Source of the DNA: a virus
Taxonomy: Duplodnaviria; Caudoviricetes
DNA: 41,003 nucleotides
Virus record (IMG/VR): IMGVR_UViG_3300046786_000067
Span: 1 to 41,003 of that record
Reading direction: 5' to 3' (one strand)
Shown piece after piece: positions 1 through 41,003 of the stretch. Position numbers and translations under genes: made by a program. Under the pieces are notes generated by a model, which did no database searches, had not been told where the DNA came from, and worked only from the letters and a program-made list of their open reading frames with translations. The number at the start of each line of letters is the position of its first letter. Position 1 is the first letter of the stretch.

Positions 1-23
1 GCTATGGGATCTATTGGGATCAT
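1..23 (-). CDS. 5' end of a late gene (MIPIDPI...), truncated by window edge
   Basis: ATG at 23 overlaps the TGA of the upstream ORF (ATGA coupling); frame open to the edge. Confidence 0.5.
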
Positions 24-112
24 GACCACATCCAAATAATTGTTGCCGTCCCCCACACAATGAAGGTGACTATACAGGCTGCAATTATAAGAATGTCAGC
101 CCAATCGCGCAT
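20..112 (-). CDS. 30-aa membrane peptide MRDWADILIIAACIVTFIVWGTATIIWMWS
   Basis: Translated by hand; one hydrophobic helix; abuts neighbours on both sides. Confidence 0.6.
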   Translation of the reverse strand: MRDWADILIIAACIVTFIVWGTATIIWMWS

Positions 113-113
113 G

Positions 114-665
114 TTATAACTTTCCAAAGTCTTCTAAAGACATCTTGTAACCAAACATCCACATAATTCTGGATGTAGCCCCCTCTACGGGCGTGACGTA
201 ATGTTCAATGGCCGACGGCAAATAGCAGTGCAAATCACCTACGCCAATGTCAATCTTTTTGCCACCAATGTACAAGTCACCGCCAGCATCAGAATCTCTT
301 GTCATTATGTTGCAACGCAACACGTGAAGATCAGATCCCTCCATTGGGTCTCTGTGTGGGTAGACATCACCTCCGGGAAAAGTGCAACTGACCACCACGC
401 CATCTTTGCCTGCCCCTGCAGTACTCTTGGGCGTGTTTTGCAATCCAAGTTTGGCTGATATTTGAGCAAATACTTCGTATACAGCAGGTGGGTATTCAAA
501 CCGATCCGCATAATTGCGAGTAGTTACACGTTTGTCGTACTCCCAACCCAAGCCACGACTAATGCCTTTATCTAACCATTTATTTTTTACACCCTCATCC
601 ACCCAAGCGTTTAGAGCTGCGCAAGTTTCCGCAGAAATAAAATTGGGGGCAAGTAAAATTTTCAT
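114..665 (-). CDS. 2OG-Fe(II) oxygenase superfamily protein
   Basis: HxD (HRD), GGDLY, distal His (EHYVTPV) and Arg (SRI) in the typical order. Confidence 0.8.
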   Translation of the reverse strand: MKILLAPNFISAETCAALNAWVDEGVKNKWLDKGISRGLGWEYDKRVTTRNYADRFEYPPAVYEVFAQISAKLGLQNTPKSTAGAGKDGVVVSCTFPGGDVYPHRDPMEGSDLHVLRCNIMTRDSDAGGDLYIGGKKIDIGVGDLHCYLPSAIEHYVTPVEGATSRIMWMFGYKMSLEDFGKL

Positions 666-1027
666 GGGGGCGTTGCCATCCGGTACTTATCCATCAGCTC
701 AAATGCTTGCTCTGTCGTAATATCTTCAGGAGCAATGTCATCAACATCATCGCCGTCTCGAATTGCTTGTACGCAGCACATAACGGTGTCAGGCTCAAGC
801 GCAGTAAATTTATGTTGAACACCACGTTTAGTCACAAACAATTTAGGCGCAACATGGATTTCTTCACCTAAGTCAGTCTCCATGCGTAATGAGCCACGAG
901 CCAATAGCGTGATGTGGTCAAATGTGTGCTTGTGCCCACCACCGGGGTTCTCATCGCCAACCTCAGCGTAATGAAACATCTTGATAAACAAGTTGTTCAA
1001 GATGGTGAGTTTTGTAGTTGCGGACAT
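662..1027 (-). CDS. Cupin-fold protein (paralogue 2)
   Basis: HKHTFDHITLLARG...GVQHKFTALE cupin-like His motifs. Confidence 0.75.
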   Translation of the reverse strand: MSATTKLTILNNLFIKMFHYAEVGDENPGGGHKHTFDHITLLARGSLRMETDLGEEIHVAPKLFVTKRGVQHKFTALEPDTVMCCVQAIRDGDDVDDIAPEDITTEQAFELMDKYRMATPP

Positions 1028-1380
1028 TACTTCACCAATGGGAACTGCTCCATCAAGAGCTTTGCCTGTTCTTCTGTAATATCAGGAGGTGCAATATCGT
1101 CTTCAGTGTCGCCATCACGAATCGCATGAACGCAACACAGGATGCACCCCTTATCTAACGCCTCAAACTCATGCACTACACCCTTTGGTGTCACAATAAG
1201 TTTAGGGGCGAGATGCTCTTTTTCTGAGCCGTTGGCTTTCATCAGCACCCGCCCTTTAGCAAGCAGGGTGATGTGGTCAAACGTGTGCGCATGACCCTGT
1301 ATTTTGTCGCCAAGTTCTGTTAAGTGAAACATCTTGACAAAAACATTGTCAACAATTTTGAATTCATTAGCCACGCTCAT
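1027..1380 (-). CDS. Cupin-fold protein (paralogue 1)
   Basis: HAHTFDHITLLAKG...GVVHEFEAL; clearly similar to 662..1027. Confidence 0.75.
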   Translation of the reverse strand: MSVANEFKIVDNVFVKMFHLTELGDKIQGHAHTFDHITLLAKGRVLMKANGSEKEHLAPKLIVTPKGVVHEFEALDKGCILCCVHAIRDGDTEDDIAPPDITEEQAKLLMEQFPLVK

Positions 1381-1685
1381 ATACGCTCCACAGGAATATC
1401 AAAACCATTTGGGCTAAATTGCTTGAGCATTTTTTCCTCATCGGTTAACTCACGAACAACCCATTGCATTTTCCATGTACCATTTTCTTCAACAGGCGCT
1501 ATTTCATCCACAATATGCGTGTCACTGTTGTACTCAGGCGGATCAACCCATTCAACTCGGGCATAAATATCAGGACACGGAAATGTGTCGCCCGTCAAAT
1601 GTTCTGGTATTCCTGAGATTTGCAGTCTCACATCACCCTCATATAGAGGATACTGTTTAGTTGAGAGCCTAATGAATGCTGTCAT
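1377..1685 (-). CDS. Tail-fibre-associated small protein (possible assembly chaperone)
   Basis: Coupled downstream of the adhesin; P.YN...E.AP....G.W...W.V.ELT pattern common next to fibre genes. Confidence 0.55.
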   Translation of the reverse strand: MTAFIRLSTKQYPLYEGDVRLQISGIPEHLTGDTFPCPDIYARVEWVDPPEYNSDTHIVDEIAPVEENGTWKMQWVVRELTDEEKMLKQFSPNGFDIPVERI

Positions 1686-3163
1686 AGTGTGGTTGAGTAA
1701 AGCGTTGTTGTTTTGGAATTAGATGTTGAACTGCTTGTAGTGGCAGAGACGCTAGAACTACCTAAGCCGGGATTGTAAGGTGATGTGCTTGAGGCGGGAG
1801 TGCTTGCAGTTCCACCAAACGTAGCAAATGTTAATGTGGCAGTATGACTGCTAGCTAATGTAAGTGTGGTAGTGCCTGAAGACTTTGAACCGTCAGTTGG
1901 GTATTCAACAAAGAAAGCGTATGCCGTGCTATCGTTATCATAGCCACCACCCCACCCTAAAAGCAGTTTGTCACTGTATAAAGATAATGAAGTTGTTTGC
2001 CCCGGATAGAAAGTGGTGCTGCCTGTTAATGTAATTTTTCTTGCCCATTGCAATACACCACTTGAGTTGTATTTTGCAATTACCACTACAGAACTTTGGG
2101 TAGCCACATAAATATTACCAGCAGAATCTGTGACTGCATATTTCCATGCGGCAGGTACACCTGCGGAAAGGGCTAAAATTCTAACCCATTGAAATGTTAA
2201 TGAGGAATCAAACTTAGCAAGTGTCCCGTACCCACTTGAATTTCCATACCCCCAAATATAGTGCGCACTATTTACACTATCGTACAGTCCACCACTAACA
2301 TAAAATTCTGAAGATACGTTGGTTGGAAATACGCCGTTTGAAGATACATATGCTGGTGGTGTTGCTAAGGTTCTCTTTGTAATACCACCATAATAATTTG
2401 AGCCGTTGTTTCTAGCGCTTCCATAGGTATACAAATAACCGCCTACTTCAGCACAGGCTACGTATATTTTTCTTGCTGGAGTGTTAATGTCATCAAATAC
2501 AAACCATACAGGAACGCCATCAGCCCCAACTTTAACAAGGGTTGTGTAGTATGTGGTGGTTTTGCCGATAACCGCATATCCGGTTGTAGAAACATACACA
2601 TCGCCCGAACCATTTACAAACAATCCTGTAGGTTCATACGAATTAAAAGTGGTAATGCTTCCGCCCACATTCCTATAACCACCTTGAGGCCAATTGGTTT
2701 GCCCCGTAGAGGTGGACAATCTATTTAATACAGGGCCCGGGCCACTACCACTTTGTGCAGTGTAGTAAATTGAACTTCCAGACACCAAAATTTGTCTGAC
2801 ACCATTGTTATTTAAACCAATTTCTTGAGAATAAGAAAGTGTGTAGCTACTGCTGATCTTACTTACAGTCAGATAACTAGTCCCACGCCCTGTGCCGCCA
2901 GCGTATATGTTTCCTGACATATCAAATGTCCCAACACCTGAGGATGCGTTGAAGTTACTTAAGCCGCTAAACCTGTAACTGACGTTACTCTTGCCGTAAA
3001 AATTGCTCAGACTAATCTGACCCGAAGCTACACCTGCCAACGTGCGAAACGATGTGCTGTCGATTGATGCAAGTGCAGTTGCAGATACACCCAACTCAAG
3101 GTTGATCGACTGACCAACCGTAGAGCCACCAAAACTGATTGGACCGGAAGAATTCAGTGCCAT
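1682..3163 (-). CDS. Distal receptor-binding/adhesin protein
   Basis: N-terminal MALNSSGPIS...QISLSNFYGKS cap; Ser/Gly/Tyr-rich beta repeats (AKFDSSLTFQW, AKYNSSGVLQW); AT-richer than flanks. Confidence 0.6.
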   Translation of the reverse strand: MALNSSGPISFGGSTVGQSINLELGVSATALASIDSTSFRTLAGVASGQISLSNFYGKSNVSYRFSGLSNFNASSGVGTFDMSGNIYAGGTGRGTSYLTVSKISSSYTLSYSQEIGLNNNGVRQILVSGSSIYYTAQSGSGPGPVLNRLSTSTGQTNWPQGGYRNVGGSITTFNSYEPTGLFVNGSGDVYVSTTGYAVIGKTTTYYTTLVKVGADGVPVWFVFDDINTPARKIYVACAEVGGYLYTYGSARNNGSNYYGGITKRTLATPPAYVSSNGVFPTNVSSEFYVSGGLYDSVNSAHYIWGYGNSSGYGTLAKFDSSLTFQWVRILALSAGVPAAWKYAVTDSAGNIYVATQSSVVVIAKYNSSGVLQWARKITLTGSTTFYPGQTTSLSLYSDKLLLGWGGGYDNDSTAYAFFVEYPTDGSKSSGTTTLTLASSHTATLTFATFGGTASTPASSTSPYNPGLGSSSVSATTSSSTSNSKTTTLYSTTL

Positions 3164-3172
3164 GTGTAATCC

Positions 3173-4045
3173 TTAGATTGAACCGTATGCGGTCATGTTG
3201 GCAAGCGTTGTCAAGTTACCGCTGCTATCCATGGTTGCAATGGTAGTCGATCCGTATTTAAAAACCAATATTCCACCTGATTCAGAGATGCTGAAGTTAG
3301 TTGTTGTCAGGCTGGTAACGCTACCGCCTAACGTAATGTTGCCAGAACTTGTGACTGTGCCAGACAAAGACAAACCATTGGCTGAACCTGTACCAGATAC
3401 CGAAGTAACTGTGCCCGTGCCGGGGGATGCTGCAGCGATAGTTTGATTAGGCCAAGTGCCTGTGATCGTAATGTTGGAGCCTTGCACTAATCCGGGGGTT
3501 GTTGTCCCAGTACCGCCATTAGCCACAGGTAAAGTGCCTGTGACGTTAGTAGCCAAGTTCACAAAAGTTGTAGAGGTTGTACCTGTACCTCCAGATGTCA
3601 CCGCTAGAGGCGATGCTAATGTTAAAGAAGTCAGATGCGTAATTGCCGCGCCAACATCAGTACCATTGTTATAAACCAAGCAAGCTTTACCATTAGGGAC
3701 AGCCACACCTGTCTGGCCGCTTACCTTCACTGTAACAGCATAGCCACCTACCGAGTTATTTAATACTAAGTATGGTTTCTCAATAGCTGGCACGTTTACT
3801 GTACCTGCGGCGGTTAGCGTAGCCGTAATATTTAAACAAAACGCACGGAAATCTTGCGCACTAGGAGTATTTGAAGCGGACAGAGTTGCAACGTTGGTAG
3901 AAAAATCACCGGATTCAAGCGTGGCCATACCTACGATGGCTTGCTCAATAGCAGTACCAATATTTGTGTTGGTGATACCACCCCATGCGCCATCACTGCC
4001 GCCAACGTCGATGATTTCAAATTTGAGGTTGGAATATGATGACAT
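3173..4045 (-). CDS. Tail fibre-like structural protein
   Basis: LAVTSGGTG / LPVANGGTG fibre repeats; Thr/Gly/Ser-rich. Confidence 0.7.
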   Translation of the reverse strand: MSSYSNLKFEIIDVGGSDGAWGGITNTNIGTAIEQAIVGMATLESGDFSTNVATLSASNTPSAQDFRAFCLNITATLTAAGTVNVPAIEKPYLVLNNSVGGYAVTVKVSGQTGVAVPNGKACLVYNNGTDVGAAITHLTSLTLASPLAVTSGGTGTTSTTFVNLATNVTGTLPVANGGTGTTTPGLVQGSNITITGTWPNQTIAAASPGTGTVTSVSGTGSANGLSLSGTVTSSGNITLGGSVTSLTTTNFSISESGGILVFKYGSTTIATMDSSGNLTTLANMTAYGSI

Positions 4046-4047
4046 GT

Positions 4048-6975
4048 TTATCCTTTCGCTTCAAGAGCTTCTACTCGTTTTGTCAGTTCAACAAGCGCAG
4101 CAAAAGCCAACGCGCTAAGTTTTTCATAGTCTACAGCTAGTGATCCGTCTTCGCGCGTGCGCACGGCGATTGGGAATACCTTTTGCACGTCTTGGGCAAT
4201 TACGCCAAAGTCGGCTTTCTGTACAAAATAGCCATCAGCACCCCCCTTGGATTCGATGTATGTATCAGTCCAATCAAACAACTTACCGCCAATGGCATTT
4301 ACTGTGGCCAAGGCTGCGGGGATGTCACGCACATTTTCTTTAAACTTGATGTCAGAAGAGTAGTACGCAGTAATGTTGTTTGTTGCGCGAATTTCACCGG
4401 ATGTACCAGAGGCTGCAGTGCCAACACCAAATGAGCCAAACTGAACACTTGACGTTGTGGTGATTGCTTGCGGAATACTAATTGTCACTGCGCCTGTAGC
4501 GCCAGACACTGTAATACCTGTGCCCGCCACGTTAGAAGTTACACCGGTATTGGTAATAGTTACCGCGCCAGTTGCGCCTGATACAGAAATACCTGAACCG
4601 GCTACGTTAGATGTAACACCGGTATTAGCAATAGTCACTGCCGCAGAACCGTTGTAACTTGTGCCGGATAAGCCCGTGCCAATAGTCAAAGCGTTTGACA
4701 AAGAACTTGCGGTAGTAGCATTACCGCTTAAAGACGCTGTAATCGTACCCGCGCTAAAGTTACCAGAAGCATCGCGAGCTACAACTTTAGAGGCTGTATT
4801 TGCTGATGTGGCATCTACGGCAATTGTGCCGCTGGTTGTAATTGTTCCACCGGTAAGGTATGTACCAGCCGTAATAGACGTTACCGTACCAGAAGCTACT
4901 GCACCCCATGCAAATGCAGAACCATTCCAATACAAGTATGTGCTGGTTACTGTAGGCGCAGTAGCAAATGATGTAGCGCCAGAACCTGTTTGATATACAA
5001 GTTGATTAGCCGCTCCACCCGCCACGTTTGTGGCCGTTGTTGCACTGGTGGCCGATCCACTCAATGTGGCTGTAATCGTGCCGGCAGAGAAATTACCGGA
5101 AGCGTCACGAGCAACTACTTTGGAAGCGGTGTTGGCCGAAGTTGCATCAACGGTTGCTGTTACAGCAGCAGAGCCGTTAAAACTTGTGCCCGTTAGGTAT
5201 GTCCCCAACGTCAGCGCATTCGCCACAGACCCAGCCGATCCAGAGATATTGCCCGATACATCAGAGCCAGAAATTGTCCCCCAAGCTGGGGCATCCGAGG
5301 CAGAGCCTGTGCCAGTCTGAGTCAGAAACTTCTTGGTCGTTGTGGTGTTACCCGCCAACTTAGCCAAAGTGTTGGCCGCGCTGGAATACAGCGTGTCACC
5401 AAGGGTGTACGTGGTGATGTTCGTGCCGCCGTTGGCCGTAGGCAGGGCTCCTGAAACTGCGCCAGATTGGTTTAAGGCAACAGCATTCCACTCAGGCAAA
5501 GTGCCCGCACCGTTGACCACCAATGACCGGTATGGAGAGCCGATTGTCAACTTGCTCCATGTGTTTGTACCAGAGCCATACAAAACATCGCCTGTAGCTA
5601 CAGTATTAACTCCCGTGCCGCCATTAGTAGGGGCAACCGTGCCAGTCAAAGAAATGACTGTGCCGGTAATATCAATATTTGTACCCCCAGTGTAGACCTG
5701 CGCAGAAGAGAACAAGTCAAATGGAAGAGCTGTTGTACCTACAGTAATTGCTGCGGTTTGAGCCAGAACCCAACTAGAGCCAGCGTTAGTTGTACCGGCG
5801 GTGATATAGAAATATGCGTTGTTGGCGATCTCACCGGCACCGGCAGTATCAAAGTCAGTGGCACGGGTCAAAACCCAAGGGGTAATAACAGAGCCTAAAT
5901 CAGTAATTGTGTAAGCGCCGTTTTCATACGAGTTTGTCTGGTTTTTAATCAGCACTCGTTGGCCTGTAGACCATCCAGTAACGCCATCAAGCGTGGTAAA
6001 AATGCGGTTAGTGTCCGCAGTTAGCGTGGCCCCAACACCTGACGAACCGTTTGAATAGTTGGTATTAAGGTTAGCTGTAGTGGCCGCCCTACAAGCTGTG
6101 TGCACAACAAACGCAGTTGAAGTGGCCGTATCTACATAAGTGCGTGTAACAAATTCTGTACTGCCGGGGCTTGTCATTGAAGACGTTGTTGTTACCGGCG
6201 ATGTAAATGAACCGCCAACCCCAGTCAAAGCACCACCAAGAGTCAAGCCATCTTTGGTTGTGACCAGCTTTGATGTTTTATCAATCCGAACCGCCCAGTC
6301 GGTTGTGGCCACACCCCCAGCAAACAAGAGCACATCGTCTGTGGCGCTACCAATGATTAACTCGCCGCCATCGTTGTATACATAACCTGAACCGGGCGTA
6401 AAGATTGGGTAAACAGCATCCGAGTAGTTGGAGCTATTGATACCCATATCAATGAAGTTGTTTGTGCCATCACCAAGGTCGTTGTATGCAACAATGTCCG
6501 TAGAGGCGGAAGAACCTCCGTTTAAGTTTTGTGCGTACAGCTGTGCAAAGCTGTTTATGTTTCCATACAACTCGCCCAATGCGGCGGAGAATGTGGTGTA
6601 GCTTGTAACGCCTGTACCGATCACGGTAATAGGGCCGCCGTCAATCAGAACGTTGCCGGTCGTTTCTTCGTAGATGGCCTTCTCGGACGGATACGTACAG
6701 AACACATCCTTGGGGTTGGATGTAAAGCTGACCAGCGCACCAGCGTTGGAAGAAGAAAGTGGCGTTGCGTTACGGGTCAGAGTGCCTGAGCTGTACGTGC
6801 CATAGTTAACTTCCCATGCGCCTGTAGCGTTATCTACGATTGCAAAATAAGTAACGTTGCCATTGCCAATAGCCGAGAATGCTTGAAATCCTGTAACTGC
6901 TCCGGCCAGTGTAATTGTTCCTGTGCCCGCCGTTACTGAGGTTTCTTTGACCCGATCTTTTAAAACAATAGCCAT
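4048..6975 (-). CDS. Long tail fibre with C-terminal intramolecular chaperone (peptidase S74-like)
   Basis: NGGT repeats, internal duplications, C-terminal SSDIKFKENV...GVIAQDVQKVFP...VDYEKL plus coiled coil. Confidence 0.85.
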   Translation of the reverse strand: MAIVLKDRVKETSVTAGTGTITLAGAVTGFQAFSAIGNGNVTYFAIVDNATGAWEVNYGTYSSGTLTRNATPLSSSNAGALVSFTSNPKDVFCTYPSEKAIYEETTGNVLIDGGPITVIGTGVTSYTTFSAALGELYGNINSFAQLYAQNLNGGSSASTDIVAYNDLGDGTNNFIDMGINSSNYSDAVYPIFTPGSGYVYNDGGELIIGSATDDVLLFAGGVATTDWAVRIDKTSKLVTTKDGLTLGGALTGVGGSFTSPVTTTSSMTSPGSTEFVTRTYVDTATSTAFVVHTACRAATTANLNTNYSNGSSGVGATLTADTNRIFTTLDGVTGWSTGQRVLIKNQTNSYENGAYTITDLGSVITPWVLTRATDFDTAGAGEIANNAYFYITAGTTNAGSSWVLAQTAAITVGTTALPFDLFSSAQVYTGGTNIDITGTVISLTGTVAPTNGGTGVNTVATGDVLYGSGTNTWSKLTIGSPYRSLVVNGAGTLPEWNAVALNQSGAVSGALPTANGGTNITTYTLGDTLYSSAANTLAKLAGNTTTTKKFLTQTGTGSASDAPAWGTISGSDVSGNISGSAGSVANALTLGTYLTGTSFNGSAAVTATVDATSANTASKVVARDASGNFSAGTITATLSGSATSATTATNVAGGAANQLVYQTGSGATSFATAPTVTSTYLYWNGSAFAWGAVASGTVTSITAGTYLTGGTITTSGTIAVDATSANTASKVVARDASGNFSAGTITASLSGNATTASSLSNALTIGTGLSGTSYNGSAAVTIANTGVTSNVAGSGISVSGATGAVTITNTGVTSNVAGTGITVSGATGAVTISIPQAITTTSSVQFGSFGVGTAASGTSGEIRATNNITAYYSSDIKFKENVRDIPAALATVNAIGGKLFDWTDTYIESKGGADGYFVQKADFGVIAQDVQKVFPIAVRTREDGSLAVDYEKLSALAFAALVELTKRVEALEAKG

Positions 6976-6984
6976 ATTCTGTCC

Positions 6985-7701
6985 TTACGATGGGATGTTA
7001 GTCCAACCGGGGTTTTGTTCATCGTCGATATTTGTCCAGCCACTGCTTTGGACATTGGTGATATTTTGCCAGTTTGCGCTCTGGCTGTCATCAATTACCG
7101 CCCAAATAACAGCACTGCCAATATTTACATAAAGCTGAATGCCCGTGACTCGTGCGTTGATCTCTTTAACTGGGATAAGAGAGTCCGCGCCAACAGCGCC
7201 TTCCGCCATTGTTGCGCCAAAAATGGTCTTAACTAAATACTCGTCTGTGCCAGCAGCGCTTTCATTTATGCTTGCACTGAGCAGTTTACCCGATGTGAAC
7301 TGCTCAAAGACAAGACCAGTTTCTTGGATAAACGCAACAAAATCAGTCTGAGAAACGTAAACATCTGCGCCCGTAGCTGCTTCAACAATAGCGCCAAGGA
7401 ATGTAGCTGCCGCGCTAATTGAATCAGAAGCTGTCGCAGACTCTGAACGGGTAACGTTAAACGTGTTATTTGCGGTATTAAATGTGTCTGTTACCGTAGC
7501 AGATTCTTCTGCACGAGCCAGCAGGTTAGCAATAGCCGTTTGAACAGCTGTGGCAGTAGCAGCCTCTAATGCCGACCCACCATAAATGACTTCAATTGAT
7601 TGCGTGTTATTGGCAGTTGCCGCTTCAGAAATAGCAACACCGTACGTAGCCCCGCCTAGAGAGGCGAAGGGAGACTGCGCAAATGTTACATCTCCGAACA
7701 C
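6985..7701 (-). CDS. Virion structural protein with E-x-A-x-A-x-D repeats
   Basis: MFG..FAQSPFASLG start; periodic Ala/Thr/Glu repeats; tail module. Confidence 0.6.
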   Translation of the reverse strand: MFGDVTFAQSPFASLGGATYGVAISEAATANNTQSIEVIYGGSALEAATATAVQTAIANLLARAEESATVTDTFNTANNTFNVTRSESATASDSISAAATFLGAIVEAATGADVYVSQTDFVAFIQETGLVFEQFTSGKLLSASINESAAGTDEYLVKTIFGATMAEGAVGADSLIPVKEINARVTGIQLYVNIGSAVIWAVIDDSQSANWQNITNVQSSGWTNIDDEQNPGWTNIPS

Positions 7702-7712
7702 CGCTTTACCTA

Positions 7713-8282
7713 TTAGGCAGCGTCAAGAGAGAACTGATATGTAACGTTCAATGTGTCACCGCTGGCTACAGATTTATCACCACCTGTAAAGTCGCCTGCG
7801 GAAAACAGAATACCGGAGTTATCAGTTGTCGTGGCCAAGAAAGCGCCAGCAATCGTAGCTGTGCCAGTGATGGCAAAAGCAGAAGGCGATGCTGAGTTAC
7901 TAATAACAGAAGGATCAGCTGTTGTAGCTGTACCAAATGTCACAGTCTTGCGGCTACCTGTGTAGTCGGTGTTTTCTGTCCAACCTGCGTGAGAAGACAA
8001 TGTGTCACCAGCAGCGTACGTTGTGCCAGAACCGGGGCCAGTCACCAAACCCAAGTACCAAGTAGCTGTGTAGCCAGAACCCTTAAAATAAGTCTGGTTC
8101 ATGGACTGCAAGCCTTGATTTACCACTAAGTTGTGGAACGTATCAGACCACTTCTCAACACCGTCTGGGCCTACGCAAGTAACGGTGTAAACACCGCCAG
8201 CAGAAGCTGAATCACCGCTCTTGGGGAATGTCAACAAACCGGCAGACACTTGGTCTTGGGCGTGGCTTTTTTCTGTACTCAT
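7713..8282 (-). CDS. Virion structural protein (tail module)
   Basis: Thr/Gly/Ser-rich beta protein; HNLVVNQG; collinear in operon. Confidence 0.6.
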   Translation of the reverse strand: MSTEKSHAQDQVSAGLLTFPKSGDSASAGGVYTVTCVGPDGVEKWSDTFHNLVVNQGLQSMNQTYFKGSGYTATWYLGLVTGPGSGTTYAAGDTLSSHAGWTENTDYTGSRKTVTFGTATTADPSVISNSASPSAFAITGTATIAGAFLATTTDNSGILFSAGDFTGGDKSVASGDTLNVTYQFSLDAA

Positions 8283-8291
8283 GATGCGTCC

Positions 8292-8741
8292 TTAAGAGAT
8301 ACGAACGATTGCGCTGTTGGCATCGGGCGTTGGGAAAATAATTGTGAAAGTGTCGCTGCTGACGGTCTTGTCCGAACCAAAGTCCAGCACAGCTACAGAT
8401 GGATTACCAGAAGCTGTGTCGTTATAAATCAGCGCACCACGGCAAGTAAACGAAGCAGTGGGCCAAGAAGTGTTGGCAAATGACACATACGCAGTTGGCA
8501 CATTACTAGCGTTGTTACCCGAGGTTGGGGATACGGAGATTGTCAGTGTGTTGCCGCCTGCCGTATACCCTGTTCCTACAACTTCGCCAGATGTTGTGTA
8601 AGCCGTAGTCGTTGGGCCGATGTTGGCGGCTGCCGTATACAACGCGATTTTGAATGTATCAGGCGATGTGGGGCCAAAGTTGTGGACTGCTTGCAGCAGC
8701 TCAACTTTAAAGCTGGTGGTCGCTGTTTGTGCAATCGACAT
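8292..8741 (-). CDS. Virion structural protein (tail module)
   Basis: SFKVELL...FKIALYT...GYTAGG...RGALIYN...VLDFGSDK, a recurrent phage structural family pattern. Confidence 0.65.
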   Translation of the reverse strand: MSIAQTATTSFKVELLQAVHNFGPTSPDTFKIALYTAAANIGPTTTAYTTSGEVVGTGYTAGGNTLTISVSPTSGNNASNVPTAYVSFANTSWPTASFTCRGALIYNDTASGNPSVAVLDFGSDKTVSSDTFTIIFPTPDANSAIVRIS

Positions 8742-8742
8742 A

Positions 8743-9408
8743 TTAAGTCACCTTCTGTCTGTATTGGCCAGAACGATATGCGTCCTGACGCTCCATGCCA
8801 TCGCCCAAACGTTTGGCAAGCATCAATGCTTCTTGATACTTTGTGTTGTAAACCTGCAGCATGTCTTGCTCACCCTTCATGTAGGTGTACGCCTCAACCA
8901 AAGAACCGTACAACAACACAGAGTCAAAATTGTCGCCTAACCACGAAGTCCCAGCAGTCACAATTGATTGTGGGTAGTAGTAATAGTGCAACTCTACGGG
9001 GTAGACAGCATCTGGCGTAGGGCCAAGAATAAACGACAACTCGTTAGCATCATTGGTCTGTGCACCAAACAAAGCGTAATACTTAGGCAAGCCAGTATCG
9101 TCTGCTTGGGGGTATGACTGCCGAATAAAGTTGACATCTTTGTTCAACAAGTACTCATACGTACCAGAAGCCAGTGTGCCGTCCACCACCGCCATAGAAT
9201 ACACCGCCAAAAAATCTGACGGGCATGCCAAATACTTGTTACTGGCCGTGGTAGCGCCTGTCACGTTCTTGCGAAGTGAAGGAAACTGAACGGTGTTGTA
9301 AATACGCTGCTCAGCTTGCTGAACGAACACGGGTATCTCAGCGATGAAGTTCGCTTCTGTATTCTCCGTATACGCCTGAATAGCAGCGCTGAGTTGCGTA
9401 TAGTTCAT
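8743..9408 (-). CDS. Head-tail adaptor / tail tubular-like protein
   Basis: MNY.QL..AIQ.Y...AEQRI...P.YY...LGPTPD...LLYGSLVEA pattern and position. Confidence 0.6.
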   Translation of the reverse strand: MNYTQLSAAIQAYTENTEANFIAEIPVFVQQAEQRIYNTVQFPSLRKNVTGATTASNKYLACPSDFLAVYSMAVVDGTLASGTYEYLLNKDVNFIRQSYPQADDTGLPKYYALFGAQTNDANELSFILGPTPDAVYPVELHYYYYPQSIVTAGTSWLGDNFDSVLLYGSLVEAYTYMKGEQDMLQVYNTKYQEALMLAKRLGDGMERQDAYRSGQYRQKVT

Positions 9409-9608
9409 GCCATTGGGCCTCGGGCCATCAAGCCTTTAGTTGCAGCACCTGTGCCACGAACTTTGATGCCTGAAGTTTTGACGCCGGGGTAGTCGTTGCT
9501 ATGGCTATTGGCCACAGAAACGTTGGCATCTTTCATGTACTTTTTGTTGTCGCTCAAACCAGCTTCCTTGATGGGAGAAGGCGTAGGTTGTTTGTATGTG
9601 GTTGCCAT
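9405..9608 (-). CDS. Small basic protein
   Basis: 67 aa, coupled; C-terminal VRGTGAATKG. Confidence 0.7.
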   Translation of the reverse strand: MATTYKQPTPSPIKEAGLSDNKKYMKDANVSVANSHSNDYPGVKTSGIKVRGTGAATKGLMARGPMA

Positions 9609-9610
9609 GA

Positions 9611-9802
9611 TTAGCCTCCGCGACCAACAGAACGCTGGTTCATAACTTTAGCCATGTTGCGGCCATACTTCAGCATGTCGCTATTAGTCTTGCCACCAGC
9701 TTTGAGCTTGGTCAAGGGTTGACCGGGATGCTTGGCTTTTTCATGTTTAGCCACTGCAGCCTTAATCATCTTCTTGTCTTGCGCTAAATCTTTCTTGTCC
9801 AT
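9611..9802 (-). CDS. Small basic protein
   Basis: 63 aa, Lys-rich; LKAGG motif. Confidence 0.7.
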   Translation of the reverse strand: MDKKDLAQDKKMIKAAVAKHEKAKHPGQPLTKLKAGGKTNSDMLKYGRNMAKVMNQRSVGRGG

Positions 9803-9803
9803 G

Positions 9804-10235
9804 TCAGACTCCTATCTGTATCGTTACTGTACCAACTTCTGCATATAAAACCAAGTAGTTTGGCGTCAATACAGAATCAAAACCTCTTGCCCCACCAACA
9901 GGGTTCCAGCCCCACTGGTACACCCTACTACCGCCAGAAGGAAAACCAACTGCGTTTACAGACGTGCTTCCGGTCAACTCAATCTGTAAACCGGTCGTAC
10001 CGCCTTGGTAGTACGTTGTGTCAGGACGTGGATCGCGCAAGCCTTGTGGATCATCCACTGGATACATACCCAATTGCAACTGCGGCTGATCTGGATCCCA
10101 ACATGTACTGCAAACCAAGAGATTGTAGTTCTTGGTCTTGATAATTTCTTTGCGCAGCTCTTTCAGCTTAAACTGAAAGCCGCAGCGATCGCACTCCGAG
10201 ATCGCATTCTTGCCTGACGCAAACCGGTTTCCCAT
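9804..10235 (-). CDS. Zn-ribbon protein
   Basis: CDRC...CSTC followed by DPDQPQL...DPRPD. Confidence 0.7.
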   Translation of the reverse strand: MGNRFASGKNAISECDRCGFQFKLKELRKEIIKTKNYNLLVCSTCWDPDQPQLQLGMYPVDDPQGLRDPRPDTTYYQGGTTGLQIELTGSTSVNAVGFPSGGSRVYQWGWNPVGGARGFDSVLTPNYLVLYAEVGTVTIQIGV

Positions 10236-11183
10236 TTACGTACCGCTTCCAATGTACATCTGACGGGGAACAAAACGCACTGCCGCTTTCTCTTGGTCTT
10301 CACCTGCGGCGCGATCCCAAGCCTCGTCGTACTGTTGTTTCAGCACATCCAAACGGGCCAAACCTTCAGGAACTTTGAGCGCAATATAGTAGGCTAGGCC
10401 AGCGGCCAAGCAGGGCACAAAACGGAACGGCACATCCATTGTTTTTGTACCGCCACCAGCGTCTTGGATACGGCGCATGCGCCAGTACACAAACTGGTAT
10501 GTCTGGCCGGGGTTTGGTGTTGGCCACACAGTAATACTGTTCTTTTGAACCAAGCGCATGGCCGCACCAGTGGTATGTGCGGCTGCCGTTGTGCCATCCT
10601 GACCGCGTGTGCAGTTGTACAGGTACGCGGGATTTCCGTCAGCGGCTGGTGCGGTCTCGTTAAAACCAATCAACTCGCCATCAATTGTGATAAACCCAGC
10701 AGTGGGGATTCCGACAAGGGAAGTTACAGGAATTGTTGTGTCCGTAGCAGTAATGTCAGCTTGGACTGTTCCAGTCAACAAATTGGAGTTACCCGTCAAC
10801 CGCTGCACCCAAACCTGAATAGGACGGCCTTGGGTCAATTTATTTGGGATGGTGGCATACGTAGGCATGCTGATCCGCGTAATCGTCAGGTCGGCCTGAT
10901 TTGTGGCTACATTGGCGTTTGTTCGGATGACATGGTCAAGCAGGTCAACCGTATCGTCAGGGAGCGCGTAGGTTGGCTGGCCAGTCACAAGCGTGATGGT
11001 GTTCTGCTCGAACGTCCACATGTTCACGCCGCGATTTGCCCAGTCAGCAAATAAAAGATTCAATGATCGACGGGCCGTGCGCAAGTCATAGCCCGTGCGA
11101 AGTTCAGAACCCGCCCGTTCAAAAGCTTCCTCGACCATGTCGTTGAGATCGAGGTTAAACGAGGTAAGTCCTGAAGTCGTCAT
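10236..11183 (-). CDS. Head-tail connector/neck-like protein with inserted beta domain
   Basis: EEAFERAG...ARRSLNLL..W.NRG; central IDGELI...RGQDGTTAAAH module; position between head and tail genes. Confidence 0.6.
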   Translation of the reverse strand: MTTSGLTSFNLDLNDMVEEAFERAGSELRTGYDLRTARRSLNLLFADWANRGVNMWTFEQNTITLVTGQPTYALPDDTVDLLDHVIRTNANVATNQADLTITRISMPTYATIPNKLTQGRPIQVWVQRLTGNSNLLTGTVQADITATDTTIPVTSLVGIPTAGFITIDGELIGFNETAPAADGNPAYLYNCTRGQDGTTAAAHTTGAAMRLVQKNSITVWPTPNPGQTYQFVYWRMRRIQDAGGGTKTMDVPFRFVPCLAAGLAYYIALKVPEGLARLDVLKQQYDEAWDRAAGEDQEKAAVRFVPRQMYIGSGT

Positions 11184-11431
11184 TTTTTCTTCGCAGTCTT
11201 AGCAGAGTTTACGAACGCTTGAGCAGTTGGCGCACCTTTGCTACCAACTCGGCGCATTTTCTCGCCAGAGCCTTCAGCGATTCTTTTACGCTTTGCGTTG
11301 ATATTGTCATACAGTCCTACCTTTCCGCCAGCGGCGTATTGGGTAAAGTCAGTATCGTCACGCCGGGCTTTCTTGACGCCCTTGGGCATTTTAGAGGGGG
11401 AAATATCCCCCATGCCACGGCTGGCCATCAT
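11180..11431 (-). CDS. Small basic protein
   Basis: 83 aa; YAAGG then GLYDNINAKRKRI...KGAPT. Confidence 0.7.
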   Translation of the reverse strand: MMASRGMGDISPSKMPKGVKKARRDDTDFTQYAAGGKVGLYDNINAKRKRIAEGSGEKMRRVGSKGAPTAQAFVNSAKTAKKK

Positions 11432-11433
11432 GA

Positions 11434-11829
11434 TTACTTCTTGCCTTTAGACATGCCGCCACCGCACATGCCCAGAGGCTTGCTGCCCTTCATGGAAATC
11501 ATAGTGCCTTTGGTCTTGCCTTTTGTGGCAACGCCGTCTTTGCTAGGGGCGGCTGTACGCACTGTGCCCATTTTAGCTTTAGTAATGCCGTTGTTTTTTG
11601 TAGCCATGGTAGATCCACCTTCTTTAAAAAAAGCCATTTTCCCGTGATCGGTTTTAGGCTGGTTAACTTTCTGAAGATCGGCACGACCCCCAGACCTGAA
11701 CTTCTTACCTTTGTCTGCCTCAAGGAAATGCTCCCCAACGCTGGACTTCATACCAACCTTCTTAGCAAACGCAGGATTTTTGGCCACTGCTGCCATGAAG
11801 TTGTGTTGTTTTTTGCTAGTGCTAGGCAT
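11434..11829 (-). CDS. Small basic protein
   Basis: MPSTSKKQHNFMAAVA start; three x-x-x-GG motifs. Confidence 0.7.
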   Translation of the reverse strand: MPSTSKKQHNFMAAVAKNPAFAKKVGMKSSVGEHFLEADKGKKFRSGGRADLQKVNQPKTDHGKMAFFKEGGSTMATKNNGITKAKMGTVRTAAPSKDGVATKGKTKGTMISMKGSKPLGMCGGGMSKGKK

Positions 11830-11830
11830 G

Positions 11831-12019
11831 TCAAACCTTAATGAGCCAGCCTTTGCCGATCACAAAACCGACAACCAACATGCCAATCCAAATCAGCGCC
11901 TTCTCTACAACGGTCTTGCCGACTTTCTTGTAAAACTCGCCAGACATTTCTTCGATAGCCATCTTTGCCGCTTTACGGGCAATGGCTTCTTCGCGATCTG
12001 TTAATGTGATCTCAGTCAT
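11831..12019 (-). CDS. Small membrane protein (one C-terminal TM)
   Basis: Start reassigned to ATG 12019 (MTEITL); ALIWIGMLVVGFVIG helix. Confidence 0.65.
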   Translation of the reverse strand: MTEITLTDREEAIARKAAKMAIEEMSGEFYKKVGKTVVEKALIWIGMLVVGFVIGKGWLIKV

Positions 12020-12020
12020 A

Positions 12021-12281
12021 TCAATACATTTTGCACTTAGTTTTACCGCGTGATGCAATGCCGTCAGCACGTGCAGAGGCGGTTTTGCCGCCTGCTTTGT
12101 ACACTGCGCCGGGAGGTAGTTTACCTGTAGGCTTTTGCATCAAAGGGTTTCCACCAACGGAAGGTCTTGCCACTGGAGCCTTAGATGTAGGCATAGGTGC
12201 GGGTCTAGCCGCTGGAGCCTTAGCTGTGGGCATTGGGGCTGCGTTCGATGCTGGTGTTTGGATTGGGGGTCGTAATGCCAT
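12021..12281 (-). CDS. Small Pro/Ala-rich basic protein
   Basis: APMPT..KAP.ARP tandem repeat; YKAGG; RADGIASRGKTK. Confidence 0.7.
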   Translation of the reverse strand: MALRPPIQTPASNAAPMPTAKAPAARPAPMPTSKAPVARPSVGGNPLMQKPTGKLPPGAVYKAGGKTASARADGIASRGKTKCKMY

Positions 12282-12290
12282 GATGTTTCC

Positions 12291-12545
12291 TTAACAGTTC
12301 CAAGCCCGAAGGCTCTTGTTGATGCGGGAGTTCGGGTCTTTCTTGGCCTTCTCTCCGGTGAGTTTCTTCTTCATGCCTTCCATACGGGCGCAAAAAGAGT
12401 CGCGGCGTTTGCCGCCCTCTGGTTGAGGGCGCTTCAATCCGGGCTTCCCGGGATTGGCTTTGTTGTACGAGGCCCGTCCCTTGGCATTCAAGCCGCCCTT
12501 CTCGGACTTGCCCTCTTTGCGTTGCCATGCTGGAGACTTAGCCAT
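12291..12545 (-). CDS. Conserved small basic phage protein (DUF6321-like)
   Basis: GGLNAKGR...RRDSFCARM...DPNSRINKSLRAWNC. Confidence 0.65.
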   Translation of the reverse strand: MAKSPAWQRKEGKSEKGGLNAKGRASYNKANPGKPGLKRPQPEGGKRRDSFCARMEGMKKKLTGEKAKKDPNSRINKSLRAWNC

Positions 12546-13053
12546 AAAAAATACTCACCGCAGTCACATTAGTCATGTAGACGTACACACCGTTGCGGGC
12601 CAATATGCCTTCACCGGGGTATAGCAACGAGTTGTTATACGTATCGTTTGCCGCAACATCAAAGGTCAACAACCAATTACCTGTCGAGTAGACAGCGGCG
12701 GGTGAGCCTGTAATTGTTCCAGAGTTAATGTCAGTGATTGTGAAGCTATTTGCACTTGCAGTGGCAATGGTGTAGTTGCCGGGCGTAGCTGAGCCGCCTG
12801 TACCAACATCAAAATCAATACCAATTGTTTGACCCGCTAACAAACCATGCGCTGTTTTTGAAACAGTGATAGTTGTGCCAGAACGACCGTAAGTAACACC
12901 GCTTGACACGGGTGCTGTAGTGGTGTCAAAAGCAACAAACTGCCCGGCACTGGATGAACCGACAAAAGCAACTGCCTTAACGCGAGTTCTTTGATTCACC
13001 ATTAAACCAGACTGATTTAGGTGCGCCTGTTTTACGTCATATTGCATCGTCAT
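12538..13053 (-). CDS. Virion/decoration-like protein
   Basis: ATG 13053 with AAAGGAG RBS; C-terminal PGEGIL..NGVY...FYG. Confidence 0.65.
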   Translation of the reverse strand: MTMQYDVKQAHLNQSGLMVNQRTRVKAVAFVGSSSAGQFVAFDTTTAPVSSGVTYGRSGTTITVSKTAHGLLAGQTIGIDFDVGTGGSATPGNYTIATASANSFTITDINSGTITGSPAAVYSTGNWLLTFDVAANDTYNNSLLYPGEGILARNGVYVYMTNVTAVSIFYG

Positions 13054-13067
13054 AATCAATCTCCTTT

Positions 13068-13087
13068 AAAACAGGGGCCGAAGCCCC
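13068..13087 (-). terminator. UUCG hairpin, weak intrinsic terminator or attenuator
   Basis: Minus strand GGGGC-TTCG-GCCCC followed by TGTTTT. Confidence 0.5.
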
Positions 13088-13096
13088 GTGGGTTGA

Positions 13097-13636
13097 TTAG
13101 GAATCAGCGAAAGGTGTAGCCACAGTACCAGAGCCAAGCACAACGCCGGTCACCAAATACTTGTTAGCTGCGACTGCAACGATTTGAATCCATGTGCCAG
13201 CCACACCACCTGTTGTAGTGCCGTTCAAGTTAATGAAGTCGTTGCTTGCAGCGGCCGTGAAACCAACCATAGCGCCAGAAGTGTCGGTGTCAACAGACAA
13301 CAAAGAACCGACAAATTTGTCAGTGCCGTTTGTGCCAATCTTGACAGAGCTTGTAGAGATGGTTGTGGGCACCCAGATGGTGTAAGTCACACCTTCGTTG
13401 TTCAGTGTGTTGGGGTCTTGGCCGGGGCCAGATGTAACAGGGTTAGCCGAAACATTGATTGCTGGCAGTGTGATTACAACGTTTGCAGCCAAAGAGCCGC
13501 CAACAGTAATGAAACGACCTGCGTAAGCGTCGGGGCTTAAAGTAACGCTTGATGTTACTTCCACAGTAGTGGCGGGGCCTTGTTGGTAGAAACCGCCCAA
13601 TGAACGTACTGGGCCTTGGAATGTAGTGCGTGCCAT
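13097..13636 (-). CDS. Capsid decoration/minor head protein
   Basis: MARTTFQGPVRS...ATPFADS; follows capsid gene; AAGGA RBS. Confidence 0.6.
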   Translation of the reverse strand: MARTTFQGPVRSLGGFYQQGPATTVEVTSSVTLSPDAYAGRFITVGGSLAANVVITLPAINVSANPVTSGPGQDPNTLNNEGVTYTIWVPTTISTSSVKIGTNGTDKFVGSLLSVDTDTSGAMVGFTAAASNDFINLNGTTTGGVAGTWIQIVAVAANKYLVTGVVLGSGTVATPFADS

Positions 13637-13648
13637 GTTTTTTTCCTT

Positions 13649-13717
13649 ACATGCAAGTTAGGGCGTATCAATCTGCATGTCGTCAGCCGGGACTGTTTGA
13701 TACACCGGAAAGCCCGG
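13649..13717 (-). ncRNA. Structured RNA, two hairpins with complementary loops (candidate Mu-gpT-DE-type motif)
   Basis: CCGGGCU/AGUCCCGG and ACAUGCA/UGCAUGU stems; loops GGUGUAUCAA and UUGAUACGCC pair over 10 nt. Confidence 0.6.
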
Positions 13718-13726
13718 ATTGAAAGC

Positions 13727-13755
13727 AATATACACCAAATAAAAAACAGATGCAA
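13727..13755 (-). promoter_or_regulatory. Sigma70-like promoter
   Basis: TTGCAT-N17-TATATT immediately downstream of the capsid terminator. Confidence 0.6.
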
Positions 13756-13760
13756 CAAAT

Positions 13761-13788
13761 AAAAAAGCCACCCGAAGGTGGCTTTTTT
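13761..13788 (-). terminator. Intrinsic terminator after major capsid gene (bidirectional shape)
   Basis: AAAAAAGCCACC-CGAA-GGTGGCTTTTTT perfect stem with A/T tracts on both sides. Confidence 0.9.
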
Positions 13789-13822
13789 ACGGCCGGGAAC
13801 CCCCAACCCTTTTACAGACGCA

Positions 13823-14752
13823 TTAAGCGCCTGCTGAGCCCCACATACCGAGAGGATCAGACCAGCCGAAGCTATAACGCTCACGGGCTTTGTAACGAAC
13901 GTTACCTGTGTCGAAGTCGCCGTCCATGCTGTTTTGCAAGGCGATACGCTCGAAGTGCTTCATACCGTTTGGCACGTCGGTAATCAAATACCAGCCGTTT
14001 GTGTCGGTCAAGAAGTGGTTAACAGTGTAACCTTCAGGGATTGCGCCCATCTGCTTCAACGCGTTGATGTCGTTGTCAGCAGTAGAAACACGCAGTTCAG
14101 TGTCAAGCAAACGCTTGGCAACGAACATCAGTGATGGGGGAACAATCATCTTACGTGGCTTGGCGGCAATCAACAGACCGCGCTCATCGGTCCAGCCAGC
14201 GATTTGAATCACGGCGTTTTCCAATGATGTTTCGTTCAAGTCAACACCAGTTGTTGGGCTGTTGTAGTTCACGCCACCGTTAACGAGTGGGTGACCAACG
14301 CGAGTGCTGGAACTGTTGTTACCGAACAAAGTAACGCCGTCACCACCCAAGTATGAACCGTTGAAACCGTTGTTGATAACGGAAGCGGCTTTAACTTGCT
14401 TGGTGTAAGCCATAGCACGGGCCAAAGACTTTGTGTAACGAGCAGACAAGCTGTCGTACAAGTTATCTTCCACAGCTTCTTCCGTGATGGAGAAACCAAG
14501 GGCGATAGTCTCGTGGTTGTAACGTGCTGTGAAGGCTTCTTGCGCATTGTCATAAGCAATGGCTGAACCCTCGTTCTTGACTGGAGCAGAACCAAAGCCA
14601 GCCAGCTTTGTCTCTTCTTCGAAGCTACGCTCAGATTTCTCTGTTTCGTAGATTTCTTTGTGCTCTTCGCCGTAGCGAGCGTATTCCATACCGAACAAAG
14701 CGTTCAGGCCGGGGAGCAACTCTTTAAGTAGTTGTGCGCGTGAAATTGCCAT
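13823..14752 (-). CDS. Major capsid protein (Mu gpT-like, HK97 fold)
   Basis: MAISRAQLLKELLPGLNALFG...DGDFDTGNVRYKARERYSFGWSD; AAGGAG RBS; followed by terminator. Confidence 0.9.
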   Translation of the reverse strand: MAISRAQLLKELLPGLNALFGMEYARYGEEHKEIYETEKSERSFEEETKLAGFGSAPVKNEGSAIAYDNAQEAFTARYNHETIALGFSITEEAVEDNLYDSLSARYTKSLARAMAYTKQVKAASVINNGFNGSYLGGDGVTLFGNNSSSTRVGHPLVNGGVNYNSPTTGVDLNETSLENAVIQIAGWTDERGLLIAAKPRKMIVPPSLMFVAKRLLDTELRVSTADNDINALKQMGAIPEGYTVNHFLTDTNGWYLITDVPNGMKHFERIALQNSMDGDFDTGNVRYKARERYSFGWSDPLGMWGSAGA

Positions 14753-14765
14753 GGTTAGTTACTCC

Positions 14766-15386
14766 TTATGCGACGCCAGTAGCGTTGCTGTATGAATGTG
14801 CGCCGGGATTGAACTTGACCAAGATGTCAGTGTAGGCGTCGCCCACAGTTGAGAATCCGGGAACGTCAGCAAAACCGACAACGCGGAAGGCATAGCCAGA
14901 TGTGGCAGCAGCAGAAGTGCTAACAGCCGTATTGGAGTTGCCAGTGGTTGTTGAACCTGTAGAAGTGCTCTGAACAGCGTTCAAGAACACGTTCATGCCC
15001 AAAGTGGTTTGTGCCATTGAACCGGCAGCTTGCACTTGGAACACAGCACGGTCGTCATCAATAACGTAAGCAGTAATGGGCGAGCCGTTCACAGAAGCTG
15101 TGTTGGCAGGGTAGTACTGCGAGTACATTGTTTGACCTTGAGCATTCACAAAGGAGCAGCCGACGAAAACGCCGATTGTGCCTGCTGGGAATGGTGTGCT
15201 GTTATCGCCATTTGTGGTGACGATGTTAATGTAACCAGACGTATTGATTGCAACGATCGAACCATTGAAAATGTTCGTGTTGTAACCCGCTGGGTCAATC
15301 AAGAATGAACGGGTGCTACCAGCGTATGGTAGGCCGCCCAACTCGTTTACGGCACGGAAGCCGTAGGGAGAAGCGGTAGATGCCAT
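14766..15386 (-). CDS. Capsid cement/decoration protein
   Basis: PYGFR...IFNGSIV...GVFVGC...DD...FQVQA; directly upstream of MCP. Confidence 0.65.
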   Translation of the reverse strand: MASTASPYGFRAVNELGGLPYAGSTRSFLIDPAGYNTNIFNGSIVAINTSGYINIVTTNGDNSTPFPAGTIGVFVGCSFVNAQGQTMYSQYYPANTASVNGSPITAYVIDDDRAVFQVQAAGSMAQTTLGMNVFLNAVQSTSTGSTTTGNSNTAVSTSAAATSGYAFRVVGFADVPGFSTVGDAYTDILVKFNPGAHSYSNATGVA

Positions 15387-15402
15387 TTAAGGACTCCTAA
15401 GT

Positions 15403-15858
15403 TTATTTAGAACCAGAACCAAACCCACCACGCGTTGATGTCGACTTGCGTTCGGCAAACAACGGCATGCGCGGATCGTTTTGTCGCATGAAGCTATTGT
15501 CAACTGAGTCCATCTGGTTTTGAGCTTGTTGGTCAAAGTACTCATCCCGGGCACGAGCTTTCTCGGCAGACATCTTGCAAAGCATGAGGCCGCCAATTTC
15601 CACGTTACCAGTCTTTTCGTTGCCCACCATCATCAATTCCGGATGGTCTTCTGCCTTCACCGGCTCCCAACCTTCACGCATTTTGCGCGATACGTTGGTC
15701 ACTTCCGCTTGTCCCAGAACGTGCGTCGCTACCCAGCGATACACATAGCCCGGTTCAGGCGTTGGATCAGGCAAGTTTGTCGGCGGTACGTATACAGCAC
15801 GGACAGATTTTTCGCGTGTCGTCAGATCACGATTTTTGCGGTCTTGAATTTCAGCCAT
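15403..15858 (-). CDS. Conserved head-module protein
   Basis: YRWV...REGWEPV...IGGLMLCK; between scaffold and cement genes. Confidence 0.7.
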   Translation of the reverse strand: MAEIQDRKNRDLTTREKSVRAVYVPPTNLPDPTPEPGYVYRWVATHVLGQAEVTNVSRKMREGWEPVKAEDHPELMMVGNEKTGNVEIGGLMLCKMSAEKARARDEYFDQQAQNQMDSVDNSFMRQNDPRMPLFAERKSTSTRGGFGSGSK

Positions 15859-15859
15859 T

Positions 15860-16810
15860 TCAGTTCTCCAGTTTTGCTACTTGTGCAGCGTATTGCTGCG
15901 GGGTTAAACCTAATTTCTTCGCTAACGCCACTTGCGTATTCGTCAGCTTGATCTTGCCTGCGCTCGTAGAACGAGACACAGAGGCAACCACTGTTGTAGG
16001 TCGCTTTTGAACCTCACCAGACCTAGGCTTATCTTCGCTCCGACCAAAAAGATCAGGAAACGTCGACTTCATGCGAGCATCAATTTGCTCGAAGTATTCA
16101 GCAGAGCGGGGATCCACTCCGTTTGTGACTAGCTTTTGGTGCAGCCCTAGTGCATAGCTGGTGTATTCTTCAAACCCTTGAGCACCGAACCACTGGTTTT
16201 TTGCCTGCCAGCGCAGAGTTTTTTCGTCGGGCTCAGCCTTTGCGGGCTGGGTTTGAGGAGTTTGTACCTCAAATTTTTCTTCCTGTAAAGGGGCAGGTCG
16301 ATAATTTTTTGTTTGTTCAACACGAATCTTTGCATCCATCACAGCTTCTTGCGCGGCAATGATCGCATCCGTGTCAAAGGACTCTTGCGCTTCTTTGAGT
16401 TTGCGGCGGGCCATCTCTAGCTCGCTCTCGGCCTTTGACTTGGCCCCCTCAATGATCGCTTCTTGTCCTGTGTAGACGTTTTGTTTGAGGCGTTTGTTCT
16501 CCTCAATCAACTGCTGTGCTAGACGCTCCAGCTCTTGCTTCTCACGCATCGTGGCTTCTTTGACACGGCGCTCGTCATGACGGGCGTGGGTCAGCTCTTT
16601 GATACGTGTTTTGACTTTGTCAGAGTAAGACTCAATTTCGTCATCGGTTGGATCAGCAATTTCCTTGTCCAAAGGCTTGCGGCCTCGGTCACGTTCAGGA
16701 GTGTCGTCCTCAATTTCGATTTCTACTTCACCGTCGCCTTCGATTTCAAACTCGACTTCGGCAGTCTTTTTGTCTTCGATTTCGTCGGGGAACTTGTATG
16801 GTTCAGCCAT
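15860..16810 (-). CDS. Capsid scaffolding protein
   Basis: Acidic N-terminus, long coiled coil, C-terminal AKKLGLTPQQYA helix. Confidence 0.7.
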   Translation of the reverse strand: MAEPYKFPDEIEDKKTAEVEFEIEGDGEVEIEIEDDTPERDRGRKPLDKEIADPTDDEIESYSDKVKTRIKELTHARHDERRVKEATMREKQELERLAQQLIEENKRLKQNVYTGQEAIIEGAKSKAESELEMARRKLKEAQESFDTDAIIAAQEAVMDAKIRVEQTKNYRPAPLQEEKFEVQTPQTQPAKAEPDEKTLRWQAKNQWFGAQGFEEYTSYALGLHQKLVTNGVDPRSAEYFEQIDARMKSTFPDLFGRSEDKPRSGEVQKRPTTVVASVSRSTSAGKIKLTNTQVALAKKLGLTPQQYAAQVAKLEN

Positions 16811-16820
16811 TTCTTTCCTT

Positions 16821-17255
16821 TCAAGCGCGGGTCAAGCCGCGAGGGTCTAGCACAACAGCATCAACTTGGTCATCGTTGATGAGACGGAACTCCTTGCCAA
16901 AGATCTTGAATCTTGTGCCGGAGTAAGTACGAACGAGCACGAAGTCACCTTCTTTACACCACGCTCCGTTGGGGAACTTGGCAGTGTCTTTGTACGCGTC
17001 GGGGCCTACGCGCAATACGAACAACACCGTGGTGGCGTGCTCTTCTTGGCGCATGGTGGCTGTATCTCTCACGAGATCCAGTGTTGTTCCTGCAATCTTT
17101 TGTTCGACTTCAGGTACGACACAGAGCAGCTTCCAACCTGTGGGGGTCGGCAGTGCACCTGCTTTAGTTTCATCGTCAGCATCCGCCTCGGGAGTTTCCG
17201 TTGGTTGGATGTGGGGTGGCAAGCTAATGCCGGGAGGCAAAATGATTTCACTCAT
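16821..17255 (-). CDS. GroES/Cpn10-like co-chaperonin
   Basis: PTGWKLL...VLRVGPDAY...WCKEGDFVL...YSGTRF...FRLINDDQVDAVV; start reassigned to ATG 17255. Confidence 0.8.
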   Translation of the reverse strand: MSEIILPPGISLPPHIQPTETPEADADDETKAGALPTPTGWKLLCVVPEVEQKIAGTTLDLVRDTATMRQEEHATTVLFVLRVGPDAYKDTAKFPNGAWCKEGDFVLVRTYSGTRFKIFGKEFRLINDDQVDAVVLDPRGLTRA

Positions 17256-17442
17256 TTGATTTTTCGACTTTCTCAAGCAGGTCAAGGAGATAACGCTCTG
17301 CGAGAGCTAGACCCGAAATAACACCGCAGAGTTTTTGGTATTCCTCAAAGGAACGACAGATACCACCAGCCAAGTCGTCGGCGTAGTTGTTCATGTCTTT
17401 ACGTATTTGGTCGCGCAATACGTGTGCGAAGTCTTGAATCAT
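17248..17442 (-). CDS. Small helical protein after portal
   Basis: FEEYQKLCGVISGL; coupled to portal. Confidence 0.7.
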   Translation of the reverse strand: MIQDFAHVLRDQIRKDMNNYADDLAGGICRSFEEYQKLCGVISGLALAERYLLDLLEKVEKSNE

Positions 17443-19952
17443 TTAGTTGGTTTTGGTTGGTTTTTGGAAACGTTCTGCAAGGCTGCAGTACGGGCTTGCA
17501 AGTCCATTTGCTTCTGGTTTCTTGCGATGTCGGCACCCATCTGGAAGCCGGCACGTTCTTGCTCAAACTGAGCTTTAGCTTTGCTTTCGTTGATTTGTGC
17601 ACCAACGCGCAATGCCTCGAGCTCCAGTTGACCTTTGACCTTTTCTTTCTCCAACTCCAACTTGTCGGCGGCAGCGGCTGCGTCTGTGGCGAGCTTCTGC
17701 GCTTTGAGCTGGACTTCCTGTGATTTGATCTGCAACTCTTGCTGCTGCATCTGAAGGACGGGGTCTTGTGCTTGTTGCTGCGCTTGCTGCTGAGCCGCTT
17801 GCGCTTGGTCTTGCATCAACACTTGCTGGGCTGCCTGAGCCATCATGCCTGACAAGGCAATCTCGATCTCTGGTGGCAACTGTTCGCCCTCGGGAGGCAT
17901 CGGCATACCAAGCTGCTGCTCGATCTTCTGACGCATCTGGTAACCAACGTGCTCTGCAATGTGGGCAGTAATGGCACCCATGATCTTGGGGGCCTGTGGG
18001 TTTTGACCGATGAACTGCTGGATGGTTGGGTCTTGCAAGAGCAACATGTGCACTTGGATGTGTGCCGTGTGATCTTGGTGCATGAATGCTTTCATGGGCT
18101 TGCCAGTCAACGCATTCTGATTTTCTTGCACTGGGTCGACAGGTTTCATGTCTTCCTCAATGGGTACCAGTTTTTCCGCGTTCTTGATGCCCAAGACATT
18201 GAGCATACCGCGATGCAACTCTGGCAAGTTGTAAATGTCCGGAGCCATCTGCGCCATCTGGATCACAGCTTGGTACTGGATAACGCGCTGAGACATGGTC
18301 GCAGCGTTGGGATCTGACACGGGGATCACGTCCACCAAGTCATAGTCCGCTTTCTTGGCTTTACGGCCGCCGTACTCAGGCTCGTATGTGTAGTCTGGGT
18401 CTGTGTAGTCGCGGATGATGTTCTTCAAGAGCTTCAACTCTTGCTTCAAAGCGAAGTGCACACGGGCTTGAACAGCCGTCATCACTTTCAGCTGACGCTC
18501 GAGGAGAGCCAGCGTCGTACCCACAGGAGCCTGCGCAGACATGTCAGACACCTTCATGTCAGCAGTCGCGGCAAAGCGACGACCTTCATCAACGATGGTC
18601 TGCATCAGGTTAAACAGCGTGGCACTTGGCTCTTTGTAGGGCAAAGGCAGGATGCTGTCACGGATGTTGCCAGAGGCTACATCAACATCGCGCCATTCGC
18701 CGGGAGCAATCGGTGTGTCATCACCTTTGATTCGCAGTCCTCGGGATTTGAGACCGCCGGGAAGGTTAGACAAGGTGCCTGCATCCACCAGTTGGCGCAT
18801 GAGGGACGTGGCTGACTTGGCAAAACCACCAATAAGATGGAAGAGGCCGAAGCCGTAGGCGCCGAAGCCGGGGATGTATTGGTAATGCACAAAGTGCTGG
18901 CGCTTGAGGCGAAGGTCATCGTCTTCTTTCCAGTTGCGGCGAATAGACAGGATGTCGTTTGTGCCCTTGATGATGGTCACGACGTACGGCAACATGATGC
19001 CGGTCTCTTCTTCCTCACCGTCTTCGCCCTCGGTCATGTCCTCGTAACCTTCGAGGTTCAAGTCCACGTGGCACTCATAGATCGTGTAGCGGTCGTCGTT
19101 CAGGTCGTTGAAACCTGTCTCTTTGTCCTTGGCTTTCTGAATATCGGTGCGATCTTTGGGCGCATCAGGCAGCTCGATGTCGAGGTAAAAGCCAGCTTGC
19201 TGGAGCTTGATGACTTCATTCTTGGTCTTGCGCATGACGTGCGTGATGCGGTGGCAAGTGTCCAGATCAGTTGCGCCGTAGGGCAACAAAATGTCTTCGG
19301 CCGGCACAAACATGGAGACCTGACGTCCCAAACTGGGATCAAAGTACACCTTCTTGAACGCCGAGCCTGTGGCTGGCAGTGACCAGAGCATGCGCTCGTG
19401 CTCGGAGCGGTACTCGGTCATGTTCTCCGTCAACTCGAAGTTCATGTCATCTTCAACGTTGGCAGCTTTCTCTTTGATCTCGGGTGTCTCTTTACCGATG
19501 ATCTTGGAGCGCACGGGGCCTTGGGCTGGGAACGTCTCGGTGATTGTCTCGGCTTGGAAGCGCACAACGGCTTCTGTAATCATTGGGTGGAACACACCGC
19601 AAGCGCCTTGCCATGGCTCGGTGCGCTCCTCGATCTGAAGGCCCAAGAGCTTCAAGCCGTCAACGTAAGTCTTCTCCCACTCTTTGCGTGAAGCCTTGTC
19701 GTTGTCAATGTCAGAGACCAAGTCACCAGCGAGGGACTGCAACGCGCCGTCATCGATGTACTCGGCCAAGTTGTCGTCAAAACCTTCTTCGGTTTCGTCA
19801 TTGCCGCCAAGCAAGTCAATCTCTACACCGTCCATGCCAATGGTGACTTCTTCGGGATCAACGATCTCGATCTCCAGCGGTGACTCTTGTTCTCCCAGTG
19901 CGTCGATGCCAGTGGGTTGCTGGTACAGCGCTTTGTCGATGTTCGTTGCCAT
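17439..19952 (-). CDS. Portal protein with long Gln-rich C-terminal coiled coil
   Basis: 837 aa after TerL; GSAFKKVY, PGFGAYGFGL motifs. Confidence 0.85.
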   Translation of the reverse strand: MATNIDKALYQQPTGIDALGEQESPLEIEIVDPEEVTIGMDGVEIDLLGGNDETEEGFDDNLAEYIDDGALQSLAGDLVSDIDNDKASRKEWEKTYVDGLKLLGLQIEERTEPWQGACGVFHPMITEAVVRFQAETITETFPAQGPVRSKIIGKETPEIKEKAANVEDDMNFELTENMTEYRSEHERMLWSLPATGSAFKKVYFDPSLGRQVSMFVPAEDILLPYGATDLDTCHRITHVMRKTKNEVIKLQQAGFYLDIELPDAPKDRTDIQKAKDKETGFNDLNDDRYTIYECHVDLNLEGYEDMTEGEDGEEEETGIMLPYVVTIIKGTNDILSIRRNWKEDDDLRLKRQHFVHYQYIPGFGAYGFGLFHLIGGFAKSATSLMRQLVDAGTLSNLPGGLKSRGLRIKGDDTPIAPGEWRDVDVASGNIRDSILPLPYKEPSATLFNLMQTIVDEGRRFAATADMKVSDMSAQAPVGTTLALLERQLKVMTAVQARVHFALKQELKLLKNIIRDYTDPDYTYEPEYGGRKAKKADYDLVDVIPVSDPNAATMSQRVIQYQAVIQMAQMAPDIYNLPELHRGMLNVLGIKNAEKLVPIEEDMKPVDPVQENQNALTGKPMKAFMHQDHTAHIQVHMLLLQDPTIQQFIGQNPQAPKIMGAITAHIAEHVGYQMRQKIEQQLGMPMPPEGEQLPPEIEIALSGMMAQAAQQVLMQDQAQAAQQQAQQQAQDPVLQMQQQELQIKSQEVQLKAQKLATDAAAAADKLELEKEKVKGQLELEALRVGAQINESKAKAQFEQERAGFQMGADIARNQKQMDLQARTAALQNVSKNQPKPTK

Positions 19953-19960
19953 GTGTATTC

Positions 19961-21502
19961 CTAGTAGTATTCGTACGTCTTACGGCGGAAGAACGATGGT
20001 TCGTCTTGCTCGTCCGTGTCCAAAGAAATAAAGCCGCCTTGCCTGAAGCGCAGCAGCGCCTGTGTTGTCGTATCCACGAAGTCGTCGTGCTCGCCCACAG
20101 GGAAAGCCGCCATCTCTTCAATTACCTCGCGTGCCCAGCGGGTGTCCGGTGCCCAGACTTTACCACTGCTGAATAAATCCGCAACTGCATTGACACGAAC
20201 AGTCTTGTCGTTACCACGGGACGGGCTGAACTCTTGGACGGGGATGCCCATGGCCCTGAGCTCCTGAATCAGCGGCGCCCCCGCCGCTTTCTTCTCAACA
20301 ATAAAAGCATCCGGCTCCCAGTCTTTGTAGTGCTTAAGTGCAACAGTCTTAAGTTCAGGGAAAGCCATGCGATCTTTAAACGCATCCAAAAGGATAAGCT
20401 GGGGCGAATCATTTTCTTCTTCGTTGTAGAAGATGCCCCACGTGGTGCAGGCGCTGTAGTCGGAGTTGTTCTTAGTCTCAAAGGCTGTATCCCATGACTG
20501 GATGATGTATTCACAGCGTGGGGGCTCGTCGCCTTCCCAGATCCGCCACATTTTGCGTGACACGATGGCAGAGTTCTCAGCCGTTGGCTGCTGCATGTAC
20601 TGCGCGTTCCAATACCGTGGGTCGATACTGGCCTTGGTCGATTTCAGAGCTTCTAGCGGCCACTGCTCTGGCCACAGAGACTTCTCGTTCTCTTGGTCTT
20701 CATTGAGGATGGCAGGCAGCTCCACGATCTCCCAAGGTATGGCCTCTGGGTTACGTGCTTGGTAGTCAATCAGGCGGCCAGTCAGGTCAAGCAAGGACCA
20801 ACGGGTCATAATCACAATGATCGCACCCCCCGGCATCAGACGCTGCAAGGGGCCAGTCTGGAACCAAGACCAAGCTGTGTCAAAAGCTAGGCGCGAGTTG
20901 GACTTTACATCTTGTTCTGAATGTGGGTCATCAATAACAAACAAGTCAGCACCACGGCCGGCAAGTGCGCCTCCCACACCAGCAGCGTAATACTGACCGC
21001 CAGCAGAAGTCGACCACTTTCCTGCGGCCTTTTGGTCGTCTGCCACCATAGTTTGTGGAAAAACTTCACGGTATTCCTCCGAGTCAATCAGATTTCGCAC
21101 GCGACGACCGAAGTCTTCCGACAGACCCGCAGTGTGCGTGCCCATGATGATCTTCTTCTCAGGGTACTTGCCTAAAAAATAAGCAGGGAACAGGTATGAG
21201 CTGAACTCAGACTTACCCATACGTGGCGCAATGTTGATAATCACGCGCTTTTTCTTGCCCTCGACCACGTCGGTGAAGATCTTGGCCAGCTTCTTGTGGT
21301 GCGGACCGATCTTGAACCCCGGATACACCGCTTGGGCGAAGCCCAGCATGTTTGTTTTTGCCGCTTGCAGCTTGGCGCGGGACTCGCGCAGCTCCAAATC
21401 TTGGAACAACTCCATCTTTTCTTGGGTGGTCATGTGCGGCAAGGCCTTGGCCATGGCCTCGAGCTCCAGCTTACTGAGCGTTGTGAAGTTTTCAGGCTTC
21501 AT
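19961..21502 (-). CDS. terL: Terminase large subunit
   Basis: Walker A APRMGKS, Walker B FVIDD, MTRW, QSWDTA, HDDFVDT; start at ATG 21502. Confidence 0.95.
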   Translation of the reverse strand: MKPENFTTLSKLELEAMAKALPHMTTQEKMELFQDLELRESRAKLQAAKTNMLGFAQAVYPGFKIGPHHKKLAKIFTDVVEGKKKRVIINIAPRMGKSEFSSYLFPAYFLGKYPEKKIIMGTHTAGLSEDFGRRVRNLIDSEEYREVFPQTMVADDQKAAGKWSTSAGGQYYAAGVGGALAGRGADLFVIDDPHSEQDVKSNSRLAFDTAWSWFQTGPLQRLMPGGAIIVIMTRWSLLDLTGRLIDYQARNPEAIPWEIVELPAILNEDQENEKSLWPEQWPLEALKSTKASIDPRYWNAQYMQQPTAENSAIVSRKMWRIWEGDEPPRCEYIIQSWDTAFETKNNSDYSACTTWGIFYNEEENDSPQLILLDAFKDRMAFPELKTVALKHYKDWEPDAFIVEKKAAGAPLIQELRAMGIPVQEFSPSRGNDKTVRVNAVADLFSSGKVWAPDTRWAREVIEEMAAFPVGEHDDFVDTTTQALLRFRQGGFISLDTDEQDEPSFFRRKTYEYY

Positions 21503-22073
21503 CTGGCTTGTCTTCCGCAACATCGACCACGTCGATCACGCCCATGAACCTGTTGAGCTTGTCTTTGATGCGAGCTTCCAGCTCCACGTCAGACATCTCG
21601 GTCTTCTTGACTTCCACCCGCTCAGTGAACAGCGCAACTTCCGTCACGTTGCCCAGCATCTGCAAAGCTTTGAGCCTGATACGGGCGTCTGGGTGTTTGA
21701 CTTCTTCCAAAATCTGAGCCACGGCGTAGCCGCGAAGTTCTTTGGCCTGCTCAACAAACGCCCAGTCATAGGCGGTGAGCATTCCCACTAGGTGCTGTAC
21801 CGCAGCGGGGGTTTTGACATTGGCTAGCGCTTGTTGCGTATTTGCCACAGGCTGCCCGGTCACCAGAGACGCGAAGGATTTGCGTGCTGCCTCGGCGTCT
21901 GCCTTGGTTTCCACTTCCTCGTCGTCAGCTTCCAGATCCTTGAGCCATTCTGCTGTCTTGACTTTGGCGTCGATGATGTCTGCCGGTTGCACCTTTTCAA
22001 TTGGCGATGGCGCGGCCATGGTGATGTCCACCACGTCTGGTTCAAATTCGCCGTCGATTAGATGTTCAAGCAT
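21492..22073 (-). CDS. Putative terminase small subunit
   Basis: Upstream of and overlapping TerL; helical; RLKALQMLG...LFTERVEV. Confidence 0.65.
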   Translation of the reverse strand: MLEHLIDGEFEPDVVDITMAAPSPIEKVQPADIIDAKVKTAEWLKDLEADDEEVETKADAEAARKSFASLVTGQPVANTQQALANVKTPAAVQHLVGMLTAYDWAFVEQAKELRGYAVAQILEEVKHPDARIRLKALQMLGNVTEVALFTERVEVKKTEMSDVELEARIKDKLNRFMGVIDVVDVAEDKPDEA

Positions 22074-22099
22074 TGCGTAGGGTTAGTACTGGCGTGTAC

Positions 22100-22128
22100 T
22101 TGTTGCCTCGTTGGACACAGTATACAAT
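22100..22128 (+). promoter_or_regulatory. Sigma70-like promoter for putative sRNA
   Basis: TTGTTG-N17-TACAAT. Confidence 0.5.
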
Positions 22129-22148
22129 CAATTCCGGCAACGGTGCAA
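22119..22148 (-). promoter_or_regulatory. Sigma70-like promoter facing terS/late operon
   Basis: Minus strand TTGCAC-N18-TATACT. Confidence 0.45.
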
Positions 22149-22221
22149 CACTTTGTTCATCATTGCTTCTCCTTGAGGTTCGCCTCCTTGAAGCCCCGGC
22201 TAAACCCCGGGGCTCTTTTTT
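22135..22221 (+). ncRNA. Putative antisense sRNA complementary to the early-gene RBS motif
   Basis: Promoter upstream; seed TCATTGCTTCTCCTTG (22160-22175); GAGG-TTCG-CCTC hairpin; terminator. Confidence 0.6.
22192..22221 (+). terminator. Intrinsic terminator
   Basis: AGCCCCGG-CTAAAC-CCGGGGCT then CTTTTTT; no plus-strand CDS upstream to account for it. Confidence 0.8.
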
Positions 22222-22264
22222 ATTGTGCCGTGTCCAACGTTTGACTATTAGTTCTTTGAATTTT

Positions 22265-22786
22265 TTATAGTGGGGTGGGGGGTGTTGTTTTGCGCGGTCT
22301 GCCAACGTTTTTCCTATTTGCCGTTTGCGCATCTAGCGTGGCCCAGCGGCAGTTGTCCAAAAAATATCCGAGATCCCCGTCGATGCGGTCAATCGTTGTG
22401 CCCTCTGGTCTTGGCCCCATGTCTTCGTAGAAACATATCCAACCTGTTTTGCCGTCCTCACCAAAGCGCCAGCGGTCATACACCTCGATGCCGCTTCCGC
22501 CATACTTTGGGTAGCTTGGATACTTCGGGTTAGTGCACCTGCCAATCATGGCCTGCCACGAGCTGTGCGTGAACTCACGTCTCTCCTCCAGCGCCTTGTC
22601 TACCAAAGCTTTTACAAACTTCTCCCGGTAGCACCCACAAGATTTTGTAAGTCCTGCCTTGAGCTTGTCTTGCAGCACCACGCTGGTTTTGCCACAGTCA
22701 CACAAACACAACCAACGTTTTCTGTAATGGGCGTCTGTACTGGCGAGGCTTTGCACCACTAACTGCCCGAATCTTTGGTTTTGCAT
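22265..22786 (-). CDS. Free-standing HNH homing endonuclease-like protein
   Basis: RFGQLVV..WLCLCDCG..KSCGC; W.AMI.RC; YGGSGI; TIDRIDGD.GY..DNCRWAT; ATG 22786 with GGAG. Confidence 0.85.
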   Translation of the reverse strand: MQNQRFGQLVVQSLASTDAHYRKRWLCLCDCGKTSVVLQDKLKAGLTKSCGCYREKFVKALVDKALEERREFTHSSWQAMIGRCTNPKYPSYPKYGGSGIEVYDRWRFGEDGKTGWICFYEDMGPRPEGTTIDRIDGDLGYFLDNCRWATLDAQTANRKNVGRPRKTTPPTPL

Positions 22787-23031
22787 ATTTCTCCATAATG
22801 TAGGGGTATGGTGGGGATTATAGGCCGGATTTTTAAAAATTGGGATTGCGGGTGAGGAATAGTGTTTATGCGCAGTCGGGGCCACGCCGTCAATATGGGC
22901 CGGTGGGGGGCCGGTGGGGTCAGCACAATCCCAAAATCAGCAAGGCCGAATACAGCACCTGAAGAGGGTTACGGATAATTGAGTTGTCGGTTAGGGATTC
23001 GCTCTACCGATTTAACCCAAGGAGAAATTAA

Positions 23032-23424
23032 ATGACTACACAAAACGAAACCCAAGCCTTTGCAGTTCTAGACAAGTTCGCTGACTCCCGCGTTGCGCTC
23101 ATCCAAGGCATGAAGGATGCAGGCTACACCACGCTCGAGCAGTGCGAACCTATCGTGATTAAGTGGGCATGCGCTCGAACTGGCGCGAAGTGGAGCACTA
23201 GCAAGTCAGGCAAGGTCATGATGGTGACAGCAGACCCCAAGTTCAGTTCAGCCAAGACAGCCAAGCGTGACGTCATGCTCATGCTCCAAGGTCAGACGCG
23301 CCGTAACGCCAAGCCCTCGAATGGCAAGACCGAACCCACAGACAATGTAGCTAAGATTATTGAGGCTTTTAACAAACTCTCTGCAACAGAGCAACGCAAG
23401 GTGCTCAAGGCTTTGGCCGTTTAA
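23032..23424 (+). CDS. First early gene, hypothetical
   Basis: CAAGGAGAA RBS; 130 aa. Confidence 0.8.
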   Translation: MTTQNETQAFAVLDKFADSRVALIQGMKDAGYTTLEQCEPIVIKWACARTGAKWSTSKSGKVMMVTADPKFSSAKTAKRDVMLMLQGQTRRNAKPSNGKTEPTDNVAKIIEAFNKLSATEQRKVLKALAV

Positions 23425-23428
23425 AAAA

Positions 23429-23443
23429 GATTCACAGTGAATC
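23429..23443. repeat. Palindrome GATTCAC-A-GTGAATC, copy 1
   Basis: Identical 15-mer at 25172-25186. Confidence 0.85.
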
Positions 23444-23521
23444 CTTTTCGTAGAAGCGTGAGAGCAAGAGGCTCTTGCGCTGTTTCATTTCTTGTCCAAC
23501 TCAACTCAAAGGTAAATAATC

Positions 23522-23680
23522 ATGTACTCAATCATCGTTCGTGCAGGTGGATACAACCACGACTACAAAGCCAATTCAGCGTGTGACGCACACGTTCTGT
23601 TCCACGCCCTGACCAAAACCTTTCTCCACGTGGAGATGTGGCTCGGCACTGACTTGGTTCAACAATACAAAAACTGCTAA
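23522..23680 (+). CDS. Hypothetical 52-aa protein (MYSIIVRAGG...)
   Basis: Translated by hand; AAAGG RBS; fills gap in operon. Confidence 0.65.
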   Translation: MYSIIVRAGGYNHDYKANSACDAHVLFHALTKTFLHVEMWLGTDLVQQYKNC

Positions 23681-23690
23681 GGAGCACACC

Positions 23691-23867
23691 ATGAAACCTA
23701 TTGCTGTCTTGTCCCACATCCTTCTGTCCGTCATCCTCATCGCCTCAATACTCGTAGGCTTACATGGCATGGATGAACACGGCGTTGTTCCCTTGTTCGC
23801 TTTGCTCACCCTTGGCGGATCATTCATCCTCGGCACACAACTCATGCTCATCATCACAGGAGAGTAA
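23691..23867 (+). CDS. 58-aa two-TM membrane protein
   Basis: Translated by hand; AAGGAG RBS; two hydrophobic segments. Confidence 0.7.
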   Translation: MKPIAVLSHILLSVILIASILVGLHGMDEHGVVPLFALLTLGGSFILGTQLMLIITGE

Positions 23868-23869
23868 CC

Positions 23870-24082
23870 ATGCGCAACCTCATTCAACCCATCACCCGCG
23901 AACTTGGCATCGTCACCATCCGTGGCCGTGACTACCATATGCAAACCATCAGCTACGGATCACGCCATCAAGTACACATCTTCCGCAAGGGTGCGCTGCA
24001 CCTACGAGGCATGGTCTTCAACACACAGCAAGCCTATGACCAATGGAAGAACGGCATGCACCAACTTGATCTGCCCCTTTAA
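23870..24082 (+). CDS. Hypothetical protein
   Basis: AGGAG RBS; ends in QLDLPL. Confidence 0.75.
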   Translation: MRNLIQPITRELGIVTIRGRDYHMQTISYGSRHQVHIFRKGALHLRGMVFNTQQAYDQWKNGMHQLDLPL

Positions 24083-24104
24083 GATTATTGACGTCAATAA
24101 TCTT
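24081..24104. repeat. Perfect 24-bp palindrome
   Basis: AAGATTATTGAC|GTCAATAATCTT. Confidence 0.9.
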
Positions 24105-24116
24105 CGTTTTGTAAAC

Positions 24117-24408
24117 TGTCCGTGTGTATAGTGCACTTGCTAAGAAGCGTGTAACCCCGCAACCCGCATGAATACTGGCGCTCCGCAATTTGCGTCCAAT
24201 ATATATAATTTTTTATTTATTTATATATATAAGAGAGAGTATTTATGGGGGTGAGCATTTTTCCGTGAGCAAGGACAGACACTTTTGTCCAAGCCTTTTA
24301 GCATTTCAAAAAAAAACTATATATCGCGGACACTTTTCAACCAACGCTAGTATTCATGCGGGTTCAGAACCTACACGATTCTTAGCAAGTGCTTCATACA
24401 CATGGACA
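24117..24408. repeat. Origin-like element: 64-bp imperfect inverted repeats around AT-rich core
   Basis: Arms 24117-24180 and 24345-24408 match 52/64 by hand; A/T-only run at ~24198-24232. Confidence 0.75.
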
Positions 24409-24454
24409 TTCCTGTGCTAAACTGTCCAACTCACTCTCTATTGGATCAATAATC

Positions 24455-25183
24455 ATGTACGAAGACTACATCAACCTCACCCCCAACGAGCTTCACACCC
24501 GACTGATGAAGCGCAAACTCCACCCCGTTGCCATCAACCGCATCAAAGACGAGGTCGCTCAGCTCAAAGAAGCAAGGCGTGTGAACCGCATCACCCGAAC
24601 GCACCGCAAGGCAGAGTGGGCGAACGTCCTTGACCCTTTGCGATACGAACTCAACAGCGCGAAGGTCGGACGCAAGTATGACCTGACTGATACCGCAAGG
24701 GTCGAGGCGTTCGATGCCTACATCGCAGTGATGGAGAAGGTATTGGCCAAGCTGATCCACCCATCCAAGCTACTCGAGCAGACGCCCATGCAGATCGCCA
24801 AGGAACACAACGCATCAGGCAAGGGGTCTCCGATCCGCAATGATGGTGAGCACTGGACAGACTGGGTGCCACAGAAGATCAAGGACACCATCGCCACGGC
24901 GTTCTTCGAACTGGAGCACAGACCCAAGGCCAAGCGCAAGGTGCCCTTTGAGCGCAAGATGCTGCCTGACCAACACGAGAAAGCCAAGCAAAGATTATTG
25001 AAGGCGACACACAAAGAGATCGCCACGCTAGAGCGCAGACAGATGGTCGCACCAACAGATGAACGAAAGGAGAAGATCGCACGCATGCACAAAGCAATCA
25101 AGATTATTGAAGCAATGACAGACAACGAAGCTGTTCCTGCCACATGGAACACGCTGAGTGGAATCGAAAAGGATTCACAGTGA
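24455..25183 (+). CDS. Hypothetical helical, basic protein
   Basis: Likely start MYEDY at 24455; follows origin-like element. Confidence 0.75.
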   Translation: MYEDYINLTPNELHTRLMKRKLHPVAINRIKDEVAQLKEARRVNRITRTHRKAEWANVLDPLRYELNSAKVGRKYDLTDTARVEAFDAYIAVMEKVLAKLIHPSKLLEQTPMQIAKEHNASGKGSPIRNDGEHWTDWVPQKIKDTIATAFFELEHRPKAKRKVPFERKMLPDQHEKAKQRLLKATHKEIATLERRQMVAPTDERKEKIARMHKAIKIIEAMTDNEAVPATWNTLSGIEKDSQ

Positions 25184-25186
25184 ATC
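25172..25186. repeat. Palindrome GATTCAC-A-GTGAATC, copy 2
   Basis: Identical to 23429-23443. Confidence 0.85.
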
Positions 25187-25253
25187 TTTTATGCCGTGAG
25201 CAAGGCGGGGCTGTTGCCCCTGCCCATATTATTTTTAACCCAAGGAGAAGCAA

Positions 25254-25433
25254 ATGAAATACGAAATTACTGTGGACTACACAGACGATGGGCAGTTCGT
25301 TGTTATCTATGACGATGAGCGCAAAGCCCGAGCATTCATCGAAGAAGAACTTAAGTGGGAAACCACTAAGCGGGTGCGTTGCCCGAGCCTGATGGTTGAC
25401 CAAGCGGGTGACTTTGCAAGCTTTACTAAATAA
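25254..25433 (+). CDS. Hypothetical 59-aa protein (MKYEITVDY...)
   Basis: Translated by hand; CAAGGAGAAGCAAATG RBS. Confidence 0.75.
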   Translation: MKYEITVDYTDDGQFVVIYDDERKARAFIEEELKWETTKRVRCPSLMVDQAGDFASFTK

Positions 25434-25444
25434 GGAGAAAGCAA

Positions 25445-25636
25445 ATGAAATCATGTAGAAACTGTGAGATAGCAAAACACGATGGTTACTTCCATGTCAG
25501 GCTGATATGCGGGCTGACTAGGAAAGTAATCGTGCCGTTCTCTAAGCACCTAGAAGAAAACAAGCAATCCGATGCCTTTGCACAGCGCGAAGCTAAGTAC
25601 TGTTCAGCATACACACCCGAAGGAGAAAGCAAATGA
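25445..25636 (+). CDS. Small Cys-containing protein
   Basis: CRNC...C...C; shared RBS motif. Confidence 0.75.
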   Translation: MKSCRNCEIAKHDGYFHVRLICGLTRKVIVPFSKHLEENKQSDAFAQREAKYCSAYTPEGESK

Positions 25637-25857
25637 AAACGAAACACAAAACAAATGTCCAACTCATCAACGATCTGATGTCCCACTCACAGCAAGGGCC
25701 ACTGATGCAGGCGTTCATCATCGAGGCACTCCATGCCTACGCCAAACAGGTCAAGGCATCCAAGAGCAACCCCGAGTGGGCGGCACAAGCCTTCATCAGT
25801 TGGCACTCATGGGGTGTCTGCGCTGAGGAAGTTCTCGAAGCTATCAACAACCGCTAG
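25633..25857 (+). CDS. Hypothetical protein
   Basis: Shared RBS motif; ATGA coupling. Confidence 0.75.
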   Translation: MKTKHKTNVQLINDLMSHSQQGPLMQAFIIEALHAYAKQVKASKSNPEWAAQAFISWHSWGVCAEEVLEAINNR

Positions 25858-25887
25858 TAACTAACCACAACCCAAGGAGAAAACATA

Positions 25888-27618
25888 ATGACTGCATCTA
25901 CATACAACGGCCACGACATGTGGAATATCTTTAGCCTAGCGTCTCGCGCTGTTATCAGTGTCGACTATAGACTGCGCATGGACTGGCTCAACGAGGGCGA
26001 CATCGACAAGTGCACCGAGATCTCGGCTAAGCGTGACGAGCGTGGGTGGGTACGCCACCAGATCGAGCGGTTCGAGCTGCACCCTGTTATCAAAGCAGCT
26101 ATCGCGGTGTGCCGTCCTCGTGACTGGCATCAGTTGTTCCTCGAGTGGCCTCACATGTCAGAGAACGATCGCTCTCGCATCGCATACACACAGAACGAGG
26201 ACAAGGGCAAGCGTGACATACAGACTGTCACATCGGTGGGCAAGTACCTCACTCGCCACTTCGACATGCCTGACCACACCATCCGCGATCTCGTTGCGCG
26301 CTACGGCACAGCGTCCACATTCAAGTTCGTGCATACCACAGCCGAGATGATCTACCACCTACACAAAGGCCCAGGTTCGTGCATGGTATGGCGTGACGAT
26401 CGCGGTGTGCACTGTCGTGACGGCGTGACGCGTCACCCCTATGAGGCATACAACCCCAAGTACGGGTGGCACATGGCTGTGCGTATCGATGGCGATGAGA
26501 CTGTCGGCCGTGCGCTGTGCATGACCAACCCCGACACAGGGTTCAAGTACTTCGTGCGTACCTACGCTAGGCCTGCCAATCAGGGCGGGTACAGCGAGAC
26601 CGACAACGCCATGGAGAACTGGCTTCGTGAGCAGGGGTACAGCAAGCACACATCGTGGGACAACGGCGAGCGTCTGTCCCTCTACGAAACACGCGATGAC
26701 TTCTTAGCTCCGTACCTTGACGGCGGTGACAAGCGTGTGTCTATTGACGCAGACAACAACTGCATCGTGGTTGACAGTGACGGCGAGTATGCGTGTGACC
26801 AGACTGGCGGTGCACCGACTGAGCTGAGTGCCAACACCTTCGAGTGCGAGGACTGCGGTGACGACACCGATGACGATGATGGCTACTGGGTCGGCTACAA
26901 CGATGACTCCCATGTGTGCGTCAGCTGTTATGAGAACGACTACGTGTATGGCTATGGTCGCAACGGCCGTCAGTATTCATTCCGCAGTGACGATGCTACC
27001 TATATCGAGTCGCAGTCCGAGTACTTCCATGACAACTACCTTGCTGACAACGAGATCGTTGAGCTTGAGAACGGTGAGTACGAGCACATCGAGAACGCCA
27101 TCGAGGTTGACGGCGAGTGGTACCACATTGATGACGAGCGCATCTGCCGTACCGAGGACACCGATGAGTTCCTGCTGTGCGACAACGGATGCTGGCAGTG
27201 CGAGGAGTCAGGCAAGTGGTACACCGACAGCGTTGACTACGTTGAGGTAGATGACAAGAAGTATCACCCTGACTGCGCCCCTGCTACTGACGATGACGAT
27301 GACGAGGATGGTGGCGACACTGCCGTGGCTGTTGACCCTGTCGTTGCTACCCTTGTCGTTCCTGCTCCTGTCGTTGCTAAACAGTTGACCATAGAGATGC
27401 TCAATGAGTGTGCGCTATGGGAGGAGCACTGCTCCGTTACACAACGCGTGACTTACAGCATCAGCATCCGGCACAACGGCAACATGCTTCGCGCTTCGCG
27501 TACCTACCGAGACGGCTTCATCGCATCACAAGGCGTTGACTGGATGCGTGTGAATGTGCGCAGAGTACTTAGCAACGAGATCCTCGGCTTACCCGCATCA
27601 ACATTCGACTCAATCTAA
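25888..27618 (+). CDS. Large early protein with acidic Cys-rich repeat region
   Basis: GSCM...GRALC...VRTY...PYLD core, then CEDC/CVSC and Asp/Glu/Tyr-rich repeats. Confidence 0.8.
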   Translation: MTASTYNGHDMWNIFSLASRAVISVDYRLRMDWLNEGDIDKCTEISAKRDERGWVRHQIERFELHPVIKAAIAVCRPRDWHQLFLEWPHMSENDRSRIAYTQNEDKGKRDIQTVTSVGKYLTRHFDMPDHTIRDLVARYGTASTFKFVHTTAEMIYHLHKGPGSCMVWRDDRGVHCRDGVTRHPYEAYNPKYGWHMAVRIDGDETVGRALCMTNPDTGFKYFVRTYARPANQGGYSETDNAMENWLREQGYSKHTSWDNGERLSLYETRDDFLAPYLDGGDKRVSIDADNNCIVVDSDGEYACDQTGGAPTELSANTFECEDCGDDTDDDDGYWVGYNDDSHVCVSCYENDYVYGYGRNGRQYSFRSDDATYIESQSEYFHDNYLADNEIVELENGEYEHIENAIEVDGEWYHIDDERICRTEDTDEFLLCDNGCWQCEESGKWYTDSVDYVEVDDKKYHPDCAPATDDDDDEDGGDTAVAVDPVVATLVVPAPVVAKQLTIEMLNECALWEEHCSVTQRVTYSISIRHNGNMLRASRTYRDGFIASQGVDWMRVNVRRVLSNEILGLPASTFDSI

Positions 27619-27639
27619 TCAATCCCTAAGGAAACAATC

Positions 27640-28776
27640 ATGACTAAATCTACACAACCTATCATCCTTCGCACACTTGAACGTGCCTTATCTCGCAAGC
27701 GTCCACACAACACCTTCGAGGTGGCGGTCTTCACAACGTGGCTGTTCGAGAACCTGCCTGCTGAACTCAAGTCCTTCTGCCATGTCGATGAGGCAGGTAA
27801 CCTGCACGTTGACAATCGTGTGCGTAACAACAAGACGCTGTTCATTGCGCACGTTGATACTGTCCATCGTGACACAGGTGTCAACAAGATACGCAAGACA
27901 CAAACCCACTGGTATGCAGACGGCGCACCTCTCGGCGCTGACGATGGTGCAGGCTGTGCCATGCTCATGCATTTAATACATAGTGGAGTCAAGGGTTACT
28001 ACATCTTCAGCCAAGGCGAGGAGTGCGGTGGCATCGGCGCCAAGCACATCGCTAACAACAACTCTGCCCTGCTCAAGCAGTTCGATCGTGCCATTGCGTT
28101 CGACAGGCGAGGTATCGACAGCGTCATCAGTCATCAGGGCATGGGTCGCTGTGCATCCGACAACTTCTGCCTAGCCCTTGCGTCTGCGCTCAACGAGCAC
28201 AATGACTTGCTTATGTATTCGCCTGATGACACAGGTGTGTACACCGATACCGCTGAGTTCACCGATGACATACCCGAGTGCACCAACATCAGCGTGGGCT
28301 ACTACAACGAGCACGGCGAGCGTGAGAACCTTGACATCGTGCACTTCACAGCACTGGCCAAAGCTGCTGTCCTCGTTGACTGGGATGCCCTGCCTACTGA
28401 GCGTGACCCCACTGTGCCCGACTACAAGAGCTACAAGTACGGCAACTACGACACCGCATGGTGGTCAGGCTACGGCGTGTACAAGGATGACAAGGACGCT
28501 ACCGATGTGCCATACACATGGCAAGATGACGATGGGTACTTTGCTACCGAGATGCTGTTCGATGCTCTTTACGATGCGCAAGCTGGGTACAAGGATGACC
28601 TCATTGACATGATCTCTGAGTGTGTGTACCCCGAAGACCCACTCATGGCGGTCAAGTTCCTCGACAAGCGCAAGCTGACTGACGACTTATTAGAAGAGGC
28701 CAAGCAGATGGCCCGAGCCTACGACTCATCGACTGTGCTGTGCACACTGTTCGATGCTATTCACTGTGAAGCTTAA
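27640..28776 (+). CDS. Zn-dependent M20/M28-like peptidase
   Basis: AHVDTVH, LGADDGAG, GEECGGIG, AFDRRG, YNEH. Confidence 0.8.
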   Translation: MTKSTQPIILRTLERALSRKRPHNTFEVAVFTTWLFENLPAELKSFCHVDEAGNLHVDNRVRNNKTLFIAHVDTVHRDTGVNKIRKTQTHWYADGAPLGADDGAGCAMLMHLIHSGVKGYYIFSQGEECGGIGAKHIANNNSALLKQFDRAIAFDRRGIDSVISHQGMGRCASDNFCLALASALNEHNDLLMYSPDDTGVYTDTAEFTDDIPECTNISVGYYNEHGERENLDIVHFTALAKAAVLVDWDALPTERDPTVPDYKSYKYGNYDTAWWSGYGVYKDDKDATDVPYTWQDDDGYFATEMLFDALYDAQAGYKDDLIDMISECVYPEDPLMAVKFLDKRKLTDDLLEEAKQMARAYDSSTVLCTLFDAIHCEA

Positions 28777-28796
28777 TTAACCCAAGGAGAAAGCAA

Positions 28797-29042
28797 ATGA
28801 CTGACGCAGAACTACAACTGGTGGTCGATGACCTCATCGCCAAATACAAAGACGAGATCGTTAAGGATCGTGACTGGTGGTGGGGACTAGACAAGTACAC
28901 AATCAACATCCACTCGCTTAATGAGGACGGCGATGATTGGTACAGCGTGAATGTGTACAAGGTTGATCCAGTCACGGGCATGGACAACTATGAGTGGATG
29001 CTCGACTTGCCCCGTGTGTTTATCAAAGGAGAAAGCAAATGA
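28797..29042 (+). CDS. Hypothetical protein
   Basis: Shared RBS motif. Confidence 0.75.
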   Translation: MTDAELQLVVDDLIAKYKDEIVKDRDWWWGLDKYTINIHSLNEDGDDWYSVNVYKVDPVTGMDNYEWMLDLPRVFIKGESK

Positions 29043-29404
29043 ACGGACTAGACGCTTACTACGATGGCCTACTGGCCGAACATCAACGCAAGCTAGACAA
29101 GGAGGCTTACGACGAGGAGAAGATGGATAAGCTGACAGAGTGGATTAGCGAGCTACTCGAAGACAACCACCCCGCTGAACTTGAGCGCCTGACAGGGGTG
29201 GACGATACAACCTGTAAGAAGGTGGTGCACAAGCTGTACATGGAGGGGTTCAATGACCGCAACTGTTGGCACGTCGAACCTTCGGGCGACATCTGGGTTA
29301 TCTACGGCAATAGCACAGGTGAATGGATAGACGAGAACGGCGATTACCTTGGCTTCGATACCAAGCGCGAAGCTATGGACTACATCAAGGAGACATTCAA
29401 ATGA
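29039..29404 (+). CDS. Hypothetical acidic protein
   Basis: Start MNGLD at 29039 after shared RBS motif. Confidence 0.75.
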   Translation: MNGLDAYYDGLLAEHQRKLDKEAYDEEKMDKLTEWISELLEDNHPAELERLTGVDDTTCKKVVHKLYMEGFNDRNCWHVEPSGDIWVIYGNSTGEWIDENGDYLGFDTKREAMDYIKETFK

Positions 29405-29493
29405 TGACACCATGGGAAAAACTAGAACGCGTAGTACTTTTAGTTGCAGTACTTGTACTACTAACAGATCTTTTTTACTGGCGTCCCTATTGA
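29401..29493 (+). CDS. 30-aa membrane peptide MMTPWEKLERVVLLVAVLVLLTDLFYWRPY
   Basis: Translated by hand; AAGGAG RBS; ATGA coupling. Confidence 0.6.
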   Translation: MMTPWEKLERVVLLVAVLVLLTDLFYWRPY

Positions 29494-29520
29494 CAACAGT
29501 CCAACGCTGTACAAATAATA
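29490..29520 (+). promoter_or_regulatory. Possible sigma70 promoter
   Basis: Perfect TTGACA, weak AT-rich -10; GTCCAAC motif in spacer. Confidence 0.4.
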
Positions 29521-29540
29521 TCAACCCCAAGGAGAAAATA

Positions 29541-29759
29541 ATGAAACACACACCTTACGATACGGGCAAGGTCAAGATCGGCCTTCTCTACACACCCCCA
29601 TCCCCTACACCTACGCCCGAAGATGACTGGGTACAAGGCGTACTGCTAGGGGACAGACAAGGTCTCACAGACCTAGAACGCACCACCATTCAATCCCTTG
29701 TGGCTATCGCCATCATTGTTCTCGTCATGCTACTTACTGGAGGATCCTCAAATGCCTGA
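29541..29759 (+). CDS. Small protein with C-terminal TM
   Basis: MKHTPYDTGKVKIG start with CAAGGAGAA RBS. Confidence 0.7.
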   Translation: MKHTPYDTGKVKIGLLYTPPSPTPTPEDDWVQGVLLGDRQGLTDLERTTIQSLVAIAIIVLVMLLTGGSSNA

Positions 29760-30399
29760 CATGCAAACCGCTATGAAACAAGCCCTAACCAAAACATTAG
29801 TTGAGTGGGATGACGATGATGCCCCGCCCCTTCCTTCTGTTCAACCAGTGTCAACCTCTGTATCCGCACCTTCTCAAGCAATCCCCATGACCACACAACT
29901 CTTTACCATCAAGAACAACATCTCACGCACCACATTCAATTACATCCGTGACAACCCCGGCTCTACGCGTAAGGAGATCATCATTGCGCTTGAGCATTTA
30001 GGCTATAAGTCTGACTCGGTATCAAGCCTGATCGCGCAGATGTACAAGAACAAAATGATCCACTCAACCAACGACTTGTACTACGCAGACATCCCTGAGT
30101 ACAGACCTATCAAGACGGCCAAAGCCCTGAAGAAAATCCAAGCCAAAGCTGAGTTGGTCAAGCCCAAGCGCAAGTACACTAAGAAAGATACGACCGGCAT
30201 CGGTGCGCTGTTGAGAGACAAGCTGGAAGCTACGCCTAACCCTGTGTACCATGAAGATCAGACACCGCCTATCGTGCCTGAGCGCAAAGGCTTCGTGTCT
30301 TTGGTACGCAACCGCACACCCGAGAGCATCATCGACAACATGACTGTGTATCAGGCGCGTGAGTTATACGATCACCTGAAGAAATTGTTTGGGGGTTAA
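29752..30399 (+). CDS. Winged-helix-like DNA-binding protein
   Basis: FNYIRDNPGSTRKEI...SVSSLIAQM pattern; start MPDMQ at 29752. Confidence 0.6.
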   Translation: MPDMQTAMKQALTKTLVEWDDDDAPPLPSVQPVSTSVSAPSQAIPMTTQLFTIKNNISRTTFNYIRDNPGSTRKEIIIALEHLGYKSDSVSSLIAQMYKNKMIHSTNDLYYADIPEYRPIKTAKALKKIQAKAELVKPKRKYTKKDTTGIGALLRDKLEATPNPVYHEDQTPPIVPERKGFVSLVRNRTPESIIDNMTVYQARELYDHLKKLFGG

Positions 30400-30400
30400 G

Positions 30401-30601
30401 ATGCAAGAGAAATATGACGGCGGCCCAGCGTTTCCAACGCATCTAAATCTGACTCAAGGTATGACACTGCGTGACTACTTTGCGGCGCTGGCTATGCAGG
30501 CGTACTTGTCAAGTACTGGTGGGGCTTCTGCCCCTAATGACATGGTTGCGCGTGAAGCGTACAAAACAGCGGATGAAATGATGAAAGCGAGAGAACAATG
30601 A
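30401..30601 (+). CDS. Conserved small phage protein
   Basis: GGPAFP...GMTLRDYFAALAMQ...AY..AD.M. Confidence 0.75.
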   Translation: MQEKYDGGPAFPTHLNLTQGMTLRDYFAALAMQAYLSSTGGASAPNDMVAREAYKTADEMMKAREQ

Positions 30602-30831
30602 ACATCACAATCTACACCAAGGCTAACTGCCCCAACTGCACAACGGCCAAGATGGTCATGGACATGGCGGGGCTTGACTACAACGAGGTTGACATCATGG
30701 TGGGCGACCGCTTGGGTAACTTCCTCAAAGAGTTCCCTGACGCTAAGCAGATGCCGCAGATATTCATCAACGACCAGCGCGTGGGTGGTGTGGCCGGCCT
30801 GCAAGCCGCAATGAAACAGTTGGGGTATTGA
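30598..30831 (+). CDS. Glutaredoxin
   Basis: IYTK..CPNC, MPQIFI, VGG. Confidence 0.9.
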   Translation: MNITIYTKANCPNCTTAKMVMDMAGLDYNEVDIMVGDRLGNFLKEFPDAKQMPQIFINDQRVGGVAGLQAAMKQLGY

Positions 30832-30832
30832 C

Positions 30833-31081
30833 ATGACAGTTCTCAACCCATGGGAAGAACTCGCGCAGGTTGACCGCCCGAGTATCTTCTTGAAAGACCC
30901 ATACTTCCGTGCGAAGAACCCTAGCAATCAGATCAAGAGTGAGGAAGACCTTGGATACAAACAGTTTGGCACATTCACCCGAGCCAAAGAACGACAACCC
31001 AACAAGCATGAAGGAGTACTTGAACATGCCCCGACCAAAGCCCCCCGCCCCCCTAAAGGCACGATACGTACGTTTAAGTGA
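30833..31081 (+). CDS. Hypothetical protein
   Basis: Fills operon between glutaredoxin and next gene. Confidence 0.55.
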   Translation: MTVLNPWEELAQVDRPSIFLKDPYFRAKNPSNQIKSEEDLGYKQFGTFTRAKERQPNKHEGVLEHAPTKAPRPPKGTIRTFK

Positions 31082-31238
31082 CGCGGAGTGGGAGAAGTTT
31101 CAAGAGATGGGCGGTGCTGCTTGGTTACGCAAGGCCATGGGCACAAGGCCACGGAACTATTACGAAGTATTCGAGCGTCCACGCAACCCCGCCGACGCTG
31201 TATTTTTAAACCGCAAGGAGAAAGAACGAAATGATTAG
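31026..31238 (+). CDS. Ribbon-helix-helix-like small DNA-binding protein
   Basis: MPRPKP...RYVRLSDAEW..F..MGG..WLR; AAGGAG RBS. Confidence 0.6.
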   Translation: MPRPKPPAPLKARYVRLSDAEWEKFQEMGGAAWLRKAMGTRPRNYYEVFERPRNPADAVFLNRKEKERND

Positions 31239-31596
31239 TAACGATAAACAGATGGACTTGTTTGATGGGCGCTACGTGCCGCCCAAGAATGCCAACGATG
31301 CACAGCCGCTTAAAGCGGCAACCGCTGTCGATGCTACCTTGGCCGAGCGCGGTAAGCGATACGGCACATTCAAGGGGCACGCTGAGGTAAGCCAAGCGTT
31401 CAAAGATCTGCTGGCCATTGCCTTGGAGAAGCGCGGGAAGTTGCTTGACTGTGACCAACAGGAAGCCCTTGAGATGATCTTTCACAAGATTGCACGCATC
31501 GTCAACGGCGACCATAAATACCACGACTCATGGCATGACATCGCAGGCTACGCCAAGCTGGTGGCTGATCGTCTTGAGACAGGCAAGGAAGTGTGA
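31231..31596 (+). CDS. DUF6378-like protein (nucleotide pyrophosphohydrolase-like helical family)
   Basis: TLAERGKRYG.F...KIARI...DSWHDIAGYAKL. Confidence 0.7.
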   Translation: MISNDKQMDLFDGRYVPPKNANDAQPLKAATAVDATLAERGKRYGTFKGHAEVSQAFKDLLAIALEKRGKLLDCDQQEALEMIFHKIARIVNGDHKYHDSWHDIAGYAKLVADRLETGKEV

Positions 31597-31907
31597 TGGC
31601 CGCAACACCCGAAGCAAAAGTCAAAACTGCTGTACGAAAGATACTTGATGCACTCGACATTTACCACTTCATGCCCCCCGCTAATGGTTTTGGCCGAGCG
31701 GGTATACCTGACATCATTGGCTGCATGGACGGACACTTCATCGCCATCGAATGCAAAGCAGGCAAAGGACAGACCACCGCTCTTCAAGACAGGGAACTCA
31801 ACGCCATCCTCAACCATGGCGGAACCGTGTACATCGCACGGGAGCACAACCTGCTTGAGTTGAAACAACTACTGACGGAGCTACGCAATGAGCTACATAG
31901 ACCATGA
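31593..31907 (+). CDS. VRR-NUC nuclease / resolvase-like
   Basis: TPEAKVK...GIPDII...FIAIECKA...TALQ. Confidence 0.85.
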   Translation: MMAATPEAKVKTAVRKILDALDIYHFMPPANGFGRAGIPDIIGCMDGHFIAIECKAGKGQTTALQDRELNAILNHGGTVYIAREHNLLELKQLLTELRNELHRP

Positions 31908-32184
31908 CTTCTCAATGACAGAGGAAGAACTCGAGCGCCGAGTCGAGGCCATGTCAGACGAGGAGCAACACCACTTCAGACTACTGATCCACAAGTTGGT
32001 GATGTGCTATGGCGATGGCAAGGCGCAAGGCATTGTCATCATTGGCCGTGCTGAAGATCAAATGGCAGGAGTCGTTACCCTAAACTGTAACGAGATGGAG
32101 GCGTCGCAACTCATGTTGGCGGCAAACGATTTTTTCGGCTTTCTAAACCTCCTCGACGCACCACCAAAAGAAAACTTTAATTAA
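31888..32184 (+). CDS. Hypothetical protein
   Basis: GGAG RBS; in operon. Confidence 0.7.
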   Translation: MSYIDHDFSMTEEELERRVEAMSDEEQHHFRLLIHKLVMCYGDGKAQGIVIIGRAEDQMAGVVTLNCNEMEASQLMLAANDFFGFLNLLDAPPKENFN

Positions 32185-32200
32185 CAACAAGGAGAAAGCA

Positions 32201-32428
32201 ATGGCAAAACTACCATACACATACACAATATGCCCCGATCAAGAGGTGCCCAAGCAGTTCACTGCAAGCTGCGCAGACATGGGGGAGCTACTACGGCACA
32301 GCCCTAACGGAGACCTGACCATCAATCAGAAACGCACCGCTACATGGGACATGTGGTCAGGCAATCACATGGGGCACATTGAGGAAGCACTACAAAAAAT
32401 TTGTGCAAAAAACAAGGAGAAGCAATGA
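32201..32428 (+). CDS. Hypothetical protein
   Basis: Shared RBS motif. Confidence 0.7.
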   Translation: MAKLPYTYTICPDQEVPKQFTASCADMGELLRHSPNGDLTINQKRTATWDMWSGNHMGHIEEALQKICAKNKEKQ

Positions 32429-32610
32429 ACTTTTTAATCATCTCAGCAATCGCGGTAGCACCGCACGTAGCACCGCCACGTGTAGCGCCGCGCCCTGCGC
32501 CAGTTAGACCTGCGGTAGCCCCTGCACCCATACCACACACGCCAGTCGTTGTAGCCCCACCCATTCGCTCGACACCCAAGTGCGACGACAAAAAGGAGAA
32601 GTGCAAATGA
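32425..32610 (+). CDS. Small Pro-rich protein with hydrophobic N-terminus
   Basis: Start MNFLII at 32425 after perfect shared RBS motif; VAP repeats. Confidence 0.65.
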   Translation: MNFLIISAIAVAPHVAPPRVAPRPAPVRPAVAPAPIPHTPVVVAPPIRSTPKCDDKKEKCK

Positions 32611-32963
32611 ACTTTATAGATTTTGTGCAGTTCGTAAAGACGCAGTGCATGTACGAGACCATCTACGAGGACAGCGATGGCAACCTGATACTCGTCACCC
32701 GCATGCTCGATGCGTACACCATGGCCAACAAGCTGGTTGAGGCTGAGCGTGAGAGCAAGAAGTACGAAGACATCATCACCAACATGGCGAAGCTGTTGGA
32801 AATGCAGCAGAAGCGTGAAGGTGTGGCTGTTGACATGATCGAGGCGGCCATACTTGCAGAGCGTGAGGCGTGTTCAAGTATTGCGTCTGATTACGCACAA
32901 AGATTGAATAGTATGACTGCTGTAAACATTGCCGATGCCATCCGAGCAAGGGGACAAGCATGA
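32607..32963 (+). CDS. EREAC...AIRARG family protein 1
   Basis: Start MNFIDF; shared C-terminal module. Confidence 0.7.
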   Translation: MNFIDFVQFVKTQCMYETIYEDSDGNLILVTRMLDAYTMANKLVEAERESKKYEDIITNMAKLLEMQQKREGVAVDMIEAAILAEREACSSIASDYAQRLNSMTAVNIADAIRARGQA

Positions 32964-33181
32964 AACGAGAAGAACTATTCAGCCTTGCAGACAAGGTAGG
33001 GCTTGGCTTTATCAGACACGCCAGCGACAAGGACATTGAGAAGTTTGAAGGTCTGGTCAAACTGGTAGCGTTCAATGAGCGTGAGGCGCTGTGTAAAGCA
33101 ATGGAAGACCAGATTGGGTGGGATATGTATGACCCTGCGTCTACCGCCATTGAAGTCATCCGAGCAAGGGGACAAGCATGA
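32960..33181 (+). CDS. EREA...IRARG family protein 2
   Basis: ATGA coupled; shared C-terminal module. Confidence 0.7.
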   Translation: MKREELFSLADKVGLGFIRHASDKDIEKFEGLVKLVAFNEREALCKAMEDQIGWDMYDPASTAIEVIRARGQA

Positions 33182-33414
33182 CACAAGATGAACTCATTGA
33201 GATGGCTAAACAGGCGGGGTGGGATGCCCATCAAGCTAAGTTTGATACGCGTATTCAATCCCTTGCCAAGCTAGTAGCACAGCATGAGCGTGAGGCGTGT
33301 GCAATAGTTTGTGATGACATCAATGCAAAGTACGAATGGCCAGATGATGTAGCCGAACGAGTTGCAAGCCAATGGTGTGCTGATGCCATCCGAGCAAGGA
33401 GCAGCAATGCCTAA
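33178..33414 (+). CDS. EREAC...AIRAR family protein 3
   Basis: ATGA coupled; shared C-terminal module. Confidence 0.7.
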   Translation: MTQDELIEMAKQAGWDAHQAKFDTRIQSLAKLVAQHEREACAIVCDDINAKYEWPDDVAERVASQWCADAIRARSSNA

Positions 33415-33661
33415 AGGACTGCTGGATGACATACCGATCTACAACCAAGCCCGCGACAAGGCGTGGGGAGCGTTCATCAAGCGCAAAGATGTGAAACACC
33501 TAGTTAAGCACGGCTTGTTTGACAAAGGTTTCCCACTGTATGGCGGCTACTACGAGCTGTGGTGTCAGGCATGGGATCGCGCATGGACTGCGGGGTTTAA
33601 AGATGGTTGGGACTCAGGCCATAACTGGGCTGAGTTAATGAAAACAAAGGAGAAGAAATGA
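33407..33661 (+). CDS. Trp-rich hypothetical protein
   Basis: Start MPKGLL at 33407 after AAGGAGCAGCA. Confidence 0.7.
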   Translation: MPKGLLDDIPIYNQARDKAWGAFIKRKDVKHLVKHGLFDKGFPLYGGYYELWCQAWDRAWTAGFKDGWDSGHNWAELMKTKEKK

Positions 33662-33831
33662 TACTGAACCAAGGAAAATTAGCAGGCGGCTTGGCCGATG
33701 AACTGATTGAGGTCGTCCGCAAGTACGACGAGACGCTTTACATGTCTACCGTGATAGGTGTACTGGAGCTGGTCAAGCAACAACTGATACAAGAAAACGT
33801 GGAGGGGCCTGAAGATGACAGCGCCCTATAA
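33658..33831 (+). CDS. Hypothetical 57-aa protein (MILNQGKLAGG...VIGVLELVKQQLI)
   Basis: Translated by hand; AAGGAGAAG RBS. Confidence 0.7.
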   Translation: MILNQGKLAGGLADELIEVVRKYDETLYMSTVIGVLELVKQQLIQENVEGPEDDSAL

Positions 33832-33853
33832 ACAAATCATCACGATCGACTTC
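33815..33853 (+). pseudogene. Orphaned original 5' end of DNA polymerase (MTAPYKQIITIDF)
   Basis: Matches MSAPYKQIIVVDF at 34499; GGAGG RBS; frame stops at 33937. Confidence 0.85.
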
Positions 33854-33899
33854 GCAAAAACAAGTACAATAGAGTACATCATAAACAAAGGAGAAGTAC

Positions 33900-34502
33900 A
33901 TGCGAAGGTTGGAGTTAGTAGGCAAGGTTTTTGGTAGGCTAACAGTACGCGGCCCTGCGCCGCGTACCTACCAAACGATGTGGGATTGCGTTTGTGCCTG
34001 CGGCAGTACAAAAAACGTGTCGGGAATAAACCTTACGTCTGGGCACACACAATCTTGTGGCTGCTTGCGTGAAGAACTGCGCCCCACCTACGCCAAACGG
34101 CGCGACTACACAGGCCGTAACAACCCCAGAGCGAAAGCCAGTATCGCATTGAATGGCGGAGACTACGTTTCTTCAGACAGTGTTTGGTACAAGCGCTCAG
34201 CAGGCGTGTACTATGCTGCGCGTAAAAACAAAGTAAAGATGGGTTTTCGTTCTGTGTCTGAGCTTGCCACTTATGTGGTCAGCATCGTACCGGATAGATG
34301 CCCCGTGTTTAACAAACGCTTCGTTGAGCGCGGCGCAGGGTTTAGTAACTGGTCTCCGAGCATTGACAAGATTGACCCAAAGAAAGGTTATGTGCGAGGC
34401 AACATACAAGTCATCAGCATGCTGGCCAACTGCATGAAAAGAAACGCATCACCCAAAGAGCTTCGCACTTTTGCGCAGTGGGTATTAAAGGAGAAGCAAT
34501 GA
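33900..34502 (+). CDS. HNH homing endonuclease-like protein
   Basis: GKVFGRLTV..WDCVCACG..QSCGC; CPVF...PSIDKIDPKKGYVRGNIQVIS..AN.MK. Confidence 0.85.
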   Translation: MRRLELVGKVFGRLTVRGPAPRTYQTMWDCVCACGSTKNVSGINLTSGHTQSCGCLREELRPTYAKRRDYTGRNNPRAKASIALNGGDYVSSDSVWYKRSAGVYYAARKNKVKMGFRSVSELATYVVSIVPDRCPVFNKRFVERGAGFSNWSPSIDKIDPKKGYVRGNIQVISMLANCMKRNASPKELRTFAQWVLKEKQ

Positions 34503-36484
34503 GCGCCCCATACAAACAAATAATAGTTGTGGATTTTGAAACTTTTTGGGACACCAAAGAGGGGTATACTTTACAAAAAATGACAACGGAGGAATACATA
34601 CGTGACCCACGATTCAAAGCATTTGGAGCCTGCATCCATGAATACGGATCAGACAAAGCAACCCAGTGGTACAGAGGCGATGAGCTCCCTCGTATCTTGG
34701 CTTGTTACGATCCTGCTAGTACTGCTGTGCTTGCTCACAACGCTCAGTTCGATGTTTCTATTTTGGAATGGGTATATAAATGGCGACCATGCTTTATCTT
34801 TGACTCTCTTTCCATGGCTCGCGCTCTACGCGGGGTTGAGGTGGGGAACTCATTGATGAAGCTGGCGCAGGACTTCGGCCTGCCACCCAAGGGCAACGCT
34901 GTCTACAACACCAACGGCTACACAACACTGACCCCCGCCATGGAGAAGGAGCTGGCCGAGTACTGTGCGCATGACGTATATCTGTGCGAGCAGATCTTTA
35001 CCCGCTTGGCTGTTGGCTATCCTTCGAAGGAGCTGCGCCTTGTTGACATGACCTTGAAGATGTACACCCGTGCGTGCCTTGAGCTTGACCCCAACATGCT
35101 GACGGACGCCATACTGGATGAAAAGGAAAAACGTGAAAGCCTACTACAGAAACTCGGCGTGGAAGAGACTGCGCTGGCATCGAACCCGCAGTTTGCTGCA
35201 CTACTTGAGAAACTCAATGTGGTTCCGCCAACCAAGGTTAGTAAGACGACTGGCAAAGAGACGCTTGCCCTCGCTAAAAACGATGCCCTATTTCAAGCGC
35301 TCCTTAATGGTGAACGTGAGGACGTTGCCCTACTTTGTGAAGCGCGTCTTCGGGTTAAGTCAACCACTGAAAGAACCAGAGCACAGAGGTTTCTGGACAT
35401 TAGCCAACGCGGTGCACTACCCGTACCTCTCTCGTACTATGGTGCGCAGACTGGCAGGTGGACAGCAAGCAAGGGTTCGGCCATCAACATGCAAAACCTC
35501 AAGCGAGGTTCGTTCTTACGCAAAGCAATTATGGCACCCGCTGGCCACCAACTCGTCGTGGGCGACTTATCGCAGATTGAACCGCGAGTACTTGCGTGGC
35601 TTTCGGACTACACAGACATGCTTGACATCTTCAGGGCTGGAGGCGATCCTTACGCCGCGTTCGGGGCTCAGATGTTCAACATACCCGGACTATCTAAAGA
35701 GTCTCACCCTGACCTACGGCAGTCTGCGAAGAGCGCACTCCTTGGCTGCGGATACGGACTTGGCTGGGCGGCTTTCGCTTCGCAGTTACTCACAGGGTTC
35801 CTCGGGGCGCCTCCACAGCGTTACGACTTGGCCTTTGCGAAGAAACTCGGAGTTACACAGGCGGCCGCGCAGAAGTTCCTCGACTGGGAAGTCAACGTTG
35901 AGAAGCTCCAAGGGATACCACATACCTGTACAACCAAGGAGCTAGTCATCCACTGCCTAGCATCCAAGGCCATCATCGACAAGTACAGGGCTACGGCTAC
36001 GCCTGTGGTGGAGTTCTGGGATTTGAATACACACCTCATCCACGAGTCGCTGTACAAGGGCAAGGAGTACAAGCACAAGTGTCTGACCTACCGCAAGGGG
36101 GAGATCGAGCTGCCCTCGGGCATGAAGCTGTTGTACCCAGACCTCAACATCAGGCGCTACAAGGATGAGGCAACAAAAAAAGAACAAACAGAGTGGACAT
36201 ATGGCCCAGATCGTACTAAGATATACGCAGGAAAAATAACCAACAATGTCACGCAGGGCGTAGCGAGATGCGTGATGACTGATGGGATGGTGCGTACTGC
36301 AAAGAGATACTTTGTGGCGGGGACAGTGCATGACGAGCAGATCGTTGTGGTTCCCGATGCTGAAGTTGAAGAAGCTAAGACTTGGGTCTTGGCGCAGATG
36401 ACTATGGAGCCGCCTTACATGCCGGGCATTCCATTGGACGCTGACGGTGGTGCGCACCGTAGATATGGGTTAGCGAAAAACTAA
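34499..36484 (+). CDS. polA: Family A DNA polymerase with 3'-5' exonuclease
   Basis: ExoI DFET, AHNAQFD, YCAHDV; TGRW; motif A DLSQIEPR, motif B RQSAKSALLGCGYG, motif C VHDE. Confidence 0.95.
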   Translation: MSAPYKQIIVVDFETFWDTKEGYTLQKMTTEEYIRDPRFKAFGACIHEYGSDKATQWYRGDELPRILACYDPASTAVLAHNAQFDVSILEWVYKWRPCFIFDSLSMARALRGVEVGNSLMKLAQDFGLPPKGNAVYNTNGYTTLTPAMEKELAEYCAHDVYLCEQIFTRLAVGYPSKELRLVDMTLKMYTRACLELDPNMLTDAILDEKEKRESLLQKLGVEETALASNPQFAALLEKLNVVPPTKVSKTTGKETLALAKNDALFQALLNGEREDVALLCEARLRVKSTTERTRAQRFLDISQRGALPVPLSYYGAQTGRWTASKGSAINMQNLKRGSFLRKAIMAPAGHQLVVGDLSQIEPRVLAWLSDYTDMLDIFRAGGDPYAAFGAQMFNIPGLSKESHPDLRQSAKSALLGCGYGLGWAAFASQLLTGFLGAPPQRYDLAFAKKLGVTQAAAQKFLDWEVNVEKLQGIPHTCTTKELVIHCLASKAIIDKYRATATPVVEFWDLNTHLIHESLYKGKEYKHKCLTYRKGEIELPSGMKLLYPDLNIRRYKDEATKKEQTEWTYGPDRTKIYAGKITNNVTQGVARCVMTDGMVRTAKRYFVAGTVHDEQIVVVPDAEVEEAKTWVLAQMTMEPPYMPGIPLDADGGAHRRYGLAKN

Positions 36485-36494
36485 GGAGAAGTAA

Positions 36495-36782
36495 ATGAAG
36501 TTCAGAAAGAAACCTGTGGTTATTGAGGCCGTGCAGATAGATAAACGCATGGACATTACCGCCCCTGATTGGTGGGCAAAGGCTATACAAACAAAGCGAG
36601 TGACATTACATGGCATGGGAAAGTTTACTCGTGACGAGCCGTGCGTTTTAATTGCCACCCTTGAAGGTACTATGCGAGGCGACCGTGGTGACTGGATCAT
36701 TCAAGGCGTGAGCGGTGAGCTGTACCCATGCAAGCCTGACATCTTTGATGCAACATACGAAAAAGTAGAGGAGAAGCAATGA
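36495..36782 (+). CDS. Conserved phage protein
   Basis: KFRKKPVVIEAVQ...TLEG.M...GDWII.GV.GE.YPCKPDIF..TYE. Confidence 0.8.
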   Translation: MKFRKKPVVIEAVQIDKRMDITAPDWWAKAIQTKRVTLHGMGKFTRDEPCVLIATLEGTMRGDRGDWIIQGVSGELYPCKPDIFDATYEKVEEKQ

Positions 36783-37084
36783 GATTACCAACACGCATGC
36801 GTGTCGGCAAGAAGTGGTACAGCGTGGAGGTGGTGGAAGCCATGCTCCACCGCAAAGACATGGGGCGTACGTTCTATCCGGAGCAGTGCATCCGTCTTGG
36901 CAAGGCCAGCAACATTACAGGCAGGAAGTTCACCAAGGACGAGCTTGCCGATACGTTCTGGCACGAGCTAGTACACGCCATTCTTGAAGACATGGGTCAG
37001 CATGAGCTGAACAACAACGAGGCATTCGTCACACAGTTTGCCAACCGATTAACCGTAGCAATTAAGACTGCGAAGTTCGAATGA
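36779..37084 (+). CDS. Small HExxH metalloprotease-like protein
   Basis: DTFWHELVHAIL...NEAFV. Confidence 0.7.
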   Translation: MRLPTRMRVGKKWYSVEVVEAMLHRKDMGRTFYPEQCIRLGKASNITGRKFTKDELADTFWHELVHAILEDMGQHELNNNEAFVTQFANRLTVAIKTAKFE

Positions 37085-37746
37085 AAAAGCCAGCATGGTC
37101 ACACAGTAGCCTCAAAGATTTTGAAGGCTGCCAACGCAGGTATCACGAGGTCAAGGTCTTGAAGAAGTACCCCTTCCAAGAGACAGAGGCCACGCGCTAC
37201 GGCAATCAGGTACACGAGGCGATCGAGTTCTACATCAGGGACAAGAAGCCAATACCGCCTGAGTATGCGCAGTTCCAGCCTGTAGTGGACGCCATGCTAG
37301 GTAAGCCCGGGAGGGCACTGGCCGAGTACGAGATGGCGCTGACTGTTGACTTGAAGCCTACCAACTGGAAGTCTCCTGACGTATGGGTGCGAGGCATTGC
37401 CGACATCCTTATCATCGATGACGAGAACCTTACAGCGTGGGTAGGCGACTGGAAGACTGGCAACAACAAGTACCCAGATCGGGATCAGCTTGTGCTCATG
37501 TCACTCATGGTCTTCGCGCACTTCCCGCACATCCGCAAGGTCAACTCTGCGTTGCTGTTCATTGTCAAAAATGATATGGTCAAGATGCAGATGTCACGCG
37601 ACCAAGCTGAGCAGTTTTGGTGGAAGTATCGTGAACGCACTGCACGCCTCGAGGCAGCGTATGCCAACGATGTATGGAACCCCAATCAAACCCCACTTTG
37701 CAAATGGTGTCAGGTCACCGGATGCGAGTTCAACCCCAAGCACTAG
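37081..37746 (+). CDS. PD-(D/E)XK exonuclease (Cas4/RecB-like)
   Basis: WSHSSL..F..C; G...H; RGIAD; DWKTG; QL; C-terminal CKWC...C. Confidence 0.85.
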   Translation: MKKPAWSHSSLKDFEGCQRRYHEVKVLKKYPFQETEATRYGNQVHEAIEFYIRDKKPIPPEYAQFQPVVDAMLGKPGRALAEYEMALTVDLKPTNWKSPDVWVRGIADILIIDDENLTAWVGDWKTGNNKYPDRDQLVLMSLMVFAHFPHIRKVNSALLFIVKNDMVKMQMSRDQAEQFWWKYRERTARLEAAYANDVWNPNQTPLCKWCQVTGCEFNPKH

Positions 37747-37754
37747 GAGCAGAC

Positions 37755-37994
37755 ATGACACAAGTAAATGGTAAGCGTGACTACAAGCACGCCTATAAGT
37801 TGCAAAAGAAAACAGGTGAGACGGCCGATCAGATTGAGCGTCAGAAAGCACGCCGTGCTTATGACAAGAAAGGTATTGACCGCGCTGGCAAAGACATTGA
37901 CCACATCAAACCTTTGCGTGCTGGCGGTAAGTCAACAGCAGGCAATACACGACTCCGTAACAAGAGCGCCAACCAGAGCGACAACGGAAAATAA
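37755..37994 (+). CDS. Small HNH-like protein
   Basis: GKDIDHIKPL..GG....N.R....AN; AGGAG RBS. Confidence 0.7.
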   Translation: MTQVNGKRDYKHAYKLQKKTGETADQIERQKARRAYDKKGIDRAGKDIDHIKPLRAGGKSTAGNTRLRNKSANQSDNGK

Positions 37995-38009
37995 AAGCTT
38001 GGAGAAGCA

Positions 38010-39569
38010 ATGGAAATCGTAGAAGACAAAGCACTTATCTTACGCACAAGGAACCCACACAAGTACTCAATCATCCCTAAGAGCAAAGCCATGCCCCGTG
38101 CAGACGGAGGCTACGATGTCGCTGTTTACTGGGGTCTTGACGAAGCGCGGGTGTTGCGTAACCTAGGTGTCAAAGATGTGCCGTCGCCTATCACTAGGCG
38201 CTATGACTGGCCGGGGCGTTATAAGCCCATGGCGCACCAGATCGAGACTGCATCGTTCCTCACGATGTACAGGAGAGCCTTTGTGTTCTCTGAACCCGGT
38301 ACTGGCAAGACGCTGTCTGCATTGTGGGCGGCTGACTACCTGATGAAACTACGCAAGGTGCGTAGGGTTCTGATCCTGTGCCCCCTGTCAATCATGCACA
38401 GCGCATGGATGGGTGACATCAACAACAGCATCATTCATCGCTCGGCCGTTATCGCGCACCATCCTCAAGCTAGTCGGCGCATCGAGATGATTCAGCGTGA
38501 CTATGAGATCGTCATCACCAACTACGAGGGGCTGAACCTGATCGCGGATGAGGTACGCAACGATGGCCGCTTTGATCTGGTGATTGTCGATGAGGCCAAC
38601 GCATACAAGACGCCTACGACCAAGCGATGGAAGTCGCTCAACTCCATCCTGACACCCAATACATACCTGTGGATGATGACCGGTACGCCTGCATCGCAGT
38701 CGCCTGTGGATGCGTATGGCCTAGCCAAACTGGTGAACCCCGAGAACGTGCCCAAGTTCTACACCGCATGGCGCGATCAAGTGATGAACAAGATCAGCAT
38801 GTTCAAGTGGGCGGCCAAGGCAGATGCCAAGGACAAGGTGCACGAGGCCTTGCAGCCCGCGATACGCTTTACCAAAGCACAGTGCCTTGACTTACCGCCA
38901 GTCATCACCATGACGCGTGAGGTTGCCCTGACCCCACAGCAAGCGAAGTACTACAACATGCTCAAGGAGCGCATGCTGGTGCAAGCCGCAGGCGAGACGA
39001 TCACCGCTGTTAACGCTGCCGCTGGTGTATCCAAGCTGTTGCAAATCAGTTGCGGTGCGGCGTATACCGATGACAAGGAAGTTGTGGAGTTTGACTCTGC
39101 GCCTCGCCTTGCAGTGCTCGAGGAAATCCTGGAGGAGACGAGCCGCAAGGTCATCATCTTCGCTCTGTTTCGAAGCACCATCGACACGATCAGCAACTAC
39201 CTCACGAAGAAGGGCATTGTCAACGAGTGCATTCACGGAGACATCACGCCAAGCAAGCGGGGTATAACGATCAACCGATTCCAAACCGAGGACAACCCAA
39301 GGGTGTTGGTCATGCAGCCTGCGGCTTCAGCCCATGGCATCACGCTGACAGCTGCCGATACTGTGGTGTTCTATGGCCCATTGATGAGCGTTGAGCAGTA
39401 CATCCAGTGCTGTGCACGCGCTGACCGCAAGGGACAGGACTCGGACAAAGTTACTGTGATTCACATTCAGAGTAGCCCGATCGAGAAGAAGATGTTTAAA
39501 GCGTTGGAAGGAAAAGTTAGCGATAACTTACTACTGACCGACATGTTCGAAACTGAAATTAAATCTTGA
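38010..39569 (+). CDS. SNF2-like SF2 helicase
   Basis: EPGTGKT, IVDEA, MTGTP, HGITLT, Q...RADRKGQ. Confidence 0.9.
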   Translation: MEIVEDKALILRTRNPHKYSIIPKSKAMPRADGGYDVAVYWGLDEARVLRNLGVKDVPSPITRRYDWPGRYKPMAHQIETASFLTMYRRAFVFSEPGTGKTLSALWAADYLMKLRKVRRVLILCPLSIMHSAWMGDINNSIIHRSAVIAHHPQASRRIEMIQRDYEIVITNYEGLNLIADEVRNDGRFDLVIVDEANAYKTPTTKRWKSLNSILTPNTYLWMMTGTPASQSPVDAYGLAKLVNPENVPKFYTAWRDQVMNKISMFKWAAKADAKDKVHEALQPAIRFTKAQCLDLPPVITMTREVALTPQQAKYYNMLKERMLVQAAGETITAVNAAAGVSKLLQISCGAAYTDDKEVVEFDSAPRLAVLEEILEETSRKVIIFALFRSTIDTISNYLTKKGIVNECIHGDITPSKRGITINRFQTEDNPRVLVMQPAASAHGITLTAADTVVFYGPLMSVEQYIQCCARADRKGQDSDKVTVIHIQSSPIEKKMFKALEGKVSDNLLLTDMFETEIKS

Positions 39570-39576
39570 AAGGGGC

Positions 39577-39619
39577 TTGCAACGAATCAAATTACATGTA
39601 AACTGTCCAACCTTAGACA
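39577..39619 (+). promoter_or_regulatory. Promoter with overlapping operator-like palindrome
   Basis: TTGCAA-N16-TAAACT then TGTCCAACCTTAGACA. Confidence 0.5.
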
Positions 39620-39639
39620 ACAAAACAACAGGAGAAGCA

Positions 39640-40041
39640 ATGGAAGAAGAAGCAATACCGCTTGATAAGCTTGTCAAAATCTACCGCAAGCTACGCACGA
39701 AGATGACCGAACTGACCCAAGAGTACGACACCAAAACGGAAGTGCTCAAGGCGCAACAGGACGAGGTCAAGAACGCTATCAAGGAACAGATGAAGGCGAT
39801 GGGCGTCACATCCGTTCGCACTACCGAGGGCACGGCAGTCATGTCCGTGAAGACTCGCTACACCACACAAGACTGGGACTCGTTCAAGAAGTTCATGATC
39901 GAGCACGAGGCCATCGACCTGCTTGAGAAGCGCATTGCGCAACTCAACATGGCACAGTTCTTGGAAGAAAACCCCGGGGTCGTACCGCCCGGTCTCAACT
40001 CAGCTTCTGAGTATGACATCTCTGTACGCAAACCAACGTGA
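39640..40041 (+). CDS. Conserved replication-module protein (coiled-coil N-terminus)
   Basis: SVRTTEGT...DWDSF..F...LLEKRI.Q...PPG; shared RBS motif. Confidence 0.75.
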   Translation: MEEEAIPLDKLVKIYRKLRTKMTELTQEYDTKTEVLKAQQDEVKNAIKEQMKAMGVTSVRTTEGTAVMSVKTRYTTQDWDSFKKFMIEHEAIDLLEKRIAQLNMAQFLEENPGVVPPGLNSASEYDISVRKPT

Positions 40042-40289
40042 AAGTTAGTATGAAAGAAACTCTTGCCGAAGACAAAATACGTCGACAAAACGCGATGAAT
40101 GTCATGATGGACTCCCTCAAGCCACTTGATCTTTCAAAGCTAGACCTGCTCGAAGTCACGCTTAATCTGTTTGCACACGCTGTTGTGCAACTTGGCGCTG
40201 ATGACGAAGTAGCCCTTACCGCAGCCGCCGCATGCTTGGCTGAATTGCGTGCCCGTAAAGCCACTGAAACCAACACCACTCTCAATTAA
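40038..40289 (+). CDS. Hypothetical protein
   Basis: GTGA coupling; fills gap. Confidence 0.55.
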   Translation: MKVSMKETLAEDKIRRQNAMNVMMDSLKPLDLSKLDLLEVTLNLFAHAVVQLGADDEVALTAAAACLAELRARKATETNTTLN

Positions 40290-40299
40290 GGAAAACAAA

Positions 40300-41003
40300 A
40301 TGAGTAACATTGCTATGTTCAATCCCTCTAACGTTCCTGCTTTCGCTAAGAACGCGGAACTTTCTGCAACAACTTTGGCTTTGGCCGGTAACGTGAACGC
40401 CGGTGGCGGCATGAAGCGCGTCTCCATCAAGGGTGGCGTGTTCCGTCTGCTCTCAAGCGGCAAGGAGATCGCATCCATTGAAGACCGCCACTTGGACGTC
40501 ATCATTGTGAAGGCCGCCCCCAAGGTCAGCCGCATCTTCTACGCGGGTGGTTACGATAAGGACGCCGCCGCATCTGCCCCTGACTGCACATCTGCTGACG
40601 GTGAGAAGCCCGATGCAAATGCAAAGAACAAGCAGTCATCAAGCTGCACGACATGCCCACAGAACATCGCCGGTTCTGGCACAGGTCAAAGCCGTGCCTG
40701 CCGCTACCAACAGCGCTTGGCTGTGGTGTTGGCTAACAACCCTGATGGCGACGTGTTGCAGGTCACCCTGCCAGCTACATCCATCTTCGGCAAGGAAGAC
40801 GGCGAGAAGCGCCCATTGCAGGCATACGCTCGCTACATGGCCGCGCAGACTCCCCCTGTTAACTTGGACGCCATCGTGACCCGCATGAAGTTCGACACCA
40901 AGGCAGAGTCTCCCAAGTTGTTCTTCAGCCCTATGCGTTGGTTGACTGACGACGAGTACGAGTCAGCACAAGAGCAAGCCAAGTCCAAGGATGCTGAGAA
41001 GGC
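40300..41003 (+). CDS. Putative ssDNA-binding protein (3' truncated)
   Basis: Translated by hand: RVSIKGGVFR...PDC.S.DG..P...CTTCPQN..GSG....RAC; AAGGA RBS; open to window end. Confidence 0.6.
   Translation, partial: MSNIAMFNPSNVPAFAKNAELSATTLALAGNVNAGGGMKRVSIKGGVFRLLSSGKEIASIEDRHLDVIIVKAAPKVSRIFYAGGYDKDAAASAPDCTSADGEKPDANAKNKQSSSCTTCPQNIAGSGTGQSRACRYQQRLAVVLANNPDGDVLQVTLPATSIFGKEDGEKRPLQAYARYMAAQTPPVNLDAIVTRMKFDTKAESPKLFFSPMRWLTDDEYESAQEQAKSKDAEK

Follow-up and report, generated by a model that had tools for sequence, protein, structure and literature searches.

A candidate small RNA gene at the terminase promoter of uncultured phages, predicted to repress early genes through a shared ribosome-binding-site tag

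The window, meaning the whole stretch of DNA analysed here, is a fragment, 41 kb long, from the genome of an uncultured phage. Minus-strand structural genes extend to position 22073, and plus-strand early and replication genes start at 23032. The late arm is led by a probable terminase small subunit gene (terS), whose name rests on its position before terL; the terS protein matched no PHROG family and no Pfam family above cut-off. The terL product is about 50% identical to those of pelagiphages HTVC023P and HTVC027P, and 82-96% identical to those of 80 IMG/VR contigs, its closest relatives. Sequencing runs that contain window DNA are mostly from freshwater. Metagenome-assembled genomes (MAGs) carrying terL relatives come from mixed taxa and do not pick out a single host. 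The abundance of the family is estimated at about 2,400-3,400 stored stretches. Two HNH genes are present in the window (22265-22786 and 33900-34502). The first is missing from a related contig, where 22245 joins 22828, and therefore looks like a recent insertion.

An earlier note, made from the sequence alone, placed a promoter, a seed, a hairpin and a terminator on the plus strand between 22100 and 22221, and each of these lies where it was said to lie. The features of the locus are:

19961-21523: terL, matching PHROG 38
21492-22073, minus strand: probable terS, directly before terL, leading the late arm
22100-22128, plus strand: predicted sRNA promoter (-35 TTGTTG at 22100-22105, 17 nt, -10 TACAAT at 22123-22128)
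22119-22148, minus strand: predicted terS/late promoter, TTGCAC-18-TATACT, the only match in the window
22128-22163, minus strand: 11-aa mini-ORF behind the mirrored ribosome-binding site (RBS), judged a by-product
22136-22167, plus strand: helix P1, G-U-rich, predicted to cover the seed half complementary to spacer and AUG
22136-22221, plus strand: predicted 86-nt sRNA, its start inferred from the -10 (fold z -3.2)
22160-22175, plus strand: seed TCATTGCTTCTCCTTG, the reverse complement of CAAGGAGAAGCAATGA
22168-22174, plus strand: predicted single-stranded toehold UCUCCUU, part of the seed
22175-22186, plus strand: hairpin P2 in the fold, GAGG-UUCG-CCUC
22192-22221, plus strand: intrinsic terminator, one-directional (stem 22192-22214 plus T run)

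A simple promoter scan of the window did not list the sRNA promoter (8/12 matches); conservation supports it. In 120 of 133 homologues the TTG lies exactly 17 nt ahead of this -10, the remaining three -35 letters being variable; a conserved CCTCG box inside the promoter (22106-22110) is found in 118 of the 133. (The promoter-pattern search that supplied part of this sample used the box and the -10; the plus-strand TTG lay outside the pattern.) Moreover, the -10 region is near-palindromic and common to the sRNA promoter and the opposite-strand terS promoter, a feature absent from the earlier note. The terS promoter has its TTG at 18-nt spacing in 126 of the 133 homologues, which were partly selected by the pattern search, and is visible by eye also in relatives that lack the RNA. 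The predicted sRNA has a median length of 85 nt among these homologues (range 73-129).

In the terS leader (22074-22112, minus strand) no Shine-Dalgarno (SD) sequence lies near the ATG of terS; on this strand the CCTCG box is read as CGAGG, with small variable hairpins in the interval. In the RNA-less relatives terS is almost leaderless. Directly past the sRNA terminator, at 22231-22245, stands the palindrome TGTCCAACGTTTGAC, a possible operator or packaging signal, which recurs at 39604-39618 and has half-sites at 23493, 24423 and 25656 (plus strand) and at 22117 (minus strand). It occurs in the first 190 nt of 78 of 201 upstream regions, and overlaps a promoter-like TTGACT-19-TATAGT.

Conservation of the unit was followed at two depths. 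For 78 of the 80 nearest terL relatives a terS hit was obtained; 12 of these were too short, and all of the other 66 carry the unit (66/66, one by eye). The wider sample comprised 328 loci, 313 of them with a terS start and 18 too short, yielding 201 distinct upstream regions; these are distinct sequences rather than independent lineages, and part of them came from the promoter-pattern search. The unit stands beside terS in about 180 of the 201: a script found 158, and inspection by eye of the other 43 gave 20 with the unit, 20 without, two inverted and one variant. The RNA-less clade represents a single loss (SH-aLRT 99 in a quick tree), with no relocated copy of the unit in its fetched stretches. 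A profile of the unit likewise found no match in the fetched stretches of HTVC023P, HTVC027P, DSL-LC04 and Pra-JY27 (terL identity 44-53%), and the unit has no nucleotide match among cultured or deposited phages. The sRNA reaches no Rfam family's gathering score.

Several variants are informative in themselves. The profile search showed the unit inverted in two relatives, G029 and L403, where it has a near-consensus TTGACA promoter of its own. In these stretches (L415:11205-11330, minus strand, and L403:4900-5060) the inverted unit also contains two anti-SD segments, and the terS promoter comes next. A longer version, with two anti-SD segments, lies upstream of terS in L407, L409, L413 and L418 (G026-G030), where terS starts with TTG and has a full SD. 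The unit also occurs in a phage-like stretch of an 84-kb MAG contig (L290:9191-9290, minus strand; terL identity 67%). In DSL-LC04, which is metagenome-assembled (PMC10611076, from the available part of that source), a promoter-like site, two anti-SD segments and a terminator all follow the DNA polymerase gene (L083:27961-28070, minus strand). Matches of this unit to its own phage's starts are weak, reaching 10 nt at most.

Expression was looked at in four sequencing runs, as assembled contigs. One RNA run (X8) gave seven contigs, at least 99% alike, that cover terL, terS (to 22096), the HNH gene and also 25671-25892. Among the listed pieces, none spans 22136-22221; since assembled contigs reveal neither short RNAs nor strandedness, the runs speak neither for nor against expression.

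Which strand carries the function? The seed, read on the minus strand, is a mirrored RBS, and it is followed in the window by a correctly spaced ATG. The site could thus be merely the RBS of the mini-ORF, or the relic of a lost small gene. Such an ATG is present in 99 of 158 homologues. However, it is absent from the other 59, and 43 have no ATG, GTG or TTG at all; the ORFs that do occur differ freely in frame, length and peptide, and the terS promoter is found further downstream. Missing start codons and an unconserved frame and peptide already largely refute this reading, which we regard as scarcely credible.

The structural features point to the plus strand as well. No A-run precedes the terminator stem in 151 of 158 homologues, and GNRA or UNCG loops number 57 in plus-strand folds versus two in minus-strand folds, so that tetraloops and U-run both suit the plus strand. 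In 131 of 133 RNAs the UCUCC toehold is predicted to stay open (unpaired at p>0.5), and at least five of the nine nucleotides ahead of it pair with the 5' strand in 125 of the 133, by pair types that change and include many G-U. The predicted order is constant across homologues: helix P1; open UCUCCUU; hairpin P2; terminator. Hairpin variants are numerous (76 middle and 93 terminal among the 158 homologues, some calls being mis-assigned). These statements come from single-sequence folds, not from a formal covariation test. We judge that this free-standing promoter-to-terminator unit, conserved with no conserved ORF, probably acts as a plus-strand RNA, with the mini-ORF as a dispensable by-product.

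A DNA-level element, operator or packaging signal, with a terminator that merely stops antisense read-through, would account for the position beside terS and the conserved palindrome. It accounts poorly for three other observations: the inverted units that have their own promoter; stems that keep pairing, many G-U pairs included; and a whole RNA-less clade that packages its DNA without the unit. This possibility appears very improbable. Indeed, that the unit occurs in either orientation argues for a diffusible product.

What would such an RNA recognize? The earlier note named five uninterrupted matches that cover start regions in the plus-strand arm. All five are present at the claimed lengths, with a further 13-nt match at 25241. 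The predicted targets, spread over 15 kb, are:

25241-25256, plus strand: start of a 59-aa gene (25254), 13-nt match, -18.6 kcal/mol
32413-32428, plus strand: start of a 61-aa gene (32425), 16-nt match, -15.7 kcal/mol
34488-34502, plus strand: DNA polymerase start, 15-nt match, -17.3 kcal/mol
36769-36782, plus strand: start of a 101-aa gene (36779), 14-nt match, -19.5 kcal/mol
38001-38012, plus strand: helicase start, 12-nt match, -12.1 kcal/mol
39630-39642, plus strand: start of a 133-aa gene (39640), 13-nt match, -17.0 kcal/mol
25432-32203, plus strand: five one-base-longer copies GGAGAAAGCA (25434, 25622, 28786, 29028 and 32191), which would pair with a bulge

The one-base-longer form GGAGAAAGCA does not occur on the minus strand of the window. 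The mirror of the seed has 10 matches at no more than three mismatches versus 0.45 expected, and none of 100 shuffles reached 10. Nine of the 10 are on the early strand; the sole reversed copy is the seed itself. A strict form of this tag, an extended GGAG signature, precedes 13 of 38 early starts and none of 31 late starts. The RNA thus has an accessible, conserved seed complementary to start regions encoded elsewhere.

Binding energies tell the same story. The 86-nt RNA was cofolded with each start region, unfolding cost included, giving a mean net binding of -10.2 kcal/mol for early versus -4.9 kcal/mol for late starts. As the earlier note expected, early starts outrank late ones: predicted binding is -10 kcal/mol or stronger at 21 of 38 early starts and one of 31 late starts. 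Plain SD sites are themselves somewhat stronger at early starts (-7.8 versus -6.3), and a control was therefore made in which the anti-SD was held fixed and the other nine nucleotides of the seed were randomised. Randomised seeds equalled the real one on early starts in 0 of 600 trials, and on late starts in 158 of 600. It follows that the part of the seed outside the anti-SD is tuned to early starts.

Seed and tag also change together between lineages, a check that the earlier note had proposed. Each genome's RNA was scored against every genome's early starts, for 27 genomes and also for 15 representatives. Outside the matrix are G008 and G011 (duplicates of G010 and G003); G012, G014, G017, G023 and G032 (no or a short replication arm); G013 (terS beyond the fetched part); and G015 (not fetched). 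RNAs fit their own early starts better than foreign ones: no permutation of 10,000 did as well in either set, genomes being treated as independent of kinship. The same permutation on late starts gave 167 of 10,000 for the 27 genomes and 438 of 10,000 for the 15 representatives; the former value is inflated because, in two genomes, the late starts included the RNA's own mirror ORF.

The fit differs between lineages. The RNA of a genome ranks first or second on its own starts in 13 of the 27, and the window fits its own RNA best of all (mean of the top five matches 14.2 nt). Some pairs are private, including those of G007 (AAGAGGAGAAGTAA) and G040 (AGGAGAAGCGACA). G001 and G024 have a three-A form in both seed and tag, and G026-G028 a GGAGG core in both. 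The seed of the inverted unit of G029 matches a private early tag (ACAAACGAAAGGAAAA) over 16 nt, ranking first of 27. In six genomes (G005, G009, G016, G022, G037 and G039), however, the own RNA ranks only 11-22 of 27; own targets are few in some lineages (G016, G037), and polymerase and helicase are untagged in some relatives. The best top-five match is 7.0-9.8 nt in the RNA-less clade, overlapping the low end of the RNA-bearing range (7.6-14.2 nt). The strict tag count is zero in all five RNA-less genomes, and also in G003 and G039, both of which have the common seed. Because the clade represents one loss event, and because of these two further zeros, the missing tags lend weak support.

The toehold is a plain anti-SD, so the RNA could instead be a general anti-SD mimic directed at host mRNAs, a means of host shut-off, fitting phage genes because RBS usage is shared. 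The stronger SD sites at early starts and the scarcity of own targets in G016 and G037 are compatible with this. It is nonetheless improbable, given that, past the anti-SD, the seed is fitted to the early starts of the phage and co-varies with them, and that the tag is nearly absent from bacteria: four freshwater bacterial MAGs, not shown to be hosts, have one match in 9.7 Mb total.

Every comparative test made here supports the earlier note's core reading with respect to a conserved plus-strand unit, a dispensable mini-ORF, an early-over-late preference and co-variation. It needs qualification as to the regulon, whose breadth varies, six of 27 genomes fitting their own RNA no better than a foreign one. 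As judged from sequence and folding models, the element is probably the gene of a trans-acting anti-RBS sRNA of about 85 nt, which would repress early and replication genes through a shared tag. Pairing of the RNA with early starts is the firmer part, and we consider it very likely. That seed mirror and tag change together across lineages further suggests that the RNA switches tagged early genes off as a group.

Several known systems offer comparisons. The c4 RNA of phages P1 and P7 is also a structured RNA made by the phage, one that blocks translation through pairing at a ribosome-binding region of the phage, and its sequence differs between related phages; however, its target is the ant mRNA of a temperate phage (PMC12197685, in the text available), whereas up to about 20 separate early genes are predicted targets here. 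Moreover, the sRNA does not match the Rfam C4 model; its targets are dispersed rather than forming an adjacent antirepressor operon, as C4 or CI membership would imply; and no integrase or antirepressor was matched in PHROG among the 65 proteins of the window (an incomplete record). The element therefore resembles c4 in its working, RBS occlusion by a phage RNA, but is not a c4 member.

Bacteria themselves encode multi-target base-pairing sRNAs with anti-SD seeds, including GcvB, cuckoo/CcsR and MmgR/suhB. The predicted sRNA is like these in size, in its seed-plus-terminator layout and in RBS occlusion; they differ in being host-encoded and in having targets that are not tagged by one shared motif, and the Rfam scores of the predicted sRNA fall far short of the gathering level (21 versus 41-50 bits).

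The nearest analogues are T4 RegB and the start-associated sequences (SAS) of cluster K mycobacteriophages. T4 shuts off early mRNAs that carry an extended SD signature and spares late ones, and the RegB site, GGAGRAYARAA, resembles the tag described here, which likewise marks early and not late starts. RegB, however, is a protein that cleaves together with S1 (PMC1702504, as far as the available text goes), whereas here an RNA, with a seed that varies along with the tag, is the predicted reader. The proposed sRNA would do by RNA what T4 does with a nuclease. The resemblance of the two sites also raises another explanation: the tag might be read by a protein, a RegB-like nuclease or RegA-like repressor, with the RNA guiding, titrating or protecting rather than blocking alone. 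No RegB-like protein was matched in the window (an incomplete record, in which most small proteins have no family), and a protein reader leaves seed/tag co-variation and the conserved toehold unexplained. We hold this explanation to be improbable also.

In cluster K, the SAS is an RBS tag private to these phages; it precedes 11-19 non-structural genes and also occurs once in reverse (PMC3203893, in the part available). The available text of a 2024 paper still calls its function unknown, and reports that late transcription starts in the gap holding the reversed copy (PMC11373665). Folding places the reversed SAS in the loop of a stable hairpin (z -3.5 and -6.2), and the region is common to 182 records. 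In Adephagia and Anaya (L441:13662-13714, L440:29850-29902) the hairpin is long and lies in a conserved, structured non-coding gap of about 300 nt. The window shows the same pattern, a repeated RBS motif limited to non-structural genes plus one reversed copy, but this is an analogy: the cluster K sequence and host are unrelated, and the hairpin loop sits in a probable late leader rather than in a promoter-terminator unit. The loop is absent in two of seven aligned phages and altered in two others whose SAS stayed unchanged; co-variation of loop and SAS, sought in Ekdilam and Cain, was not found there. Cluster K is therefore an analogue and not proof.

These observations suggest a model for how the RNA might act. 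Promoter, three stems and terminator are kept beside terS. Host sigma70 polymerase would transcribe the RNA from the promoter whose -10 is also part of the terS promoter, most likely after the onset of late transcription; timing is the least certain step. The open UCUCCUU toehold is predicted to dock on the AAGGAGA site. Displacement of the G-U-rich helix P1 is then predicted solely for mRNAs whose sequence runs on into the tag (AGCAAUG and variants), a gate that would give selectivity over late and host messages with a plain SD. With SD and AUG covered, as in known RBS-pairing sRNAs, 30S loading would be blocked and ribosomes would move to late mRNAs.

Late expression is suggested by the linkage of the unit to the terS promoter. 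The converse timing, for the same RNA and the same targets, is also conceivable. In bidirectional promoters, activating one direction tends to repress the other (PMC12825309, in the accessible portion of that source), so the shared -10 would make the two directions competitors and late activation of terS could lower the RNA or shut it off. The RNA would then be made early, or in a stalled or carrier state, and would dampen the early programme or block superinfecting relatives that share the tag, as in C4-like immunity. The inverted copy of G029 and L403 has a promoter that needs no activator, and seeds are lineage-specific, as immunity determinants are. Against this, no integrase was found, as described above; the unit stays at the terS promoter region even when inverted; and the analogous cluster K loop sits at the start of late transcription (PMC11373665, from its available text). 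We consider early or carrier-state timing rather unlikely, and on balance favour the RNA as a late switch.

More broadly, these elements may constitute an RNA-addressed translational regulon: a private early RBS barcode, read by one toehold-gated sRNA from the promoter of the packaging genes, turning the whole early arm off. The same logic might have arisen separately in cluster K mycobacteriophages, and would explain the SAS. This wider proposal stands at about even chances. Literature searches of main texts, largely open-access, found no description of such an arrangement; supplementary lists of candidate RNAs could contain the motif. To our knowledge, early-gene shut-off in lytic phages has been credited to proteins. 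If the proposal is true, a single RNA that reads an RBS tag across the genome would add a new level of timing control in phages, and would do so in a freshwater family that is abundant. The cluster K SAS motifs would gain a direct test, in cultured phages of M. smegmatis, and the natural seed/tag pairs of different lineages would be candidate orthogonal translation switches.

Three further features of these genomes were noted. Long inverted-repeat arms (24140-24185 and 24347-24390), seen by eye, surround an AT-rich stretch that is a possible replication origin. A 215-aa protein (29752-30399), whose own RBS is untagged, has weak PHROG matches to transcription regulators and is a candidate late activator. 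Finally, the DNA polymerase gene of one relative (G031:C1:22831-25674) is interrupted in frame by about 290 codons, possibly an intein.
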